Shown: piece after piece, positions 1 through 64,000 of the stretch
How positions within the stretch are numbered: the first letter of the stretch is position 1
How the letters are laid out: the number at the start of each line of letters is the position of its first letter
Assembly: GCA_021513715.1 (NCBI GenBank)
Contig: CP084167.1
Location: forward strand, 2,688,001-2,752,000
Direction of reading: 5' to 3'
Length of the DNA stretch: 64,000 bases
Source of the DNA: Candidatus Heimdallarchaeum endolithica
GTDB lineage: Archaea; Asgardarchaeota; Heimdallarchaeia; Heimdallarchaeales; Heimdallarchaeaceae
Program-made: the position numbers and the translations under genes
The notes under the pieces: model-generated
What the model was told of the DNA's origin: nothing
What the model saw: the letters and a program-made list of their open reading frames with translations, nothing else
Databases searched by the model: none

Positions 1-70
1 GAGAAGGTGGGAGAAACAAAAGATGCTTACTTTTCAGCAAAACAAGGAGAATTAATATCAATAGCTCATG

Positions 71-1551
71 AATAACTTTTTTGTACAAGAATAAAAATGT
101 AGGAAGAAAAAAGAGGGGAGGAAAAAATTTAGGTTTAAATAGGAAAAAAAGATAAAATAAATGATGAAGAAGAAAGGGAGTAGAGAATGGATGGAGAAAA
201 CAGTAAGGATAACTTTACTCCCAAGTAGGAAAAAAGAAAAGTATCTAAAGGATGCGCAAAAAAAAGTAAGAGAACTAGCAAACATACTAATACCCTACAA
301 AAAAAATGTAAAAACAGGAATGGAGTTCCACCATTTAGTATACAAAAGGTTCAGATATCTAGGTCTGCACAGTCAGTTACAAGAGAATGTGCAAAGAAAG
401 GTATATGGGGCAAAAAAGGTAAAAAAGTTCAGAACCTTACCTTTGGAGTTCAACTTTCCCCGAAGTGGAAAGATAGCAAAAACAAGAAAAGACAACCCTG
501 TTTTAGTTGTTTCCCCATTGAAAAAAAGGATAGCTTTTCCTATTTGCCGAGATGGAGGGTGGAGAAGACTAAAGGAGTATACAATCAAGGGGTGGGAAGC
601 ACATAGTTGTAGAATTTTCCAACAAAAAAGGAAAAGAAAAAGGAAAGCAAAAGACCGAAAAAGAAGCAGTAAGGTCAACTATGGGTGGGTAGCACACCTG
701 AATATTAGAAAAGAACTTCCTCCTCCTCAAGAAGTAGAGGGAACAATAGGAGTAGACGTGGGAAGAAAAGTTTTTGCTGCAGTAACACTTAACCACCCCT
801 CTTTCCCTTTATTAGAGAGGTATATGGGAAAAGACATAGCTTGGAAACAACATCAGTTAGCAAAAAGAAGAAGAAAACTACAATCCTACAGAGATAAAGG
901 AAGTAAAAAGGCACGGCGTGCACTAAAAAAATTAAGAATGAAAGAAAGAAAGTATAATAAAACCCGTTGTGAGCAAATAGCTCACGAGATAGTAGATTGG
1001 GCAGTAACTACCCGTTCTGCCATAGTTATAGAAAACATAGAAGGAATAAGAAGTAAATGGAAAAAAGAAAAAACTAAAAGAAGAGGGAAGCAAAGCAAAA
1101 ATCTTCTTCGAGAGTTGAATAATTGGCCTTATGGCTTTTTCCTCTCGTTTTTGACCTCTCTCGCCTATCAACACCATATCCCAGCTGTAAAAGTTGACCC
1201 TCATTATACCAGTCAAACTTGTTCTCGATGTGGACATACTTCCAAGTCTTCACGTGTTAGTCGAGGACTTTATCGTTGTGTTGCTTGTGGTATAGAGCTC
1301 AACAGTGACCGTAACGCTTCTCGTAATATAGCCTTGAAAGGTTTCTCTTTCCTTGCTTTGCCTTTCTTTAGTTCCTGGTCTTCTTTTTATCCTTTCCCAC
1401 GTGAGAAGAAAAATAATTTTCTGGTTTCCGTGGTCGAGGAGCGCTCAACCTCCTCTTCTGGCTCAATGAGTGGTAAGTTCTTCCTCCCTCCCGGATAGAT
1501 CTTTCTCGAGAGTAAGATTGGCGTACAAAAATTTTGTACAAAAATCAAGTT
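71..1551 (+). mobile_element. Non-autonomous TnpB-only element with imperfect inverted ends
   Basis: Removing it restores the host frame. ATGAAT occurs at both junctions (68-73, 1553-1558). The ends share an inverted TTTTTGTACAA, and GTACAAAAAT is repeated at the right end (1523, 1536). Confidence 0.85.
161..1498 (+). CDS. tnpB: RNA-guided endonuclease TnpB (canonical RuvC D-E-D)
   Basis: GVDVG (RuvC-I), VIENI (RuvC-II), VDPHYTSQTCSRCG...CVACG zinc finger, DRNASRNI (RuvC-III). The true start may be the MEKTV codon. Confidence 0.93.
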   Translation: MMKKKGSREWMEKTVRITLLPSRKKEKYLKDAQKKVRELANILIPYKKNVKTGMEFHHLVYKRFRYLGLHSQLQENVQRKVYGAKKVKKFRTLPLEFNFPRSGKIAKTRKDNPVLVVSPLKKRIAFPICRDGGWRRLKEYTIKGWEAHSCRIFQQKRKRKRKAKDRKRSSKVNYGWVAHLNIRKELPPPQEVEGTIGVDVGRKVFAAVTLNHPSFPLLERYMGKDIAWKQHQLAKRRRKLQSYRDKGSKKARRALKKLRMKERKYNKTRCEQIAHEIVDWAVTTRSAIVIENIEGIRSKWKKEKTKRRGKQSKNLLRELNNWPYGFFLSFLTSLAYQHHIPAVKVDPHYTSQTCSRCGHTSKSSRVSRGLYRCVACGIELNSDRNASRNIALKGFSFLALPFFSSWSSFYPFPREKKNNFLVSVVEERSTSSSGSMSGKFFLPPG

Positions 1552-1896
1552 GATGAATGCTTTATCCTAACAATAATTGCCAAGAAAATAGATTCTAATT
1601 TGAGATCTGTGCTTTATTTGATATTACAGAAATTCTGTGAATGTATTAACTATTCAGTATTTATCTCTTCTGAAGTTCTAAAACAAGATGAGGAGGAAAA
1701 GTTTCTTATGATTCTAAAAAGTAACCTTGATGCAATATTGTATTAAAAAGAAACTCATTCTTTTTCCATTATTAAAACTAGTAAATACTAACACTCGTTA
1801 ATTGAGTACATACCTGAAAAACCTTTAAAAAATTTAAATAATTTGAACTTCTTCATAAATTAAAACAACATAATTCTTTTAAACGAATTTCTGTAT

Positions 1897-2973
1897 TTGA
1901 TGATGCTAATTTCCCTATACTCCTTATCCTATTTTATTGAGGCTATTCTATTTTTTGGTTTTACTTCGTTTATTTTCATAAAAAGTTACTTAAACATAAA
2001 GCATATTTCTAATCTATTTATGAGTATTGGAGCATTTTTTACACTACTTTCGTATAGCTTGGCTTTTGCATTAGCTTTTACTAGTCCTGACAATATAGAA
2101 AGAGCTAAAATAATTTTGGTAAGTACAAATCTATTACTTACACTGGGTATTTATTTAATTTCTATAGCTCTCTTTTATATAAGATCAAAATTTTTCAATA
2201 TTGCTGCCATTACAAGTTCTTTTGTAATAGGAGTCGCTTTTATAACGCTTTCTTACCTTGAAAATATATCAATGAATTACAATGAAAATGTGAAATACTG
2301 GGTGACTGATTATTCAAAGCATGTAACTGTATTAATGGGTTCAGTTTTATTGTTTATCACAATTTTAATTTCTCTCTATGTAATTGAGAAATTAAAATAT
2401 GACATTAAAAAAAGGAAATTCATTACATTAACAACATTAGGTATATTTACTTCGTTTATATGGATTCTAATAATTTCCATTACCAGATTATATCTATATC
2501 GGATATTTATATTACCTTTAGCTCTTTTTTTGATTGGTTTAGATAATTTATTCAATCCTCTAAGTCTGATAATTTCTCATAACAAGCCTACAGAAATTTT
2601 TCTTCTTTCTAAAACCAATGTTCCTCTTGTAGGTTATGATTATAATAAAAGAAAAAAAATAGAAGATTTAAGCGATATTAGAATACTTAGAGTTAGCCAA
2701 TTACTTATAGAGGAAAAAGTAGGAGAAACAAAAAATGCATATTTCTATGCAACAGAGGGAGAATTAATATCAATCGCTTACGGAAATTTTATTTTGACAA
2801 CTATCGCTAAAAAAATAGATGTTAACTTGAAAACTGTACTTTTTCTTACTCTAAGACAGTTTAACGAATATTTTGATTTTTCAACAGTAAGAAATGTCAA
2901 GGAGTTAAAAAAAGATGAAGAAGAGATGTTTCTTACTATTCTAAATAATTATCTAGACACAATCTTACATTAA
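1897..2973 (+). CDS. Multi-pass (~7 TM) membrane protein with C-terminal soluble longin-like domain
   Basis: About 7 hydrophobic segments, then a ~130 aa domain starting EIFLLSKTNVPLVGY, resembling the longin N-terminal strands. Confidence 0.7.
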   Translation: MMMLISLYSLSYFIEAILFFGFTSFIFIKSYLNIKHISNLFMSIGAFFTLLSYSLAFALAFTSPDNIERAKIILVSTNLLLTLGIYLISIALFYIRSKFFNIAAITSSFVIGVAFITLSYLENISMNYNENVKYWVTDYSKHVTVLMGSVLLFITILISLYVIEKLKYDIKKRKFITLTTLGIFTSFIWILIISITRLYLYRIFILPLALFLIGLDNLFNPLSLIISHNKPTEIFLLSKTNVPLVGYDYNKRKKIEDLSDIRILRVSQLLIEEKVGETKNAYFYATEGELISIAYGNFILTTIAKKIDVNLKTVLFLTLRQFNEYFDFSTVRNVKELKKDEEEMFLTILNNYLDTILH

Positions 2974-3048
2974 AGAATTCCCTTTTTTAGTGATTTTTAT
3001 AATTTGGAAATATTTTTAAGTTCTTAATAAGGACTTATAGTGATAACA

Positions 3049-3219
3049 ATGAATCTTGTCCTCTCCTTATAGCATGTTGCGAGGGGAACTCGCGCTAAGA
3101 AAAACAAGTCATGAATTTTGATTAGATTAGCGGCGAGTAGAGAAATTGTTTGAGTTTTGCTTTTACTTATAAAAGAACTATAGTTTTACTTTTCTCATAC
3201 TAGCTGTTTTCTAATCAAA
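3049..3219 (+). promoter_or_regulatory. Putative structured 5' leader RNA upstream of the GTPase
   Basis: Hairpin GCGAG/CTCGC (3079-3093) lies inside a CTTGT/ACAAG stem. A long stem TTTGATTAGA (3117-3126)/TCTAATCAAA (3210-3219) has an inner GAGAAA/TTTCTC pairing. A TATA-like TTTTTAAG is at ~3013. Confidence 0.45.
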
Positions 3220-3236
3220 TTTTTATTTAATCAAAA

Positions 3237-4235
3237 ATGGAGGTGAAAAAAGTGTCAAATTACACAAAATTAAAGTGGTATCGCTTTGATATTGCGAGAA
3301 GAATCAGAGCGCTTGATGGAGAAGAATTAATTGCAGAATTAGAAGAAATAATAGAAGAAATCAAAAGAAAAAAGTTAGATCGATTAGGAGTATTTAAAGT
3401 TCAGATTAGAGAATTAGAACAGTTAATCGAAAATGAAAAAGCTCAACCAAAAAGAAAAGGAAGACAATATGACCCATTTTATATTCCATATGGAGGAGAT
3501 GGACGAGTTGCACTTTTTGGTTTGTCAAATGTCGGAAAAAGCTCGCTTATGAATGCTATAACTAATGCAGAAGTAGCTACTGGGGATTATTTGAACACTA
3601 CAAGACAAGCCTTAGCAGGGACGTGTGTATATGAGAATGTAAAAATTCAAATTATTGATTTACCTGGTTTCCTTGATTTTAAGGAAGATTGGAACATTAG
3701 TAAACAAATCTTAAGGGTTGCTCGAACTTGTGACTCTATATTACTTGTAATAGACTTGTCAATGGATGTTGAAAGACAATACAACTTTCTTATCAAACAA
3801 TTAGAAAACGCTAGATTAATTAAAGATAGAGAAACAATCTACAAATTTGCTATTATTGCAACAAAAGGTGATCTTCCTTGTACAGAAGAATCTTTTAAGA
3901 AACTGAAAGCAATGACTGATTTAGCTGTATGCCCAATTTCAATGAAAAATAAGGATTCTTTGGATAGATTAAAGAAAATGCTATTTGAAACACTAAATGT
4001 AGTAAGAGTTTACACTAAGAAACCTAAAAATCAACCTGATATGGAGCATCCTCTCGTTCTACCAAAAGGTTCAACAGTTAAAGATGTAGCACTGAAATTG
4101 CATAAGGATTTCCTTAAATTTTTCAACTATGCTAGAATCTGGGGTAAATCTTGCGATTTTCCAGGTCAAAGAGTAGGGGTTGGACATACTCTTGAAGACG
4201 AGGATATAGTAGAAATTTCTACTTCACAAAAATAA
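3237..4235 (+). CDS. DRG/Obg-family GTPase with C-terminal TGS domain
   Basis: GLSNVGKS (G1), DLPG (G3), TKGD (G4), TGS motif VRVYTK...LH..F..ARIWGKS..FPGQRVG. Likely start is GTG 3252 after GGAGGTGA. Confidence 0.9.
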   Translation: MEVKKVSNYTKLKWYRFDIARRIRALDGEELIAELEEIIEEIKRKKLDRLGVFKVQIRELEQLIENEKAQPKRKGRQYDPFYIPYGGDGRVALFGLSNVGKSSLMNAITNAEVATGDYLNTTRQALAGTCVYENVKIQIIDLPGFLDFKEDWNISKQILRVARTCDSILLVIDLSMDVERQYNFLIKQLENARLIKDRETIYKFAIIATKGDLPCTEESFKKLKAMTDLAVCPISMKNKDSLDRLKKMLFETLNVVRVYTKKPKNQPDMEHPLVLPKGSTVKDVALKLHKDFLKFFNYARIWGKSCDFPGQRVGVGHTLEDEDIVEISTSQK

Positions 4236-4328
4236 CCTACTTTCTACTTTTTTATTTCAGAAAAGAGATTGAACTAAACTTCTAGTTCTGGATAAAATTT
4301 ATAACATGTAAATATCTTTTCGATTTCA

Positions 4329-4847
4329 ATGGATTCAGTAAGCCATGGAAGTGTTTCCACTCTTATAGGTTTTATTTTCATTCAATTTTATGAGGTGCCT
4401 TTTTTTCCCTTGTTGGTGATATTATTTGTATGGGGGGTCTTAGTTGATTATGATCATGCAATATATTACAAGCGAAAACACCCTGAAGCAAAAATATGGA
4501 ATATTCCTCAATTGATCAAAATCTATTTCAGTACGGTTGATAATAACGATGAATTTGTCTATCATACATGGTTGCATGAACCATTAGGTGTATTATTTGT
4601 TAGTGCGATAACAATACCAATTTTTTATTTTTCTAAATATCCAGAATTTATTATTTTAGCAATAGGTTGTTACTTTTTTCACTTTTTACTTGATTTATTC
4701 TCTGGAAAAATGAAACCTTTGGCTCCTTTTAATGAAAAATTCACAATAAATTGGCAGATTTTGCCAAGAAACTCATTTACTGCTGCTTCAATATCATTAT
4801 TAGTTTTTTTGGTTACGTTAACAATACAAATATTCATTGGTTTTTGA
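4329..4847 (+). CDS. Membrane-bound metal-dependent hydrolase (YdjM-like)
   Basis: N-terminal SH, then DYDH, TWLHE and HFLLD motifs among TM helices. Confidence 0.7.
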   Translation: MDSVSHGSVSTLIGFIFIQFYEVPFFPLLVILFVWGVLVDYDHAIYYKRKHPEAKIWNIPQLIKIYFSTVDNNDEFVYHTWLHEPLGVLFVSAITIPIFYFSKYPEFIILAIGCYFFHFLLDLFSGKMKPLAPFNEKFTINWQILPRNSFTAASISLLVFLVTLTIQIFIGF

Positions 4848-4893
4848 TTTTGCAAAAAAAGCTTATTTAGTTAGAAGTTAAATGTAAATTGAG

Positions 4894-7284
4894 ATGTCAA
4901 CAGAATTTGTGGGTAAAGTTCCTACTAAGATAGTAAAACTTGTTTTGAATAAAATTATAAGAAAAAAACATTTCAAAAATAATCAAGTTACTCCTCCAAA
5001 AAATTGGCAATCATTAGGAAGTTTTGTAGGAATAGATAAAGAAAAACTAGAAATAGAACTTGATAATGGCGTAATGAAAATAGACTATATTAAGCCTTAT
5101 GTTGTTAAAATTCTTTATAAACTAAAAAAAGAAAAAGAACCGTTAAGTTTTGCTATTGAAAAAGATCTTGATTCATTTACTGAAATTTCTGTTACTGATA
5201 AAGAAAAGATAGTAAATATAAGCCCTAAAGAAAGTAAGAAAAAACAGAAAATTTCCATTGGTATAGATAAAAAAAATAATCTTTGTAGCTTTAAATCAGA
5301 AAAAGGAGAAATTTATTCTGAAACTATAGCAGATTTTTCTGAAGAAAGGTGGTATAAAAGTATAAAAAGGTCTAATAATACAAATGAACATTATTTTGGT
5401 TTTGGAGAAGCTACTGGAGAGTTAGATAAAGTCAATAATACTATTGCGTTTTGGAATACTGATAGTTTACCTTATGACAACAAACGAAAAAACCTCTATC
5501 AAAGTCAAGCAATTCAAATCACAATTCAAGAAAATGGGCCAATCTACGCAATTATTTATGACAATCCATATAAATCTTTAATCTCTATTGAAAAAAAAGA
5601 AGAAGGTTATATAACTAAATATTTTGTTGCTGGAGGGGGAATAAAATATTACCTTATAATTAGTTCTTCAATTGCCGATTTATTTTCTGAATTGGCCTAT
5701 ATTTTAGGAGATGTACCTCTTCCTCCATTAAATTCTTTAGGGCATCATCAGAGTTTATGGTCATATAAAAATGAAGAAGAAGTGAGAAGAGTTGCAGAAA
5801 CTTTCAGAAAAAAGCAAATACCGTGTGATTTTATTCATTTAGATATTGATTATATGGATGAATATAGAATATTTACTTGGAATAAAGAGCGATTCCCAGA
5901 TATTAAGGCTTTATCTTCTGAATTACTTGAAAAATACAATATTAAGCTTCTAGCAATTACCGATCCTGGAGTAAAAGTCGACCCAGAGTATTTTATGTAT
6001 AAAGAGGGTATAAACGATGGGCATTTTATTAAAAATGGGGATGGAAAAACACTTTTTGAAGGAGAAGTGTGGCCAGGAAAATGTCACTTCCCTGATTTTA
6101 GTCAACAAAAAACAAGAGAGTGGTTCAGCAGTAAATTTAAGATATTGGAGGATAGTGGAATAGAAGCTTTTTGGATAGATATGAACGAACCTTCAATTTT
6201 TTCAGAATTAGGTACTATACCAGAGAATGCAATTCATCCTTGCGATGGAAAGAATAAATTTCACGCTGAAATACACAATCAGTATGGACATTTAATGTCA
6301 AAAGCAGTCTACGAAGGCTTAAAGAAGATTAGGAAAAATAAACGTATATTTATTCTAACTCGTTCAGCTTATATTGGAACACAAAGATATGCTGGAAGTT
6401 GGACTGGAGATAATAATGCTGAGTGGGGACACCTGAGAATGAGTTTACCTATGTTAATGAATATGGCTATAAGCGGTCAAGTAATGATCGGTCCTGATAT
6501 AGGTGGTTTTCTGGGAAAACCTTCTGCAGAACTACTTATTCGATGGTACCAAGCAGGATTATTCTATCCTTTTTTCAGAAATCATAGCATTAACAAAAAT
6601 TGCAGACATGAACCATGGGTATATGGAAAACGCGTAGAAAGAATCATTCGTAAAACTATACAACTAAGGTATAAATTGTTGCCTTATCTTTATACTTCTT
6701 TAGTAGAAACTTGTAAAACTGGTATTCCTTTCTTTAAAGCTCTCTTCATTGATTATTTTGAAGATAAAAAGGTTTATAACAAAGAATGGCTTAATACTGA
6801 GTATTTAATTGGAAAATCTTTACTTATTGCACCAATTCTTAAACGATGGAGAAGAAAAAGAAAAGTATATTTCCCCAAGGGAACAAAATGGTTTAGTTTT
6901 GATGGTACACAAATTTATGAAGGCGGAAAAACATATACTGTTTCGATTCCAATTGATTCCTTTAATTTTATTTTTGTAAAGGAAGGTTCTATCATTCCTA
7001 CAATCGATAAGAACATTCAGTCAACAGAAGAAATACTAAAAGAACCGTTAACTCTTCTAATTTTTGGAGAAAAAGAAGCAAGAGGAGAAGTTTATCTTGA
7101 TGATGGTTGTACAATAAACTATGAACAAGATTATGAAATTACACAATTTGAAGCCAAGCTACAAGAAAAAGAGTCTTGGAACCTTTACCTTTCTAGAAAA
7201 GGAAAAAAGAGAAGATTCATTAATGTTGAAAATGTAAAACAAGTTGGGCATAGGGAAATAGGCTTTGCAATATTTGAAGAATAA
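4894..7284 (+). CDS. Glycoside hydrolase family 31 alpha-glucosidase
   Basis: LDIDYMD, WIDMNEP (nucleophile), WTGDN (acid/base), GPDIGGF, FFRNH. Confidence 0.95.
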   Translation: MSTEFVGKVPTKIVKLVLNKIIRKKHFKNNQVTPPKNWQSLGSFVGIDKEKLEIELDNGVMKIDYIKPYVVKILYKLKKEKEPLSFAIEKDLDSFTEISVTDKEKIVNISPKESKKKQKISIGIDKKNNLCSFKSEKGEIYSETIADFSEERWYKSIKRSNNTNEHYFGFGEATGELDKVNNTIAFWNTDSLPYDNKRKNLYQSQAIQITIQENGPIYAIIYDNPYKSLISIEKKEEGYITKYFVAGGGIKYYLIISSSIADLFSELAYILGDVPLPPLNSLGHHQSLWSYKNEEEVRRVAETFRKKQIPCDFIHLDIDYMDEYRIFTWNKERFPDIKALSSELLEKYNIKLLAITDPGVKVDPEYFMYKEGINDGHFIKNGDGKTLFEGEVWPGKCHFPDFSQQKTREWFSSKFKILEDSGIEAFWIDMNEPSIFSELGTIPENAIHPCDGKNKFHAEIHNQYGHLMSKAVYEGLKKIRKNKRIFILTRSAYIGTQRYAGSWTGDNNAEWGHLRMSLPMLMNMAISGQVMIGPDIGGFLGKPSAELLIRWYQAGLFYPFFRNHSINKNCRHEPWVYGKRVERIIRKTIQLRYKLLPYLYTSLVETCKTGIPFFKALFIDYFEDKKVYNKEWLNTEYLIGKSLLIAPILKRWRRKRKVYFPKGTKWFSFDGTQIYEGGKTYTVSIPIDSFNFIFVKEGSIIPTIDKNIQSTEEILKEPLTLLIFGEKEARGEVYLDDGCTINYEQDYEITQFEAKLQEKESWNLYLSRKGKKRRFINVENVKQVGHREIGFAIFEE

Positions 7285-7337
7285 GTTCCTTTTTTTCTTA
7301 TAATGAAAACTGAAAAAAGTCTATACTTTTATTTCTT

Positions 7338-7664
7338 TTAGCTTTCAGGAATAGAACGGGGAATTGATGGGTCATCAGCTTCATGATATATTTTACCTTC
7401 CCTACCAAGGGAGATCTGCTTCTTTCCTAAATATTCCTTACACCAACCATTAACAATACTAACTACTTGTCCAACCTTATAATCCTCTCCTGCTTTAGGA
7501 CCCCAAAGAGTTAAAACAGTTGAACCAGTTTGATCAACCAGTAATAAATCCCAAGCATAAAGCCATCTCCCTCGGGAGTTAATTTTTCGTGGGCCTTGTT
7601 TAGAAATTATTCTGGCTTTTATTTCGTCAAAATTGCTATTTGCTTTTAGTTCATTTATTTTCAT
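7338..7664 (-). CDS. Single OB-fold ssDNA-binding (RPA/SSB-like) protein
   Basis: MKINEL...LVDQTGS..LTLWG...GQVVSIVNGW.KEY.G..QISLG pattern. Start taken at the internal ATG. Confidence 0.85.
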   Translation of the reverse strand: MKINELKANSNFDEIKARIISKQGPRKINSRGRWLYAWDLLLVDQTGSTVLTLWGPKAGEDYKVGQVVSIVNGWCKEYLGKKQISLGREGKIYHEADDPSIPRSIPES

Positions 7665-7757
7665 AAATTTTATTTTAAATTGATACACATAAACTTTTTT
7701 GTACATTCTTCTTTGTTTTTAAAAAAGTAAAAATAATAGAAATAAAAAAAGGAGGGA

Positions 7758-8432
7758 CTATTTTCCTGCTTCAGCTAAAGCTATCTGGATTGCTTTTTCT
7801 ATATCTTCATCTACTCGCAATCCTTTATTTCTATCTTGAGGGGAAACAACATTTATGATGGCAATGTCAGCTCCATTGAAGTAAGCTTCTTTTACTTTGT
7901 CTACTACTAAACCCCCTGCAACTGAAATAAGTGTGTCAAATTTTGATCTTATTTTAGTTATATCTTTATATCTAATGATACTTCTTGGATTGTCTTCTTC
8001 ATCTCGTCCTTTATGAATAACTACAGCATGGGGTTTAAAACGTAAAGGCATCATTTTGCGTAGAGGATTAGTTACTCCTAACATATCAATAACAGCGTAG
8101 AGTCCATTCTCACTACAAAATTTGCAGAACAAGTTTAAAGTATCTATTGGCGCAGAACCTAATACAGTTACTGCATTCGCTCCTGCTCTAGCAGCTATCA
8201 TTGTTTCACTAAATGCTCCATCTGTAAGTTTTAAATCAGCTAAAACTAATCCTTTCCAATGTCTACGAATGTAGTTGACTCCTCTCATCCCCTCGAGTTT
8301 GATAAAAGGGGTTCCAGCTTCTATTATTATTCTTGAATCATTAGGTATTCTAGGAAGAATAGCTCTAACTTGAGATAAATCACCGTTAAAAGCTATCTGA
8401 ATATACCTACGATGCAAATCCAAGTTTATCAT
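7758..8432 (-). CDS. Hexulose-6-phosphate synthase / OMP decarboxylase family TIM barrel
   Basis: IEAGTPFIK..G, LADLKLTD, AGANAVTVLG, VAGG motifs. Confidence 0.85.
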   Translation of the reverse strand: MINLDLHRRYIQIAFNGDLSQVRAILPRIPNDSRIIIEAGTPFIKLEGMRGVNYIRRHWKGLVLADLKLTDGAFSETMIAARAGANAVTVLGSAPIDTLNLFCKFCSENGLYAVIDMLGVTNPLRKMMPLRFKPHAVVIHKGRDEEDNPRSIIRYKDITKIRSKFDTLISVAGGLVVDKVKEAYFNGADIAIINVVSPQDRNKGLRVDEDIEKAIQIALAEAGK

Positions 8433-8436
8433 ATTC

Positions 8437-9225
8437 TTACTCCTTTGATTTATTCACGTTATGAATGATTTCAGTTATTTCTTCAGTTAATCCTCCTGGC
8501 ATAAAAATAACCACTTTCTCGCTAGGATCTTGAGCTATATCTCTTATGGTTTGCAATGTTCTAAGTTGTAGACCACCTTTTGTTTTTGTTAAAATTGTAG
8601 CTGCTTCAGAGAGTTTCTGTGCTGCGATAAATTCACCTTCAGCTTTAATAATAACTGCACGTTTATCTCTTTCTGCTTCTGCTTGGATAGCAAAAGCTCT
8701 TTTCATTTCAGCTGGAAGTTCAATCTCTTGCATTTTGATAGCTTCAATATCCACGCCCCATTCGCTTGTTTCTTTATCTACAATTTTCTTGATATCTGCA
8801 GCAATTTGATCTCTCTCCGTTAACACTTGGTCTAACTCCATTGTGCCTATAGTATCTCTTAATGCAGCTTGAGTATATTGTTGTACTGCATAACGATAAT
8901 TAGCTATTTTTATCACTGCATCTTCAGGTCTCTCTACTTTGAAATAGACTACAGCATTAGTCAAAACAGGAATGTTGTCTTTTGTCATAACTTCTTGTCG
9001 AGGAATATCTTGGGTAATTATTCTCAAATCAACCTTTACTCCCTTCTCTAATATGGGAGTGACATATACAAGTCCTGGACCTATAGTTCGTACATATTTT
9101 CCAAGTCTGAAAACTACTATCCTCTCATATTCATAGGCTAATTTCAAACCAGAAAGGAAAAATAAGCCAATAATTGCCAATCCTATTCCAATGAAAACAA
9201 ATATTTCTACTTCCATTTCTATCAA
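8437..9225 (-). CDS. SPFH/stomatin family membrane protein
   Basis: N-terminal TM, YERIVVFRLG, GPGL, VDLR, TKDN, QAEAER.KRA, LRTLQT. Confidence 0.95.
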   Translation of the reverse strand: MIEMEVEIFVFIGIGLAIIGLFFLSGLKLAYEYERIVVFRLGKYVRTIGPGLVYVTPILEKGVKVDLRIITQDIPRQEVMTKDNIPVLTNAVVYFKVERPEDAVIKIANYRYAVQQYTQAALRDTIGTMELDQVLTERDQIAADIKKIVDKETSEWGVDIEAIKMQEIELPAEMKRAFAIQAEAERDKRAVIIKAEGEFIAAQKLSEAATILTKTKGGLQLRTLQTIRDIAQDPSEKVVIFMPGGLTEEITEIIHNVNKSKE

Positions 9226-9506
9226 CTCTTTTTTTTAATCCTTTATTCTTTTTCACAATTTTAAATATATCCAAATGAAAAGCTAATTTTATTCTGTTTC
9301 TAAATTAGCTAATATTTAGTAAAATCAAGTTTTCACCCATAGAAAATTAAAATTCGTTAATTTGCAAATACTTTTAAATGAGAACAGTTTTACGTAGTTT
9401 GAAGTTTTAAAATAATTCCTTATTTGTTTCAAAATAATGCAATTGTTTTAAACGCTATGAAACACTAACTACGATACAATGCGATGTTAGATAAAACCAG
9501 TATACG

Positions 9507-10799
9507 GTGATAAAAATAGAATTCAACGAATTACCATTGACACATGAAACCTCATTAGCAATAGAAAAAATGGGTTTCACAACATTAACAGATATTCAAG
9601 AACAAGCTATTCCTCTGATACTTGAAAGAGATGATACACATGTTTTAGCTCAAGCAAAAACAGGAACTGGAAAAACACTTTCTTTTGCAATTCCTTTGGT
9701 AGAAAAACTTTACCCAAAGAAAAAAATTGTTCAAGCAGTAATAATTGTTCCAACAAGAGAGCTATGTAAGCAAGTTCACTCAGTTATAAGAGATGTATCA
9801 AGATATAGACGCTTTAAAACAGTGGAAGTCTATGGAGGAGTATCTATAAATAGACAAATAGAAAAAATAGAATCTGGAGCTCAAATTGTTATAGCTACAC
9901 CAGGAAGATTAATAGATCTTTATTACAGAGAAGCAATAAATCTAGACAATGTAAGGTTTGCTGTTTTGGATGAAGCAGATAAAATGCTAGATATGGGTTT
10001 TTTCCCAGATATAGAGTTTATCTTGTTTGAAGCAATGAAGAATGCTAGACCGCATTTGATGCTGTTTTCAGCAACAATTATTGATACTATAAGAGAAATC
10101 GCTTTTGATTTCACTATCGGTCAAAAACTATTAGAAATTGACGTATCTCATGACTCATTAACAGTTGAAAGTTGTGAGCAGTATTACTATAAAGTAAATG
10201 ATCAAAGACACAAATATTCTACATTCAAACAGATTCTAAAAAAAGAGAACCCTAAATTTAGTATAATCTTTGTAAATACTAAAAGAATGGCAAATATATT
10301 AACAAAAAGACTCAGAAGTGAGAGAGATTTATCTTTAAGAGTAGATATGCTACATGGGGATATGACCCAAAAACAAAGAGAAATTGTTACTAATCGTTTT
10401 AGAAAAAAACAATTAAATTGTTTGATTGCAACAAATGTGGCAGCAAGAGGATTAGATTTCCCCCACATTACTCATATATTCAATTATGATATACCTGACA
10501 CAGTAGAAAGCTATGTTCATAGAGTAGGAAGAACATCAAGGATGGGGTCGTCAGGAACAGCTATTTCTTTAGTAGTTGATGATGGTAAACAATTAAGTCA
10601 GTTATATGCAATTGAGCAATTTATCGATTTAGAAATAAAAAGAAAGCATATAAAATTTTCAAAAACAGAAAATTCGGGTTCTGAAAATAAAGGAAAAAGG
10701 TATAATAATAATTCCAGTAATAGACAAAAGAATAAAGGATCTAAAAAATCTAAATCTCCCTACTATAAGAAAGTCTATTCACAAATTGAACGAAACTAA
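9507..10799 (+). CDS. DEAD-box RNA helicase (CshA/DeaD-like)
   Basis: Q-motif, AKTGTGKT, PTREL, TPGR, DEAD, SAT, ARGLD, HRVGRTSR, basic tail. Confidence 0.95.
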   Translation: MIKIEFNELPLTHETSLAIEKMGFTTLTDIQEQAIPLILERDDTHVLAQAKTGTGKTLSFAIPLVEKLYPKKKIVQAVIIVPTRELCKQVHSVIRDVSRYRRFKTVEVYGGVSINRQIEKIESGAQIVIATPGRLIDLYYREAINLDNVRFAVLDEADKMLDMGFFPDIEFILFEAMKNARPHLMLFSATIIDTIREIAFDFTIGQKLLEIDVSHDSLTVESCEQYYYKVNDQRHKYSTFKQILKKENPKFSIIFVNTKRMANILTKRLRSERDLSLRVDMLHGDMTQKQREIVTNRFRKKQLNCLIATNVAARGLDFPHITHIFNYDIPDTVESYVHRVGRTSRMGSSGTAISLVVDDGKQLSQLYAIEQFIDLEIKRKHIKFSKTENSGSENKGKRYNNNSSNRQKNKGSKKSKSPYYKKVYSQIERN

Positions 10800-10849
10800 T
10801 ATTCTACTTTTTCTATTATTTTTTTTAATTTATGTCTTCTAAAAAAACA

Positions 10850-11677
10850 TTAATAATTTTCTTTTTTCAATTGAGTTGATAAAGTTGTTAAATCTCTCTT
10901 GAATTTTTGGTATTTTTTTTCTTTTTTTTCTTCATCGGACACAAGAGAAAGGATTTTTTGTAGATTCATTCTGTGTATCTTTTTCTCAGAATAAGTAAAT
11001 TTGAAGATATCTACATCTCCTAGTTTTAAGGAATATAAATAATCAAGATTACTCTTTACTAAACTCTTATCTTTTAGTACTTTATCGTGACCTGTAATAA
11101 TCAACTTACAGTCAAAAGAGAGATATTTTTCTAATGTATTAATATAAGTTTCAATGTCTAGATTGTTAATATAAGGGAAAGGTTCTTCAACATTGTCTCC
11201 AACAAATAAAATCTTATCTTGAGCATCAAAACATGAAGCTGATTCTATTGTGTGTCCTGGGCTACTAAAAAAAATTATTTGGTCTTCTGGGAAAAATAAT
11301 TTTGAATGAAATAGAAGATTTGGTTTAACTAATGAAACTTTTCCTTTCTGGTAGTTTTTATATTTAACTAATTCATCTTGTGCTTTTTTCCTAAATACGT
11401 GTTCAAAATTTTCCTGAGCAATTATGATTTTGTTAGAAAAAAAGCAGTTTCCCCAGATATGGTCATAATCTGCGTGAGAATTAAAAATAATAATATTTGT
11501 AGGAAGAAACTTTTTTTGTTCTTTTAAGTACTTAATAACGCTCTTCATGGATTCTGGACCCAAAAAAGTATCACAAATGAATGTATGTTTTTCTCCTATA
11601 ATAGCAAAAACATTTGTTTTATATGGTTCAAAAAAGGTGAATAAAATTCCCCTTTTCCCTATTTGTTGAATTTCCAT
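10850..11677 (-). CDS. Metallo-beta-lactamase fold hydrolase
   Basis: SHADYDH, PGHT, VGD, TGH motifs. Confidence 0.88.
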   Translation of the reverse strand: MEIQQIGKRGILFTFFEPYKTNVFAIIGEKHTFICDTFLGPESMKSVIKYLKEQKKFLPTNIIIFNSHADYDHIWGNCFFSNKIIIAQENFEHVFRKKAQDELVKYKNYQKGKVSLVKPNLLFHSKLFFPEDQIIFFSSPGHTIESASCFDAQDKILFVGDNVEEPFPYINNLDIETYINTLEKYLSFDCKLIITGHDKVLKDKSLVKSNLDYLYSLKLGDVDIFKFTYSEKKIHRMNLQKILSLVSDEEKKEKKYQKFKRDLTTLSTQLKKENY

Positions 11678-11890
11678 TATTTTTAATACAAATTATCACT
11701 CTCTTTAATTTTTTTCTTTTTTGAATCAAAGAGAAAATATCATCAAAGAAATATTAGGAGGTGTATTATAGATTTTATTTTACTTTTTTTTGATTTATTT
11801 ACGTTTACTGTTGGTTTCAAATGTGTTATATGAAATTTTGCATAAACAAAAATAGTTATAAGATATTCTGTGATATCGCCTATGACATAA

Positions 11891-12187
11891 ATGATAGAAC
11901 GAATGCGCTTTTATGCCCAAGCATTAATATCTGCTTTAGAAAATAATCAGACTCCTACAATTTGTTTAAATGAATTTGTTAGTTCAGTAAGAGATGCATG
12001 GATAAAGTTTGAACAAGGCCAAATAACTGTTGAAATAAGTCAACTTCCAAGAGCTATGTACATGTTTGTTGTGGAAGAGTTACCACAAGTGGTTGAAAAT
12101 CCTTTAGAAAAAGAAAAAATAATTAGAGAGTTAAAACTCTTTTTGAATACTATTGATCTTATCCTCCAGCCTAAAGAAACTAATTAA
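11891..12187 (+). CDS. Hypothetical protein
   Basis: 98 aa ORF with ATG start, plausible composition and an upstream TATA-like TTATAA. Confidence 0.65.
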   Translation: MIERMRFYAQALISALENNQTPTICLNEFVSSVRDAWIKFEQGQITVEISQLPRAMYMFVVEELPQVVENPLEKEKIIRELKLFLNTIDLILQPKETN

Positions 12188-12322
12188 GGTATTTTCAACG
12201 ATTTTCGCTAAATTTTTAGAATCTTTATTTTCGTTTTTAAAAAATAAAAAAAATGATTGTTATTTTCTTAAAACTATGTTTTAAGTTAATTCTTATTCGA
12301 TAATAAAAAAGATTATTAGTTA

Positions 12323-12490
12323 TTAATAACGATTATATCTTCTATTATTTTGTCTATGTTTTCTATAACAATCTTGACAATAGACGGGTCTTTCACCATC
12401 TGGTTTGAAAGGTACCTGTGCTTTTTTTCCACAGTCATCGCAAACGATGTCAAACATTTCACGATTGTCTATATAATTTTCTCTACTCAA
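12323..12490 (-). CDS. Small CxxC-x17-CxxC zinc-ribbon protein (not in ORF track)
   Basis: Hand translation: MSRENYIDNREMFDIVCDDCGKKAQVPFKPDGERPVYCQDCYRKHRQNNRRYNRY. TTG start with a GGTGA RBS. Confidence 0.9.
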   Translation of the reverse strand: MSRENYIDNREMFDIVCDDCGKKAQVPFKPDGERPVYCQDCYRKHRQNNRRYNRY

Positions 12491-12970
12491 TATATTTCAC
12501 CGATTATTGATTAGTTATACTTGAAAGCTCACTAGGATTCAAAAAATAGTTGAAACTTATTTAATGGATTCTAAAATTGAACTACAAATATACTAAGTAA
12601 ATGAAATATATCGAGTATTTAAATTCTAGGTTTGAACTCAAGAAATAATTGTTAGATTTTAAATTATTAATTAAGTTAGATTTCAATTTAAAAATACTCA
12701 CACTATTGGTGCTAGCTGTTTATTCTTTTGCTTTGGAACTTCATAAATTTGGATTTTTTGATTTTTCAAATAGCTGTAAGTTTTCATAAAAAAATAGAAT
12801 TTGGTTCTGTTATTGTTCTTGAACAGCTGAATAATTATTCTAAATTTCTCGTGTTTTTTGTGAAAAAAACAAATATTATAAAAAAACAACTTTTTCTACA
12901 ATTTTCTTTTTTTTTCAAAATCTATTTAAGTGAAAATACCTTCTTTCTTTTAGTACCATCGGTGAGTATA

Positions 12971-13215
12971 GTGGATAATCCTGATTCTTCAATTATAATT
13001 GATAAGATTAAAGAAGAAATAAATAATTACGAATCTTCGAGAGCTAGAGGAAAAAAACTTGTTTTTGAGAAATCTACTTCTGAGCTTTTAAATGGTTTAG
13101 AACAGTTTCTAGATGATTTTTTGACAAATATTCTAAAACAGAAGAAGTAGAAGAAATTGACAAATTTGTTGAACACCTCTATTCTTCATTAGGGTGGAAA
13201 AGAAATGATTACTAA
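12971..13215 (+). CDS. Small helical protein overlapping the Rad50-like start (possible Mre11 C-terminal Rad50-binding remnant); 1-nt frameshift
   Basis: GTG start after GGTGA. Adding one T to the T6 run at 13117-13122 extends ...LEQFLDDFF into DKYSKTEEVEEIDKFVEHLYSSLGWKRNDY*, which overlaps ATG 13205. Confidence 0.5.
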
Positions 13216-15031
13216 TGTAAGTGTAAAAAATTGGAAAAAATTTGATCAGCAAAAGGAATGGTCTTTTGATAAAGGAATCCAGCTTATTTATGGGCCAAAT
13301 ACAAGTGGAAAATCTTCACTTCTTGAAGCTATTTATTTTGCCTTTTTCGGAGTAGATGAGAAAGTTGATGGAAATCCAACTTATAATTCAAATGAGGCTG
13401 CTATCGTGACAGTAGATTTCATTTCAAATACTGGTGAAAAATATAGAATAATCAGAAGTTATAAAAAAATAAAAAGAAAAGAAGAATCTTTTACACTTTA
13501 CAAATTGGTAGATGGAAATGAAGAATTTTTCTCTGATAATCCTCAAGATGCGATAAAAATATATGGAAACTTTGAAGATATCTTTACACATATAATTTTC
13601 CTGAAAGAGGGCGAAATATATCGAGCTCTATCAAGAATGAAAAGCAATTTAGATGAAGAATTAGCATATTTGTTAAACTTGCAACGATTTGATGTTCTTC
13701 GTGATAAATTAAGAGAAACAAGACTTAAAGTTATTAAAAAAGAAAAAGAAAATGTAAAAAAAGACCCGACTTTTCTATCTGAAAAAGAAATAAATGAACT
13801 TAACGATAAATTGAATGATTTAAATGAAGTTAAAAAGAAGCTAGAAGAAGAAAAATCGAAGTTTATAGACAATAGGCAAACAGCGCAGAAAAAATATTCA
13901 TTAACTAAAAAACTGAGAGATCTTGATTCTCAAAAACAAAAATATGGTGAAACAATAAAGACTATTAGAAACAAGTATGAAAATAAAGAATCTTTAATTG
14001 AGTTTTTGGATAATGAGATTGAATCATTAGAAAATAAATATAGACAGCTAGAACTAGAGTATAGTAAACTAAGTAGTGAAAAGGCAGAAAAAGAAGGAGA
14101 AAAGAGAAGACTAAATAAGCTTATTATTGAAATCAAGTCTTTTAAGTCCTCTGGAACTACTACATGTCCTACTTGTTATCAAAAAGTTGACCCCTTAATT
14201 CTTCAAGAAGCTATGGAAAGTTTTAGCAAGAAAGTTACAAAGTTAGAAAATGCTTTGTCCCAACTTAATTATTCTATTGATACGGTTAATGAAGAAAAAA
14301 GAAATATCTCTCAAAAAATAAAGGAAATTAAAGAAGACTTATTTGAGCTCAAAAATGCAAAAGCAAGAATAAGTGATGTCCAAGAAGAAATGAATGAAAT
14401 AAGTGAAAATCTTAACTCTCTCCCCCATACTGAGGATATTCAATATTATTCAAAACAAATACAAGAACTAGAACAAAAAATAAGTGAAACTAATGTAGAA
14501 ATAGGAACAATAGAGAAAAAATTAAGTTCAAGTAAGCAAGAAGGGGTTTTTATTGATGAACTAGAGTTTCAGGAAAAATTCATAGAACTTGTTGAAAATA
14601 AAATAGCAGAGTATAAAGATGAGTTGTTAGAAAGAAAATTGGATGAAATTAAAAGTGTGATAAAAGAAAAATGGTCAGAAATATGGGATAAAGAAATATG
14701 GTCTATTGAATTTGACGAAAATTTAATTCCTACAATTAGCTTTAAGTTTAAAGGAACAACTATTCAACAGAATTTACGCAGTTTTTCAGCAAGCGAAAAA
14801 ATACTCCTGAGTGTCATTTTACGAGCTGCACTAATTGATAAATTCTTAAGCGTGAAAACGATGATTCTTGATGATCCCTCAATCTTTCTTGATCAAGAGA
14901 GTGTTAAAATTGCTGCTAGATTCTACCGTGAACTAATAGATAAAAAAAGTGTTGAACAGATAATTATGACTACATTTGATGAATCATTCAAAGAGTTGTT
15001 AAAACCCGAAAAAGTGATAAATCTTGAATGA
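13205..15031 (+). CDS. Short Rad50/SbcC-like ATPase with zinc hook
   Basis: GPNTSGKSS Walker A, coiled coils with central CPTC, variant signature FSASEK, Walker B ILDDP. Confidence 0.88.
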   Translation: MITNVSVKNWKKFDQQKEWSFDKGIQLIYGPNTSGKSSLLEAIYFAFFGVDEKVDGNPTYNSNEAAIVTVDFISNTGEKYRIIRSYKKIKRKEESFTLYKLVDGNEEFFSDNPQDAIKIYGNFEDIFTHIIFLKEGEIYRALSRMKSNLDEELAYLLNLQRFDVLRDKLRETRLKVIKKEKENVKKDPTFLSEKEINELNDKLNDLNEVKKKLEEEKSKFIDNRQTAQKKYSLTKKLRDLDSQKQKYGETIKTIRNKYENKESLIEFLDNEIESLENKYRQLELEYSKLSSEKAEKEGEKRRLNKLIIEIKSFKSSGTTTCPTCYQKVDPLILQEAMESFSKKVTKLENALSQLNYSIDTVNEEKRNISQKIKEIKEDLFELKNAKARISDVQEEMNEISENLNSLPHTEDIQYYSKQIQELEQKISETNVEIGTIEKKLSSSKQEGVFIDELEFQEKFIELVENKIAEYKDELLERKLDEIKSVIKEKWSEIWDKEIWSIEFDENLIPTISFKFKGTTIQQNLRSFSASEKILLSVILRAALIDKFLSVKTMILDDPSIFLDQESVKIAARFYRELIDKKSVEQIIMTTFDESFKELLKPEKVINLE

Positions 15032-16627
15032 AACTAAATTTTTGTTTGTTTTTGATACTTCTTTTTTTTGTCTCTCTTAAATGTTAATCGCCATCAATTG
15101 ATACAAGATATCAAAGAAGTATTTGACTTTGTTCCAAACATTGAATATATTGCTCCAAAAATAATTCTAAAAGAGCTTTCGGGAAAATATAAAGACAAGT
15201 GTCCTTTTCTAGAGCAACATATTCAATTTACAGATGTAAAAATTACAGAAGAAGAGATAAAAGAACTTAAATCATTAAATTACTCTTTAGCGAATCATGC
15301 GTTTGAGAGAGATGAAAAGGGTGATTACCTCATAATTAAATCAGCACAAAAGCATAACAACTCAGAAGTAGTCACATTCATTGTAAGTAATGATGAAGGT
15401 ATTCATTTGTTTCTCAATCAAGCTATTCCAGAAGAGAAAATAAAGCCAATCTGGGTTGCAAGATTTTTATCTTTTTTAGCTAAACAATCTCCAACTAAAC
15501 CTCAAAAACAAAGGTTTATTCGAGCTTCTGAAATGCTAGAAGAGTATATTGAAACTTATCGTATAAAGGCTAAGCGAGGAGAAACACCTTTTTATGATAT
15601 GGAAAAGATACTCATGTCAGCTAAATTTTTACCAGCTGAAGAGCAAGTTGTTCAGTTGCAAGAATCTCTAGAGAATCAAATAATCACAGGAGAAAAAAAT
15701 AAAACTCTTCCTTCATTTATTAATCAAATAGGTTCAAAACTACATCAAATTTTTACATATATTGATTTAGGTGAAACAAATGTTATCGAAGCTCAACTCG
15801 AGTCTGTAGAAAATATAATCAAAAATCTAAATTTCGAGCAACAAGAGACAATTTACAAAATTATTAGTTTTTATATGATTGCTATTCTAAATCGATTAGC
15901 TTCATTATATGACCAAAATGGAGCTTTTTCTGGTATTGTTTCCGCATTGGAAAGAGCAAAATACTATTTGAAATATGTAGAAGAATTTGAGGATAAGAGT
16001 CAACTCTACGCAATTTTAAGTTGGATACATTTATTAAATAATTCAGTTGATTTGTCTCAATATTACTTCTCAAAAGTAACAGATAAGAACTTTGAACTAG
16101 CAAGAAAGTTAATTGCATTATTAGAGCTTTATGGCACTCCACTAGCAAAAATTAATTTAGAATTGTATGAATTACTTCCATCTGAAATTTGGAAGGATCT
16201 CAATGAAACGCTTGCTATATGCCCAAATAAGTTATTACGAGATAAAATAGCTCATATAGTTAATACCTTTGAAATAAAGCCCTCTTTTGTTTTCGATGCA
16301 AGACATTTTAGTCTGAAAAATGTAAGTGTGAAAGAAAACTATTTACTTTCTTTTCTAAAAGAGCAGTTTAGAATACTAAATATAAGAAAAAAAGAGAGTT
16401 CAATAGTGATTGAGTGTTATAACAGTAAAATTGGTCAAATTGAACTCCGTTTACCAGTTATGACAAAAATGCTTAAAGCATCACATGGTGATTTAATTAG
16501 TTTTCAAGGTGGAATAGTAGCAAAAATCAACAAACCTGGCCCAGGAAAAAAACATTCTGCAACAATATATTTCAGTAAATTAGAAGAAAAGGATCATAGT
16601 GTCTCAAAGGATAGTAAGTTAATTTAA
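15024..16627 (+). CDS. PIN-like domain + helical repeat protein; 1-nt frameshift near 5' end
   Basis: TTG 15024 gives MNETKFLFVFDTSFF. One extra T in the T8 run (15062-15069) joins it to the 15068 ORF. Motifs FDTS, GDY.II, VSNDEG are shared with the C-terminus of 29875..31644. Confidence 0.7.
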
Positions 16628-16742
16628 TATTTTTCCAATCACTTAATTTATGTAATGCAAAAAAATATCCAGACATAGAAAACAGCACTCGGATTTGCAA
16701 TTATTTAAAGTATGTTTATATAGTCTCTTTAAATGAACACGT

Positions 16743-17093
16743 GTGGACAATATTGTAACTGGGCTGTATGTTGGTAAAAAAGACCCCGTTTTTACTGAAA
16801 CAAGTTCCTTTCAACCTAAAAATGTTGTAATCATTAGAGTAAAAATAGTTGATTCTAGTGGAAATGCTGTTGAAGGTGCATCAGTAACCATAACAATTAC
16901 TAACCCTAATGGAGATATAGTGACTCTAACCTCAACAACTGACAATCAAGGAATAGCAGAGTTTTCTTATAGGTTAAATCCAAAAACTCCACTAGGAATT
17001 TACACTATTAATGTGACAGATGTGAGTCTAACTGGGTATACTTATGATCCAAATGCTAATGTAGTTTCAACACTTGATTTTAATGTAAATTAA
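16743..17093 (+). CDS. Stand-alone Ig-like/MG2-type beta-sandwich domain, probably a remnant of a larger surface protein
   Basis: VKIVDSSGNAVEGASVTITITNPNG...TTD.QG.A pattern; no signal peptide. Confidence 0.6.
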   Translation: MDNIVTGLYVGKKDPVFTETSSFQPKNVVIIRVKIVDSSGNAVEGASVTITITNPNGDIVTLTSTTDNQGIAEFSYRLNPKTPLGIYTINVTDVSLTGYTYDPNANVVSTLDFNVN

Positions 17094-17812
17094 AATATAC
17101 AACCCTTTATTTTTTTCTTTCTTTTTAAAATGATAGAGCAAAATATTTAGATTACAAAATTAAAGAAATTTTATGGTTTCAATTACATTTTATGGTGCAA
17201 TCAATGAAATAGGAGGAAATAAAATACTTCTAGAAGGAGAAGAAACTAGAGTTTTTTTGGATTTTGGCTTGTGTTTTAATCGATATGGTAATTATTTTTC
17301 TCCTTATATTACTCCGCGTCAAGGACTAAAATTAAAGGATTTTATTGAGTTGAGCCTTTTACCTGATCTCGAGGGTTTATATTGACAAGATTTTGAACAG
17401 CGCTTTCGAGAGAGTGCTAAAGAGCCATTGTTCGATGGAATCGTTCTCTCACATTCACACATTGATCATGCAGGATTTATTCCATTTATACGTTCTGATA
17501 TACCTTTCTATGCTTCTGAAGGTTCATTGGCTATATTGAAGGCAATGGAACAAACTAGTTACGGATTCTACGAATTTTTAGAACTTAAAGAGAAATTCAA
17601 AATAAGAGAAAGTAAAAGAGAGAAAGGTAAATATATACGAGATAGAGATTCAAGTATTCGAAGAGAAATAGTTTCTTTAAAATCAGATTTTAAAATAGGT
17701 GAGTTTAGTTTTCATTTCTTCCCCATAGACCATTCAATTGTTGGAGCAACGGCTTATGTTATTGAAACTCAAGAAGGCTCAATAGTTTATACTGGAGATA
17801 TACGTTTTCATG

Positions 17813-19653
17813 ATTTACTTTTTGTGAAGTTTGTCGAACTTAGTCTTTCAAGAAAAAAACAAAGATAGATAATTGTTAGTTTCTTGAGAACTTAATCCTA
17901 ACATACAATGAAAGAAGAAGGATTAAGACAGACGTCATACACGAATCGGGGGAATCATAAAGAAGAAAAGAACTTTTTCTTTCTTTTCTTCACTCCACGA
18001 GAGACAAAAAAGAAAAAACTAAACCCTTGAATATAAGAGTGAATAATTCTTTTTGTCTACTGGGACTGCAACCAATGGCTGAGTCCTCGGCAAACAGTAT
18101 AATGCGTAAGACTAAACTTTTGACCAGTAAAGTAATCAGTAATAGTTGTAACACGGGGACGAAAAAGATGACTAAGGAATTTACGAGCAATATTTCTAGC
18201 TCCTGTTAAATCAGAGTGGTAAGTATAGTTACAAAAGGGACAGTGTATTAATCCTCTGACGGGACGAGAAACTTCTTTTCCACAACGGGAACAATGAGAA
18301 GATGTTCCTCTTTCGTCTATTATAAGAATACGATGAGGAGCAAAACCTCTTAATATCAATGCTCGACGGAGAAGAGAAAGAACTAAAGAAAAATTCCACT
18401 GGTGAAGTTTTCTACGAAAATAACGAGTACTTTTACCTTTCCCTTTTTCTTTTCCTTTTCTAACATTTTTGGGGTAACCTACGACGACGAAAAGGTCATA
18501 CATTTGAGCATAGGTCCCTATCGTCCGCACAACGTCGTTTATAAATTGGTGAATATAGGACTGTTTAACGTTTCTATATCTCCGACGAAGATATCCAAGA
18601 AAACGATAAATTTGGTGTTTTTTACCCGACTGGTCATTTAAAGCCGCTTTCCTCTGAAGACGGGAAAACTTGAGTTTATATCTGTGATTGATTCTATTCC
18701 ACTGTTTGGTATACCAGAATTTTATCTCTTTGCTTGTTAACTTCTTTTTGGGAGTTAGTAACACTCCTACAGCAGGAATGTTTATCCCTAGATCTATCCC
18801 CAGCACAGCTGGGGGAAGAGAAGAAGAATTATTAACTGAATAAGAAAAAGAAGAAGGAGGAAGAACTTCTAATTGAAAATACACCCACCACTCACTTGTA
18901 GAACGTTTATATCTTAATTCCAGGCTTTTCACTTGTCCTTTTTTCAATTCTTTTTGATGGAAAGTGCTCATCTCTAAAGGTAACCACAATCGTTGATGAT
19001 ACCTTGTTTTTCTTTTCCACGTGTCTAATGAGTCTCTTATTCCTACCCACCAACGAGAAATAGAGTTGTTTTTCTCTTTTGGTAAATTAGTAAGAATAAA
19101 CCTATTCTTATTGATTAGTTGTTTTCGGGGTCTCTTTTTTGGAGGACGAGTGGCTTCAGGTCTATATCCTTGCTCGTACAGTTGTACTGCTATATCTCTA
19201 CACTCTTGAAACTCATCATGAGAACAGTAAGGGAACATCTTTTTAAGGTCATGAGGAACAGTCTCTCTTCGCTCTTCTACTTTTTTTAGCCTTGATGTTG
19301 TCAATGTTAGTTCATCTAGTTTTCCTCTATGTACTCTTATTTCTCCTTTCTTTGTTTTCATACACAGTCTTCTTCTGTTGTGATGTATAATTTTTACATA
19401 TTTTCTATTATCCTTGTGTCTCTCCCTGTTATTCTCCTTAATCTTTCCTTTTTTCTCCTCGTCAAAACTTCATTTTTTATTTTTACTTTCAAAGTTTTGA
19501 CTATCTTCTCCATCTTTTTTCCTCTTCTTTTCCTTTTTTTCTTTTTCTTCTCTTCATTTATTTCTACTATTTTTTCTTATAAAAAGTCTCTTTTTTTTCT
19601 TTTTCATCCATACTCTCTATCCTAATGTTCGCAAAATTACGCAAAAAGTAAAT
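17813..19653 (-). mobile_element. Non-autonomous TnpB-only element with ~30 bp terminal inverted repeats
   Basis: CATG at both junctions (17809-17812, 19654-19657). The IRs ATTTACTTTTTGtgaagtttgtCGAACtTAG and ATTTACTTTTTGcgtaattttgCGAACatTAG share a perfect first 12 bp. Removal restores RFHGRKSD. Confidence 0.9.
18057..19513 (-). CDS. tnpB: TnpB with rearranged RuvC-II glutamate; 1-nt frameshift in the N-terminal part
   Basis: LGIDLG, VVVG(YP), IDERGTSSHCSRCG...CPFC, DLTGARNI. The upstream frame MEKIVKTLKVKI... (ATG 19513) joins the 19361 ORF if one base is added at 19401-19404. Confidence 0.88.
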
Positions 19654-20585
19654 CATGGAAGAAAATCTGACCAAAGTTGGGACTTTGTTGAAAAAGCGAG
19701 TACCTATGATCCAATTCTGATGATTACAGAAGGTACAAGAATTCAGGAACAGACAAATGTAACAGAACAAAAACTAGAAGAAAGTTTGAAGGATACAATT
19801 AAAAACATCAGTGAGTTAGCAGTTGCTTCTTTTCCCGTAAGAGATTTTGATAGAATGCAGTCTTTCATTAATGCTGGAAAGGAAAATGAGAGAGAACTCG
19901 TAATAAGTACACGACAAGCTTTTACTTTGGATATTTTGAATAGAGAAAAAATAGAAAATGCTCCTAAACTAAATGAAGTTAAAGTTTTTCTTCCAAATAA
20001 AGGCTGGGGAATATATGATAATTCTAATTATCCTATTGAAATTCAGATGCAGGATTATACTACTTGGGAAAGAAAAATAATGGATAAGTCATCTACAATT
20101 ACAGCTGCTGAAATAAGAGAAAAACAAAGAAATTATGTGTTAAGGGTAGAACCTACAGAATTAAAATATTTACTTGATATTAAACCAAAAACAGGTTCAA
20201 GATACATTCGTTCTTTAACAGAGCCTGTGGATGAAGAGATGGTGATACAACAACAGAAAATGGATAATTGGTTAAAGTTCTTCGATCTTTATCCATATGA
20301 ACAACTGCATTGCTCTGGGCATACCTCAGGAAAAGAACTAGTTCAAATGATAAAGACTATTAGTCCTAAAAAAATCATTCCAATACATACAGAGAAAGCG
20401 AGAGATTTTATTAAAACATTTGAAAATGTAATTATTGTAGACGAAGGTGTCAAAATAACGATAAAATAGACTTTATAGTTCTATTTGGGTTAAATTGCTT
20501 TTCTTTACTTTATTAAAATACTATTAAAAGGTCTCCTATTATATTACTACAAAAAAGTAATAAATGAGAAATAATTTGTTCTTAT

Positions 20586-22112
20586 ATGACAAATCAATAT
20601 GATATAATAATAGTCGGTTCCGGATTAGGAGGTTTAGTGGCAGGAGCTAAGCTAGCCAAAGAAGGAAAAAAAGTATTACTAATTGAGCAACACTCAGTTG
20701 TAGGAGGATGTTCGTCAACTTTTACTCGTAAAGGCTTTACAGTTGATGTTGGTTTGCATCAAATTGATGGAATAGATGAATATGATGAAAAGATGCACTA
20801 TTTTGAAGAACTTGGTGTTTATGAAAGTATTGAGTTTGTTAAACATGGAGACGAATTCTATCGATTTGTAAATGATAGAATCGATGTAATTATCCCTGAT
20901 AACGTTGAGAAAGCAATCAAAGTATTAACTGAACAATTTCCAGAAGATGAAAAAGCAATTAATGATTATTTCAATACTTTGCTTTCAGTGTATAAAGAGA
21001 TACATTCCCTTCCTAAAAACAAGTTTAAACTTTTCCTAATAATGCCATTGTTTCCCATGCTCTATCCTTCAATTGTCAAGTGGTCCAAGAAAACTGTAGG
21101 TGAATTTATTGATAGTTTAGAAATAAAAAATGACGATCTTAAACTAGCATTACTTGGAAATATTCAATATTACGCTGATGACCCATATAAATTATCTATG
21201 CTCTACTACTCTGCTGCACAGGGCTCATATTTTGTAAAAGGAGCATATTATCTAAAAGGAGGTTCACAGAAACTATCTAATCATTTTGCTAAAGTAATTA
21301 CTGACAATAACGGTGAAATAATTCTCTCCCATATGGTTGATAAGATAATTATTAAAGGGAAAAGAGCTGTAGGTGTAGAGTATTTCCCAAAAAGAAAACC
21401 TGATGAACGAAATCAAGCATTTGCAAAACATATTGTCGCAAATGCAGCTGTTCCTAACGTAATGGAAATGTTACCTAAAAAACAAAAAAAGATTTTGGAA
21501 AAAATTTTCAAAGACATGGAAATTGCACACTCACACTATTCTCTTTATCTTGGATTTAGTAAACCATTGAAGGAGATAGGAAATAAATGCTTTGCAACAA
21601 TGATATGGCCACCTGATATTAAAACACCTGCAGATATAGGAAAAAGTTTGGAGTGGCCTTTCACCAAAAGAAGAATGAGTATAACAGACTATAGTCAATT
21701 AGATAGTGGAATGGCAATTCCAGGAAAAAGTGTAGCAATTATCTCTGGAACAGATATATTAGACGATTGGGAAAAACTTTCTAAAGATGAGTATAAAAAA
21801 AGGAAAGAGCAGGTCACAGAAGAGCTAATAGAAAGATTGGAGAAACTCATTCCTGGAGTGAAAGAACACATAGAATGGAAAAATTTTGCTACACCAAGTA
21901 CTATTAAATGTTTCACCTTGAATCCTAACGGAACAGCATATGGGTATGCCCAACTTCCTTCACAATCGACAAGTAAAAGACCAGGAAATAAAAGCCCAAT
22001 AAAAGGCTTATGGTTTGCAAGTGCGTGGGTTTTTCCAGGAGGAGGATTTACACCTTCAATGACCTCTGGATACAATTGTGCTCTTAAAATATTAAAAGAA
22101 ATGAGCAAATAG
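20586..22112 (+). CDS. Phytoene desaturase / retinol saturase family FAD oxidoreductase
   Basis: GSGLGGL dinucleotide fold, EQH..VGG, DVGLH, ATP.T...FT.N..GT.YG, FPGGG. Confidence 0.88.
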   Translation: MTNQYDIIIVGSGLGGLVAGAKLAKEGKKVLLIEQHSVVGGCSSTFTRKGFTVDVGLHQIDGIDEYDEKMHYFEELGVYESIEFVKHGDEFYRFVNDRIDVIIPDNVEKAIKVLTEQFPEDEKAINDYFNTLLSVYKEIHSLPKNKFKLFLIMPLFPMLYPSIVKWSKKTVGEFIDSLEIKNDDLKLALLGNIQYYADDPYKLSMLYYSAAQGSYFVKGAYYLKGGSQKLSNHFAKVITDNNGEIILSHMVDKIIIKGKRAVGVEYFPKRKPDERNQAFAKHIVANAAVPNVMEMLPKKQKKILEKIFKDMEIAHSHYSLYLGFSKPLKEIGNKCFATMIWPPDIKTPADIGKSLEWPFTKRRMSITDYSQLDSGMAIPGKSVAIISGTDILDDWEKLSKDEYKKRKEQVTEELIERLEKLIPGVKEHIEWKNFATPSTIKCFTLNPNGTAYGYAQLPSQSTSKRPGNKSPIKGLWFASAWVFPGGGFTPSMTSGYNCALKILKEMSK

Positions 22113-22168
22113 ACTAACTTTTTCTTTTATTACTATTTTTTACTTTTTTTAGCTTAAAAAATAGAAAG

Positions 22169-23182
22169 TTAATAGTCTTCGAATTTTAGTTTATACACAG
22201 TTAGAAAATTATTCTCGCTTAAAAAACTAATAATTTCGATGAAATCAACAAAATTATCTACAGAATTTTGTTCCATGAATATGTCTTTTATCGTCTTTGT
22301 AATATTGTTAACACATAATTCTAATATTGTTCTCTGATGTTTTACATCTTGAATGTCATCTGAATTCATCTTTTGATAATTTGTTTCAATATATTTAATG
22401 AAGTCTTGAATCTGTTGTTCATTACTTATTGGTAGTGAAATAGTCATGTGAAGTATAAGAGCCAACTTTAATAAAGCCAGTTCATCTGCTTTTGAAGTGA
22501 TGTTGAGATCTAAATATTCAGCAATATATGGCATTATTTCTTCATCTAGTGTCACAACGGATTCTAGTTCATTCGCAAGTTCCTGAATCCATCTACGTAC
22601 ATCATCATAGGGGAAAGAACGAATTTTTTCTTTTTTCTTTTTCTTCCTCCACTGATTGTAAACTTCTTGTGCAGTTTCTTTTTTAAGATAAAGGTCAATT
22701 TCAAGAAAACCTAATCTGGATATAACATGAATATGTTTTTCTCCATCTTGCTTTGCTATCTTAAAAATAGTGTTTCTTAATCTATCTTTGATTGTTAGAC
22801 CTTCTATTTTCTTAAAAGTGGACAAAAATGTTTTTACTACTTTTTCCACAAAAGTTTTTGATTGTGGTAGTGGAATGTTAAAGACTAAAAAAGGATTCTC
22901 ATTATTATTTTTCTCTGTGAGATCTCTATCAGGTTCGTAACCAGCATGGGTAGCTTTAACGCGTGCTTGAGAACGAACAACAAGATTGTTATCAATAAAA
23001 CAAATTATAGATGAAAATTCATCATTAATGCAACGATGAATGTCGATATACTGAGAAAGTGCTCCTTCTTTTTCACTTTTAATTAAGAGTTTAGGAATTA
23101 TTAATTTTCTCCTTTTTTTACAGTAATTACACTGATAGTGAATTAAAGTAATTGTCTCTGAAGCTTGTTTCAATATTATCAA
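22169..23182 (-). CDS. Hypothetical protein with N-terminal CxxC...HxC putative zinc site
   Basis: 337 aa ORF containing CNYC...DIHRC...FIDNNLVVRSQ. Confidence 0.7.
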   Translation of the reverse strand: MIILKQASETITLIHYQCNYCKKRRKLIIPKLLIKSEKEGALSQYIDIHRCINDEFSSIICFIDNNLVVRSQARVKATHAGYEPDRDLTEKNNNENPFLVFNIPLPQSKTFVEKVVKTFLSTFKKIEGLTIKDRLRNTIFKIAKQDGEKHIHVISRLGFLEIDLYLKKETAQEVYNQWRKKKKKEKIRSFPYDDVRRWIQELANELESVVTLDEEIMPYIAEYLDLNITSKADELALLKLALILHMTISLPISNEQQIQDFIKYIETNYQKMNSDDIQDVKHQRTILELCVNNITKTIKDIFMEQNSVDNFVDFIEIISFLSENNFLTVYKLKFEDY

Positions 23183-23746
23183 GCAATTTTACACTACATT
23201 TCTTTAAAATTTTTTGGGTATCGTAAAATTTGTTGTAAGAATAATTGTATTGAAGAGTTAGTATAGTCTTTTTATAATAACCTGTTTTGCTGCTTAGGTT
23301 ATCAAGAGATTAAAGATCTATTTTCTCCTTTGAAAGACAGTGTATGAAAAAAGTACGTAAAAAAGTAAATAATAATGAATTAACGCCTTCAAAACCAAAG
23401 CATCTAGTTTTCTCTGTTTTATCTTTATTGATTTTATTCAGTAAGTTGACAGAAACTTTTCACTGAAATTTTGAATAGCAATAATAGCTTAAATAGATTA
23501 ATAGGGGAAAAATAGGTTATTCAACTAGTGACAATAGTTTCTTTTTTAAAATATTTTAAATTTTTTAAGTTATTTAATTTTGATATTTATTCCAAAATTT
23601 TAAAACCTTCAGTACGTTTTCAAATGACTTTTTTACATTTTATACTTAGTTTTTCCTATTATTTTAATTATTTTTCTATTCTAAATTAAAATCTTATTTT
23701 CTATAAAAAATTATTTTCTATATTTAATTTCTTTAAGAGTTTGAAA

Positions 23747-24560
23747 ATGCATCTAAATACACAACAAAGTAGACTATCAATAATAAAAAACAAAATATCT
23801 GACTCTTCTAAAGCTTTAGGGATAATATACATTATTATTGGTTTATCTGGATTTATTTCTTATTTATTTTTATATGCAGGTCAGCACTTTTTGTTAAATT
23901 TTTAAATCTTGATTATCTATTTGTTTCTCTTTTTTTAGTTTCTATATTTCCTATGAGTTGAAATTTTACTTAATTTCTTCAGGACTCTCCCCAACCAATC
24001 AACAAACTTAGCGAAAGTTGTGAAGACTGGCTTAAGAGAACATGAAAGACACAGTCTTAATTAAGTTCTCTAAGGGGTTCATCTCCTGATCCCGGGCACT
24101 CATAACTCCCAAAGGGAAAACCAGGTGTCGTAGGAATGAAACCTACGTCTTTAAGCATTTAGCTCAAGACACTAGATAAATGAGAATTAAATATATAAAG
24201 ATAGCTGAAAAGTTGTGACACTCCCCAATATTTTGTATTTTTTATTTAAGCAAATGTGTTTCAGGTTGTTATTGGTCTAATAACTCCACAAACTAAAAAT
24301 TTAGTTTTTACGTAAAAAAGTATCTTATGAATTAAGTAGTGATACAAAGAAGATAGGTAATACTTTTGGAATGTCTACTATGCAAAACAACTTTGTGCAA
24401 CCAACTAATTTGCAAACTGGAATCTTGATCTTTCGATTAAAGAAAAAGTTGTCTATGCGGCTAATGAGACAAAGATTGCTTTTTAGAAAAATCCATAGGC
24501 TGCAAATCCTAAATCAATGGTTTTAGAAGTAAGAGATAAAAAAATTGACCAGATAGATAA
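23747..24560 (+). pseudogene. Decayed paralog of the 44082..45188 membrane/zinc-ribbon protein, with its centre replaced by foreign DNA
   Basis: 23747-23954 reads MHLNTQQSRLSIIKNKISDSSKALGII.... 24325-24555 matches ...VYADNETKIAF...NPKSMVLEVRDKKIDQ. Both parts carry stops and frameshifts. Confidence 0.85.
23978..24175 (-). ncRNA. Candidate structured ncRNA (three-way junction + pseudoknot)
   Basis: GC-richer, ORF-free segment with several perfect stems. A TATA box (CTTTATATAT, minus strand 24200-24191) lies just upstream of the first stem. Confidence 0.5.
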
Positions 24561-24645
24561 AAAAGTATATCATTTAAATATGTTCAATTTTGATTAGAGA
24601 AGGTTTTTATTTTATTAGAACATTAGATATTTTTAGTGCATTATT

Positions 24646-25398
24646 ATGTATTCTAGTGACTCTCAAAGCAAGTTGGAAATTTCTAAACAAAAAATTTCCA
24701 AATCATCTTTAGTTTTAGGGATTTCATATATTTTCATCGGAATTATTGTTCTTACTGCCACTATACTCTTTTATCTTGGTTTTTTCGCAATTTACAATCT
24801 TTATATTTGGGATATTTACTTTGTTTCCCTTGTACTAGTTTTGTTTATTTACGCGATTATTGTAATATTCAAATCTATTTACTTTTTTAAGCTATCTCGA
24901 GGTTATGATGATTTTTCTTCAGAACTTTCTTCTCTTAGAAATTTACATATTGGTGCTGCTAAAGATGCCAGTAAATATATTAAAATAGGAACTATTTGTG
25001 AATTAATTCTTACTTTTCTCTTTCCTTTGATTGTTTTTGTAATATTGTTTTTACCTTTATTCTTTAACATATTTCTAATACCCTTTGTTTTCTTTACTTT
25101 AGGATTTATTGAGATTAGAAGTGTGTTTAGTCAATTAAGTAAACATGAGTTCTATAGTGGCAAATTTGCAAATTTTCTTTTATATTCGAGAATTAGTGTG
25201 TTTATAGCTTTTTCTTTCTATATCTATAGCGCAATTGGGTTTTTAGATGAAATGATTTCAGAGGCTTTTACTGGTACTTTCAATGATTCTTTTCTGATCT
25301 GGATATTAGTTGCTGGAATCATACTCTTTATTTCTCAAGTTCTTCTAGCAAAGGGATTCTACGATTTGAGTAAAGATACTCGTCGCATTACAATATAA
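24646..25398 (+). CDS. Multi-pass membrane protein (paralog family with 25524 and 44082)
   Basis: About 6 TM; shared ISKSS.VLG, FFKL..G..D.S.EL, N.LLYSR and DSFLIW motifs. Confidence 0.8.
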   Translation: MYSSDSQSKLEISKQKISKSSLVLGISYIFIGIIVLTATILFYLGFFAIYNLYIWDIYFVSLVLVLFIYAIIVIFKSIYFFKLSRGYDDFSSELSSLRNLHIGAAKDASKYIKIGTICELILTFLFPLIVFVILFLPLFFNIFLIPFVFFTLGFIEIRSVFSQLSKHEFYSGKFANFLLYSRISVFIAFSFYIYSAIGFLDEMISEAFTGTFNDSFLIWILVAGIILFISQVLLAKGFYDLSKDTRRITI

Positions 25399-25523
25399 AA
25401 TAGCTAAAAATTCTTGGAACTATCTCCCTATAGATTATTTTTTTTAATTTAGCAATTCTTACAGACCGTGTGTTTAATTTAAAAAACTTTTAATTCTAGT
25501 ATGTCTCTTCAGTTATAATTAAA

Positions 25524-26489
25524 ATGCAAAACAATTTTGGATTTGTTAAACTAGAATTTATTACGCAAGAGATCTCCAAAACATCAAAGGTTTTAAGTAG
25601 TATTCAATTATTTATAGGATTACCCATCATTACTTTTTATATGAAGTTATATCTTGATTTTTCATCCTTTATAGGAGACTCTATTGATATATCACTAAAA
25701 ATCATACCTTTTTTCTTTCTAATTATTCTTCCTTTAGCCCTTTATGTAGTTAGAATCTTATACATTTTTAAGCTTGCAAATAGTTTTACAGAACTTTCAA
25801 AATTATTTTATTACGACCCTGCTTTTCAAAGAAATAGAATTAAATCTGTTAGTAAATTTATAAGATTAGGAATGATTAGTGAAATTATAACTATAGTAAT
25901 TTCACCTATTCTGTTTGTAATTATATTTTTCGTATCTGTTTTTCTCTCATCAATTATATTCTTTTTACCAAATATTTTCTTCCTGATTGGATTTTTAGGA
26001 ATATCTAAAACTTTTGACCAATTAAAAGAAATAAATCTATACAAGGGTAAGTTTAGAAATTGGCTGTTATATTCCCAAATTAGTTTTATTATCACCTCAA
26101 TGTTAAGCATGTATGGTGGGGGTAAAATGTGGTCATCTATATTGATTTGGGGATTATCAGGAGAAGAAGTTCTAGATGACTCTTTTCTAATTTGGTTTTT
26201 AATAGCTGGAATTTTAGTTTCTTTAGGTTATCTTCTAAATACTATAGGTTTTTTTAAGTTAGGTATAGAAATGAGAAAAATTCACATATCTAACGAAAAT
26301 TCAGATTTTGTAAAGAGTAGAATAAATACAATTAATCCACAAAAAGTTGAAAATCAACTATCAGAGCCTTTAATTGTTAAAAACAACATTCAAGCAAAAA
26401 CATCCAAGTCTAAATATTGCCCAAATTGTGGCGCAATAAACGATTATGATGCAGTATTTTGTACTAATTGTGGTGCAAGTTTTGAATAA
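25524..26489 (+). CDS. Multi-pass membrane protein with C-terminal double zinc ribbon
   Basis: Same family; ends KYCPNCG..ND.DA.FCTNCG. Confidence 0.85.
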   Translation: MQNNFGFVKLEFITQEISKTSKVLSSIQLFIGLPIITFYMKLYLDFSSFIGDSIDISLKIIPFFFLIILPLALYVVRILYIFKLANSFTELSKLFYYDPAFQRNRIKSVSKFIRLGMISEIITIVISPILFVIIFFVSVFLSSIIFFLPNIFFLIGFLGISKTFDQLKEINLYKGKFRNWLLYSQISFIITSMLSMYGGGKMWSSILIWGLSGEEVLDDSFLIWFLIAGILVSLGYLLNTIGFFKLGIEMRKIHISNENSDFVKSRINTINPQKVENQLSEPLIVKNNIQAKTSKSKYCPNCGAINDYDAVFCTNCGASFE

Positions 26490-26725
26490 TTGTAACGAAA
26501 TTGTAAATATCTAAAAAATTGTGTTGTTAAAGAAAAAAAAGTAAAGGAAATTATGTTATCTTTAGGGAATAGAAATTAATAACAGCTTTAATGATATTTC
26601 TCTTATTTCTTAGGATGTACAAGTTTCATTTATATGTTTGTTACTAAAAGCTCTAATTTTGACAGCCTAAGCATTATTAAATGGAAAAATGTTTATTTAA
26701 TAGAATTATTTATTTTAAATCTAGG

Positions 26726-27508
26726 TTATTGTGTTATTTTTCCTACAGGTGATAAATAAACAACAAACTCATCTTCACCGTCTAGTTCTAGTAACTCATC
26801 AGCTACTTGCTGATTATAAGCAGCAATAGCGCATGTTCCAATGTCTATTGATTCACAAGCGAGATATAGGTTTTGACATATATGTCCTGCTTCGATAGCT
26901 ATTACTTTGCTTGAAGTTATGCTGTATCTCCATTCCATTCTATAGGGTGTAGTTGCCCAGAGAAAAATAACTGCTCCTTTCAAGATAAATTTTTGACCTA
27001 CGAGTTTATCTAACTTGTTTTTATTTATCTCGCTTTTATCTTTGAAAAACAATAGTTTATGCTCTATTGGGAGATATCTGTAGATTCCTGGAACTAAGCC
27101 TTCTACCCTGTTGATAATTAAGTAAGTCTCGTAAGGATGTCTCATACCTCCTGATGGAACTACTCTTCTTGTTCCTGCTCCGTGATGTTTAGTTAATTCT
27201 AAAACTCCTTGAGTAGCCCAAAGTAAATAGGACAATTCGTCAAGTGATAAAGGGTCTTCAGTAAAAGATCTGTGGCTTTTTCTTTTTTTCAAAAGATCAA
27301 TTAAGTTGTAATTTTTATTTAAAGTAATATCATCTATTGAGACTAAATCAATTATTTTTCCATCTTTTGAATAAGGTTTTTCTAAAGGTGGATTAGGAAC
27401 GCCTTTTTGCTGGTCAGTTTGAAAGCCTTCGGGAAACTTTTCCATATCTTCGTCAAAAACCTTTAAGATTCTCCTGTGCTTTAAAATTGTTTTTCTATCG
27501 AATGACAT
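26726..27508 (-). CDS. SagB/ThcOx-family nitroreductase
   Basis: RKSHRSF, LSYLLWATQG, RVVPSGG..HP, IEAGHICQNLYL. Confidence 0.92.
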   Translation of the reverse strand: MSFDRKTILKHRRILKVFDEDMEKFPEGFQTDQQKGVPNPPLEKPYSKDGKIIDLVSIDDITLNKNYNLIDLLKKRKSHRSFTEDPLSLDELSYLLWATQGVLELTKHHGAGTRRVVPSGGMRHPYETYLIINRVEGLVPGIYRYLPIEHKLLFFKDKSEINKNKLDKLVGQKFILKGAVIFLWATTPYRMEWRYSITSSKVIAIEAGHICQNLYLACESIDIGTCAIAAYNQQVADELLELDGEDEFVVYLSPVGKITQ

Positions 27509-27603
27509 AATTCTAAAAAAGAATGCACCTTTAAATAATTATTCAAAACTGAAAAAAAACTGGTTTTAAGTTAATCTTTTTTCTAAATTTTAAATGTGTA
27601 TTT

Positions 27604-28359
27604 TTAGCTTAGTAACGCTTTTATTAATGTAATCAGAGCGAAAATAACCACAATAGTCGATAGTATTATTTCAAGCATACGAGATTTTGTGTTAATTGAT
27701 GCTAATTTACCTATTCTTACGCCAATAAAAGAACCTAGAAACACAACTAAACCCTCTATCCATAGTATTTCACCGTTTTTCCAGAATATTATTGCTCCAA
27801 CTGTGGAAGTAAAAATTGTTGCAAATAAAGAAGTTCCTATTGCATCTCTAATATCAAATTTTAACGAACGAAGAAAGGGAGGAAATAATGAACCCCCTGA
27901 TCCTCCTCTTAAACCAGTAATAAAGTTTACAATCGCTCCTCCACCAATCAATGATGGAGGATTAGGGTTGAATCTTTCTGCAAGATTAGGCGCAAATTTG
28001 TACATATTTAACCCTATAACTGTAAGTATTGAAACAATGACAAAGAGTACAGCGAGAAGTAGTGTGTTCACTGAATAATGCAAGGCTAGTAAAGTTCCTG
28101 CAACAGTTCCACCTATGCCGCCAATAATTAAGAATATGCCTTGTTTAACTTTTACATTTTTTCGATGTAAAATAACTCCAAAAACAGATGTTAGAGGAAT
28201 TGTAATCAAATTTATTCCATAAGCATTAATTAGTGGGATCCCAATAAGATAAAGTAGGGGTATTCTTACTGACCCTCCCCCTATTCCTAACATTCCACTG
28301 AGCAATCCTGAAAATAATCCTATCAAACCTGCAAGTAATAGTAGTAGCCAATAATCCAT
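27604..28359 (-). CDS. Sulfite exporter TauE/SafE family protein
   Basis: SGMLGIGGG..RIP and second repeat G.RGGSGG..FPP, AIGTSL; about 8 TM. Confidence 0.9.
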   Translation of the reverse strand: MDYWLLLLLAGLIGLFSGLLSGMLGIGGGSVRIPLLYLIGIPLINAYGINLITIPLTSVFGVILHRKNVKVKQGIFLIIGGIGGTVAGTLLALHYSVNTLLLAVLFVIVSILTVIGLNMYKFAPNLAERFNPNPPSLIGGGAIVNFITGLRGGSGGSLFPPFLRSLKFDIRDAIGTSLFATIFTSTVGAIIFWKNGEILWIEGLVVFLGSFIGVRIGKLASINTKSRMLEIILSTIVVIFALITLIKALLS

Positions 28360-28502
28360 TCACAAGCCTTCTTTAATAAACAATAATCTGACGATAGAAA
28401 AAAAACTGGCTCACAATAAAAGACTTTCTAAAGAGCTCCTAATAAATCAGAAAAAAGAAAAAATCTTTAGATTTTCTTTTCAGTTTAACAAATATTTATG
28501 TA

Positions 28503-29675
28503 TTATTTTGTTTTTTTAGATAAAAATAGTTTGCGTCTATATTTGAGAAAGATAACAAAAAAACCAGCTACTATTAACACAGAACCCGTAATTATCCACA
28601 CGTAGACATTCCTTTCAGGAAGATCTTCAAGATGTTCTCCTTTATACCAATGTTTTAAAACTTTTTCAGCTAATTTATTGTGGGGGCTATAACCAGTTGT
28701 ACTTTCATCTTCTGGATTAACTTCCCAATTCCACCAATAAAGACCAGATATCCACGATAAATTTGCAATTGTCTCAAATGTTGCTTCATAACAGAGATAC
28801 TGCTCTCTTTCATCCTTAAAGCCTTTTCTCTCCCAATTCCAGGGGTCCTTATTTGCTCCGTTTAAACTTCTATATCCTATTTCTGTGAAGATTATGTTTC
28901 TGTTGTGTTGAAGTGAAAATGAATGTAATTTGGGAATATAACCTCTCCACCCTTGTTTTAATTGTTCAAGAGTGGGATTAGTTGTATTTGACAAAGGAAA
29001 ATAAGCATTTATTCCAATATAATCTAAATAATCCCAAAATTCTATTTGTTCGTAAATATCGTAGTTTGAAGCATAAGTTATTGGGTTTTTATAAACTTCT
29101 CTTACTGCATTAATAGTTTTAATCCAATTATTTGTATCTGAAATTGTACCGTCAAGTTCACAACCAACAACAAAAAATTCTACTCCTTTATTTTGAGCTA
29201 TTTCGGCCCAGAAAGTTATAAATTCAGTGTATGCTTTAAACCATTCATCAGAAGGTTCTATATACGCTCTCCACTCCCCTGTTCTAAGATCTAGCATCGG
29301 CTTTAATACAACCTTCATATCCTGTTCATGAATTATATCAATATATGAAATAACATCAGAGATATTTACACTATATAAATTATAATCAGGTTCTATAACT
29401 GTAGAAGTTCTATTCTCTTGAAAATACCAAAAACAAAGCACTACCCATTCTGTTCCAGACTCTTTAAGCTCTATGAGTGAGTTGTTGGCTTCTATTTTTT
29501 TCAAAGAGTTGTCTTCCCAAGGAGTTAATGAAAAAGCTTTCTGTATATTTGGTAGCAAGTTAGAGTTACTATTGTTTTTTGAAAAAGAAGTTAATTTTAT
29601 AAAAGGGACATTAAAAAAACTGAAATTAATTAAAAATATCAGTAAAAAAAAAGTAGAAATTTTCCTTTTTCTCAT
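28503..29675 (-). CDS. Membrane-anchored GH113-like glycoside hydrolase
   Basis: Signal peptide, LKPMLD, WR..I, VGCEL (acid/base), TYASN, GINAYFPL, FTEIGY (nucleophile), C-terminal TM. Confidence 0.88.
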   Translation of the reverse strand: MRKRKISTFFLLIFLINFSFFNVPFIKLTSFSKNNSNSNLLPNIQKAFSLTPWEDNSLKKIEANNSLIELKESGTEWVVLCFWYFQENRTSTVIEPDYNLYSVNISDVISYIDIIHEQDMKVVLKPMLDLRTGEWRAYIEPSDEWFKAYTEFITFWAEIAQNKGVEFFVVGCELDGTISDTNNWIKTINAVREVYKNPITYASNYDIYEQIEFWDYLDYIGINAYFPLSNTTNPTLEQLKQGWRGYIPKLHSFSLQHNRNIIFTEIGYRSLNGANKDPWNWERKGFKDEREQYLCYEATFETIANLSWISGLYWWNWEVNPEDESTTGYSPHNKLAEKVLKHWYKGEHLEDLPERNVYVWIITGSVLIVAGFFVIFLKYRRKLFLSKKTK

Positions 29676-29874
29676 AATTAATAAAGTAATGATATTAAAT
29701 AAAAATTCTTTCTTCTATCTCATTAAGTTAAATTGTCTAACTTCTGTGTGTTTTTCATATTTACATAGTGAATGATATCTTTTTGGAAATTAAAAATGCA
29801 GATGAAAATAATTTATATCCCTACGTGAATAGATAATTCAAATAGTATTTGGTATTATCAAAAGAAGGATTTGA

Positions 29875-31644
29875 ATGAAAAACTCTCCGAAAACTAAAAA
29901 TGAATTTATACGTAATTGTGCTGAATTATGGTATAAAAAAAGAGATATTAAAGAGTTAATGACACTTTTTCGCAGCACTTTTGGAAAAAACAATCCCTTC
30001 TTTCTTCTACAGGTAGGTTCGAGTGTATTTAAAAAATATGGGTATGAAATTTGGGTTATATTTTTGTCAGATTTGTTTAATTTCAACAAAAGATTCAGGA
30101 AAGTTATTCAAGGAAGGATAGATAGAACTTTTTTCAATTTAGTTACAGGGTGGAAAGGGAGTGGAAAAAAACATATTATAACATCATCTAAAGAACTTGA
30201 TGAAAAGATCTCTTTTCTTGTTGAAAAAACATCATTACAAAAACCAAATTTTGATAGGATTTATTTTTTCTTAACAGAACAGATAAAAGACCGGGCAATT
30301 TTACCAGAAGAATGGGTGAGAATAAAAAATACATTAATTTATATTCCAGAGAGCGTAGAAACTTATTATTACCTTAAAACAGTTATGTATAAAACATTAG
30401 GTTGTAAGAACTACAAAAAAATAAATATTCAAACAAATATAGGTAGATTCATCAATTATAGAAAACTTAGGCGGAGATTATTTATCTTTTTATTACAAAA
30501 TAGAGATTATAAATTGCAAAAATATTTTCTCAAATTACCTCTTTTTTTAAGAAATAATGAAAAGGAAAAAGTCATTTTAGCAATTTCAATATTAAGTTAT
30601 TTATTTTCTAAAAATTATAAGAATAATGATATAATAACTAAGTATCTTCTTGAAAATGCAAAGATAGGAGCTAAAAAATTAAAAAATCAACATTTCCTAT
30701 GCCAGATAGTTAGAGATCTTTATATTGAAGAATTTTACATTTATATGAAAAACAAGGAATTTACTGAAGCTGTTAAGATTCTTAACTATATAGAAAAAAA
30801 AGAATTAACAAAAGGAAATAAAAAATCTAAAAATAGAATTAACATTTTTCTAGTTGAAGGATATTTGGAACTTACAATTCAATTTTTAAAGCTTGGTATA
30901 TATGGACGGGCACAAAGAACATACGAAATGGCAAGTAATATTTTTAAAAATATCACAAAAAATAAAATTTCCAATCTTAAGGATCTTGAACAATTATTTG
31001 TCTCTTTAAACCAGCAATTTCAAAAAATCGAAACTGAAATGATATTTATTTTAGACACTTCTTTTTTGTGTAGTGTCTTAGACTTTGTTCATCAAAGAAA
31101 AGACGAATTCGAAAAAATTTTTGAAGTAATAAATTCCTATGAGCAGATTGATTATAAAATACCAACTTATGTTTGGGAAGAAATTCCTGTTCGATATAAG
31201 TTTTGGTCTCCTTTACTTCCAAATACAACATCTTTTACTGACTATGAGATACCAGATGAAAGAATAAATGATTTGAAGTTCTTAAATGAAATAAGGCGAA
31301 AAAAGTTTTTTACTGATGACGAAATTTTTGATTATAAAATTATACAAACAGCCCTAGATTATAAAACGGATAGAATTACTTCAATAATTGTTTCTAATGA
31401 TGAAGGAATACATTCCTTTGTTAGTAAGGCTTTACAAGAACCCAATGTGAGATCAATATGGTCTCATACATTTCTCTTATTTCTAGCTAGAAATGGAAAA
31501 AATGAAAAAATAATAAAAATATTAGAAAAAGTTGCTGACGGTGTCGAGAAACTAATTAATGAATATCGAACTAAAGAGAAAAGAAAAAAACTATTGATAC
31601 AACCATTCGACAAAACTTTGATCTCTGTTAAATTAGAAAAATAG
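29875..31644 (+). CDS. Helical/TPR-like protein with C-terminal PIN-like domain
   Basis: FILDTSFL...EE...DYKII...VSNDEGIH...IW..TFLLFLA, paralogous to the N-terminus of 15024..16627. Confidence 0.72.
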   Translation: MKNSPKTKNEFIRNCAELWYKKRDIKELMTLFRSTFGKNNPFFLLQVGSSVFKKYGYEIWVIFLSDLFNFNKRFRKVIQGRIDRTFFNLVTGWKGSGKKHIITSSKELDEKISFLVEKTSLQKPNFDRIYFFLTEQIKDRAILPEEWVRIKNTLIYIPESVETYYYLKTVMYKTLGCKNYKKINIQTNIGRFINYRKLRRRLFIFLLQNRDYKLQKYFLKLPLFLRNNEKEKVILAISILSYLFSKNYKNNDIITKYLLENAKIGAKKLKNQHFLCQIVRDLYIEEFYIYMKNKEFTEAVKILNYIEKKELTKGNKKSKNRINIFLVEGYLELTIQFLKLGIYGRAQRTYEMASNIFKNITKNKISNLKDLEQLFVSLNQQFQKIETEMIFILDTSFLCSVLDFVHQRKDEFEKIFEVINSYEQIDYKIPTYVWEEIPVRYKFWSPLLPNTTSFTDYEIPDERINDLKFLNEIRRKKFFTDDEIFDYKIIQTALDYKTDRITSIIVSNDEGIHSFVSKALQEPNVRSIWSHTFLLFLARNGKNEKIIKILEKVADGVEKLINEYRTKEKRKKLLIQPFDKTLISVKLEK

Positions 31645-31655
31645 AAAAACATAAT

Positions 31656-31814
31656 CTACTTTATTTCTTGTTCTAGAAGACAACATAAATCTTTTACCAA
31701 CATTTCTTCCTCTTGATTCTGAAAAATACTAGAACTTTTAGTAATTCTTAAAAGAAATTTGTACAAAGTATTTGCTTCTTCTCTTGATAACTCCAATAAT
31801 ATTAAACTTTCCAT
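31656..31814 (-). CDS. Small hypothetical protein (52 aa, not in ORF track)
   Basis: Hand translation: MESLILLELSREEANTLYKFLLRITKSSSIFQNQEEEMLVKDLCCLLEQEIK. Confidence 0.55.
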   Translation of the reverse strand: MESLILLELSREEANTLYKFLLRITKSSSIFQNQEEEMLVKDLCCLLEQEIK

Positions 31815-31875
31815 TTAAACCATTTCTTTATTTATTATTATCTTTTAACCTTATTGGTATTCTCCTTTCTTTGAC

Positions 31876-32940
31876 TTATTTTAGGAATAATTTTTCATTA
31901 TTATTCGCTTTTTTAACAGTTTTTTTGGTTAGAAAATGAGCAATAAGAGAATATGTTACTCCAACTATTAAATCAATTACAAAGTGATGATAGAAATAAA
32001 TAGCTCCAAAGAGAATAGCAAAAACGTAGGGAATAGTAAAAATCAAGGATTTCTTCTTCCATTTAGTATAAGAACAAAGAGCAGCAGACATTGCATAAGC
32101 TGCGTGCACACTTGGTAAACTTGCAAAAGAGTTACTTTCAAAGCTATAGACTGTATGAAACAAGCTTATTCCCAATAACTCATCTATTCTACTTAAACCT
32201 GCAGTCACACTTTCACTGTAGGAAATGTTTGGAGAGGGAGAATCAAACCCATATTGCGCTATATACCACGGAGCTGCTGCAGGAAAAACAACATAAGTGA
32301 TAAATGAGATTAGTGAAACAATTGAAAATGACAAAACTGTAAAACGTATATTTTTTCTATCTTTTCCAATGAGCATTAACACAATAATAATAAACGGAAT
32401 TACTGTATGGAGAATATAAGTAAAACCAAAAACAACATCTACTGTCAAAGAGGAGAAAGTAGTTGCGAACCATTCATTGGGTGATAACCCTCTAAACATC
32501 CAAGAAAAAAACTTCATATCGAAGGTGTATAATTCAGTGGTATGTACTCTTGGATAAATGAGTTTTTCTTGTACAATTGCAAGAGAATCGTAACTCAGCC
32601 AAATAAAAATAAAAGGACTAAAGTCTAGCAATAAAGAAAATGGTTTCTTAAATTTGCTAGGCTCTACTTTATACATTATAACTGAAATAGTTAGTATACC
32701 AAATGTTAATAGGATAGTCATAATATTTATTCTTATTACAAATACTCTACCCAACAGTGCTATAATTAGTAAATATAGAATAAAAAGAAAATCTAGTACA
32801 TATATTACTTTTCCTTCAAATTTGGTTTTTTCTACTTGATCTCTAAATTCTACTAAATAAGGTTGGAAATATTCCTTTACATTTGAAAGGTTTTGTTGTA
32901 TATTGGCGAAATAATATTTGAGTAGTTCTCCCTTCATCAA
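31876..32940 (-). CDS. PAP2 superfamily, Aur1/inositol-phosphorylceramide-synthase-like membrane protein
   Basis: YILH, FPAAAPWY, FASLPSVHAA and HHFVIDLIVG motifs. Confidence 0.85.
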   Translation of the reverse strand: MMKGELLKYYFANIQQNLSNVKEYFQPYLVEFRDQVEKTKFEGKVIYVLDFLFILYLLIIALLGRVFVIRINIMTILLTFGILTISVIMYKVEPSKFKKPFSLLLDFSPFIFIWLSYDSLAIVQEKLIYPRVHTTELYTFDMKFFSWMFRGLSPNEWFATTFSSLTVDVVFGFTYILHTVIPFIIIVLMLIGKDRKNIRFTVLSFSIVSLISFITYVVFPAAAPWYIAQYGFDSPSPNISYSESVTAGLSRIDELLGISLFHTVYSFESNSFASLPSVHAAYAMSAALCSYTKWKKKSLIFTIPYVFAILFGAIYFYHHFVIDLIVGVTYSLIAHFLTKKTVKKANNNEKLFLK

Positions 32941-33038
32941 AAAAATTTAAACAAAGAATTATTTAAAAATTAATTGTTTGTAACATTTTTTCTTATAATC
33001 ATTTATTTAGCCAATTGATTGCAGAACTTTTTAATAAA

Positions 33039-34038
33039 GCATGTCCAAAAATTCTTTTTCACCTACTAAACGGTCCGAAGGAGTAAAAGGTAGTTGTAAC
33101 AGAGGAGAGAACTGTACAAGGTAGAGAGGATGGTGGAGGGTAAACGATCAAGGATTGGGGGATGAGAGAGTTTGAGGAGACCAAAGACGTGTTCAATACT
33201 ACTACGATACTCGGGGTGATGATTATGACGATACAGACCAGGGTAGAGACGATGAGCTTGAACTATTGGTCCGAGGGGAGGAGGAGAGGGATAACGAGCA
33301 TTACTTTTTGGGGGAATAACAGGAAAAAAGGAATGTTGGCTAAGAAGTCCAACGATATTTTCTGTCCAGTAGGCACAGTCTCCATAAAATCGCAAGAAAG
33401 GTCTCAAGAGTGCAGAAGGAAGTTTCTGCCAGAGTAAACCGAAGACTTTACTATCGTGAGTGTTACTAGCAGAATGAGCGAGAGAGACTATAGCTCGAGA
33501 GGGTAAACCAACTATAAGGTGTATCTTCCAGAAAAGTTTAGAGGTTTTCTTTAGTCCTCCTCTTACCCACTTGAGAAAACGCCAAACAGAAGCTTGACGG
33601 ATTTTAAACCCTGAACTATCCACTGCCATAGCTTTCAAGCCTTTTTTCCTCACTATTTCCCTACCTAAATCTATTATCCACTGCTCTAAGATTTTACTTT
33701 CTGTCGCTCTCCACACTGCATGAAAAGTAGATTTAGAAGGAATCTTCTTCATCCACCCCTCTTCTATCAAAAAATCGCATAAAGCCAACTTTTCCTCTAA
33801 CTTCCTCCAAGCTATCCCTTCTATTCTCGCAATAATTGCTAAAGCCAGTATCACCCACCTTTCTGCTATTCTTTTTCTCCCTCTCTTACTTTCTCTCGGT
33901 TCCTCTTTCACCAGTTTCTTAAGGAAAGGTTCATTAATGATTATGAATTCTCTTACTTTGTGGGGGTCTATGATCTGAAAGTAAGTCATAATTCCGACAT
34001 AAACCCCCACATTAATAAAAATTAATTTTTGGACATGC
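33039..34038 (-). mobile_element. IS5-like insertion sequence, intact copy (1000 bp)
   Basis: Perfect 15-bp TIR GCATGTCCAAAAATT at both ends, enclosing the transposase. Confidence 0.92.
33066..34010 (-). CDS. DDE transposase (IS5/IS4-like)
   Basis: AVDSSG, KIHL, HDS, YGDCAY, RSSIEHVFG..K. Confidence 0.92.
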   Translation of the reverse strand: MGVYVGIMTYFQIIDPHKVREFIIINEPFLKKLVKEEPRESKRGRKRIAERWVILALAIIARIEGIAWRKLEEKLALCDFLIEEGWMKKIPSKSTFHAVWRATESKILEQWIIDLGREIVRKKGLKAMAVDSSGFKIRQASVWRFLKWVRGGLKKTSKLFWKIHLIVGLPSRAIVSLAHSASNTHDSKVFGLLWQKLPSALLRPFLRFYGDCAYWTENIVGLLSQHSFFPVIPPKSNARYPSPPPLGPIVQAHRLYPGLYRHNHHPEYRSSIEHVFGLLKLSHPPILDRLPSTILSTLYSSLLCYNYLLLLRTV

Positions 34039-34139
34039 TTTTAATACAAAAATTAGTTTTTTCAGTTAGTAAATACAAAAATCAAGACAAACAAGAGAAT
34101 AATGAATAAATAAAAAATAGTATAAAATCAAATCAAAAA

Positions 34140-34877
34140 TTAAGTTTTTGTCTCATATATAGTTGGGTCTTCAATATTTGCTTGATTAAAAGCTCTAATT
34201 CTGCGCATACATGGCTCGCAATGACCGCAATGTATAGGTATACCCTCTTCTGTCCATTTTTTAACATTATAACAAGAAGCTGAATAAGCAATAAGTGCGT
34301 TTTGCTTAACCATAAATTCTGCTATTTCTTTTTTTGTATTTTTAACAAAAGGAGCTATTAGTTTAATATCATTTAATGTTCCTATTTCTATAGCTTTTTC
34401 CATCCTTTTTACAAATTCTAAAGAATTATCAGGATAAATTGTTCCTTCTTCCTTATTTGCACCAAAAATGATATCAATGGATTTTTTCATGCTATCTGCC
34501 CACGATGATGCAATAGAAAGAAAAAGAAGATTTCGTCCAGGTACCCAGACCATTTTCTCTTTTTGAGATATTTTTTCTTTTTCAAACTTCTGGAATTCTC
34601 CCAGATCTTTAAACATTGGTGTATTTAACCCTGATTCTGATAAATATGAGCCTGAACTTTTTGCTAGTTGACTTAAAAATGGTAATTCAATGATATCTTT
34701 TTTTATGTTGAACCTTTCTGAAAAGAAGTTTAATGACTTTCTAATTACTTCATCTTCTTTACTTCCATAGACAAAACCTAAAAGAGAAACATCTGAATAT
34801 CTCTCTTTTACCCAATATAAACAAGCTGTTGAGTCTAATCCCCCTGAAAAAAGAACAATTGCTTTTCTTTTTAACAT
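34140..34877 (-). CDS. queC: 7-cyano-7-deazaguanine synthase
   Basis: FSGGLDS, VPGRN, YPDN, SCY...CGHCEPC..R. Start taken at ATG 34877 after an AAGGAG RBS. Confidence 0.93.
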   Translation of the reverse strand: MLKRKAIVLFSGGLDSTACLYWVKERYSDVSLLGFVYGSKEDEVIRKSLNFFSERFNIKKDIIELPFLSQLAKSSGSYLSESGLNTPMFKDLGEFQKFEKEKISQKEKMVWVPGRNLLFLSIASSWADSMKKSIDIIFGANKEEGTIYPDNSLEFVKRMEKAIEIGTLNDIKLIAPFVKNTKKEIAEFMVKQNALIAYSASCYNVKKWTEEGIPIHCGHCEPCMRRIRAFNQANIEDPTIYETKT

Positions 34878-35015
34878 TGAAATATCTCCTTTAGAAACTT
34901 TTCTTTCTTCTTTTATGAATATTTCCTTATTACTTTGTAGTAATAACTTAACAATAATTGAGAAACTCAAGAAAAATAAAAATTCAGAAAAAGATATAAA
35001 TAAAAATCAATACCT

Positions 35016-35975
35016 ATGGACATGTCTTTTCAAAGAAAGGAGAAGTTAAAGCGGTTTTTCAAAAAATTTAGTAAATATTTACTTGATGGTTCAGCTTTCT
35101 TTTTAGCTATGGTTGCCATGACAATAGACTTTTTTACTGACTTAATTTCTCCAGATTTCCAATTTTCAATACTGGTTCTCCTTTTAAGTTTAGTATTTAT
35201 TGGACGGATACTAGAAAAAGAACACATTCTGAAAATAAACACTTTTAAACAAAAACTAGAGAGGGCCTTTTATGGATTTCAAGAGAATAAAGAGTTGTTA
35301 AGAAGTATTAATAATAAAATAGAAAAACCAACAATTTCAGATGTAGTTACTAAATGGAAAGATGAAGAAATCAAAAGTAGTTTAAAGATAGCAGAGGAAT
35401 TAGTAATATCAGCTATATACCCTTTTGAGTTATTAACCTCGATAAAAGGGGATTTAATTTCTTATTTAGTTGAAAACAAAATAAAAATGAGGATTTTGCT
35501 TACAGGATTCGATTTTGAAAGTCACGCGTTCAAAAATGCAATTATAAGAGAAGACTTTTCTTCTGAAGAACAAAGGGAAGAGCTAGTTAGAAGTAGAATT
35601 TCAAATACAAAATATCTGTTGATGCAAATCATCTCTAAAGTTGAAGAAGGAATTAGAAAAAAAAGTGAAGGTGAAGAAATAGAAGAGAGAGACATTTTAG
35701 AAAAAATAAAGGAATTAATTAAAATAAAAGCAAATAATTATTACTCTGGCTATATATTATCAATTCTAAAGGATAGAACTATGAAATCTATCGCTTTTGT
35801 AACAATTAATAATTTTAGACAAGAAATCGATGATAGACTATATTTCAAAATATATGAAAAGGATGATGAACGCTGGTTTAAGCATTTCGAGAGAGATTTT
35901 GAGAATATGTGGTCTATAAGTGGAAAAAGCATTACTGAAGAACTATACAAAGAAAATAGTAAAAATAGTAACTAA
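35016..35975 (+). CDS. 2-TM protein with C-terminal PLD-like/DUF5919-type domain (tentative)
   Basis: Two N-terminal TM helices, then A.ELVISA, MRILL and WF..F..DFE.MW pattern; no HKD motif. Confidence 0.55.
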   Translation: MDMSFQRKEKLKRFFKKFSKYLLDGSAFFLAMVAMTIDFFTDLISPDFQFSILVLLLSLVFIGRILEKEHILKINTFKQKLERAFYGFQENKELLRSINNKIEKPTISDVVTKWKDEEIKSSLKIAEELVISAIYPFELLTSIKGDLISYLVENKIKMRILLTGFDFESHAFKNAIIREDFSSEEQREELVRSRISNTKYLLMQIISKVEEGIRKKSEGEEIEERDILEKIKELIKIKANNYYSGYILSILKDRTMKSIAFVTINNFRQEIDDRLYFKIYEKDDERWFKHFERDFENMWSISGKSITEELYKENSKNSN

Positions 35976-36008
35976 ATACTAAAATTGATGATAAAAAAAG
36001 AAAAGGGT

Positions 36009-39000
36009 TTAACTTTTATTTACCCTTTTTCTTATCAATAATCCGATAAAACTTATTCCAAGCAAAGATATGATTATTGAAAATAGTGAAATGGGGTTTT
36101 TAGTTGTATCATTGTTATTGTTGTTAGTTGAGGATAATATGGTTACAGTTACAGAGTCAGTTGCTGATAGTCCTGTTGAATCTGTAACTACAATAGTAAT
36201 ATTATGTGTTCCAACGCCCAAGTCATCTACAGAGAAACTAATTGCTTGGTCAGATAACCACGAACCGCTTGAAACCACAGTACCATTTGAATAAATAGTA
36301 TAAGTTGAAGGATTAGTATCTGTAACCACCCATGTTAAAGTATAGCCAGTTGAACCTTCTTCAAAAGTAAGATCTGCAGGAGTGGAAGTAAATTGCGGCG
36401 ATACTGGCTTATTTACAAACACCCATGTAGTGTCAGTTGCAGATAATCCTGTTGAATCTGTAACTACAATAGTAATATTATGTGTTCCAACGCCCAAGTC
36501 ATCTACAGAGAAACTAATTGCTTGGTCAGATAACCACGAACCGCTTGAAACCACAGTACCATTTGAATAAATAGTATAAGTTGAAGGATTAGTATCTGTA
36601 ACCACCCATGTTAAAGTATAGCCAGTTGAACCTTCTTCAAAAGTAAGATCTGCAGGAGTGGAAGTAAATTGCGGAGGAGTAGTAGATTCTATTGAAAAAA
36701 TGCTAAACTCGAAAGTTATTGTTGTTAAGTGGTTGAACTTATCATAGATATTTAACTTTATTTTCCAATCTCCTTCAGTAAATAATATTATAGGAACAGT
36801 GAAAACATTTCCTGTTGTAAGTATTGTGTAATTCTCTGCTCCTGTAACTTGAGCTTCAATATTAATAGAACTAGTATCGTCAAATACAAAAGTTATTAAG
36901 TCTAAACTAGTTTCTTCTACAATTCTTTCAATACTGCTAAAACTACTAAGATTAAATTTGTTGCTTATTGGTTGGATGCTTATTGTAGGAGCAGTAGAAT
37001 CAACTACTAGTTTTACTGCAGTTGGATTGCTAGTAAAAGTTGAATTTTTGGCTTGTAACCAGATTATATGTTGTTTTTCAACACTTATCTCTGGAAGAAT
37101 AGTAGAGAGATTAATTGTAGTTTTATATTCATTCCAAGACGACCAGCTATCTCCTTCTGAATCTCTTATCCGTAAATCAGTGTAATAACTTGAATCTTTA
37201 AGTTGAAGAATAAAGTTTTCTTGTTCTAGTTGTACCTTGTTTTCATTGTTAATAATTACCCCATTCCCGTAGTCTATCATATTTGACCATTTAGCTACAA
37301 CTGCTTCTGCAGGAGCATAACTAATAGAATATTCTGGAAAGTGAGAAGGCCAGTATTTCCATCCAAAACTAAATAACCCTTCAATCCATGTTCTATTTGC
37401 TATTGCTCTATATAGTGCTTCATAGATTCTAGCTTGAATATCAGGTCGATATTCGATATTTGTTCCCTCATAAATACTTGGGATAGTAGGTTGACTGTTA
37501 GCTTCTTCCATTGAAGCATAAGCTACTTGAGTAAAGAGGATAGGTTTTTGATAAGTTAAATAGAATGGTCGATAGTGTGTATCAAGAACATCCTCAAAAG
37601 CAGTAGTCAATTCATCTACTGAAGGATCAAGATTTCCAGATAGCACAGATTCCCAGAAATAAAAACCAATGAAATCAAGCAAACTATAATACTGAAAGTC
37701 ATCTGTCCAACCTTGGTGAGTTGTAAGCATGCCAGAATATATTTCTCTAATCTCAGGAATTAAATTTAACATAAATGAATCATAAGAATCATGTATCCAA
37801 TCCCCGCTTACACGAGCAAAAGTCATGAATTCTATTCCTAGTTTCTGTGAAAGCTCTGCGTAATGGATATAAAATGTTTTCAAGCCTTCAAGTAATACAT
37901 TGATTTGTTCAGTTGTAAAATTCCCCCATTGAGAAGAATCAGTTGTTTGTTCTGTATTTATTTGAAGAGAAATACCCACTCTCAAACCATACTTTTTTGC
38001 TGTTTCTACTAATAAAGATAAGTCTTCATCTGGTGTATAAACACCCGTTGTAGAAGAAAGATAGGGGAGTGGTTTTAATCTGTCATAATTCCAAATAGGA
38101 CTATATTCTATCCATTTTCCTCCTAGTTCTGCAAAGTGCTTGAATGCTGGTTCTAAAGACGAAAGCATGTCGGGTGCCCAATAATCAATAGGCATTACTC
38201 CAGTAATTAAAGAAGTTCTATTCCAAGGAGGAGAAAGATCTTTCCACGAGTCGACAGAAAAATAAAATTCTTCTCCTTCAAATTTAGGAATTACAGTAAA
38301 GTTTTTCTCAGTAGAAGTAGTCCAAGTTCCTCTAGTAACAGTAAAACTTGTTTCTATATTTTTATCTAAAATAATGAATGTACGGTAAGAATGAGCATCT
38401 ATTTTCTCTAGATTTTGTCCTTGTGGATTTATCCAGTTATTAAACAATTCTCCTGCAAGGTAAAGAGAAACATCTGGTGTGTAAGATGGGACAGTAAAAA
38501 TTAAGCTTACATTTACGCTATCTCCTGTGGATATTTGGGGACTTTTAATGTAATTCCATTTAGAAACAGTGTCTATAAACTCTCCTTCAGATGCAGTTTT
38601 TGTTCTGGGATTTGATTCGTTATAATCATTTTCCCATATAGAATGAGCAACTTGTCCCACAGTATAATAATATTTAAACTCCCATCCTTCAGGATATTCA
38701 AGTTCTGTGTACCATTCTGTTGAACTTATTCTATTCATTTTAAGAAAAGAATTACTTGCTACTAAAGATACTCCAAATTCTTGAGGAGTGTTTTCAGGTA
38801 CATTAACTGTAAATTTCATATGAACATAACCAGTATTTTTCCAAGCACCAACTTCATCAACTATTACAGAATTGTTCTCTGGGTAGACAGAACGAACATA
38901 TGGATTAGGATTCGGTGTATCAACTTCATAATAGGTGCTATATGAACCTAAAGTATAAAAATAGTTAAATGGAACATGTTCTGGTATCTCCAAAGTCTGA

Positions 39001-39854
39001 ATAAACCAATTATCTTTAACGTGTTGTAATTGTACATTTCTTGTTGAAACCATATAAGGGTAAACATAACCTAGTTGAGGTAGGTCTCCAACCAATTTCA
39101 CTTGTTTATCTTGTGTATTATCGGGTGTTTTAACGAGAAAAGTAACTCTTATTATCGGAGTTTTTTCTAAACTAAAAGTTCCTAAACTAATTTCTAAAGG
39201 ATTATCATCAGCATCTGGAGACAAAGTCTGTTCCAGTTGTAAATTTTGGTGAAAATAAGAAAAAACGAGAATGTGTTGATAACCTGAAAAAACATTCTGT
39301 GCATAAAAAGAACCATTAGCACGTATCGGAGTTAATACTCCTCCAATAGCAACAAAACCTTGTTCAATAGGTTTGTTGGTTATTTGCTCAATTACTCGTC
39401 CTGTAATATTCAATCTTGTAATTGTAGAAGGATCAAATGAAGGACAAAAACCTACTATTTGATCTTGAATATTTGTATTTTCTTCAAAGATAACTATCGT
39501 TCTAAATGAGGGATTTTTATCTGAAAGATATTCCCATTGATTTCCACCTAAACTGTAACGATATCGCAGGAGTTTCCCTTTAGGTAGTTCAATATTTATT
39601 TCGAAAACATCTGGATCTTGACTACTCTTTGATAATTGATAACTATAATAATAATAAGGATCTATTAGGTATAAAATTTGTATTTCTAAAGAAGATACTT
39701 CATATGGGGTGGTTACAGAAAATGTGACGAGAATAGTTTCTCCTTCAATAGAAGATTCTGTGTTATAATCTTTTTTAACAGCATTTATAAACGGATTTAA
39801 ACTGCTAAAAGTAATTAAAAAAATAAAATAAAAAATCAAAACAAATTTTTTCAT
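36009..39854 (-). CDS. Large cell-surface protein: CBM20-like repeats + GH113-like barrel + Ig-like repeats + C-terminal TM anchor
   Basis: Signal peptide; repeated V.F.V.(T/V)P..T modules; barrel with LDFIG..F and FTQVAY; two identical ~81 aa Ig-like repeats; TM plus basic tail. Confidence 0.8.
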   Translation of the reverse strand: MKKFVLIFYFIFLITFSSLNPFINAVKKDYNTESSIEGETILVTFSVTTPYEVSSLEIQILYLIDPYYYYSYQLSKSSQDPDVFEINIELPKGKLLRYRYSLGGNQWEYLSDKNPSFRTIVIFEENTNIQDQIVGFCPSFDPSTITRLNITGRVIEQITNKPIEQGFVAIGGVLTPIRANGSFYAQNVFSGYQHILVFSYFHQNLQLEQTLSPDADDNPLEISLGTFSLEKTPIIRVTFLVKTPDNTQDKQVKLVGDLPQLGYVYPYMVSTRNVQLQHVKDNWFIQTLEIPEHVPFNYFYTLGSYSTYYEVDTPNPNPYVRSVYPENNSVIVDEVGAWKNTGYVHMKFTVNVPENTPQEFGVSLVASNSFLKMNRISSTEWYTELEYPEGWEFKYYYTVGQVAHSIWENDYNESNPRTKTASEGEFIDTVSKWNYIKSPQISTGDSVNVSLIFTVPSYTPDVSLYLAGELFNNWINPQGQNLEKIDAHSYRTFIILDKNIETSFTVTRGTWTTSTEKNFTVIPKFEGEEFYFSVDSWKDLSPPWNRTSLITGVMPIDYWAPDMLSSLEPAFKHFAELGGKWIEYSPIWNYDRLKPLPYLSSTTGVYTPDEDLSLLVETAKKYGLRVGISLQINTEQTTDSSQWGNFTTEQINVLLEGLKTFYIHYAELSQKLGIEFMTFARVSGDWIHDSYDSFMLNLIPEIREIYSGMLTTHQGWTDDFQYYSLLDFIGFYFWESVLSGNLDPSVDELTTAFEDVLDTHYRPFYLTYQKPILFTQVAYASMEEANSQPTIPSIYEGTNIEYRPDIQARIYEALYRAIANRTWIEGLFSFGWKYWPSHFPEYSISYAPAEAVVAKWSNMIDYGNGVIINNENKVQLEQENFILQLKDSSYYTDLRIRDSEGDSWSSWNEYKTTINLSTILPEISVEKQHIIWLQAKNSTFTSNPTAVKLVVDSTAPTISIQPISNKFNLSSFSSIERIVEETSLDLITFVFDDTSSINIEAQVTGAENYTILTTGNVFTVPIILFTEGDWKIKLNIYDKFNHLTTITFEFSIFSIESTTPPQFTSTPADLTFEEGSTGYTLTWVVTDTNPSTYTIYSNGTVVSSGSWLSDQAISFSVDDLGVGTHNITIVVTDSTGLSATDTTWVFVNKPVSPQFTSTPADLTFEEGSTGYTLTWVVTDTNPSTYTIYSNGTVVSSGSWLSDQAISFSVDDLGVGTHNITIVVTDSTGLSATDSVTVTILSSTNNNNNDTTKNPISLFSIIISLLGISFIGLLIRKRVNKS
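36156..36674. repeat. Intragenic direct repeat, two ~243 bp copies at 276 bp period
   Basis: 36156-36398 and 36432-36674 are nearly identical at DNA level. Confidence 0.95.
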
Positions 39855-40034
39855 TCTAAATTTTCTCGCTCTTCAATATTTATATAGCTAATGATTGTCC
39901 AAAATTTTTCACAATTTTCAGCCTAAACATCTTTAAGATTAAAAAATCCTTCAATTCTTTTTATAAAAATTGAGTTGATAATATTAATGTATGGGAAAAT
40001 TCAAATGTTACTTTAACTATGATATTTTGAAATA

Positions 40035-40478
40035 ATGATTCATGCAATTTATATTATTGATCGTTCTGGAATTCCTCTCTTTTTTAGAGAAAAAGAAGAG
40101 AATTCGAGCGATATTACTCGGGCTACCCTATTTTCTGGTGTTATTTCTGCTATTCAAAGTTTGTTAAAAGATATGGAAATCGGAGAAGCTACTGAAGTTT
40201 CTACCAAAGCTTATGACATTCTACTTGAAGTTGCTATGAATTTTGCAGTAATTGTTGTTATTGATCCATGTGTTGAAAGTGATAAAACCTCATTGAGAAC
40301 TGAATTAACAAGATTTACAACAAAAGTTTCTTTTGAAATAAAGGACGTTGTTGACGCTAATCTTGTAAGAAAAGAAGAACAGATGCTAAATCAACTTACA
40401 GATGAGTTTATTAAAAATTGTGAACAAATACTTAACACTTCTGAAGCTACAAAACGTTTAAGAGATTCGCTTTGGTAA
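40035..40478 (+). CDS. Longin/roadblock-like small protein (eukaryotic signature type)
   Basis: MIHAIYIIDRSGIPLF...LFSGVISAIQSLLKDM pattern. Confidence 0.75.
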   Translation: MIHAIYIIDRSGIPLFFREKEENSSDITRATLFSGVISAIQSLLKDMEIGEATEVSTKAYDILLEVAMNFAVIVVIDPCVESDKTSLRTELTRFTTKVSFEIKDVVDANLVRKEEQMLNQLTDEFIKNCEQILNTSEATKRLRDSLW

Positions 40479-40489
40479 AATAAAATAGA

Positions 40490-41218
40490 ATGCTTTCACG
40501 TAATAATGTTCCCATCCTTGCACCTGTAGTAGAGACAATAATTTCTATTCTTATGTTCATATTAGTTTTTAGAATTTGGCAGAGATATATAAAGAGAAAA
40601 AGAGATGCAACAGCCCAATTAGCCATCTGTTTTACTAGCTATGCAACAGGGATGTTACTTACGGCGATAGGAAAATGGTTACAATTTGGATTGAATATTG
40701 ACCCAGAAGTAACCTCTTATGCAGATTTTTTCATTTTGTTAGCTTATACCTTCACTGCTTTTTCAAACATATTCCTTTTTGTTTTTACTAATCAAATATT
40801 TCTTAACAATCAGATAAAATATCTTATCCCAATTACAATATTAAATAGCATTTCAATTGGTTTGTTCATCCCAAGAATTAGTATTCAACAAGGTAGTTAT
40901 GCAAACGCTTTTTTGATTGTTCTCTTTCACGCTTTTAATTCAATAATAGTAATGGTAATACTTGCGTGGCTTTCACTAAAAGAGCGAAAGAAGACAAAAG
41001 AGAAAATATCTAGGACTGGATTCTTACTTATCTCCCTATATGGAACCTTCATTTTACTGCTCTTTCTGTCCTTTGGAATTGATCTGGCTATAGTTTCAGC
41101 AACAGGAAAAGGTTATTCCATTTTTTATTATCTGTCTTGGTTCTTTGCCTTAGCAGGTTTGGTTAGTGGATATCTTGGATATATAATGCCTGATTGGTTT
41201 AGAAGAATAATAAAATAA
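40490..41218 (+). CDS. Multi-pass (~7 TM) membrane protein
   Basis: Seven hydrophobic segments ending YLGYIMPDWF; 11 bp downstream of the longin-like gene. Confidence 0.78.
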   Translation: MLSRNNVPILAPVVETIISILMFILVFRIWQRYIKRKRDATAQLAICFTSYATGMLLTAIGKWLQFGLNIDPEVTSYADFFILLAYTFTAFSNIFLFVFTNQIFLNNQIKYLIPITILNSISIGLFIPRISIQQGSYANAFLIVLFHAFNSIIVMVILAWLSLKERKKTKEKISRTGFLLISLYGTFILLLFLSFGIDLAIVSATGKGYSIFYYLSWFFALAGLVSGYLGYIMPDWFRRIIK

Positions 41219-41277
41219 ATAAAAATAGTTCAAAAAATTAATTTATTTATTTTCATTCTAAAATTCATTCTTAAAAT

Positions 41278-41415
41278 TTATTTATTCTTTTTCATACTGA
41301 CAAGCCCACAAGAAGGACATATATACTTTGTATGTTTATGGAAGCCTCCTTTGCGTTTGACAGCTTTCATTTTTATCATTTTCTTTTCATTTTTCCTACA
41401 TCTAGGGCAAAACAT
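41278..41415 (-). CDS. Small basic zinc-ribbon protein (45 aa, not in ORF track)
   Basis: Hand translation: MFCPRCRKNEKKMIKMKAVKRKGGFHKHTKYICPSCGLVSMKKNK. Confidence 0.7.
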   Translation of the reverse strand: MFCPRCRKNEKKMIKMKAVKRKGGFHKHTKYICPSCGLVSMKKNK

Positions 41416-41519
41416 AACTAAAAGCAAAATTCATCTTTTAAAATTTTTTTCAACAACAAGACAAACTTTCTTTTTACTAAGATGGTTCTGTAAAGTCAAA
41501 TCTTAAAATATCTTCTATC

Positions 41520-41670
41520 TATATGTCAAAACTATATCTCGCTTGTAAATTGATCGATGTTGGGACATGTACTATTGTTATATATAACCAACAAGTAGAT
41601 GATGAATTGCTAGCGCTAGACGATGAAGATGAATTTGTTGTTTATTTAGACTCAGTAGGAAGAATAAAGA
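41520..41670 (+). pseudogene. 3' fragment of a SagB nitroreductase paralog
   Basis: LYLACKLIDVGTCTIVIYNQQVDDELLALDDEDEFVVYLDSVGRI matches the C-terminus of 26726..27508. Confidence 0.85.
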
Positions 41671-41778
41671 GAGATTATGGTTTAAAATCTTTATTTATTT
41701 ATATGAAAATCAACTATGAATTTTAGAGAACAGTTTTTAATTTAAATAAAAGAATTTTTGCTCTCATTATTGGTAAGC

Positions 41779-43188
41779 TTTTTGTAAAAATTTAGTTTTG
41801 TATTTTTACCAATCACTACCAAGAAAGCCTTGTCCTTTCGTGCAGAGAGGATGTGAGATCTATTATATTGCCTTTTTTTTCTTCTTTACCCACGGTCTTT
41901 TTAATGCCCACATTCTGCTACCAACTGTTCCTTTGCCAAGATAATAAATATTTTCAAAATAATCATCTATATGTCTGTGAGACCAATCTTTGGGTTTTTT
42001 TAATTTTGTTTGTTGGCATGCTTCATCCCACAGATCCTTTATTTCAAAGCTCACATTTCTCTCTCCCATATAAAAAATACTTTCTGTAATAAACTCCGTT
42101 CCACAGGAACACTTTGGATTGTCAATTATAAACTGTCGTTGGTAAGATTTTTTACAAAATGGGCATTCTATTATGTCTTGTCCTATAAGTTCTATTTCTT
42201 TTTCTAAAGTTTCTTTAAGTTCTTCTAGTGTTCCTTCAAAATCAAATAGGTAAACATTGGTTCCTATCTCAATTTTCACACCATAAACATTTTTTGCCCA
42301 TCTTGCAAAATCTATTATACACGTTTTTATACCGTATGATTCGCCTTTTTTATTCAATTGGTATTCTAATTGTTTTGCCATTTGCCACTCTTTCTCTTTC
42401 TTGTAGGAGAGTTTTCTCAATTGGTTTAAGAAGTAAATCCTAGCATTGTTCGTAAGTTCAATAAGTTCTTTGATTATTCTATCACTGTTATATTCCTCAC
42501 CATTCTCATCAACATAAGTAGCTATAGATTGATTATCTTGTTTTTTTATTTTTTCTAAAATTAGATCGAGATCGCTTAATTCTTTATTATCTAACAAGTA
42601 GGAATCACTAATTACATCTGCTAGAAACATGAGCTGTTTCTTCTTTTTTTTAGGTAATTCTAGATTCAAAAGCAAATTGTCAATGTTAACTCTTTCTTTT
42701 TCTACTTCACTTATGAATCTTAAAGGGTCATAAATTTTTCCCCATCTTGTCCTGATCGCTTTGTTTTTTGGCCAGGTTTCATAGTAATCTTTAAGTTTTT
42801 CAAAAAACTGGTCCTTTTCGAGTTTTCTGTAATTTTCTGATTTAATTTTGCGAACCAATTGTAATAAAATTTGCTCTATAGCTTTCTGCCTTTGTTTTCT
42901 GCTTTGAGGTAGTTTAAGATTATTCATTAGTTATACTATCGCAATTTAATATATAAACCCTTTAACTTTCTATGCCTAGTCCAATTTCCTTGTATAAAAT
43001 CCTTGCACAAAATTGTGATACAGTTGAAATGAAAATTTTTCTGAAAATGCCTAAGAACGACCAACTGAGCCAAAAATCTTATGTTTCTATAATCTTTTCT
43101 TTTCCTCCAATAAGTAAATTTAAAAGAAAATTTGCATATTTTCACATGATTGCTCATTTTTTGTAAAAATTTAGTTTTATATTTTTAC
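41779..43188. repeat. 31-bp direct repeat pair with internal palindrome
   Basis: TTTTTGTAAAAATTTAGTTTT(G/A)TATTTTTAC at 41779-41809 and 43158-43188. Confidence 0.8.
41863..42927 (-). CDS. Hypothetical protein with zinc ribbon
   Basis: 354 aa ORF containing CPFC...CSCG. Confidence 0.75.
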   Translation of the reverse strand: MNNLKLPQSRKQRQKAIEQILLQLVRKIKSENYRKLEKDQFFEKLKDYYETWPKNKAIRTRWGKIYDPLRFISEVEKERVNIDNLLLNLELPKKKKKQLMFLADVISDSYLLDNKELSDLDLILEKIKKQDNQSIATYVDENGEEYNSDRIIKELIELTNNARIYFLNQLRKLSYKKEKEWQMAKQLEYQLNKKGESYGIKTCIIDFARWAKNVYGVKIEIGTNVYLFDFEGTLEELKETLEKEIELIGQDIIECPFCKKSYQRQFIIDNPKCSCGTEFITESIFYMGERNVSFEIKDLWDEACQQTKLKKPKDWSHRHIDDYFENIYYLGKGTVGSRMWALKRPWVKKKKKAI

Positions 43189-43937
43189 ACGCAGCTCCTT
43201 AGGTATCTCTTAAACCTATCAGAATTGACAGTTTTTAAGTCAAAGTATTCAGGGTCAAAATCTTCTCCATACCAATGCATTAATTCTATATCTCTGCTCT
43301 GGGGATCTTTCAGCATTTGAATAAATTCCATATAAGCACCTGGTCCTCCACAATCTTCTGGAGGGCATGCTCGCTTACCAGCTATACAGTTCGGATAATG
43401 AGTATTGTTTTCACGTGGTAAAATCTTTTCTAGTTTAACTTCATGCTCAAACCAATCGCCAAAATCGTAAATATATATTGCCACATTATTATCAGTGGAA
43501 AACCAATCTGATATCTTTTCTTTTCGCTCATCAAAAACTGGTTCTCTATTCTCCATAATCATTTTGTGCATATGTAAAAAAATATTTTTTTGTTCTTCAG
43601 TTAAATCCTGTTTTTCAGTAATTCGCTTGAATCCTTGTTCAAAACTGAAGCTATCAAATGCTTCTTCATCAGGATCAGTTACTATTCGCGCTTCTTTGCC
43701 AGTTTTTGGGTGAACTATCTGAAACTCGTGAAGATGATAACAATTCCACCCCATAGCAGCTTGAATTGCAGCATGCAGCTCAAAAAAAGTATAACTTTCT
43801 GGAACTTGTATTCGACGCCAGATAGGAGGTTTAATATCTAACAATCTAATCTTAAATTGGTATACTTTTTTAAACGATTTAGAGACCATCGACATAAAAA
43901 AATCATTCACTATTTTAAAGTTTGAGATGAAAAACAA
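43185..43937 (-). CDS. Plasmid pRiA4b ORF-3 family protein
   Basis: YQFKI.L....PPIWRRIQVP, LH.AIQ.AMGW...HLHEF, YIYDFGD.F.H, G.RACPPEDCGG..Y. True start is probably an internal Met. Confidence 0.92.
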   Translation of the reverse strand: MFFISNFKIVNDFFMSMVSKSFKKVYQFKIRLLDIKPPIWRRIQVPESYTFFELHAAIQAAMGWNCYHLHEFQIVHPKTGKEARIVTDPDEEAFDSFSFEQGFKRITEKQDLTEEQKNIFLHMHKMIMENREPVFDERKEKISDWFSTDNNVAIYIYDFGDWFEHEVKLEKILPRENNTHYPNCIAGKRACPPEDCGGPGAYMEFIQMLKDPQSRDIELMHWYGEDFDPEYFDLKTVNSDRFKRYLRSCV

Positions 43938-44081
43938 GGTTTGTTCATTCAGTAACTTAGATTAGACTTTGTGTAATAGAGAAATGTGAGTCTGTTTCAT
44001 AAATTTATCCAAGTTGAGTAAGTAACGGGCTGATGAAAATTAGAAAAATCAGAGCGATGACTAAATTCTTTACTTCCTCAT

Positions 44082-45188
44082 TTATTGATTTACAAAGGAT
44101 TTTCCACAATTAGAACAAAATCTAGCATCTATATCATTTTGAAAACCACAATTAGGACAATATTTGAATAATGGACGGTTAGGTATAGCATTTCTATAAG
44201 TATTTCTTTTAGCATTTAGAGGATTAACCTGGTCAATTTTTTTATCCCTTACCTCTAAAACCATTGATTTAGGATTTCCGGAAGCTGGATTTTTCTTAAA
44301 AGCAATCTTTGTCTCATTATCCGCATAGACAACTTCTTCTGACATAGATGGGTTTAAGTTTCCAGTTCGCAAATTAGTTGGATGAACAAAACTGTTTTGC
44401 ATACCAGCAGTTCCACCAGTAAAACCTATCTTCTTTGCATCATTACTTAAAGCATAAAAACCACCAACAAAGAAAATATAGCCCAAAAGAGCAGAAATAC
44501 TGGCAATTAAAAACCAAATCAAGAATGAGGTATCGAAATAACCAGTTAAAAGACCTTCAGAAATAGCACTTGTCATTTTAATTGTTCCAAAAACGCTAGA
44601 GAAAACAGAAACAATAATAATGTATCGAGAATATAAAAGCCAATTAGTAAACTGGTCATAGAAAAGATTCATTTGTTGCAATTGATCAAAGGTAGAAGAA
44701 AGAACTTTAAAACCTAAAGTAAGAAAAATAAAAGGAAGAAGAATTAATATTAGTAAAATAAAGCTAAAAGACGGTAAAAAGAAAAGCAGAAGAAATAGAA
44801 AAGGAGAAATAAAAGCTATAATCATCTCAGAAAACATACTCACTTTAATGTATTTGCTTACATCTTTAGCAGAATTAGTATGAAAATTGTAGTAAAAAGA
44901 AAGCTCTGTAGAAAGATCATTAAAACCACCTGCAAGCTTGAAAAAAAAGATATAGCGAAAGATAACAAGAACAATAGAAAAAATAGAAACTAAAAAAAGA
45001 GAAACAAGAAAATAATCAAAATTTAAAAATTTAATAAAAAGAGAAAAACCTGTATATAAAAACAAATAAGAAATAAATTCCGATAAGGCAATAATAATAT
45101 AAATTATCCCTAAAGCTTTAGAAGAGCTAGCTATTTTGTTTTTTATTATCGATAGTCTGCTTTGAGCTGTGTTTTGATGCATTTTCAA
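44082..45188 (-). CDS. Multi-pass membrane protein with C-terminal double zinc ribbon
   Basis: Paralog of 24646 and 25524; ends KYCPNCG..ND.DA.FCSNCG. Confidence 0.85.
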   Translation of the reverse strand: MKMHQNTAQSRLSIIKNKIASSSKALGIIYIIIALSEFISYLFLYTGFSLFIKFLNFDYFLVSLFLVSIFSIVLVIFRYIFFFKLAGGFNDLSTELSFYYNFHTNSAKDVSKYIKVSMFSEMIIAFISPFLFLLLFFLPSFSFILLILILLPFIFLTLGFKVLSSTFDQLQQMNLFYDQFTNWLLYSRYIIIVSVFSSVFGTIKMTSAISEGLLTGYFDTSFLIWFLIASISALLGYIFFVGGFYALSNDAKKIGFTGGTAGMQNSFVHPTNLRTGNLNPSMSEEVVYADNETKIAFKKNPASGNPKSMVLEVRDKKIDQVNPLNAKRNTYRNAIPNRPLFKYCPNCGFQNDIDARFCSNCGKSFVNQ

Positions 45189-45451
45189 ACCCTCAAGGAA
45201 ATTTCAAAAAAAAATAAAATTTTTTTTTTAAAGAAAAAACAAGTTTAAATTTAAAATATAAATAGAATTAAAAGAACAAAAAACCAAGAGTTAGAATTAA
45301 AAAAATTGAGCTGTAAAGTATCTGTTTAACATTAAACCTAGAATTAAAAAAGGTAACATAGAATATGATTGTATTTTGAGACCTTATTACAACATTAAGA
45401 TAAAAGTGGTTTAATTTTTTTCATTTTTTACTTTTTTTTCATTTTTTTCAA

Positions 45452-45633
45452 GCATGTCCAAAAATTCTTTTTCACATACTAAACGGTACGAAGGAGTAAA
45501 AGGTAGTTGTAACAGAGAAGAGAACTGTACAAGGTAGAGCGGATGGTGGAAGGTAAGCGATCAAGGATGGGCGGAAGAGAGAGTTTGAGAAGACCAAAGA
45601 CGTGTTCAATACTACTACGATACTCGGGGTGAT
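45452..45633 (-). mobile_element. Truncated end of the IS5-like element
   Basis: Starts with TIR GCATGTCCAAAAATT and is colinear with 33039-33220. Confidence 0.9.
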
Positions 45634-46332
45634 AAGAGTTCGTTCTTTGCTAAAGATCAAATACAAGCAACTTTTGCTGGAATAAGACCTCTCTTTGTCG
45701 ATGAAAAGGAGAAAGAAAAAGAGATAACTGATATATCTCGTGAATACAAAATTGTAGAACTAGAAAAAGGGTTAATCGTTGTTATAGGTGGAAAACTCAC
45801 TACATATAGATTACTCGCTAAAAAAGTAGTAGATAAAATAACAAAGAAACATTTGAAAATTAGAAGAAAATGTTTAACTCATAAAGTAAAGTTACCAGGG
45901 TCAGACGTGGAAAACTATGAAAAAGAAGAAAAAAGAATTCTTAAAGAATTAGAGTCAATGAATATAGAACCAATTTGCGCTTCACACTTAATAAACACGT
46001 ACGGTACAAGAGTAGATAAAATAATAGAAATAGTAAAAGAAAAACCATCTTTAAAGGATAGAATCTCACAAAATAAACCAATCATTAAGGCAGAAATAGA
46101 ATATATGCTTGCTAATGAGTTTGTTGAAACACTAGAAGATATAATGATTAGACGTACATGGTTAAACCTTGAACAAGATCACGGTTTTGATTGTCTTGAT
46201 TATATATCCAATTGATTAAGAAAAGAATACGAGAAAAAGCATTCAAAAGAAAAAGCTACAGAGATGATTAATCAGCAAATTATAAACTATAAGGATTATA
46301 TATCAAAAATGGAGAAAAGAATAAATTATTGA
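45634..46332 (+). pseudogene. glpD: 3' half of FAD-dependent glycerol-3-phosphate dehydrogenase
   Basis: FAGIRPL, DISR.Y, IGGKLTTYR..A, TYGT, LEDIMIRRT. The 5' part is lost at the IS fragment; in-frame TGA at 46213. Confidence 0.85.
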
Positions 46333-46428
46333 AAAGACAAATTTAATATTGAGCAAAGTAAGTGTAAACCAATCTTGTAGTCAGTACGACAGAAATAAAT
46401 TAGTTTTATATAATAAATTGAAATATTT

Positions 46429-46468
46429 CTGATGTTTGCTGATGTTTATTGATGTTTACTGATGTTTT
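46429..46468 (+). repeat. 4 x 10-bp tandem repeat (yTGATGTTTn), putative operator
   Basis: GATGTTT at 46431, 46441, 46451 and 46461, just upstream of a TATA-like CTTTATTA and the 46505 gene. Confidence 0.8.
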
Positions 46469-46504
46469 CAATATCTTTATTAAGTCTTTAACATAATTTA
46501 ACTT

Positions 46505-48274
46505 TTGATGAGAAAAATAGTCTTTACTAAATTTATTTTTTTAGTAATAATTCTCTTTTACTCAGCAATATTCACTTTTTCAGAAAATACAAATGAAAAT
46601 GATTACTTCTTTTCTATAAACTTACTATCTCTTAATTATTCTTGTTGTCCTAATGTATATGCTCACCAAATGGAAGAAGAATTACCCAAAATTGGTATTA
46701 ATATTAGTTATCATGAATCAACTAGTTGGGGTGGTATTACGCCCAGAACGTGGGGTTACCCCGTTGGTGAAGAAGGTAAGTTTGATTATATTCCCACCTA
46801 TGAAGATGGGGGATACGATATTTTCTTTGTAGGTTGGTATTGGGGACTAGATTGGGATCCAACAGATCTGTTTGATTCTGTAAGTATCGTTCCTAATGGA
46901 GATAATGTGTACCAGTATAGTAATCCTAAGTTCGATAGAACACTGGGTGAGTATACAACTGAACTAAATGATGAAGTACGTATTGAAAAAGCAAAAGAAT
47001 TACAAGCTATCCTTTATGAAGACCTGCCAGCTATAACCATGCTTTACTTCGTAGAAATTTATGGGTGCAATAAGAATGTCAATGGAATTGACCCTACTTT
47101 GTTAATTAACAGTGCTCATCGTTCAGAAAATTGGGAAAAAATAAATGGAGAGAACATTAGCTGGGCTATACCCGCAGAGTTAACAGAATACAGCATATTT
47201 ATACAAGAATCTTATTATGATAAACTATGGATGAATTGTGTTTATTATGGACTTTTTGAACGTTCACAAGAAACTCATCTGATGGAACCAGTTATAGCTA
47301 AAAACTACACTGTTAGTGAAGATAAGAAAGTTATTAGAGTTGATATTAATCCTAACGCCTATTTCTCTAATGGTGATAAAGTAACAGCTTACGATGTAGA
47401 TTATACTTATGAACTGTTTATGACAAAATCGCTAGACACACCATATTACAAAAAACTAACAAACCTATTCGAAAATAACGATTCAATTAAGGCAATAGAT
47501 AATGATACAGTGGAATTTAAATTCAAAGAACCTTATGGTTTCGCCTTAAGTGTATTAAGTCATGGTATAATAAACAAAAAAATAGTAAGTCAATATATAG
47601 AAGAAAATGGGTACAAGCTTACAGTCCTAGACCAAGCTCTGGTAACAAGCACAGGACCATATATGCTAAACGTTTCAGAGTTTAATACAAGTAAAAGTAT
47701 AGTAACACTCAGACCAAATCCATATTGGTCTATTACAGAAAATAATCCAGTAAATAAGATAATATTCCAGTACATAAGTGGTAAAGATACAGCAATTAGT
47801 GCTTTAGCAAATGGTACAATAGATATAGTCGATTCAAGTTATTCCGCAAAAGAAACAGATTTTGAAAATATAGAAGCGAATATCCTAAAAGCTAAAAGCA
47901 TAACTACAGAGGAAATGGCTATAAATATGAAACACCCTATAATAGGAACAGGAGAACTTACACCTCTAGGAACAGCAGAAGCAGCAAAAAAAATACGTAA
48001 AGCTATAAGTCACGCAGTACCAAGAGAAACCCTAACAGAAAAAGTATTTTATGGAACAGCTGTCCCAGGAATAACGCCAATGCCTGAAGGATGTGTAGGT
48101 TTTGATTCGTCATTAGAACCCTATTCTTATGACCTAAATCTAGCCATTCAACTAATTGAGGAAACAGGATTTACAAGAAATACTACAACAGACACAACAG
48201 GAAATGCTAGATTACTAGTAATAACATTGATTTCTATTTGTTATGCTGTAATCTTAAAAAGAAAAAAGAAATAA
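46505..48274 (+). CDS. Peptide/nickel ABC substrate-binding protein (family 5), circularly permuted, C-terminal TM anchor
   Basis: FSNGDKVTAYDV, TGPY, IRKAISHAVPR. The normally C-terminal YSNP.FD...LQ.IL.EDLP block is at the N-terminus. Confidence 0.85.
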   Translation: MMRKIVFTKFIFLVIILFYSAIFTFSENTNENDYFFSINLLSLNYSCCPNVYAHQMEEELPKIGINISYHESTSWGGITPRTWGYPVGEEGKFDYIPTYEDGGYDIFFVGWYWGLDWDPTDLFDSVSIVPNGDNVYQYSNPKFDRTLGEYTTELNDEVRIEKAKELQAILYEDLPAITMLYFVEIYGCNKNVNGIDPTLLINSAHRSENWEKINGENISWAIPAELTEYSIFIQESYYDKLWMNCVYYGLFERSQETHLMEPVIAKNYTVSEDKKVIRVDINPNAYFSNGDKVTAYDVDYTYELFMTKSLDTPYYKKLTNLFENNDSIKAIDNDTVEFKFKEPYGFALSVLSHGIINKKIVSQYIEENGYKLTVLDQALVTSTGPYMLNVSEFNTSKSIVTLRPNPYWSITENNPVNKIIFQYISGKDTAISALANGTIDIVDSSYSAKETDFENIEANILKAKSITTEEMAINMKHPIIGTGELTPLGTAEAAKKIRKAISHAVPRETLTEKVFYGTAVPGITPMPEGCVGFDSSLEPYSYDLNLAIQLIEETGFTRNTTTDTTGNARLLVITLISICYAVILKRKKK

Positions 48275-48405
48275 ATTAAATCCTTCTATCAGATAACACA
48301 GCAATGAAACAATATCTCATATATAAAGGGATTTGGGATATTGTTCATATTTTCATATTTCTCTCTTCTATAAATATGGTCTATGATTATTGAATAATAA
48401 ATCTA

Positions 48406-49131
48406 CTAATCATCATTTTGTAATTTTTTTTCATCTTTTTTTCTTACTCTATCTGTGAATTTAGCCAATCTGTTGTACATAAAATTTCCAAAAAATTTCT
48501 CAATTATTGCTGGAGGAAGACCTTCTTTTTTCCTATTCATTATAAGTTGAGAATAGATGTCATCAAAAGAATTAACAAAACCTTTATCTTCAACTACCCA
48601 GTGTTGTAAAACAACAAGATCGCTTTTTCCATTCCAGTCAATAGTAGGAATTTGCTCTTTTGTTATTTTACCTTGTTTTAGCAAAGATTCATACAAAGCT
48701 TTGTCTAAAAGTGATTCACAAGAAATCCACTTGTTGTCCAAAAAGCATTCACACCAAAAATGGCTAGCTTGATTAGAGATTTTATTGTAAACAAAATTAG
48801 GAACAAGTGGTTTTAGTGATTCCTTTAGAGCTGATGATACTCTGAGTCTAGAAGGAATACCAACAGCTCGAAGAAAAGCCATATGAAGAGAAGTCTTATT
48901 TGCACATTCACCATAACCTTTTTTCAAAGTCCTAGAAGCTCGAGCATCAACATTTGAAATGCCAAACTTAATGTTATCTCTAATCCAATAAAAAATCTTT
49001 AGAGCTTTATCAAGCTGAGTGGTTGCTCCCTCTACAATTTCCATAACTTTATCTCTGATAATTGAATTATTAAAATCACAACTTCTTGTGGGTTGGAGAA
49101 AAAGCTCTAGGCTATTGTTGATGTTATACAT
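48406..49131 (-). CDS. Transglutaminase-like cysteine protease domain protein
   Basis: TL..GYGEC..K......LRA.GIPSR, HFWCE...W...E. Confidence 0.88.
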   Translation of the reverse strand: MYNINNSLELFLQPTRSCDFNNSIIRDKVMEIVEGATTQLDKALKIFYWIRDNIKFGISNVDARASRTLKKGYGECANKTSLHMAFLRAVGIPSRLRVSSALKESLKPLVPNFVYNKISNQASHFWCECFLDNKWISCESLLDKALYESLLKQGKITKEQIPTIDWNGKSDLVVLQHWVVEDKGFVNSFDDIYSQLIMNRKKEGLPPAIIEKFFGNFMYNRLAKFTDRVRKKDEKKLQNDD

Positions 49132-49336
49132 ATCTAGTCATCTTTTATGTAAAAAAGTAACATCAATGTTCTTATATCTTTTGAAAAAAACTTGAATTTA
49201 CTAATTCAAAAGAAGAGAAATGCTTTTTATAAGTAATCTGAAAGGTGCTGTTAGATATTTTTCTTAACTAAAATTGTAATGTTAATATGTTGACTAAAAA
49301 TATAATTGATTTATTCATTTTAAGAGATTTTAATAC

Positions 49337-50349
49337 GCATGTCCAAAAATTCTTTTTCACCTACTAAACGGTCCGAAGGAGTAAAAAGTAGTTGTAACAG
49401 AGGAGAGAACCATAAAGGGTAGAGAGAATGGTAGAGGGTAAGCGATCAAGGATCGGGGGAAGAGAGAGTTTAAGGAGACTAAACCAACGACATGTTCAAT
49501 ACTACTACGATACTCGGGGTGGTTATTATGATAGACGATACAGACCAGTGTAGAGACGATGAGCTTGAACTATTGGTCCGAGGGGAGGAGGAAAGGGATA
49601 ACGAGCATTACTTTTTGGGAGAATAACAGGGAAAAAGGAATGTTGGCTAAGAAGACCCACGATATTTTCTGTCCAGTAGGCACAGTTACCATAGAAACTC
49701 AAGAACTGTCTCAAGAATGCAGGAGGAAGTTTCTGCCATAGTAAACCGAAGACTTTACTATCGTGAGTGTTACTAGCAGAATGAGCTAGAGAGACTATAG
49801 CTCTGGAGGGTAAACCTACTATAAGGTGTATCTTCCAGAAAAGTTTAGTTTGGAGGTTTTCTTTAGTGCTCCCCTTGACCATTTGAGAAAACGCCAAACA
49901 GAAGCTTGACGAATTTTAAAACCTGAACTATCCACCCCATATCTTTCAACCCTTTTTTTCTCATCATTTCTCCCCCTAAATCTATTATCTATTGCTCTAA
50001 GATTTTACTTTCTGTTACTCTCCACACTACATGAAAAGTGGATTTGGAAGGAATATTCTTCATCCACCCCTCTTCTATCAAAAAGTCGCATAAAGACAAT
50101 TTTTCTTCTAACTTCCTCCAGGCTATTCCTTCTATTCTCGCAATAATTGCTATTGCTAATATCACCCATCTCTCTACTATTCTTTTTCTCCCTCTCTTAC
50201 TTTCTCTCGTTTCCTCTTTCACCAGTTTCTTAAGGAAAAGTTCATTAATGACTATGAATTCTCTTACTTTTTGGGAGTCTAAAATCTGGAAATATATCAT
50301 ACTTCCGACATAAACCCCCGCATTAATAAAAATTAATTTTTGGACATGC
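49337..50349 (-). mobile_element. Degenerate IS5-like copy with pseudogenised transposase
   Basis: Both 15-bp TIRs are present. The transposase is broken into 49989..50300 and 49526..49897 by a stop and frameshifts. Confidence 0.92.
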
Positions 50350-50653
50350 TTTTTTTATACTAAAAAATGTTACAAGATCTAAAAAAGTAAAAAAAAATGA
50401 TTAAATCTATTTTTATTCTTGAATGTTACAAATTGGCTTGAGCTTTGAAATCTTGATTTCTTCCTGCTTTGTCTGAATTATATAGAATGAGCTTTGCAGT
50501 CTCCTTTGTTGTAGATTTTGTTTTTTTGTCATCGTGTCACTATTATCTCATAAAGAAGTTATAATATTTAATCATTCTATTTTAAAAGCTATCTTTCTTC
50601 ATTTATCGTCCTAAGTGTGTTTGGTTGGTGTTTGTGCTTTTATTTATTCTTGT

Positions 50654-51565
50654 TTATAATTCAACCAAATCTATAAGTTCACAAAAGTCTTTATATAGAG
50701 AAACAACTTCTTTCTTTTTTAATCTAAAGTCCAATTTATGTTTTGTAGAATTATACTGAATTCTTATTTGGTTTAATAATCTTTCTTGGTGTTTATCAAT
50801 AATTTTTCTTTGAACTAAATCTTGAATTAAGTTTTGATTAATCTCCTTTTTCTTTTGATTTAGTAAGTGAATACACCAAAGTTCTGAAACTCTCCCCAAC
50901 GATAACATTGATGCAATGGTATCTACTTTTAGTAATTCGTCGATTTTTTTTGTTTGCGAAATCAAATCCTCATGATTCAGAGGTTCAGTAATCTCTCTAA
51001 TATGTAACCCATTAGCACATGTATCTATTTCTGTTTCTAAGAGGCCCCATTTATAATCAAATGTAGAAATTATTTGATTTTTTGCATCATCCATAATCCA
51101 TTTCTCTAGTTCTTCTTTAGGCATTAGATCAAGTTCATATGTTTTCCTTCTTTCTTCTCTACGATAATAACTAACAATGATCTTATCCTTTTTTCTTTCT
51201 ACTAAATAGTTTCCATAGACCTCATCTGTTTCCCAGACATCTCTCTCTAGCAGAAAAATAATTGAATCTTTACGACTTCTTCTATAATCTTTATGTATGA
51301 AAGATATAACTTTTTCATCAAAATAATAATGATATTTTTGGAGGAAATCCCAAATTTCCTGTAAGTGATTTAACAACAATCCCAGTAATGTTTTTGGCCA
51401 TGAATATTTAGGTTCAGTAAACCTTGGTTTAGCAATACATAAACTGTTTTCTTTATTAAAGTTAACTCTCATCTCGCGTTTGTAAGGGATTTCTCGCAGT
51501 TTGCCTTCTAGTTTTTTATGTTTTTCCAATAGCTCATTTCCTAACTTAACCAACTCTTCTTGCAT
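50654..51565 (-). CDS. Protein with C-terminal HEPN/DUF4145-like domain
   Basis: ASMLSLGRVSE...LIQDL....II......LNQIRIQYNSTKH (R..xN...H motif). Confidence 0.6.
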   Translation of the reverse strand: MQEELVKLGNELLEKHKKLEGKLREIPYKREMRVNFNKENSLCIAKPRFTEPKYSWPKTLLGLLLNHLQEIWDFLQKYHYYFDEKVISFIHKDYRRSRKDSIIFLLERDVWETDEVYGNYLVERKKDKIIVSYYRREERRKTYELDLMPKEELEKWIMDDAKNQIISTFDYKWGLLETEIDTCANGLHIREITEPLNHEDLISQTKKIDELLKVDTIASMLSLGRVSELWCIHLLNQKKKEINQNLIQDLVQRKIIDKHQERLLNQIRIQYNSTKHKLDFRLKKKEVVSLYKDFCELIDLVEL

Positions 51566-51578
51566 TTAAACCCCAATA

Positions 51579-51923
51579 TCATTGAAACTTACTGCATGGT
51601 TCTAGCGCTAAACTTACTTTTCCTCCACTTTCAGGAAAAACATTGACCACGTTACCAGATCCACCTAACTCTACTCTAACTTTTTCACCTTTGTATTCTG
51701 CTATTTCTTTTTCTAAACACTTAATTAGCTTCGGATAGAATTTTTCTTTGGTTGTTTCTCCTCCTTCTATGCAGAATTGGTAATCAAAATCACTAGTTCG
51801 TTGAAAATCTCCTCTGTTTCTAGATCCCACAGCCCTAATTTCTATGTTGGGAAAGCATTTTTTAACGTGCTGTTTTACTACATTTGCAAAATCATCATAA
51901 AATTTTTTACTTCTTGGTTTCAT
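51579..51923 (-). CDS. Minimal nucleotidyltransferase (Pol-beta superfamily)
   Basis: VGSRNRGD...SDFD (GS...DxD) motif; 114 aa. Confidence 0.8.
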   Translation of the reverse strand: MKPRSKKFYDDFANVVKQHVKKCFPNIEIRAVGSRNRGDFQRTSDFDYQFCIEGGETTKEKFYPKLIKCLEKEIAEYKGEKVRVELGGSGNVVNVFPESGGKVSLALEPCSKFQ

Positions 51924-52667
51924 ATTTCGTTGATTATTTCGAACATATTTTAATTTTTCTATAAACCAATATAATAAGTAAGGTATTCCTTAAAGAAACA
52001 ATTGTCGATTTGTTAGTAGATTCAAATACATATTATAAAGAGAACTGTTTTAATTAGGGCAAGTGTGGGAAGAAGTGAAGAAATAGTTCAAGAAAATTAA
52101 AGAATTAGTGGATAAAACCCTAAATCAAGATAAATAATAAATTGTATCATAAGCTCAATGAATATTATTGAAAAGTTATCTCTTGACATGGTTTACGATG
52201 TTTAATTATTATTTAAGAAACAATAAAAACAGTAAATAAGTCAAATTTAATAAGCTGGACATTTGCGTTTTTATCACTATATTAAGATATGATATTCGAA
52301 ACTTGGATAAGATTACCAATTGACAAAAATCGTTACAAAGATTTTGATATGTGAATGAAGTTAGTTTTTCTTTTCTGAATCCTCTAGTGTAATTGCTAAA
52401 CTTCTTATGGATTTTATTGAAAACATCAAAACACCACAAACAATTTTTCTTTTGGTAAGTGCAGACATTTGAGAGAGATCCATATTACTAGCTGGATTAG
52501 AAGAGAACTGTGTAAAACCCAATCTGTCGCAGTTGAAAAACTAGTTTCTCTTTATTTTAACAAATTTATAGTTCTTTAAGGCTTTGAATCTTATTTTGAT
52601 TAAAAATTTGTTAACATTTATTGTTTTATATCATAAAACCTCTCTTCAATTAATTTTGGTAGTATTA

Positions 52668-55490
52668 TTAATCTTTATCTTTTTTAATATAACTTGGGAT
52701 TTCTCCTAAAGGTGGTTGAGGTCTGTTTGATTGATTCCATACTGCTTTAATTAGTTCTTCTAATTTATCTTCATATTCTTGTGCGTTTCGAAAATCAACA
52801 TATATTCTACCTTGTAATTCTTTTGGAATAGTATCTTCTTTAGATCCTTCTTTCAAGATTGGGATTATATCTCCTTTTTTTGGTTTCCTTTCAATTAAAT
52901 TATTAATAAATAGAAACTCAATCTGAATTCCACTACTTTTTTCACTTTCCAATTTCTTGATAAGCATATGATCACATACAACTAAAACTTTGTCGACAAT
53001 TGATATCTGTTTCATATATTCCATTATTCTCTCTCCTGGTTTCAGGTTCCAAACATCAAGTTTACAGTCTATTGCTCCCTTTTCACGAAGATCTGTTGCC
53101 AGTCTAATTACCCAATCACTATGTTCTTCTGTACTGTATGCATAAGTTAAAAATGCACTTGGATTAACTACATCTAAATTTTTTTTTTCTCCTTCTCCAT
53201 CTCCCTTTTTTTGAATTATTTTTTTATTTTTTTTGATTTCATCTTCTCGAATCTTGATTTCTGGAACTATGTGCATTAGTTTTTTTATGATTTGCTCCAA
53301 AAAATTATTAACAATTATTTCATCCTTTCCTCCATAAAAAATTTTTATTTCTTGTTTTCTTTTTCTTCCTTCTATAATTTCTGCCAAAAGAATTTGAAAA
53401 CAAAATGAATTATCCACAGTTGTGAAAACACCTGATTTTTTACATATTTGAACCACATTAAGGTTTAAGTCAATTATTGAATCTAAAAAATTGTACCATG
53501 AAAAGTTATCTTCATTGGTTTTAAATGAGATTTCATTTTCTTCTGGTATTAGAGAGAGAAAGTTACTAGGTAATTCAGTTGTTTCATCGCTAAAATGTCT
53601 AGGAACTAATATTAGTTCTTTACTTTCTACTCCTTCAAAAAACACTACGGCTTCTAAGTTTCTTTCAAGTAGTTTAATTTGAAACCTTATGTAAGTTTCT
53701 ATTTGTTCTTTTCCTTCTGATAATTTTTTCAATAGTTCTCTTGTAGTAATTATACCATTCTTATTCTTTATAAGTTCTGGAATTAGTGACTTTAAAGTGT
53801 TGTATTTTTTATCATTTATTATAACCTGATCTAAATCCTTAATATATTCAATTAATCCTTGTTTTGTTAAAATATTAAAAATGTATCTTAGATGTTTTTT
53901 AGGAATTTTTAATTTTAAAATATCTTGAAAATCTTTTACACTCATTGTGTCAATATTTTTTTCTGATAATAAGTTTTCTAGAACTTCAGAAACAACAGCA
54001 AAATGTTTTGACTGTACCATTTTTTTTGTTTTTTTCCAATTTATATCTCCTATTATAGCTGATTTTAGTTTATTTATATTACTACCTTTTTTTGAGCTAA
54101 TTGAAAACATTCTATCAATTTTGTGTCTTTCCAGAATACTAGAGAAGTCAATTCCTTGGACAGAATTGTGAGGGTCATCGGTGAAATTTCGTATTAAGTA
54201 GTATTTACAATTTGGTGAGGTGAATTTCTTGAGTTCTTTTAAATGCGAAAGTGCCCTGTTTAATGTTTCATTATCTGTTTGCTTAAAAATTATGAAAATT
54301 ATATCGGAATCGGATAAACTCTCATAAAAAGTAAATAGTTGCGACTCTTGTCCAGCTATATCATATAGTAAAATCTGTTGATTGTCTTCCAGTTCAAAAT
54401 CATCATTTCTGTTAAGAGTCCAGATCCTCCGCCCAAATGTGGACTTAAGTTCTACGTCTAATGTATTGTTTTTTAAATAATAACATAAAGACGATTTTCC
54501 TACACCTGTATGTCCTATTAATCCTATTTTTGCATAGTTGAATATCTTTTGTTCTTCGTATCTTTCTGACTTCTCTTTATCTATATATACAAGATTTTGA
54601 TTTATAAGAGTAAATATATTATTATTTATAATTTTTATCTCTCTACATGACAATTTTGGGATAAAACTAGTTTCTAATGACTCTGAATCGATAAATATCA
54701 ATTCCTCTGACGTTCCAGCTATTAGTATATTTTTGTACAAAACTATATCTCTACCTTTACCTGAAGCAAGCGAATAATTTGCTTCATAGATATAATCATC
54801 TTCAACTAAATAAAATTGATATATTATGCCGCTTCTATTTATCATTGCGAATGATTTTTCATCTATCTGACTTGCATGTTGCATGTTACCTATAGTTTTT
54901 TCTACAAATGATTCTTCAATTTCAGAGTTAAAATTCCATAAAATATTAATTCCCTTATAGTCGTTGGTGATTACTTTATTTTTTCCAATTTTGTCTAGAC
55001 AAAAAATTGAATGAGAATGGCCTGTCAGACGTTTATTTGTCCAACCATTTTCACATTTTGACCATAAAATAAGAGTCCCATATGTTCCGCTAGATAAAAA
55101 TTGTTTATTGTTTAATTTCGCAACTCTCCAAACTTGATCTTGTTTATACTTTCCTCTTTGTAAATATTGAGTATTCTCTAAATTACCATCTTTGAACTTC
55201 AATATTGCAATATCTCCACCTTTACTGGCAACAACTATTTGATTCTTTGATAAAAGTTCAATGCTTCTAATTTCATCATTAAATTTTTTAATCTTTTTTA
55301 AACATCCAAGATTGTCAATTAAAGTTAAAAACTGTTCTGAAGAATCAATAAAATCCTCAATTTTTTCGTTTGTTAATTCAATAGTACATAAATAAATATT
55401 ACCGAAGTTTGTACCAATAATCAATTTTGAAAGATTAGAATGATCTAGAAAATCAAAAGCTGAAAATATTTCATATCTTTCAATCATCAA
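52668..55490 (-). CDS. Roco-like protein: WD40 propeller + Roc GTPase + COR-like + TIR/SEFIR
   Basis: WD-like repeats (LTGHSHSIFCL...ILWN), GHTGVGKSS, STFG, YDIAGQE, ISSK.G. C-terminal AFLTYAY...H.DWV..LA.DL...D.W.LKPG...E...IIPIL...P..L..R.YVDF. Confidence 0.85.
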   Translation of the reverse strand: MMIERYEIFSAFDFLDHSNLSKLIIGTNFGNIYLCTIELTNEKIEDFIDSSEQFLTLIDNLGCLKKIKKFNDEIRSIELLSKNQIVVASKGGDIAILKFKDGNLENTQYLQRGKYKQDQVWRVAKLNNKQFLSSGTYGTLILWSKCENGWTNKRLTGHSHSIFCLDKIGKNKVITNDYKGINILWNFNSEIEESFVEKTIGNMQHASQIDEKSFAMINRSGIIYQFYLVEDDYIYEANYSLASGKGRDIVLYKNILIAGTSEELIFIDSESLETSFIPKLSCREIKIINNNIFTLINQNLVYIDKEKSERYEEQKIFNYAKIGLIGHTGVGKSSLCYYLKNNTLDVELKSTFGRRIWTLNRNDDFELEDNQQILLYDIAGQESQLFTFYESLSDSDIIFIIFKQTDNETLNRALSHLKELKKFTSPNCKYYLIRNFTDDPHNSVQGIDFSSILERHKIDRMFSISSKKGSNINKLKSAIIGDINWKKTKKMVQSKHFAVVSEVLENLLSEKNIDTMSVKDFQDILKLKIPKKHLRYIFNILTKQGLIEYIKDLDQVIINDKKYNTLKSLIPELIKNKNGIITTRELLKKLSEGKEQIETYIRFQIKLLERNLEAVVFFEGVESKELILVPRHFSDETTELPSNFLSLIPEENEISFKTNEDNFSWYNFLDSIIDLNLNVVQICKKSGVFTTVDNSFCFQILLAEIIEGRKRKQEIKIFYGGKDEIIVNNFLEQIIKKLMHIVPEIKIREDEIKKNKKIIQKKGDGEGEKKNLDVVNPSAFLTYAYSTEEHSDWVIRLATDLREKGAIDCKLDVWNLKPGERIMEYMKQISIVDKVLVVCDHMLIKKLESEKSSGIQIEFLFINNLIERKPKKGDIIPILKEGSKEDTIPKELQGRIYVDFRNAQEYEDKLEELIKAVWNQSNRPQPPLGEIPSYIKKDKD

Positions 55491-55658
55491 AAAATAAGAC
55501 TAATTACAATTTATAAAATTATGTACAAAATTAATAAAACCAACCTAAATATATTGTAAATTATCTTTTTAAAAAATATTTAAAAATTCTAAAATATATC
55601 GTAAAGTTAATTAAAAAACTTTGATTTTAATAATTGTATTTTGTGTATGTGTTGAAAT

Positions 55659-57917
55659 GTGATCTTGAAAATGTTTTGGACTGAAGATGAATTTATAAAA
55701 AACATGAGGAATGCTCTTGGTTGGGTTAAATATTCAAGGCAATTAAATCAAGAACAAATGTCAGCTGTATTACATACAAACGGGCCTTTATGGGTTCTAG
55801 CTGGTCCTGGTTCAGGAAAAACAGAACTATTAATCTGGAAACTATTTAAGCTTATTTTTGTTGATGGTGTCGATCCTCAAACTATCTTTTTAACAACATT
55901 TACAGAAAAAGCTGCAAAAAACATGTTTAATAGAATAATTACTTATTATAACAATTTGTTAAAACATGGCTTTGATTGTATTAAAAACGTTGATATTAGC
56001 AGCTTGAAGATAGGTACTCTTCATTCCTTATGTAATTCAATACTAGTTGAATATAGATATGATAATTATCACACTAAGAGGTTGATGGATGAGAATGAAT
56101 CCTCCTATTTTTTTTACAAATATGTTACCATGACAAAAAGCGGTAGTCAAGGCCCCTCAGATTACTTTTGGGAATATTTTTTCGAGAAACGACCTTATTC
56201 TAAATGGCAACGAGTAAATTACTCTAAAATATTACTCTCTAGAATTACTGAAGATTTGATTGATGTTGAAAAGCTTCAGAATTCTGATGATATTTTCATG
56301 CAAGAGTTAGCAGAATATTATATACAATACAAACAAAGTTTAAATCATAGAGATAGATGTGACTTTCCAACTGTGCAGCAGTTATTTCTTAAATTCTTAA
56401 ATGAAGAAGAAGGAGAAAAATTTATTCAAGGCGATATGGAAAGAGACCTTCCTCCAATAAAGTATGTTTTAGTTGATGAATATCAAGACACAAATCCTAT
56501 TCAAGAAGAAATATATTTTCGTATGACGGAATTGATTTCTCCTTCTGACTGTAATATAACAGTTGTTGGAGATGATGATCAAGCTATGTATAGGTTTAGA
56601 GGAGCCACCGTAGATTCGCTTATCTTCTTTGGTGAAAGGGTAAAAGAAAGATTTGGAAAAATTCCAACAAAAATTCAATTAAAAAGAAACTATCGTTCTC
56701 ATCCTGCCATAATTGATTGGTTTAATAGTTATATTGCAAATATGCCTGAAATGCAAATTAAAGGTGCTAGGGCTCCAGGAAAAGAACGTATGATTTCTGC
56801 TAAACATTTTCAAGAGAATTGGAATCCCATAGCTATTATTGAAGGATCTTCACTTACTGATACTGCAGAGAAAGTTGCTGAATTTATTCAATCAATAATT
56901 AATTTTAGGGATGAGAAAAATGAGAAGATAATTGACGATCCATCACAAATTGTTATTTTATCACAAAGTACAAGAGAAACTTCTAGAAATGTTGGATCTT
57001 TTGTTGAATCTTTAAGGAGAAGAGGAGTTCCTGTATATAATCCTAGAAATAGAAAAATCCATGAGACAACAGAAGTAAAACAATTATTAGGGGCATACAT
57101 TGAAATAATAGATAAGAACAACTCTGAACTTTCTGAAAATGATCATGTGTTAAGAATATCAACAAGAGTAAAAGACTTTATTCAAAGTTGTAGAAGAGAA
57201 TATCAAAATTTAATCACATCACAAGGAGGAATTGATAAATTATTAAACTATGTATCTCAATCTCAACTGAAAATAGAAAGTGCTCCTCCAAATAAAAAAT
57301 TTGATGCTACATTTCATAGAATCTTTTTAAGACTATTAAATTGCCCTCCTTTTTCAGAATATCTTTCAGATCCAGTTATATCTCCCAGATATGGCATAAT
57401 TTCTGCTCAAATAGAAGCATTTAATACCGTTTATTCAAATTATTTAGTGAAATCCTCTACTATAAATTCATTAAAAAGAAATTTGCTAAGGGACTTCTAT
57501 ACTGTTTTTTGTGGTCAAATCTTAAACAGTGGGCTAAATGATGTAGAAGATATAGACTATCCTATTCTTCCTGGAAGAGTTCAGATTGTGACTTATCATC
57601 AGTCAAAAGGATTGGAGTTTCCAATTGTGATTCTTTTAGGGTTAACAAAGCAGTATAGGGTTGGCATAAGTTATAAATTGGAGAGGATGTTATCAGAATA
57701 TAGAAAAAATCCATTACAATTAGAATCGGATGAATTAAGAGCTGCTCAAGATATGATCCGATTGTACTATGTAGGTCAAACGCGTGCAAAATACTGTTTA
57801 ATTTTTGCAGATAAAGAATTAAATAAATGGAAATATTCCCTTGGATTTGATGAGAAAGGAGAAAAAAGATTTTCTTTAAACTGGTTAGAGAATAATAATA
57901 TTCCAGTATACAGGTGA
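55659..57917 (+). CDS. UvrD/PcrA-family SF1 helicase
   Basis: AGPGSGKT, TFTEKAA, GTLHS, VDEYQD, VGDDDQ.MY.FRGA, NYRS, HQSKGLEF, YVGQTRAK. Confidence 0.95.
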   Translation: MILKMFWTEDEFIKNMRNALGWVKYSRQLNQEQMSAVLHTNGPLWVLAGPGSGKTELLIWKLFKLIFVDGVDPQTIFLTTFTEKAAKNMFNRIITYYNNLLKHGFDCIKNVDISSLKIGTLHSLCNSILVEYRYDNYHTKRLMDENESSYFFYKYVTMTKSGSQGPSDYFWEYFFEKRPYSKWQRVNYSKILLSRITEDLIDVEKLQNSDDIFMQELAEYYIQYKQSLNHRDRCDFPTVQQLFLKFLNEEEGEKFIQGDMERDLPPIKYVLVDEYQDTNPIQEEIYFRMTELISPSDCNITVVGDDDQAMYRFRGATVDSLIFFGERVKERFGKIPTKIQLKRNYRSHPAIIDWFNSYIANMPEMQIKGARAPGKERMISAKHFQENWNPIAIIEGSSLTDTAEKVAEFIQSIINFRDEKNEKIIDDPSQIVILSQSTRETSRNVGSFVESLRRRGVPVYNPRNRKIHETTEVKQLLGAYIEIIDKNNSELSENDHVLRISTRVKDFIQSCRREYQNLITSQGGIDKLLNYVSQSQLKIESAPPNKKFDATFHRIFLRLLNCPPFSEYLSDPVISPRYGIISAQIEAFNTVYSNYLVKSSTINSLKRNLLRDFYTVFCGQILNSGLNDVEDIDYPILPGRVQIVTYHQSKGLEFPIVILLGLTKQYRVGISYKLERMLSEYRKNPLQLESDELRAAQDMIRLYYVGQTRAKYCLIFADKELNKWKYSLGFDEKGEKRFSLNWLENNNIPVYR

Positions 57918-58864
57918 AAAATATGAGTATTAGACAATTTAAGGATATTCCTCGAGAAAAATTAGAATTATCAAGGCCATTGAGAAAGTATAGTATTATT
58001 GGTGATGTGTTGTCTTATTTGTTGTGTCCTAGGCAATATGGTTATTTTAAAGTAAGAAATATTGTTCCTTCAGCTCAAGGCCAATTATTCTTTGGTGAAG
58101 TAATTCATAATGTTCTAGATAGAGTTCATCTTCATTACAGGAAAACAAATGAAAATCAGTCTAATTCATTACCTACAGAAAATGAAATAGATCAATATTT
58201 TGATATTGTGTCTAAAGCATTAAAATCCCAAGGTATAAGACCATTAAGCAAAAGTTTGGAACAAAGGGCACGAAAATTAATTAAGCAATTTGTTTTTACC
58301 TTTGGGCATACCTTATTTCCAAGGGTAAAAGATACTGAACATAAGTTACAGATCCAAACATCACTAGACAATGGTTTAGATTACATTTTACATGGTGTCG
58401 TGGATGTTTTATTCTACAATTATGAAGATGGTAATATCTCTAACGAGAAAGTGGAAATTTGGGATTATAAAGGTGGTAGAATCCCTGATGAACAATACTT
58501 AAAGAATTATGAATTTCAAATGTTGGTTTATTCATTCCTTTTTAAACAAAAAAATGGTTTTTATCCTGAAGAAAATGTACTATTTTTTATTGGCGAAATG
58601 GATAGAGAGTCTAATCTTGGATTAAGTGCAGAAGAATTACTTGACCGATGTACTGTTAAGGTAAAAATAGATGAACAAAAAATTAAACATGCAATGAAAA
58701 AATTTGAAGAAGCTGTAGAAAAAATTGAAGATGAGTATAATAGGCCATTTGATAAACAATGGTTAGCTCCAAAAGTTAAACCACCAGAGACGATGTGTGC
58801 AACGTGTGATATTCGATGGTCATGTGAAAATCCCAATGGCAAATTTGAACTTTCAGGATTATAA
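57914..58864 (+). CDS. PD-(D/E)xK nuclease of RecB/Cas4/AddB type with 4-Cys Fe-S motif
   Basis: CPRQY, G..IH, GVVD, DYK, Q...Y, C-terminal CATC.....C. The start overlaps the helicase stop (GTGA). Confidence 0.88.
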   Translation: MKNMSIRQFKDIPREKLELSRPLRKYSIIGDVLSYLLCPRQYGYFKVRNIVPSAQGQLFFGEVIHNVLDRVHLHYRKTNENQSNSLPTENEIDQYFDIVSKALKSQGIRPLSKSLEQRARKLIKQFVFTFGHTLFPRVKDTEHKLQIQTSLDNGLDYILHGVVDVLFYNYEDGNISNEKVEIWDYKGGRIPDEQYLKNYEFQMLVYSFLFKQKNGFYPEENVLFFIGEMDRESNLGLSAEELLDRCTVKVKIDEQKIKHAMKKFEEAVEKIEDEYNRPFDKQWLAPKVKPPETMCATCDIRWSCENPNGKFELSGL

Positions 58865-59030
58865 TTTAAGTTAAATATCTACAATTTTGATTAATTTTCT
58901 TGGGCTTTATATATACTTTTAAAGTTTAATTTATCACATAACTATTGGTCACACAGGAAATTATTTATAGTTCCAACAGAGTGTTGTCTCCCACTAATAG
59001 TTACAATAAAGGACAATTGCGGTTATAATA

Positions 59031-64000: not shown

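Follow-up and report, generated by a model that had tools for sequence, protein, structure and literature searches.

A Candidate Lamassu-like Cassette Pairing a Rad50-Derived ATPase with a PIN-Domain Protein in Asgard Archaea, Probably Decayed in Candidatus Heimdallarchaeum endolithica

Results

Gene Content of the Locus

We analyzed a 64,000-nt stretch of the genome of Candidatus Heimdallarchaeum endolithica (hereafter, the window). At positions 12971–16627 this window carries three co-directional genes on the plus strand: a small gene, a gene encoding a short Rad50-like ATPase, and a gene encoding a PIN-domain protein. All three lie where the original prediction placed them. That prediction listed them as if intact, which holds for the ATPase gene only, the other two being frameshifted; a “repaired operon” was mentioned there solely among the suggested checks. 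In the frame of its relatives, the small gene ends 11 nt past the ATPase start, and the PIN gene, starting with TTG at 15024, shares 8 nt with the end of the ATPase gene. As had been predicted, Mre11, HerA and NurA genes do not adjoin the cassette in the window. It is flanked there by genes for a DEAD-box helicase and MBL-fold proteins, a remnant with an MG2 domain, and a TnpB element. A sigma-70 promoter scan returned 28 sites against 21 expected and no intrinsic terminators, the sigma-70 model being uninformative for an archaeon.

Rad50-Like ATPase

The ATPase gene (13205–15031, plus strand) is intact and encodes an ABC ATPase of 608 aa arranged as head, antiparallel coiled coil, zinc hook and head. 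The motifs reported in the original prediction are all present: the Walker A motif GPNTSGKS, FLKEGE at the place of the Q-loop, CPTC at residues 321–324, FSASEK and MILDDP. We aligned nine ATPase sequences sharing 22–83% identity (alignment A2). The Walker A motif, GPNTSGKSS at residues 30–38 (13292–13318), contains the invariant residues G30, N32, G35, K36 and S38, and the zinc hook at the apex of the coiled coil (14165–14176) contains invariant C321, P322, C324 and Q326 (CPxCxQ). With positions judged by eye from this alignment rather than against a solved Rad50, the Q-loop glutamine is replaced by glutamate (E135) in all nine sequences and the H-loop histidine is absent, its position reading TSF, TSY or TTF. 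The Walker B motif has DD or DE across the nine sequences.

The ATPase passes the Pfam cut-offs of AAA_29, AAA_23 and AAA_27, and its SMC_N score (35 bits) falls under the 40-bit cut-off. The profile of the family retrieves archaeal Rad50 heads from the PDB with E-values of 1e-47 to 1e-39, together with the Rad50 zinc-hook structures 1l8d and 6zff, and it matches P. furiosus Rad50 hooks. By this profile comparison, the ATPase is nearest to archaeal Rad50 among PDB proteins. The Rad50 equivalog models give the family only 64–140 bits against cut-offs of 700–1087 and are thus not passed. The top NCBIfam match of the window ATPase is NF045487 (ASRP), at 110.8 bits over model positions 6–573 of 593. 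The same model gives 82–87 bits on the other ATPase clades, its cut-off of 300 bits is passed by no ORF of the genome, and Rad50 models outscore it on other family members.

The PADLOC model of LmuB (PDLC03859) matches the ATPase end to end at 105–120 bits in three clades of the family; it also gives 71 bits on the host mre11-linked Rad50 and is hence non-diagnostic. The 60 best PDB sequence matches to the ATPase profile include no LmuB structure. The N-terminus additionally shows weak PADLOC matches to AriA, PtuA and GajA, restricted to the P-loop region. A quick tree of 28 rows separates a Poribacteria clade, two groups linked to PIN genes, and a sister clade whose ATPase gene is preceded by two others; it does not settle the branching order among them, its rows for the host Rad50 and SbcC form long branches, and it supports no claim. 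The Poribacteria relative, a 625-aa protein found in at least 80 species with 24% identity to the ATPase, has an aminotransferase gene upstream and lacks a nuclease partner, so it gives no link of the family to Lamassu.

Small Gene

The small gene (12971–13215, plus strand) encodes ~81 aa in intact relatives. In the window it starts with GTG at 12971 and its frame is lost at a T6 run (13117–13122) by a 1-bp deletion relative to the same-genus genome G015, which has T7 in the DNA alignment. The relatives' frame resumes after this run and stops at a TAA (13213–13215); tblastn accordingly returns two HSPs in different frames. In 8/8 loci with upstream DNA available, the start of the ATPase gene is overlapped or directly preceded by an ORF of 74–89 aa, and the small protein of G015 is present in the Atlas, starting at the GTG equivalent to 12971. 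Searches of Pfam, NCBIfam, PADLOC and the ESM Atlas with the small protein gave nothing usable, and no antitoxin-type DNA-binding domain was detected with Pfam or PADLOC. The profile of the small protein showed no similarity to the host Mre11 (hhalign probability 0.3%), so gene position is the one observation that points to a remnant of the Mre11 C-terminus.

PIN-TPR-OB Gene

The third gene (15024–16627, plus strand) encodes a protein of 534 aa in intact relatives. Its frame is lost at 15070, following a T8 run: the window has a single G against the GG of relatives, as the DNA alignment with G015 shows. This corresponds to approximately codon 16, just past the first catalytic aspartate. Three-frame translations show the same break, and two relatives, P0001 (94% identity) and P0002 (83%), have FDTSFFWSLLN there. 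Because the frame is lost there, the ORF finder reports only 15068–16627, which excludes the first strand of the PIN fold.

The PIN nuclease domain (15024–15500) spans approximately residues 1–160 of the intact protein and was assigned from invariant acidic residues, AlphaFold2 and VIA-align. D11, E51, D101 and D124 are invariant across 13 family sequences sharing 16–83% identity. The AlphaFold2 model of the protein has a mean pLDDT of 83, and its residues 3–160 align with the P. furiosus PIN structure 1y82 (Z 10.9, rmsd 3.5 over 138 residues) and, at Z 10.6–9.3, with the PIN domain of Rrp44, VapC15/21, the Aquifex HARP RNase P and Nmd4. Foldseek likewise lists HARP, PRORP, Nmd4 and Rrp44. The nearest structural neighbors are RNases (VapC, Rrp44, HARP, Nmd4) rather than FEN1 or EXO1. 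No Pfam PIN model scored above its gathering threshold: P0003 alone comes near (PIN_4, 19.7 bits against 21.9), and P0001 and the window protein have no Pfam PIN match.

Residues 225–414 (15695–16264) form a TPR-like alpha-solenoid, with VIA-align Z-scores of 8–10 to TSK/BRU1, PlcR, LGN and gamma-SNAP; such scores are ordinary among helical repeats and the assignment is one of fold class only. The C-terminal domain (residues 443–534; 16349–16624), modeled alone, has a pLDDT of 87 and a pTM of 0.77. Nearly all leading Foldseek and VIA matches of this domain are OB folds, including AspRS/AsnRS anticodon-binding domains, HIN200, RPA, Stn1, Teb1, SSB and the TTC5 OB domain (best Z 7.5; rmsd 2.6–3.2 over 76–82 residues). 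With its invariant D-E-D-D tetrad, PIN fold and C-terminal OB fold, the effector looks competent. PADLOC models of LmuA, LmuC and other defense partners matched neither the PIN protein (P0001 and two family members) nor the small protein (three versions).

Inactivation in This Genome

The two lesions are 1-bp deletions within 3.7 kb, each at or adjoining a T-run. This pattern could reflect homopolymer errors of assembly or sequencing, with a cassette that is functional in the organism: both lesions are associated with T-runs (T6 versus T7; a G lost after T8), T-runs are a typical error site of some long-read chemistries, and the genome is a single 3.3-Mb contig. However, at least 22 orthologous genes of at least 150 aa elsewhere in the window align with G015 over their whole length in a single frame, and two errors in 3.7 kb with none in these genes would be an odd coincidence. 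Moreover, the flanking genes are truly decayed: the downstream 799-aa gene has a deletion of ~2 kb, and the next gene carries a TnpB insertion and an in-frame stop. Since so many neighboring orthologous genes are intact, true inactivation of this copy is, as read from the sequence, more likely than sequencing error, which we consider unlikely. The shedding of costly defense genes is a common pattern.

Distribution and Genomic Neighborhoods

The original prediction proposed examining synteny across Asgard genomes, and this comparison showed that the trio is conserved, with close coupling of its genes, in several families of Asgard archaea. Loci with the small gene first, then the ATPase gene and then the PIN gene, joined by overlapping or abutting junctions, were found in the organism's own family (G000, which is the genome of the window, G015, G024, G013 and G012), in G041–43 and in G118–121. 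The ATPase gene is followed by a PIN gene in the more distant G091, G082, G085, G081 and G018 as well. The two outcomes that the original prediction had raised against itself, a PIN gene not conserved beside the ATPase gene and orthologous loci with a full mre11 upstream, did not materialize: the PIN gene follows the ATPase gene in 12 of the 14 core-family genomes and in these five distant ones, and orthologous loci show the small gene and then variable neighbors. No metallophosphoesterase gene was found beside the cassette in the window or in the relatives examined.

The distribution is patchy. Full-length matches to the PIN family were found in ~14 of 400 Asgard species genomes (~3.5%), including only 1 of 25 species in one genus, and the cassette is near-constant within two other genera (3/3 and 5/6 species). 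Among 1.84 billion proteins, only 54 cluster representatives match, and all named ones are from Asgard archaea. The Atlas also contains proteins of ~630 aa from Thermoplasmatota that resemble the PIN protein; at the single such locus examined (P0053; GC 55%), a Rad50-like neighbor is absent. A first metagenome scan returned nothing.

The genes flanking the cassette vary by lineage. In the window genome and G015, the immediate neighbors are non-defense genes (DEAD-box helicase, MBL-fold proteins and a surface nuclease-like protein). Elsewhere, N6_N4 DNA methylases adjoin the cassette in G118, G119 and G121, one lies directly before the PIN gene in G129, and in the sister ATPase clade the ATPase gene adjoins genes for pAgo and an Mrr-like nuclease (G160) or is overlapped by an S8 protease gene (G232); this evidence comes from a handful of loci, has no statistical background and stems partly from the sister clade rather than from the cassette. 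In the sister clade, the product of the upstream gene (273 aa) matched the PIN profile over only 20 residues at the IVTxDD strand (hhalign probability 1.9%).

The prediction of a separate mre11-rad50 locus was borne out by a candidate herA-mre11-rad50 cluster at G000:C1:471493-476819, apart from the cassette. The Metallophos gene of the genome adjoins the host Rad50 (710 aa), and a herA-nurA pair lies elsewhere (3112516–3115153).

Discussion

Comparison with Known Systems

The original prediction attributed a Lamassu-like logic to the locus. The architecture is fairly described in these terms and the genomic context leans to defense. Membership in Lamassu itself is a conjecture: PADLOC models showed no similarity to LmuA or LmuC, and the gene order differs. 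None of the comparisons with Lamassu, Rad50 or ASRP made a clear case for membership. The PADLOC search that it suggested recovered a match of the ATPase to LmuB, shared with the host Rad50, and no match to LmuA or LmuC. As in Lamassu, the ATPase is derived from Rad50/SbcC, measures ~600 aa with a shortened coiled coil, carries a CxxC zinc hook (as do some LmuB proteins) and has a non-canonical Walker B, with DD in the cassette and a consensus of hhhhDD in long LmuB (PMC12663957). In both systems, a small protein gene directly precedes the ATPase gene, the third protein joins an N-terminal effector domain to a non-catalytic C-terminal part, another repair Rad50/SbcC is encoded elsewhere in the genome, and the distribution is patchy. 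In contrast, Lamassu genes are ordered lmuA-lmuC-lmuB, whereas every cassette locus examined presents the small gene, the ATPase gene and the PIN gene in that order. The cassette also differs in its small protein of ~80 aa and in the TPR and OB parts of its effector, where short LmuA proteins have C-terminal bundles of 5–6 helices (PMC12663957). LmuC is described as too diverse for sequence methods, and the main text of the same study names Cap4, Mrr, protease, Sir2, FMO, HNH, SMEK and lipase domains as Lamassu effectors but not PIN (PMC12663957). Finally, LmuB is derived from bacterial SbcC, whereas the cassette ATPase is nearest to archaeal Rad50, and archaeal Lamassu is reported from 7 genomes only, all Euryarchaeota or Thaumarchaeota (PMC12663957).

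Archaeal Mre11-Rad50 gives the best sequence matches to the ATPase heads and hook; as in that system, the CxxC hook lies in the middle of the coiled coil, and a partner gene precedes the ATPase gene with its end overlapping. The cassette differs in the lack of a phosphoesterase partner, in the altered Q-loop and H-loop, and in a coiled coil of about half the usual length (608 aa, versus 710 aa for the host Rad50 and 872–895 positions for Rad50 family models). PARIS (AriA-AriB), Septu (PtuA-PtuB) and Gabija (GajA) share the logic of an ABC ATPase sensor with a nuclease effector, but their ATPases lack a long zinc-hook coiled coil and their effectors are Toprim or HNH rather than PIN. We found no description of a Rad50-like and PIN cassette in archaea in the literature, and the word “Lamassu” is absent from the text of three papers on Asgard defense or mobile elements.

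Proposed Function and Alternatives

We consider the locus to be, on balance, probably an undescribed, Asgard-specific three-gene conflict or defense cassette with Lamassu-like logic that has decayed in this genome. The 608-aa Rad50-derived ATPase would dimerize, with contacts at the zinc hook and between the ATP-bound heads, and would act as a slow-hydrolyzing sensor that recognizes foreign or abnormal DNA, for example replication intermediates or ends. Its invariant Walker A motif and hook, together with the altered Q-loop, H-loop and Walker B positions, fit a sensor-like ATPase. The ~80-aa protein may be an adaptor bound to the head or the coiled coil of the ATPase; its gene would hold the operon position of the Rad50-binding C-terminal domain of Mre11/SbcD and of LmuC. 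The PIN-TPR-OB protein would be the effector, docked to the sensor or to nucleic acid by its TPR and OB parts. Firing of the sensor would then release or switch on the PIN nuclease, which would cut RNA or DNA and arrest the cell or the invader. We infer all four of the elements involved, namely the complex of the three proteins, the ligand of the sensor, the substrate of the PIN domain and the outcome of immunity. The module may sense DNA ends and its effector may be an RNase, as originally predicted, and the OB fold and the DNA-methylase neighbors fit a DNA substrate equally well. Speaking against defense, PADLOC models of defense partners match neither the small protein nor the PIN protein, the LmuB match is shared with the host Rad50, the defense-gene neighbors come from few loci, and the immediate neighbors in the window genome and G015 are non-defense genes. 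The presence of the cassette in 3/3 and 5/6 species within genera would also fit a lineage-specific housekeeping role.

An alternative would be an accessory complex for DNA repair or end processing acting on the organism's own DNA, in which a FEN-like, structure-specific PIN-type nuclease with a single-stranded-DNA-binding OB fold replaces Mre11 beside a shortened Rad50. The proximity of the ATPase family to archaeal Rad50 (E 1e-47, zinc hook included), the small gene occupying the spot of the Mre11 C-terminus right before rad50, OB matches that are mostly ssDNA or dsDNA binders (RPA, Stn1, HIN200, SSB, Pot1) and the near-constancy in two genera are all compatible with this role. We nevertheless find it improbable: the genome already has a herA-nurA pair and a candidate herA-mre11-rad50 cluster, the cassette is very patchy (~3.5% of Asgard species; 1/25 in one genus), and the ATPase is changed in the catalytic loops on which Rad50 depends to process ends with ATP (Glu for the Q-loop Gln, no H-loop His). 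The PIN domain, moreover, resembles RNases and not FEN1 or EXO1, and some lineages have restriction-modification or pAgo genes close by.

It is highly improbable that the ATPase is a chromosome-organizing ASRP of the ClsN/Sph type whose PIN neighbor is either unrelated to it or regulatory. NF045487 is indeed the top NCBIfam match and aligns end to end (110.8 bits), and ASRPs are archaea-specific proteins of ~600 aa with a zinc hook that include Heimdallarchaeota sequences (PMC9389158). But scores of 82–111 bits are about a third of the curated cut-off (300) or less, other family members favor Rad50 models, and the distribution is patchy. ClsN and Sph are tied to chromosome or cell-shape functions; the paper describing ASRPs reports no conserved nuclease partner, and its text contains neither “operon” nor “neighbor” (PMC9389158). 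Across families, the PIN gene stays with the ATPase gene, which it overlaps, and this argues against an incidental neighbor. A module for RNA surveillance or of toxin-antitoxin type, in which PIN-TPR-OB is a regulated RNase (VapC, TTC5/SMG6-like) held by the ATPase and the small protein as inhibitor or chaperone, with no DNA sensing, would account for the RNase neighbors of the PIN fold, for the resemblance of TPR plus OB to TTC5/Strap in the Foldseek lists (4abn, 6t59; 2xvs for OB) and for a small upstream gene as a possible antitoxin-like partner. However, a coiled coil of the Rad50 type whose zinc hook is invariant appears too elaborate for a mere inhibitor, the TTC5 matches are weak (whole-protein TM ~0.2) and involve two generic folds, and the small protein shows no detectable antitoxin-type DNA-binding domain, which makes such a module quite unlikely.

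Implications

If the cassette functions in defense, it would represent an archaeal, Asgard-specific branch of SMC/Rad50-based immunity, for which nearly all other known cases are bacterial, with a PIN-TPR-OB effector that is used by no catalogued system. It would also represent a second, probably independent, conversion of a DNA-repair complex into an immune sensor. A more specific scenario, possible and rather doubtful, is that Asgard archaea converted their own Mre11-Rad50 independently of bacteria: the coiled coil would have been shortened, ATP hydrolysis blunted, the Mre11 partner cut to an ~80-aa Rad50-binding remnant and exchangeable effectors added, here PIN-TPR-OB and other partners in the sister clade.

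The family is small, and its intact versions (G015, P0001/P0006) constitute a compact target for expression, reconstitution and structure determination; the window copy is of worth as a record of natural loss rather than as a construct. An Asgard conversion, if true, would parallel the bacterial route from SbcCD to Lamassu in the closest prokaryotic relatives of eukaryotes and would bear on how Rad50-type complexes entered antiviral immunity.

Gene layout and conservation of the cassette

The window corresponds to G000:C1:2688001-2752000, where G000 is its own single-contig 3.33-Mb genome. It has a GC content of about 30%, and the database proteins closest to those it encodes carry the name Candidatus Heimdallarchaeaceae. 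ORF calls placed three co-directional genes at 12971-16627 (+). The ATPase gene (13205-15031, +) is intact and encodes a Rad50/SMC-type ABC ATPase of 608 aa, in which we found all the motifs quoted in the original prediction: GPNTSGKS, FLKEGE, CPTC (residues 321-324), FSASEK, and MILDDP. In the frame of its relatives, the small gene (+) would run to a TAA at 13213-13215, which gives it an overlap of 11 nt with the start of the ATPase gene. Translation and comparison with the same-genus genome G015 placed the start of the PIN gene (+) at a TTG at 15024, so that it overlaps the end of the ATPase gene by 8 nt. The observation behind the original prediction was confirmed with a correction: the cassette is present where it had been placed, but the small gene and the PIN gene are both frameshifted in this copy.

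Searches with the PIN protein and its profile recovered full-length relatives from about 14 of 400 Asgard species genomes. A same-family ATPase of 610-623 aa lies immediately 5' of the PIN gene and on the same strand in 12 of the 14 genomes, the junctions either overlapping or spanning a few bases. An ORF of 74-89 aa overlaps or abuts the ATPase start in all eight loci for which upstream DNA was available, and these small proteins are mutually 22-30% identical. The exceptions are one genome with the PIN gene alone (G116) and one with an N6_N4 DNA methylase directly 5' of it (G129). Five more distant genomes (G091, G082, G085, G081, and G018) likewise carry the ATPase gene with a PIN-family gene behind it. 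Two patterns that the original prediction had named as evidence against it were not observed: orthologous loci do not carry a full mre11 upstream, and the PIN gene is conserved beside the ATPase in the 12 genomes and the five distant ones.

A Rad50-like ATPase with altered motifs

The ATPase scored above the cut-offs of Pfam AAA_29, AAA_23, and AAA_27. In the PDB, the top matches of the family profile were the archaeal Rad50 proteins of M. jannaschii and P. furiosus (E 1e-47 to 1e-39), with T. maritima and eukaryotic Rad50 ranking behind, and the profile also matched zinc-hook fragments. Curated Rad50 models gave 64-140 bits, below their cut-offs of 700-1087, and the model for archaea-specific SMC-related proteins (ASRP) gave 82-111 bits, below its cut-off of 300. 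PADLOC's model PDLC03859 for LmuB, the Rad50-like subunit of Lamassu, aligned end to end with 105-120 bits; this match is not diagnostic because the same model gives 71 bits for the host's mre11-linked Rad50.

We then compared motif positions across an alignment of nine ATPases (22-83% identity). Walker A, CPxCxQ, the signature S..EK, the Walker B Asp, and the LD of the D-loop are invariant. The Q-loop position is occupied by an invariant Glu where Gln is expected, and Phe or Tyr stands in place of the H-loop His. The Walker B Asp is followed by a second Asp in the Heimdall clades and by Glu in a further clade. This pattern, with motif positions as judged from the alignment, suggests that the ATPase may bind ATP with weak hydrolysis.

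The PIN-TPR-OB protein

Pfam makes no PIN call for the third protein: a single relative came closest, scoring 19.7 bits where the cut-off is 21.9. Across 13 aligned sequences (16-83% identity), residues D11, E51, D101, and D124 are invariant, as are V121, G126, and R185 (numbering of the intact protein). The four acidic residues are the classical PIN acidic tetrad. An AlphaFold2 model (pLDDT 83) comprises three parts. Residues 3-160 adopt a PIN fold, with VIA-align Z scores of 10.9 to 1y82, 10.6 to the Rrp44 PIN domain, 10.4 to VapC15, and 10.3 to Aquifex HARP; Foldseek matched the model to HARP, PRORP, Nmd4, and Rrp44. Residues 225-414 are TPR-like with Z scores of 8-10, which are ordinary for helical repeats, so that this part was assigned no further than to a fold class. 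A separate model of residues 443-534 (pLDDT 87) shows an OB fold with a best Z of 7.5, and nearly all top Foldseek and VIA matches of this part are OB domains.

The window contains a paralogue of the PIN domain as well: the C-terminal ~200 residues of a 589-aa ORF at 29875-31644 (+) are 34% identical to it. This ORF has no Pfam match and no Rad50-like neighbor; behind its 729-aa relative in another genome (G014) lie genes for an AAA_5 ATPase and an RQC-domain protein.

Probable inactivation of the cassette

Relative to G015, the small gene has six T residues instead of seven at 13117-13122, and the PIN gene has a single G at 15070, after a run of eight T, instead of GG. Because of the latter frameshift, the ORF reported by the ORF finder lacks the first PIN strand. 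Other Heimdall MAGs encode intact 534-aa PIN proteins that are 94% and 83% identical. To compare decay along the region, all G015 ORFs of at least 150 aa from 78 kb of syntenic DNA were aligned to the window with tblastn. At least 22 orthologues aligned full-length in a single frame, and the exceptions gather at the cassette, where they comprise the PIN gene and the next two genes downstream. In G015, the gene directly downstream encodes a 799-aa protein with LTD (Lamin-tail), Ig (Big_7), EEP nuclease (Exo_endo_phos), fn3, and MG2 domains. In the window it has lost about 2 kb right behind the cassette, and a 116-aa MG2-domain ORF at 16743-17093 (+) corresponds to its last 117 residues. A TnpB element at about 17809-19657 splits the following MBL-fold gene, which encodes 483 aa in G015, into 17173-17868 and 19654-20469 (+); the gene also has an in-frame stop near 17386. 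Elsewhere in the window, pieces of a 378-aa gene lie in two frames at 23741-24558 (+); since an intact copy is present at 44085-45188 (-), these fragments are a decayed duplicate.

The cassette carries two frameshifts within 3.7 kb, against none in ~25 kb of other coding sequence, which argues for true inactivation in this genome as read from the assembly. We consider it improbable that the two frameshifts, each at or beside a T run, are assembly errors.

Distribution and neighborhood

The PIN-TPR-OB family is rare: among 1.84 billion proteins, only 54 cluster representatives match it, and all named ones are Asgard (Heimdallarchaeaceae, Hodarchaeales, Odinarchaeota, Asgardarchaeia, and 'Promethearchaeota'). 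Within the window's own family, the protein occurs in one of 25 species of one genus and in 3/3 and 5/6 species of two others. The flanking genes vary by lineage, and DNA methylases adjoin the cassette in one genus (G118, G119, and G121). A sister clade of the same superfamily (loci L180-L185; G232, G160, G182, G249, and G184) has two conserved genes (about 250-305 aa, no family match) in front of a zinc-hook ATPase of 633-665 aa. When the first of these genes (273 aa) was compared with the PIN profile by hhalign, just 20 residues aligned, at the IVTxDD strand, with a probability of 1.9%. The sister-clade ATPase adjoins pAgo and an Mrr-like nuclease in G160, and its end is overlapped in G232 by a 1758-aa S8-protease gene with CARDB repeats; nothing was found behind it in the other sister-clade genomes. 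From these few loci, counted without a background, we lean towards an accessory element of the defense-island type.

Poribacteria (loci L076-L155) possess a Rad50/ASRP-like ATPase of ~625 aa that is 24% identical to the window's ATPase over 99% of its length. At least 80 Poribacteria species conserve it (64-100% identity), with an aminotransferase upstream and no nuclease partner.

Relation to repair genes, Lamassu, and ASRP

The original prediction called for a separate mre11-rad50 pair in this genome, and a putative one was found outside the window. At G000:C1:471493-476819, genes for a herA-like protein (626 aa), a Metallophos/Mre11-type protein (426 aa), and a Rad50-like protein (710 aa) stand in a row, preceded by an unknown 437-aa gene (whole locus, 470168-476819); a herA-nurA pair adjoins CTP synthase at 3112516-3115153. 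We assigned these identities from Pfam domains and from Rad50 model scores that lie below the cut-offs. The putative repair genes are divided between two loci, and the 710-aa Rad50-like gene is unusually short. Given this apparent row and the separate pair, the cassette is not the organism's sole Rad50-type machine. That it serves as an accessory repair complex is conceivable, though unlikely. An RNA-directed, toxin-like module appears very unlikely to us. The slimmest chance goes to a chromosome protein of the ASRP type: the ATPase shares its length and zinc hook with ASRP/ClsN (PMC9389158) but falls short of the curated threshold by a factor of three.

Lamassu is a defense system derived from SbcCD, in which LmuB comes in a short form of ~600 aa and a long one of ~800 aa, with a variable CxxC hook and, in long LmuB, a Walker B of the form hhhhDD (PMC12663957). 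The gene for LmuC directly precedes that for LmuB, and LmuC is similar to the C-terminus of SbcD. LmuA bears an N-terminal effector domain; the text of that study names eight such domains, and PIN is not among them. Archaeal Lamassu was reported in seven genomes only, none of them Asgard (PMC12663957). The cassette has the same overall design, but its gene order differs, no similarity to LmuA or LmuC was detectable, and its apparent ancestry is not bacterial as that of Lamassu is. We would therefore describe it as a cassette that probably works like Lamassu without filing it as a member. On balance, we modestly favor the view that it represents an undescribed, Asgard-specific sensor-adaptor-nuclease conflict cassette that would derive from archaeal Rad50 and has decayed in this genome.

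Follow-up and report, generated by a model that had tools for sequence, protein, structure and literature searches.

A multi-copy TnpB element of Heimdallarchaeaceae with AT-core inverted ends and no transposase of its own

A multi-copy element in the genome of Candidatus Heimdallarchaeum endolithica is bounded by inverted ends, has AT at both junctions, and carries tnpB followed by a structured RNA region that ends at AT. The best overall explanation, to which we assign a probability of roughly 0.6, is that it represents a non-autonomous TnpB transposon of Heimdallarchaeaceae. The main interest lies in its end system, which is shared between elements, free of a transposase, and combined with clade-specific predicted TAMs.

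The copy that we characterized lies within a 64,000-nt stretch of this genome (hereafter, the window), where the 1.84-kb inverted-end element interrupts a metallo-beta-lactamase gene (Table 1). Its ends form the longest inverted repeat of the region (17806-17839 / 19627-19660; 34 nt, 82% complementary), including a 12 bp perfect stretch directly past CATG, and excision of the insert together with one CATG in silico restores the host reading frame, in agreement with an earlier sequence-only reading that had described a CATG-flanked, TIR-bounded insert. The host gene contains an additional in-frame TGA at 17383-17385, upstream of the insertion. The sole gene within the element is tnpB, on the minus strand, and no transposase gene was found inside, as had also been recognized from the sequence. 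An archaeal TATA-like box precedes tnpB, and inspection of related elements revealed a similar box upstream. Judged against a 97%-identical intact sister copy, the tnpB of the window copy is missing one A near 19405, a frameshift that separates the 19513 start from the remainder of the gene and leaves 434 open codons from 19361; the start at 19513 proposed for a repaired frame is thereby corroborated. The genome carries at least 12 near-full copies at 79-97% identity; eight of them, including one at genome 2639723-2641180, have an intact ORF. A pair at 53% identity and fragments are present in addition. Because the 12 near-full copies share the same ends, the element is not a chance arrangement, and a genome search thus recovers the TIR that the earlier reading had delimited from a single copy. 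The closest homologues come from H. aukensis, in accord with the suspected Asgard archaeal host, and the organism-named loci among the 80 listed homologue loci belong to Heimdallarchaeota, Thorarchaeota, and other Asgard archaea, with the exception of one bacterial MAG.

Table 1. Features of the element, its host gene, and related loci. Positions are those of the window unless marked as genome positions.
Feature	Position	Strand	Remark
Element 1, canonical-Glu TnpB (ORF 161-1498)	67..1555	+	left flank TCAT, right junction TGAT
Host gene, 5' part	17173..17811	+	metallo-beta-lactamase (RNase J-like)
Predicted omegaRNA	17790..18100	-	stacked hairpins, z = -4.5
Predicted guide	17790..17809	-	flank read outward past AT core; from pseudoknot and conservation boundary
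AT core, right-end junction	17810..17811		predicted last two omegaRNA scaffold bases
Right-end inverted repeat	17812..17839		7 nt, then T tract and short imperfect palindrome
Hexamer	17953..17958	-	predicted to pair with last six scaffold bases (pseudoknot)
tnpB	18057..19513	-	485 aa in intact sister copy
RuvC-III Asp	18210..18212	-	HSD
Alternative Glu	18312..18314	-	IDERGTS, just before C4 zinc finger; invariant in 31 homologues
Gly at canonical RuvC-II Glu position	18477..18479	-	VVVGYP; invariant in 31 homologues
RuvC-I Asp	18792..18794	-	GIDLG (DLG)
Archaeal TATA-like box upstream of tnpB	19578..19585	-	sequence inspection
Left-end inverted repeat	19627..19654		
Left flank CCAT	19655..19658	-	AT core 19655-19656; predicted TAM, V-CAT type
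Host gene, 3' part	19657..20469	+	
M390-family MITE	23952..24329	-	~380 bp, same ends, omegaRNA pseudoknot hexamer, no ORF
Stand-alone serine recombinases (L094, L095)	genome 316728-317561, 405348-406097		

Each end consists of AT, ~7 nt, a T tract, and a short palindrome, in inverted order at the opposite end. CATG does stand at both junctions of the window copy, as originally described, but across copies only a 2-bp AT core is retained: the right end of element 1 reads GAT, CATA is seen in several copies, and an M390 MITE that splits the tnpA of the genome's only IS605 element (L284, genome 923909-925890) at codon 2 shows the junction C-AT-C. This reduces the repeat to a core of 2 bp and rules out a 4-bp CATG duplication, AT being the only sequence always present at both junctions.

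The same end layout is found in otherwise unrelated elements. Element 1, with 3 copies in the genome, encodes a TnpB that, as stated before, retains the canonical catalytic site (VIEN and VDPHYTS). A third unrelated TnpB with this layout is located at genome 598141, and two MITE families (~380 and ~355 bp) use it as well, lending support to the earlier suggestion of a mobilising enzyme common to the first two TnpB elements. The three TnpBs occupy different parts of the tree. The inner end motif varies between subfamilies but switches at both ends together, and the ends, when joined across one AT, yield a computed circle junction in which 64-80% of a 50-bp span is palindromic. Outside Heimdallarchaeaceae, homologues of the third TnpB have different ends, and one of them adjoins an IS607 TnpA. 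Separately, a distant subfamily (L031-L049) keeps the right end, whereas its left region is longer and shows no clear TIR; in different genomes, several of its copies reside at the same locus. No published description of these ends was found in a literature search that covered mainly open-access journals and the main article of PMC10691335.

The rearranged RuvC site noticed in the initial reading is confirmed, with VVVGYP and IDERGTS both located on the minus-strand ORF: Gly takes the place of the canonical RuvC-II Glu, and the alternative Glu sits 55 residues later, six residues before the zinc finger (E402 ... C409). D242, G347, E402, and D436 are invariant across 31 homologues, and RuvC-I is D-hydrophobic-G (DLG or DIG) in 31/31. 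G347 lines up with Cas12f's canonical RuvC-II Glu, and in a viral Fanzor1-like protein, Gly aligns with G347 and the alternative Glu with E402. The protein matches PF07282 over the cut-off and NF040570 under it (84 bits, cut-off 100). The predicted structure (pLDDT 82) best matches Cas12f (Z 18-19), followed by TnpB (16) and Fanzor2 (15.1), and in this model the alternative Glu follows the expected strand. The protein thus combines TnpB traits, namely, Asp at both RuvC-I and RuvC-III, the C4 zinc finger, and the TnpB/Cas12f fold, with the inert residue at the canonical Glu position and the conserved alternative Glu of RuvC-II-rearranged (TnpB2) proteins. Such rearranged sites are common among prokaryotic TnpBs (PMC10691335, PMC10530073). 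The TnpB2 or RIIr-type TnpBs described there share with the element's protein the RuvC-II Gly, the Glu before the zinc finger, and the D-hydrophobic-G at RuvC-I, but the tested TvTnpB resides in IS605 with TnpA, whereas the Heimdall element has inverted ends and no TnpA.

The predicted omegaRNA region contains blocks conserved in the family and matches no Rfam family at threshold. Located 145-230 nt upstream of the end is a hexamer complementary to the last six bases, AT included, and hexamer and end covary (one type in 8 relatives, the other in 26, and one G-U), a covariation that amounts to a single evolutionary event. Because the hexamer would pair with the end including AT, the AT core is likely part of the guide scaffold, so that the guide would begin after the core. 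For IS607, an equivalent arrangement, with the core in the scaffold and the guide after it, has been demonstrated, and for Fanzor1 it has been predicted (PMC10711439). The M390 MITE is probably an RNA-only ghost, given that the pseudoknot hexamer is present in it.

The left flanks are strongly constrained, a fixed motif on this side being a trait of IS200/IS605 (Y1) elements. In the element's TnpB family together with the M390 MITE, C-AT (V-CAT) is found in 29/29 sites, with T at -2 in only 1/29 vs 34% in the background (P 9e-5) and T in 12/29 at the mirror position on the right flank (Fisher P 0.001); other genomes show the same bias, with T at -2 in 0/18. The element-1 family and its MITE have TCAT (9/10 here, 8/8 elsewhere), and the third TnpB family, read by eye, has GAT in 17/17 sites, mostly TGAT. 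The right junctions differ from these motifs in all three cases: TCAT vs VCAT in the element's family, TGAT or CGAT vs TCAT in element 1, and TCAT or CCAT vs TGAT in the third TnpB. We infer that such clade-specific flank motifs, differing from the right junctions, match a TAM with self-avoidance. The VCAT bias is also observed in the M390 MITE, which encodes no TnpB, and the element-1 family favours TCATGA, a palindrome; some of the bias may accordingly originate during insertion.

Taken together, these features suggest how the element might persist and move. We consider it probable that the element TnpB is an active RNA-guided nuclease, with a guide that would start right after AT, and that it would cut, at a 5'-VCAT-3' TAM, the empty site that excision leaves behind. 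Such cutting would favour retention of the element, and the filled site would be spared because its right junction reads TCAT. The element itself would exit as a double-stranded circle with an AT-centred palindrome at the junction, and one of two stand-alone serine recombinases would move it in trans, in a manner comparable to the 2-bp crossover of IS607. Exit as a circle and movement in trans by a family-fixed chromosomal serine recombinase form the more tentative part of this scheme, and we put them somewhat short of even odds.

A 2-bp core with a palindromic junction suits the chemistry of serine recombinases. The two candidates, ~245 aa long with the catalytic motifs present, are found as a pair in 29/31 Heimdallarchaeaceae genomes vs 0/52 genomes of the rest of the class, a co-distribution that counts as one lineage-level coincidence. 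Their positions on the chromosome are syntenic, and they may have a function in the host; both are conserved (~75% for one) and confined to Heimdallarchaeaceae. Two genomes in which the serine recombinases were not found also have ends that finish in ACTCAT. Extra copies of the recombinases come with neither TnpB nor such ends, and the recombinases never adjoin TnpB. The likeness to IS607 extends to the dinucleotide crossover core within the guide scaffold (PMC10711439) and to one close TnpB relative (P0136), which sits behind an IS607 serine TnpA, but the Heimdall core is AT rather than GG, the ends are inverted, and no IS607 MerR-HTH serine TnpA was detected in the element, in the genome, or in H. 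aukensis. The IS607 elements of relatives were rejected as partners given that their ends differ; these elements (L143-L152, L170) carry a divergent ~480 aa gene that the element's TnpB profile does not detect.

Searches for another mobilising enzyme revealed no such gene within these ends or next to them at any locus. A genome-wide end scan detected no enzyme enclosed by paired ends, and the genome yielded no further multi-copy candidate; a metagenome scan returned one, uninformative locus. One stand-alone tyrosine recombinase is present in the genome. With a 16-bp spacing, however, the arms lie too far apart for a typical Xer-like site.

The strongest competing explanation, which we nevertheless regard as unlikely, is a cut-and-paste DDE transposase that duplicates AT and whose autonomous partner is lost, extrachromosomal, or unrecognised. 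True TIRs, MITE derivatives, and a preference for palindromic C-AT-G targets are all typical of DDE elements, and inverted repeats bound all six DDE-associated TnpB groups (DDE-1 to DDE-6), with solo TnpBs, including those of the IS1341 type, moved in trans (PMC10691335). Unlike those elements, the Heimdall family has no detectable DDE partner, and one end layout spans three unrelated TnpB clades. Moreover, the genome contains no match to IS630 or DDE_Tnp_4, the four resident DDE families (ORFs of 314, 312, 232, and 381 aa) differ in their TIRs and make longer duplications, multiple TIR subfamilies have expanded within a closed genome without a cognate enzyme, and the outer 7 nt, usually the part best conserved by DDE enzymes, are the most variable at the left end. 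Among the resident insertion sequences, an IS481-like element (312 aa, TGT...ACA ends) at genome 365826-366853 (L002) has ~27 other copies and 16-bp target duplications, long for an IS, and a 314-aa IS5/IS982-like element with ~33 copies is represented in the window at 33027-34060 (genome 2721027-2722060).

Single-strand movement of the IS200/IS605 kind (HUH, Y1), with the left tetranucleotide serving as both target and TAM, a tetranucleotide of its own closing the right end, and the shared AT being no duplication, appears more doubtful still. It would explain the oriented, family-specific targets (VCAT, TCAT, TGAT), those of the MITEs included; the TGAT of the third family resembles TTGAT, the target of ISDra2. 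However, the ends are inverted repeats rather than the asymmetric hairpins of Y1 elements, G follows the right AT in 32/39, and the enzyme is scarce: Y1 TnpA is encoded in 4/31 genomes of the family and was not found in the closed, copy-rich H. aukensis genome, and the sole Y1 tnpA of the genome under study is the one split by the MITE.

The sequence-only reading had proposed that this TIR-bounded TnpB family is relevant to the origin of Fanzors, and the comparison with Fanzor-type proteins does not bear this out. An Asgard TnpB lineage near the Fanzor ancestor, already inside a TIR transposon, would account for the shared Gly/alternative-Glu site, which aligns with that of the Fanzor1-like protein, and for the TIRs and the core within the guide scaffold, which parallel Fanzor1 elements (PMC10711439). 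With Fanzor1, Fanzor2, and pro-Fanzors, the family further shares non-autonomous TIR carriers and RNA-only ghost copies. However, the combination of DPG at RuvC-I with the alternative Glu defines Fanzors and pro-Fanzors, and a separate clade combines the alternative Glu with D-hydrophobic-G (PMC10711439); the element TnpB, from an archaeal host, reads DLG and belongs to a separate branch. In maximum likelihood trees built on ~245 RuvC-region columns, the family lies inside a prokaryotic clade, two starred branches deep (97/98, 98/96), which part it from the Fanzor-like proteins, and in the careful tree, which omits 31 near-redundant rows, the viral DPG proteins form a single branch of their own (97/91). 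These DPG proteins were gathered from viral contigs by motif rather than taken from curated references and sample one Fanzor1-like lineage. With the Fanzor2 profile, the element TnpB scores 32 bits, no higher than ordinary TnpBs, canonical ones having a median of 66 and the local IS605 TnpB reaching 95; Cas12f outranks Fanzor2 among the structural matches; and the element shows no Fanzor-type association with an IS607 TnpA or a eukaryotic transposase. A joint clade forced with the Fanzor-like proteins was not rejected by the AU test (p 0.33), so that Fanzor ancestry counts as unsupported rather than refuted; we consider it very improbable, and the likeness to Fanzor-carrying TIR elements most likely reflects convergence rather than ancestry.

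In the tree, the family sits beside the Cas1-linked TnpBs of Thorarchaeota. By these comparisons, the protein family is close to a described group, the aCas1-linked TnpBs, since the Thorarchaeota relatives carry a neighbour with a Cas1 fold and the GTTCACTCA motif. The aCas1-associated Asgard TnpBs (Cas1H-Asgard, PMC10691335) are 31-35% identical to the element's protein, near to it in the tree, and have the same Gly/alternative-Glu site, but the Heimdallarchaeaceae branch differs from them in having neither an aCas1 neighbour nor GTTCACTCA, in its AT-core inverted ends, and in its high copy number. Least probable of all is an Asgard Cas1-like integrase as the mover, as proposed for these relatives: 25 Thorarchaeota loci of the TnpB family face a large gene with an N-terminal Cas1 fold (top 12 matches, Z 9.7-13.4), and many have the GTTCACTCA motif that PMC10691335 describes for aCas1-linked TnpBs, but Thor-type aCas1 was found in 0/31 Heimdallarchaeaceae genomes, the Heimdall ends lack GTTCACTCA, and the only canonical Cas1 copies in the genome are of the CRISPR type. 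In the large Thorarchaeota protein (L050-L093), which is encoded divergently from tnpB, the Cas1-fold N-terminus is followed by PD-(D/E)xK-like and ATPase-like motifs, as identified by eye, and at these loci, a short variable stretch and a conserved hexamer come after the downstream motif, in some cases reiterated in the manner of a mini-array. Two more distant TnpB relatives (L287, L288) adjoin MazE/AbrB-like genes.

Returning to the non-autonomous transposon, its broadest form would be a transposase-free platform of Heimdallarchaeaceae, in which unrelated TnpB-omegaRNA modules with AT-centred ends are moved by a domesticated serine recombinase and TAMs select the insertions that persist, a generalization that we advance as speculative and, on balance, rather unlikely in full. 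In known TnpB elements, the TAM is matched to the cognate transposase. Here, three unrelated TnpBs apparently share one mobilising system yet differ in flank motif, and a shared mobiliser combined with distinct motifs would make it possible to test directly which of the two, TAM or transposase, determines the insertion sites. Since the TAMs (VCAT, TCAT, TGAT) and the guide boundary can be predicted from sequence, the intact copies could be assayed as compact nucleases. If true, movement by a host-encoded recombinase would constitute a new route of TnpB spread.

Follow-up and report, generated by a model that had tools for sequence, protein, structure and literature searches.

A 377-base insert (window 23953-24329, sense on the minus strand) in the genome of Candidatus Heimdallarchaeum endolithica is very probably a non-autonomous, protein-less derivative of a TnpB-type insertion sequence (IS200/IS605-like, tnpB-only), similar to a PATE or a MITE. 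The window is the whole stretch of 64,000 nucleotides that was analysed (contig CP084167.1, positions 2,688,001 to 2,752,000). Sequence comparison identifies the insert as a TnpB-less element with an omega-RNA scaffold; homology and compensatory changes shared with the RNA located 3' of TnpB genes support the first option of the original prediction, a mobile-element-derived orphan or trans-acting omega RNA.

The insert and the disrupted membrane-protein gene

The bounds of the insert were obtained by alignment of 16 copies with their flanks and refine those given by the original prediction (23955-24325), which had correctly placed foreign DNA in the centre of a membrane-protein gene: the two flanks are the two ends of one paralogue. 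The intact reference paralogue encodes a 368-aa zinc-ribbon membrane protein (window 44082-45188, minus strand). Window 23803-23954 shows 87% DNA identity with 44974-45126, and window 24325-24495 shows 82% with 44286-44457; by eye, the residues of the 3' fragment correspond to paralogue positions from approximately 246 onward. Approximately 524 bp of the zinc-ribbon membrane-protein gene are absent between the two flanking fragments. In this membrane-protein family the zinc ribbon is the sole Pfam match, and it is C-terminal and found in some members. The disrupted copy belongs to a paralogous family of multi-pass membrane proteins and stands in tandem with its members at 24646-25398 and 25524-26489 over window 23741-26489; the gene at 44082-45188 is a further member.

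GC content is low in the window (about 25-30%) and rises locally at 23900-24200. An ORF search found no reading frame of at least 40 aa within the insert, as had been predicted, and an ARAGORN scan of the insert found neither tRNA nor tmRNA. Coordinates of all features are shown in Table 1.

Table 1. Features of the element and of the gene it interrupts (window coordinates).
Feature	Position	Strand	Remarks
Element body, left end to right end	23953..24326	-	374 bp, without ORF; 16 copies with 87-97% identity
Left-junction CAT triplet, a target or TAM-like motif	24327..24329	-	Last two bases, AT, are the duplicated core under the 2-bp model
Left end: 7 nt, then T-run/ACGT/A-run palindrome	24300..24326	-	Design common to resident TnpB elements
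TATA box TTTATATA	24192-24199	-	Precedes the first RNA hairpin by about 20 nt
RNA 5' domain	24085..24173	-	Predicted fold: two hairpins (a, b), and stem c around hairpin d
Hairpin a	24147-24170	-	Predicted fold; aligned with the 3' end of the relatives' tnpB
Hairpin b	24130-24146	-	Predicted fold; a hairpin of different sequence at the same place in relatives (by eye)
Stem c, around hairpin d (24106-24118)	24121-24125 with 24091-24095	-	Predicted fold
RNA 3' domain, helices P1 to P7, omega-RNA scaffold	23960..24091	-	Model R1 gives 169.7 bits on the window copy
P1	24084-24089 with 23979-23984	-	Terminal hairpin P7 at 23960-23977
Right-end terminus AACTCAT, element stops after CAT	23953..23959	-	Invariant in almost all copies
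Predicted guide, flank added by right-end read-through	23933..23952	-	Proposed from the example of TnpB omega RNAs
Disrupted membrane-protein gene, 5' fragment	23741..23952	+	About 70 codons; matches the start of the intact paralogue
Decayed 3' fragment of the same gene	24330..~24560	+	Frameshifts and stops

Copy number and recent mobility of the repeat family

The element does not stand alone: it is one of about 18 full copies in the genome. The single contig of 3.33 Mb contains 16 copies at 87-97% identity, two divergent full copies at approximately 83%, and about seven partial copies: one left-end fragment and six right-end fragments. The sister genome of Ca. Heimdallarchaeum aukensis PM71 (CP084166) shows seven full copies and four fragments, and seven metagenomic contigs show one copy each, with no TnpB nearby. 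Every copy in the genome, the sister genome and the metagenomic contigs is ORF-less. The family therefore shows the features of a PATE in having no protein-coding gene (no ORF of at least 40 aa) and in being multi-copy (18 full copies plus fragments). A DNA search with the whole repeat in 39 other relatives found matches in the sister species only. No TnpB-bearing parent of the repeat was found in the genomes or metagenomes searched, neither a transposase nor TnpB adjoins the partial copies, which were screened for a parent element, and no TnpB, Y1 TnpA or resolvase domain adjoins the copies examined.

One site filled in the sister genome is empty here, and the reverse case was also found; both filled/empty pairs are precise, and the element is recently mobile.

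Rearrangements are found beside copies at two loci compared with the sister genome (L015, genome 2920501-2923878; L013, genome 1838692-1842068) and beside the window copy. One rearranged copy shows a 1.3-kb deletion and a 326-bp inversion within a long FAD/Fe-S oxidoreductase gene, another shows an inversion of approximately 800 bp, and the window copy shows the 524-bp loss. At L015 and L013 the rearrangement is on the left-end side of the element, and the guide side is collinear. Furthermore, at least three other families of short dispersed repeats (about 110-130 bp, 225 bp and 98 bp), with 20-40 genome copies each, were met in the flanks of the copies at genome 1687377 and 699141.

Three right-end fragments of approximately 93 nt (genome 1375194-1375285 and 1184269-1184362, and sister genome 2223887-2223979) begin exactly at the internal ...TTCAT^G of the element (^ marks a junction). 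From their sequence, it looks as if the internal CAT was used as a cleavage or junction site.

Ends, junctions and target motif

In sense orientation, each copy reads ...CAT^G/A-AGATAC-TTTTTTACGTAAAAAA......GAAATTACGTAAAATTTC-AACTCAT^G..., and the two ends of the repeat read as imperfect inverted repeats of each other. The CAT of the left junction is found in all 16 near-identical copies and in six resident TnpB elements, and the motif is present once at each of the two empty sites. The right terminus also ends the TnpB-linked homologues in other genera, whose flanks diverge directly after it. The left end of the resident TnpB elements shows CAT^G, 7 nt and TTTTTTACGTAA, and their right end shows ACGTAAAA...TCAT^; the repeat has the same design, so that its ends are common to protein-coding elements of the same genome, as in PATEs. 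Insertion sites are diverse: all share only the CAT at the left, often with a G at the right.

One filled/empty pair permits at most two repeated bases (AT), which excludes a target duplication of 3 or 4 bp, and these two possibilities were rejected. Both pairs fit either no duplication (target ...AT, element end ...CAT) or a 2-bp duplication of AT. The base preceding CAT is T in only one of the 16 copies, and the right end of the element itself is TCAT; this rarity would fit a discrimination between target and right end. Since both ends contain ACGT-centred palindromes, direct and inverted likeness of the ends look the same; among related elements from another genus, each end is the inverted repeat of the other and does not form a hairpin with itself.

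RNA fold and covariation

The minus strand of the insert folds at -69.4 kcal/mol, compared with -54.3 +/- 4.2 in dinucleotide shuffles (z -3.58, none of 200 as good), and so exceeds shuffled controls, a condition that the original prediction had set for itself; the plus strand gives a z of -2.6. The helices that it had named (GTGTC/GACAC, TTGAGC/GCTTAA, GTAGG/CCTAC, CCTGG/CCGGG and TCCC/GGGA) exist in the sequence, as do the two pairings of its H-type pseudoknot, GAGAAC/GTTCTC (24065-70 with 24036-41) and AAGACTG/CAGTCTT (24052-58 with 24023-29). The pseudoknot itself is not favoured, however, because its helix competes with the nested helices P4 and P5, which covary: across TnpB-linked homologues, double changes are found in three of the four pairs of P4 and in all six pairs of P5. 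The pairing 24052-58/24023-29 is kept in 89.6% among the copies, with one of its pairs broken in 10 of 21, and may be an alternative conformer. The proposed three-way junction receives no backing from covariation either: by eye, its closing helix GTGTC/GACAC is without counterpart in the TnpB-linked homologues, where hairpin a instead retains its GUCU/AGAC base.

With fragments kept in the alignment, RNAalifold retained no more than two helices, and a hand-drawn structure with pair counts was used instead. Among the ORF-less copies, 91% of cells are paired, compared with approximately 52% when the structure is slid along the alignment, and these copies alone show 14 double-change cells compared with 4.9 in shuffles (0 of 500 as high), for example AGAC/GUCU changed to AAAU/AUUU. 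Since divergent copies have such compensatory changes, a covariance model, R1, was built from the 3' 139 nt of 26 aligned copies with the nested structure P1 to P7 written by hand.

In a joint alignment with the homologues that R1 recovered (see below), both sides are changed in 32 of 38 pairs, and 87.6% of cells are paired compared with 62.5% in shuffles and at most 48% when slid, counts that are somewhat inflated because this alignment was fitted to R1. The covariation score is 0.48 compared with 0.15 in shuffles (0 of 500). P1 changes from UCAGGA/UCCUGA in the repeat to UGAGGA/UCCUCA in the homologues, P3 from AGAGAAC/GUUCUCU to CACCUCC/GGAGGUG, and P4 from AGAC/GUCU to ACAC/GUGU. A secondary structure conserved with covariation, as expected of an omega RNA, is therefore found in the model-fitted joint alignment and also in the ORF-less copies alone. 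No family of Rfam 15 matched at gathering or permissive thresholds, none with E below 0.8; since Rfam holds only families already described and curated, this negative result is weak evidence.

Homology to TnpB-linked RNAs

Beyond the genus Heimdallarchaeum, 10 genomes of the same family gave R1 matches, at 29-50 bits. Upstream DNA of at least 1.4 kb was present at 20 of the loci from outside this genus: 10 show a full TnpB of approximately 487 aa, one a truncated TnpB, and nine none. In the 10 loci with a full TnpB, its gene ends about 44 nt upstream of the R1 motif on the same strand, and all 20 loci terminate at ...AACTCAT^, followed by unrelated flanks. The homologues thus occupy the position of omega RNAs, 3' of a same-strand tnpB and stopping at the right-end boundary, and the window copy is without tnpB. 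The proteins of about 487 aa match the TNB domain (TnpB/Cas12f1-like) of Pfam above the cut-off, and match the NCBIfam model guided_TnpB over nearly its full length, below the curated cut-off. A phmmer search with a resident TnpB against PDB sequences gave spurious zinc-finger matches only.

When its filters are disabled, the R1 search further gives hits at 13 TnpB loci among those examined in this genome; their scores are 18-39 bits, compared with 170 bits for the repeat. An nhmmer search with the repeat found no similarity to the 3' regions of resident TnpB genes, which only the covariance model reached. Position and ends were checked in one resident locus, L028, where the R1 match begins approximately 115 nt after the TnpB stop; its left end is CAT^GCTTCTA-TTTTTTACGTAA and its right end CTTTACGTAAAAAAG-TAAATCAT^, a design as in the repeat. 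The 12 full-length resident TnpBs of this class show 39-43% identity to the TnpB that carries the nearest RNA homologue, and no close TnpB partner for the repeat was found among them.

In the relatives, the sequence aligned with hairpin a is that of the last 30 or so TnpB codons (...PVLSQWLQTK...), and it has AGCC/GGCU in place of GAGC/GCUU; this argues that the scaffold overlaps the tnpB 3' end, a trait of omega RNAs. A model restricted to the 5' domain (R2) missed the relatives, and firm homology in this domain is therefore limited to hairpin a. From these alignments, the 5' domain is probably what is left of the 3' end of a tnpB coding region.

Two TnpB elements are located in the same window. 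The first (approximately 17810-19406, minus strand) encodes a TnpB of about 470 aa of the class discussed and shows a weak R1 match (23 bits, approximately 17810-17947); the second (approximately 67-1555, plus strand) encodes a 445-aa TnpB of IS605-OrfB type. By eye, the TnpBs of about 487 aa (L028 1355-2815, L060 1717-3180) show the motifs GIDLG and (N/H)(A/S)D, and VVVG(F/Y)P at the usual place of the RuvC-II glutamate. Their RuvC-II acidic residue may, from the sequence, be relocated, as occurs in some TnpB and Fanzor lineages.

The position of these homologues bears on two other readings of the structure. The first is that the conserved structure is a right-end single-stranded DNA fold recognised by the mobilising enzyme and not an RNA. 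The ends do contain ACGT-centred palindromes, as in elements moved as single strands, and a G-T wobble is workable in DNA too; however, approximately 215 nt are folded, far beyond known end hairpins, a promoter stands in front of the folded region, and the homologues are located where TnpB omega RNAs are. This reading is very improbable.

The second would make the RNA the guide of another recombinase (an IS110/IS1111 bridge or seek RNA), a retroelement leader or a self-cleaving ribozyme, all of which were among the remaining options of the original prediction, and it deserves hardly any credence. An ORF-less structured RNA, a 2-base repeat (AT) at both junctions, and several fragments that retain the 3' end only would suit it. 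Against a bridge RNA, which has a long specific target, sites here are diverse beyond CAT; no DEDD recombinase gene was seen beside copies or homologues, and the neighbouring gene, where present, is TnpB. Neither of the marks of IS110/IS1111, an adjoining DEDD gene and one long specific target, was therefore seen. Reverse transcriptase, like TnpB, Y1 TnpA and the resolvase domain, was not seen adjoining the copies examined, which together with the empty Rfam result speaks against a retroelement leader or a new ribozyme; the exact start of the three 3'-end fragments at the internal CAT^G fits end-motif cleavage instead of reverse transcription, and the RNA is homologous to TnpB-linked RNAs.

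Promoter and proposed origin of the element

The TATA box predicted on the minus strand ahead of the RNA is present, and both the box and its spacing are conserved in all copies, including the divergent ones at approximately 83% identity. Its position would place the start of transcription near 24173. In the original prediction this was an orphan promoter; the promoter element stands, and its orphan status probably does not, since it is likely to be the tnpB promoter of a parent element, brought up against the RNA when the ORF was lost. This reading is drawn by analogy from an ORF-less element of another genus (L064), in which the left end and TATA region of a full element run straight into the RNA; the join falls where the full element proceeds to the tnpB start codon. 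An internal deletion would have removed the tnpB reading frame from a parent TnpB-type element and kept the left end, the TATA box, the omega-RNA scaffold and the right end; the scaffold of approximately 215 nt would include roughly the last 85 nt of the former coding sequence.

The element could instead be an inert relic, whose scaffold is a leftover of the deletion and which spread through its ends only, its RNA neither made nor used. Neither a cognate TnpB nor a TnpB-bearing parent was found, P1 contains an A.G mismatch in eight of 20 copies, and the window copy lies in a dead gene beside a deletion, all of which would be expected of a relic. However, the TATA box and its spacing are retained in copies that share only about 83% identity, compensatory changes are found inside the ORF-less family (AGAC/GUCU to AAAU/AUUU), and ORF-less elements composed of promoter and RNA recur in other genera. 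We therefore regard an inert relic as unlikely.

Mobilising enzyme

The only Y1 TnpA of the genome (925129-925479) has no in-frame start before the conserved N-terminal strand. No Y1 TnpA was found in the complete sister genome, which also carries copies, or in the 25 genomes of genus g4, eight of which show R1 RNA matches. A Y1 (HUH) TnpA usable in trans, as a PATE would have, was thus found neither in the genome nor in the sister genome or genus g4. This only Y1 tnpA belongs to locus L029 (genome 922500-927500, minus strand), where it lies no more than 30 nt downstream of a divergent copy, and it shows an out-of-frame ATGATG just upstream; downstream of it is a 403-aa IS605-type tnpB with its own GC-rich 3' hairpin.

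The IS607 family is also TnpB-bearing and loose in target choice, and a 2-base core at both junctions and in the target would fit a serine recombinase; however, no IS607-type TnpA is found beside any copy. Each Heimdallarchaeum genome has two unlinked resolvase-domain genes, at least one with a catalytic serine near the N terminus. An element-encoded serine-recombinase TnpA, with the HTH first and the catalytic domain after, was thus not found. As read from sequence, the ends, with their inverted repeats and AT/CAT junction, are not a clean fit to either IS605 or IS607. It is conceivable, though doubtful, that in these Asgard archaea the guide-RNA cassettes and tnpB-only elements are moved by a non-Y1 enzyme, either a recombinase that acts on AT-core, inverted-repeat ends or a route that depends on TnpB, and that the cassettes spread new guides for resident TnpBs.

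Proposed working and predicted guide

By analogy with TnpB omega RNAs, we infer that the element is transcribed, captures a guide, is used by a resident TnpB and has a role in homing. The transcript would start near 24173, cross the scaffold and the right end, and enter the flanking DNA, whose first 16-20 bases or so would become the guide. A TnpB made elsewhere in the genome would load the cassette RNA and, after any excision of the element, would cut the empty site (CAT-type motif plus flank), and repair from the sister chromosome would restore the element. Homing by TnpB cutting of the vacated site and repair has been demonstrated for bacterial IS605 elements (PMC10055086).

No second CAT-adjacent genomic target with two or fewer mismatches was found for the flank-derived guide of any copy, which fits homing rather than gene regulation. 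A 16-mer close to the flank of the copy at 1237433 has 196 near-matches genome-wide and recurs every 76 bp or so at genome 1049610-1049840 onward; it looks like a CRISPR array or another tandem repeat.

Comparison with known systems

A TnpB-less omega-RNA element is of a kind already known from bacteria, the PATE-like IS200/IS605 derivatives of Geobacillus stearothermophilus (Meers et al. 2023, PMC10055086). These are likewise protein-less and multi-copy, with ends common to TnpB elements of the same genome and an omega-RNA scaffold beside the right end. According to Meers et al., PATEs often encode omega RNAs that need TnpB from other elements in trans (PMC10055086), and since the element described here is also without a coding gene, any use of its scaffold requires TnpB in trans. 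In contrast to those derivatives, the host here is an Asgard archaeon and an archaeal TATA box is located directly ahead of the RNA; no working Y1 TnpA and no close TnpB partner are evident; and the ends read as inverted repeats with a common AT/CAT junction.

In ISDra2 and other IS605-family elements, the right-end (omega) RNA scaffold is likewise located at or overlapping the tnpB 3' end and stops at the right-end boundary, a flank-derived guide is likewise expected, and a short motif adjoins the left end. The TnpBs here differ in being approximately 487 aa and very divergent, below the NCBIfam cut-off and without a sequence match in PDB, and the scaffold of about 215 nt has its own architecture and no Rfam model, with an adjoining motif of only 3-4 nt or so (CAT). 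For OMEGA systems, Altae-Tran et al. are said to have described in 2021 stand-alone omega RNAs that have no nuclease gene beside them and presumably act in trans; the RNA here differs from those in that it lies within a defined mobile unit with both ends, for which recent transposition was demonstrated.

Significance for Heimdallarchaeia

The paper that reports both closed Heimdallarchaeum genomes mentions abundant non-tandem repeats and transposase families, and makes no mention of TnpB, IS200/IS605 or MITEs (PMC8813620); a 2026 survey of archaeal IS does not describe the element. What was a puzzling island of promoter and structured RNA is explained as a TnpB guide-RNA cassette, and a very divergent Asgard TnpB lineage of about 487 aa gains an omega-RNA structure with covariance support. 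Heimdallarchaeia are the archaea closest to eukaryotes. Wider interest may lie in which TnpB, if any, uses the cassette RNAs, and in what mobilises elements in genomes that lack a usable Y1 transposase. In Heimdallarchaeia, elements that carry only a guide are common and have moved recently, and tnpB is absent at approximately half of the homologous RNA loci.

What the first reader, a model, noticed from the sequence alone, without database searches (positions are those of the whole stretch)
52668..55490. WD40-Roc-COR-TIR/SEFIR protein embedded in a defence island
Seen: beta-propeller, Roc GTPase (G4 altered to NFTD), COR-like region and a TIR/SEFIR domain retaining a Glu (GIQIEF) at the likely catalytic position. 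It is divergent from the UvrD operon. Established: Roco proteins (LRRK2 family) dimerise via COR, prokaryotic ones usually carry LRRs, and clustered TIRs act as NADases in immunity. Inference: a one-component, eukaryote-like immune receptor in which propeller sensing drives GTPase-gated TIR activation.
Basis: partly seen in the sequence, partly recalled or inferred. Interest (0 to 1): 0.75.

Follow-up and report, generated by a model that had tools for sequence, protein, structure and literature searches.

The report
Archaeal propeller-Roco GTPase-SEFIR immune sensor candidate
An Asgard archaeon carries, in a strain-specific defence island, one 939-residue protein that joins a WD40 propeller, an LRRK2-type Roc-COR GTPase switch and a bacterial-type SEFIR NAD-cleaving domain; it is most likely an untested antiviral suicide sensor of a kind so far predicted only by computer.

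Summary
ORF 52668-55490 (-) encodes a 7-bladed WD40 propeller, a Roc GTPase with intact G1-G5, a COR-A/COR-B region and a C-terminal SEFIR domain. The COR region is missed by Pfam but matched by structure to the C. tepidum and M. barkeri Roco proteins and LRRK1/2. The SEFIR domain is of the bSEFIR defence type and keeps the invariant Asp812 and Glu858. "NFTD" is not a damaged G4: the family consensus is T[F/H]xD, which aligns with LRRK2 THLD.

The genome is Asgard. The gene is single-copy and absent from a same-genus genome. It lies in an IS-bounded island next to a UvrD-nuclease pair, a TGT gene and a methyltransferase.

The propeller-Roc-COR chassis is an archaeal family whose C-terminus changes among TIR, SEFIR, Schlafen/AlbA_2 and CHAT. 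"Tail-less" members have a TIR gene directly downstream.

Ten fused TIR-type loci (six lineages) carry exactly A9 at the chassis-effector joint. The target has A10 there, and a ±1 slip removes only the SEFIR domain.

The best reading is a GTPase-gated NADase defence sensor. It is a new variant of the AP-GTPase/Roco conflict systems predicted by Kaur et al. 2021. This scan has already met the family on other genomes. Function is untested.

The parts
52668..55490 (-). Whole ORF (940 codons from TTG; likely start is ATG at 55487, giving 939 aa; stop at 52668-52670)
54570..55478 (-). 7-bladed WD40 beta-propeller (residues 5-307), the presumed sensor
   Evidence: AF2 model; VIA Z 28, rmsd 2.5-2.9 over about 272 residues to RACK1 and alpha-COP; weak Pfam propeller hits
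54021..54548 (-). Roc (Ras of complex) GTPase, residues 315-490. G1 GHTGVGKSS 326-334, switch-I T351, G3 DIAGQE 377-382, G4 NFTD 435-438, G5 SSK 465-467
   Evidence: Pfam Ras/Roc. In 49 family members G326, G331, K332, D377, G380 and Q381 are invariant and D438 is nearly so
53601..54020 (-). COR-A (residues 491-630; two winged-helix-like units)
   Evidence: Foldseek to 3dpu_A, 6hlu, 4wnr and LRRK1/2; family profile aligns with LRRK2 1328-1678 at E 9e-17
53256..53543 (-). COR-B-like alpha/beta unit (residues 650-745), the presumed dimerisation element
   Evidence: AF2 secondary structure; the Foldseek alignment covers 482 columns against the 485-residue CtRoco RocCOR chain
53160..53255 (-). Lys-rich flexible linker (residues 746-777, low pLDDT) carrying A8, A7, A7 and A10 runs
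53179..53188 (-). A10 homopolymer (codons E767-K-K-N770), 9 codons before the SEFIR domain. A -1 or +1 slip stops translation at residue 771 or 775, removing only the SEFIR domain
   Evidence: Only 53 runs of 10 or more in 3.33 Mb. Ten fused TIR-type homolog loci have an A9 run at the equivalent joint
52731..53159 (-). bSEFIR-type SEFIR/TIR-superfamily domain (residues 778-920). Invariant D812 (53055-53057) and E858 (52917-52919)
   Evidence: PADLOC bSEFIR 1e-41; domain model pLDDT 87.6; top Foldseek hit is the B. cereus SEFIR 5y8e; profile against 5y8e E 1.6e-56; invariant columns
55491..55658 (.). Divergent intergenic region shared with the UvrD + PD-(D/E)XK pair (55659-58864, +)
49300..50370 (.). 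IS copy (DDE transposase fragments) at the left edge of the strain-specific island. Window 50.4-60 kb has no counterpart in the same-genus genome

Best explanation
This is a stand-alone, single-polypeptide archaeal immune sensor built as sensor-switch-effector.

- The N-terminal WD40 propeller binds an invader-derived ligand (inferred).
- Binding changes the nucleotide state and the COR-mediated dimer or oligomer state of the Roc-COR GTPase (inferred by analogy with Roco proteins).
- The flexibly tethered C-terminal SEFIR domains then come together into an active assembly that hydrolyses NAD+ through Glu858. This is inferred from bSEFIR and TIR NADases.
- NAD+ depletion stops the infected cell and the virus (abortive infection).

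What is shown: the domain anatomy, intact GTPase motifs, the bSEFIR-type domain with its invariant residues, the exchangeable effector position, the fused and split forms, and the location in a variable island.

The A10 tract at the chassis-effector joint may additionally yield effector-less chassis by slippage (hypothesis).
For: - Anatomy.
- GTPase motifs are invariant across 49 relatives.
- The SEFIR domain matches the bSEFIR model at 1e-41, and D812 and E858 are invariant in 41 bSEFIR-like sequences.
- bSEFIR is an experimentally shown single-protein defence that depletes NAD+ (papers read).
- The same chassis carries TIR_2, SEFIR, SLFN_AlbA_2 or CHAT tails. The quick tree needs at least 14 tail changes.
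- In 6 of the 16 TIR-type loci with DNA the TIR is a separate gene directly downstream; in the other 10 it is fused.
- No other partner gene is conserved.
- The family occurs in 8 of 400 Asgard genomes and in 0 of 30 genomes of the target's own family. It is absent from the same-genus genome.
- The island is IS-bounded and holds a UvrD-nuclease pair, a TGT and a DNA methyltransferase.
Against: - There is no experiment on any member of this chassis family.
- The neighbourhoods of homologs are mixed. Some hold an integrase, an REase-like gene or an HTH protein; others hold housekeeping genes such as PcrB, a hydrogenase, NFACT and RNase HII.
- The propeller is not clearly more variable than COR-B (mean pairwise identity 0.24 against 0.21), so there is no sign of an arms-race sensor surface.
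- The catalytic role of E858 rests on alignment to the SEFIR family and on positional analogy to the TIR Glu, not on a residue-level structural superposition.
- No homolog was found on viral contigs.
Confidence: 0.62

Rival explanations
1. The architecture is the same, but the SEFIR domain acts as a signal generator or an adaptor rather than a bulk NADase. It would either make a nucleotide second messenger (as Thoeris ThsB TIRs do) or recruit another SEFIR/TIR protein by homotypic contact (as IL-17R/Act1 do). A separate effector would then act.
For: SEFIR in animals is a pure interaction domain, and the IL-17RA/RB/Act1 SEFIR filament is among the structural hits. In bSEFIR a mutation at a residue predicted to mediate SEFIR-SEFIR contact abolished defence. 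Stand-alone SEFIR or TIR proteins exist in archaea, e.g. a 147-aa ORF about 40% identical to the target's SEFIR domain in another Asgard genome.
Against: The target genome holds no second SEFIR-like sequence (tblastn). No conserved partner gene lies next to homologs. The invariant Glu is kept. bSEFIR is reported to deplete NAD+.
Confidence: 0.13
2. This is a non-immune regulatory Roco GTPase of Asgard cell biology, acting in signalling or as a cytoskeleton or membrane scaffold. Its TIR-like domain would be only a protein-interaction module.
For: Asgard genomes are rich in Ras-superfamily GTPases. This genome has eukaryote-type actin and VPS28. Some homologs sit among housekeeping genes. The physiological roles of prokaryotic Roco proteins are unknown (Wauters 2019).
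Against: The gene is single-copy, absent from the sister genome and from 30 of 30 genomes of its own family, and present in 8 of 400 genomes of the phylum. Its effector position exchanges between TIR, SEFIR, Schlafen and caspase-like CHAT, which is typical of conflict systems. It lies in an IS-bounded island of defence genes.
Confidence: 0.1
3. The protein is one component of a multi-gene system with the divergently transcribed UvrD helicase + PD-(D/E)XK nuclease pair or the TGT/Dpd-like island. It would serve as that system's abortive back-up arm.
For: It shares a roughly 170-bp divergent intergenic region with the UvrD gene. The whole block is absent from the sister genome. Earlier notes read the right-hand genes as one BRIGADE-like island.
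Against: None of the homolog loci whose neighbours were examined has a UvrD, nuclease or TGT gene among the ORFs scanned next to the homolog. The family behaves as a one-gene module, or as a chassis+TIR two-gene module.
Confidence: 0.05

Closest known systems
AP-GTPase (Roc)-COR centred 'counter-invader' proteins predicted in silico by Kaur, Iyer, Burroughs & Aravind, eLife 2021 (PMC8195603)
   Same: A Roc-COR switch flanked by a repeat-type sensor and a variable C-terminal effector position that includes TIR and caspase-like domains. The logic is single-protein (here).
   Different: Those proteins are described for bacteria with N-terminal LRRs. Here the sensor is a WD40 propeller, the clade is archaeal (Asgard, Bathyarchaeota, Nitrosopumilus, Hadarchaeota) and the effectors include SEFIR and Schlafen/AlbA_2. 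A homopolymer tract marks the joint. None of these systems has been tested.
bSEFIR single-gene anti-phage system (Millman et al. 2022; Bacillus sp. NIO-1130) and the B. cereus SEFIR structure 5y8e
   Same: The SEFIR domain belongs to the same family: PADLOC 1e-41, profile against 5y8e 1.6e-56, top Foldseek hit. The conserved Asp and Glu are present.
   Different: In bSEFIR the SEFIR domain is N-terminal and is followed by an uncharacterised C-terminal region. Here it is C-terminal, and positions 202-412 of the bSEFIR model are not matched. The sensor is a propeller-Roc-COR chassis.
Roco proteins: C. tepidum Roco (3dpu, 6hlu), M. barkeri Roco2 (4wnr), human LRRK1/LRRK2
   Same: The Roc-COR tandem fold matches. 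The family profile aligns with LRRK2 Roc+COR-A, and the T[F/H]xD G4 aligns with LRRK2 THLD. LRRK2 also carries a WD40 domain.
   Different: There is no LRR and no kinase. The WD40 is N-terminal rather than C-terminal. The Ras-like catalytic Gln is kept in DxxGQ, where LRRK2 has Arg. The output is SEFIR. Pfam COR models do not detect the COR region.
STAND/NLR-type immune sensors with TIR outputs (plant TNLs, bacterial Avs/bNACHT)
   Same: The tripartite sensor-NTPase switch-effector logic, with TIR-superfamily NADase outputs activated by oligomerisation.
   Different: The switch is a Ras-like GTPase plus COR, not a STAND ATPase. The domain order is sensor-switch-effector (N to C), the reverse of TNLs.
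TPR-ROCO-TIR of the red alga Chondrus crispus, and brown-algal LRR-ROCO candidate immune receptors (Teng et al. 2024, PMC11378527)
   Same: A repeat domain, Roc-COR and TIR in one protein, proposed as an immune receptor.
   Different: These are eukaryotic, use TPR or LRR sensors, and have no shown relationship to this archaeal clade.

Membership tests
Roco proteins | Roc (Ras-like) G domain with G1-G5 motifs | tested here: met
   Pfam Roc 39 bits (cut-off 27) and Ras 42 bits. The G1, G3 and G4-Asp columns are invariant or nearly invariant in 49 relatives.
Roco proteins | COR domain directly C-terminal of Roc (RocCOR tandem) | tested here: met
   Top Foldseek hits are 3dpu_A (E 1.2e-14, 482 columns), 6hlu, LRRK2, LRRK1 and 4wnr. 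The family profile against LRRK2 1328-1678 gives E 9e-17 and extends through COR-A. The Pfam COR-A and COR-B models gave no hit at E<=1.
Roco proteins | COR-mediated dimerisation and a GTP-dependent monomer-dimer cycle | not testable with these tools
   Needs biochemistry or a multimer model.
bSEFIR defence system | SEFIR domain of the bacterial bSEFIR type with its conserved Asp and Glu | tested here: met
   PADLOC PDLC03957 1e-41; 5y8e is the top fold hit and the top profile hit at 1.6e-56; D812 and E858 are invariant in 41 sequences.
bSEFIR defence system | Architecture: N-terminal SEFIR followed by the family's own C-terminal region | tested here: not met
   Only model positions 37-201 of 412 match. 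The domain is C-terminal, after a propeller-Roc-COR chassis.
bSEFIR defence system | NAD+ depletion on infection and protection from virus | not testable with these tools
   Needs an experiment.
AP-GTPase/COR counter-invader systems (Kaur et al. 2021) | AP-GTPase + COR core with a variable C-terminal effector position | tested here: met
   The tails TIR_2, SEFIR, SLFN_AlbA_2, CHAT or none sit on one chassis. The tree needs at least 14 changes.
AP-GTPase/COR counter-invader systems (Kaur et al. 2021) | [quoted passage not shown] | tested here: not met
   The N-terminus is a 7-bladed WD40 propeller. It is no more variable than COR-B.
STAND/NLR immune sensors | STAND (NB-ARC/NACHT) P-loop ATPase core | tested here: not met
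   The NTPase is Ras/Roc-like. For the target itself Pfam reported no STAND NTPase family at E<=1.
TIR-superfamily NADases | Catalytic Glu after strand betaC | tested here: inconclusive
   E858 is invariant in the SEFIR family and is followed by a helix. HMM alignments to the AbTIR-type TIRs stop before this position, so equivalence with the TIR Glu is positional inference only.

The most novel reading that the evidence does not exclude
The homopolymer at the chassis-effector joint is a selected slippage site. It is A10 in this gene and exactly A9 in ten fused TIR-type relatives that fall into six lineages sharing no more than 60% identity. Slippage could be transcriptional, or replicative as in phase variation. 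Either way it would decide whether the killing domain is attached, so that a cell or population makes a set mixture of armed receptor and unarmed propeller-Roc-COR chassis. That mixture would buffer autoimmunity or tune the oligomer. The same site would also explain the frequent fused, split and 'tail-less' forms in this family.
Probability: 0.3. Interest if true: 0.8.

Novelty: new variant of a known kind. Interest (0 to 1): 0.6.

Why it matters
If this protein works as proposed, it shows that the sensor-switch-effector logic of NLR immunity has been built a second time on a Roco (LRRK2/DAPK-type) GTPase. It would also show that archaea, including Asgard lineages, use this design with a set of outputs that in eukaryotes belong to innate immunity and cell death: TIR, SEFIR, Schlafen and caspase-like CHAT.

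It would give prokaryotic Roco proteins a physiological role, which is currently unknown. It would also provide a small, tractable model for how Roc-COR nucleotide state is coupled to an output domain, a question central to LRRK2 research.

The family profile resembles LRRK2 Roc-COR-A more than it resembles ordinary small GTPases. This makes the archaeal versus bacterial origin of eukaryotic Roco proteins testable by phylogeny.

The homopolymer joint, if functional, would be an unusual way to regulate a toxic immune effector.

Tried and rejected
The DNA and context of the closest full-length relatives (P0003, P0004, P0006, P0008, P0010) could therefore not be fetched. As a result the A-run could not be checked within the target's own SEFIR clade, apart from one broken Asgard copy (L005).
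- Scans with little or no yield. A genome-contig scan with the single protein found nothing. Alignment A3 was too diverse for a scan. Alignment A1 gave 6 archaeal loci. The viral-contig scan found none.
- The Pfam COR models gave no hit. COR was established by fold and by profile instead.
- The pdb_via search on the whole model was filled with propeller matches and said nothing about the other domains.
- Literature searches. A full-text search for 'bSEFIR' found 0 papers. 'Asgard' with 'Roco' returned only irrelevant papers. 'LRRK2' with 'anti-phage' and 'GTPase' returned only one cGAS review.
- Rejected: NFTD as a degenerate G4. It is the family norm.
- Rejected: the propeller as a hypervariable sensor. 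Its identity is similar to that of COR-B.
- Rejected: a conserved link with UvrD. None was seen in the homolog loci.
- Rejected: 'tail-less' relatives as effector-less. TIR coding sequence lies directly downstream in every TIR-type locus with DNA.
- The careful maximum-likelihood tree did not finish, so the quick IQ-TREE tree was used.
- The ESM Atlas hits to bacterial WD40-Roc-TIR_2, Roc-COR-TIR_2 and Roc-DUF4365 clusters are treated as leads only.
Full report
**1. What is there**

The minus-strand ORF 52668-55490 is intact. Its TTG is followed at once by ATG (55487), which matches the 939-aa copy held in the protein database (P0002).

Pfam finds Ras (7.5e-11), Roc (1.1e-9, above the cut-off), TIR_2 (1.8e-14), SEFIR (3.2e-7) and weak beta-propeller matches. 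PADLOC finds only bSEFIR, at 1e-41 on residues 762-938, covering model positions 37-201 of 412.

An AlphaFold2 model built on an 83-row alignment is very confident: mean pLDDT 92.9, pTM 0.82. It shows these parts:
- Residues 5-307: 28 strands forming seven blades.
- Residues 315-490: a Ras-like G domain.
- Residues 491-630: two winged-helix-like units.
- Residues 650-745: an alpha/beta unit.
- Residues 746-777: a low-confidence Lys-rich linker.
- Residues 778-920: a flavodoxin-like domain.

The propeller aligns with RACK1 and alpha-COP at VIA Z about 28 (rmsd 2.5-2.9 over about 272 residues).

The best Foldseek matches of the whole model are Roco proteins:
- C. tepidum RocCOR tandem, 3dpu_A: E 1.2e-14, 482 columns against a 485-residue chain.
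- LRR-Roc-COR, 6hlu.
- LRRK2 and LRRK1.
- M. barkeri Roco2, 4wnr.

A profile of 49 relatives hits LRRK2 residues 1328-1678 (Roc plus COR-A) at E 9e-17, ahead of every Rab or Ras protein. The middle region is therefore a true COR, although no Pfam COR model detects it.

**2.

The motif positions are G1 GHTGVGKSS (326-334), G3 DIAGQE (377-382), G4 NFTD (435-438) and G5 SSK (465-467).

Across 49 relatives G326, G331, K332, D377, G380 and Q381 are invariant and D438 is nearly so. The G4 consensus in the family is T-[F/H]-x-D, and it aligns with LRRK2 'THLD'. NFTD is thus the family's normal, Roco-like G4. The guanine-specifying Asp is kept, so the GTPase looks functional.

The C-terminal domain was modelled on its own (pLDDT 87.6). 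Its best structural match is the B. cereus SEFIR domain 5y8e, followed by the SPARTA, MyD88 and SARM1 TIRs and the IL-17R/Act1 SEFIR filament. A profile of 41 SEFIR relatives hits 5y8e at 1.6e-56.

In that alignment the Glu of GIQIEF (E858) and Asp812 are invariant. That E858 is equivalent to the TIR catalytic Glu is a positional inference, because the HMM alignments to the AbTIR-type TIRs end just before it.

Published work shows two things. bSEFIR protects Bacillus from phage phi29, and a mutation at a predicted SEFIR-SEFIR contact (D40A) abolishes this (Millman et al. preprint). SEFIR is also a single-protein system that depletes NAD+ to ADPR and nicotinamide (Osterman et al. preprint).

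**3. Organism and island**

The window lies in a closed 3.33-Mb genome. It has an archaeal SSU rRNA (1324 bits), a eukaryote-type actin (438 bits) and a VPS28 homolog that is absent from all 14 control genomes. These support the Asgard assignment made in earlier notes.

The gene is single-copy, and the genome holds no other SEFIR-like sequence.

The neighbours are as follows:
- A minimal NTase + DUF4145 pair at 50654-51923.
- Divergently, a UvrD helicase + PD-(D/E)XK nuclease at 55659-58864.
- A TGT/DpdA-like gene.
- A DNA methyltransferase followed by an unassigned 383-aa ORF.

Against a closed same-genus genome, window 40.0-50.4 kb is syntenic at 83-93% identity. A roughly 1-kb IS at 49.3-50.4 kb is multi-copy there. 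Window 50.4-60 kb has essentially no counterpart. The gene therefore sits in a strain-specific island whose left edge is an IS.

**4. The family**

Only two other full-length relatives turned up among 5.8 billion clustered proteins (38-41% identity).

An exhaustive search of 1.84 billion representatives gave 67 with E<=1e-30. Most of these cover only residues about 60-750, that is, the propeller-Roc-COR chassis.

Their C-termini fall into several classes:
- TIR_2: 12 representatives.
- SLFN_AlbA_2: 9 + 5 representatives.
- SEFIR: 7, including the target and its own database copy P0002.
- CHAT: 1.
- One tail with no family match (P0081).
- About 18 that appear 'tail-less'.

A quick ML tree of the chassis needs at least 14 changes of tail class. 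The target groups with the two other SEFIR forms. That group is sister to a SEFIR + CHAT pair and next to the main Schlafen clade.

The named genomes that carry the chassis are all archaeal: Nitrosopumilus, two Bathyarchaeota, Hadarchaeota, Atabeyarchaeum and Thorarchaeota.

Within the Asgard phylum the chassis occurs in 8 of 400 genomes and 8 of 85 genera. It occurs in 0 of 30 genomes of the target's own family.

The nearest neighbours of homologs are mixed. Some are mobile or defence-like: an integrase, an REase-like gene, an HTH protein and a LAGLIDADG protein. Others are housekeeping genes. None of the neighbouring ORFs scanned was a UvrD, nuclease or TGT gene. This argues for a self-contained module.

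A second group of about 1000-1090 residues has canonical WD40 repeats, a Roc domain, a COR-sized spacer and a SEFIR domain. ESM Atlas leads place such WD40-Roc-TIR clusters in Acidobacteriota, Actinomycetota and Cyanobacteriota.

**5. Fused and split forms, and the joint**

I located the COR-B and tail coding sequences in 20 loci with DNA. Every locus of the TIR type has TIR coding sequence 50-80 nt after the COR-B end.

- In 10 loci the TIR is fused.
- In 6 loci it is a separate gene in another frame. One of these is the Nitrosopumilus locus, where Pfam confirms a 138-aa TIR_2 ORF 3 nt after the chassis stop.

The 'tail-less' database proteins are therefore two-gene forms. This is Rosetta-stone evidence that the chassis and the TIR work together.

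All 10 fused TIR-type loci carry exactly A9, read as AAA-AAA-AAA, 8-10 codons before the TIR start. The loci fall into six lineages that share no more than 60% identity. They come from contigs of 37-47% GC.

Given K-K-K and each gene's own AAA/AAG usage, the joint probability is about 1e-4.

Two of the split loci keep the tract:
- One Asgard locus has A8 at that site, with the TIR out of frame.
- Another keeps A9 and runs into an overlapping ATGA stop-start.

The target belongs to the SEFIR clade. It has A10 (53188-53179) nine codons before its SEFIR domain, plus A8, A7 and A7 runs in the same linker. The genome has only 53 runs of 10 or more. A -1 or +1 slip ends the protein at residue 771 or 775, removing the SEFIR domain only.

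Whether this tract is used is not shown. The possibilities are transcriptional slippage, phase variation, or nothing more than a Lys-rich linker in an AT-rich genome. I could not get DNA for the target's closest relatives. The two Schlafen-type loci have no such run.

**6. Mechanism**

The best-supported reading runs as follows. The propeller senses an invader cue. The Roc-COR switch converts this into a change of nucleotide and oligomer state. The tethered SEFIR domains then cluster and hydrolyse NAD+, aborting the infection.

The parts list, the motif integrity, the effector exchange, the fusion and fission, and the island context are shown. The ligand, the GTP gating, the oligomerisation and the NADase activity are inferred from Roco, TIR and bSEFIR precedents.

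The rivals are a signalling or adaptor SEFIR, a non-immune Asgard GTPase, and a component of the UvrD or Dpd-like island. They are listed with their tests in the rival explanations.

**7. Relation to what is known**

Roco reviews state that all identified prokaryotic Roco proteins are LRR-RocCOR and that their function is unknown (Wauters 2019).

Kaur et al. 2021 predicted bacterial 'counter-invader' proteins of the form LRR-AP-GTPase-COR-effector. They listed at least 24 effector domains, including TIR and caspase. A TPR-ROCO-TIR protein is noted in a red alga.

The present gene is a Roco protein by its RocCOR tandem, and it carries a bSEFIR-type domain. It is not a member of the bSEFIR system, because the architecture test fails. 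It is not of the LRR-type AP-GTPase group either, because its sensor is a WD40 propeller.

I class it as a new variant of a computationally predicted, untested kind. The variant is an archaeal WD40 clade with SEFIR, TIR, Schlafen and CHAT outputs and a homopolymer joint.

This scan has already reported relatives on other genomes (e1-2405315, e1-3531203, e1-4505884, e1-1395788, e1-5461307). I found no paper linking Asgard archaea and Roco proteins, though the library is incomplete.

Noticed in passing
window 49300-50370: A roughly 1-kb IS with DDE transposase fragments. It has ten or more copies at 89-91% identity in the same-genus genome and marks the left edge of the strain-specific island.
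   Followed up: partly
window 50654-51923 (-): A 114-aa minimal nucleotidyltransferase directly upstream of a 303-aa protein with a C-terminal DUF4145 domain. This is a TA-like pair next to the target. It has no PADLOC hit.
   Followed up: no
L022 (JACXTT010062070.1) about 2920-2990: A split chassis/TIR locus that keeps the A9 tract and runs straight into an overlapping ATGA stop-start. It looks like a translationally coupled two-gene form.
   Followed up: partly
L016 (G003:C221) joint, about 7724-7799 (-): An Asgard homolog with A8 instead of A9 at the joint, so the TIR domain is out of frame. This is either a natural slip variant or a homopolymer assembly error.
   Followed up: partly
L005 (G044:C20) 764-3634 (-): The only other SEFIR-tailed Asgard copy with DNA. 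It is interrupted by an internal TAA, giving two ORFs of 370 and 549 aa. It has a T11 run about 35 codons before its SEFIR domain. It is probably a pseudogene.
   Followed up: no
L018 (G057:C48) 8219-8662 (-): A stand-alone 147-aa SEFIR ORF in another Asgard genome, about 40% identical to the target's SEFIR domain. The flanking ORFs have no Pfam family.
   Followed up: no
L012 7458-7898 (-): A nucleoside 2-deoxyribosyltransferase-like gene lies two genes upstream of the Hadarchaeota homolog. This enzyme class also occurs among conflict-system effectors.
   Followed up: no
ESM Atlas clusters: Large uncharacterised bacterial clusters combine Roc with DUF4365 (283 members, Cyanobacteriota) or Roc-COR-A with TIR_2 (Bacteroidota). 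The latter carries the automatic name 'non-specific serine/threonine protein kinase', although only Roc, COR-A and TIR_2 are listed for it. These are leads only.
   Followed up: no
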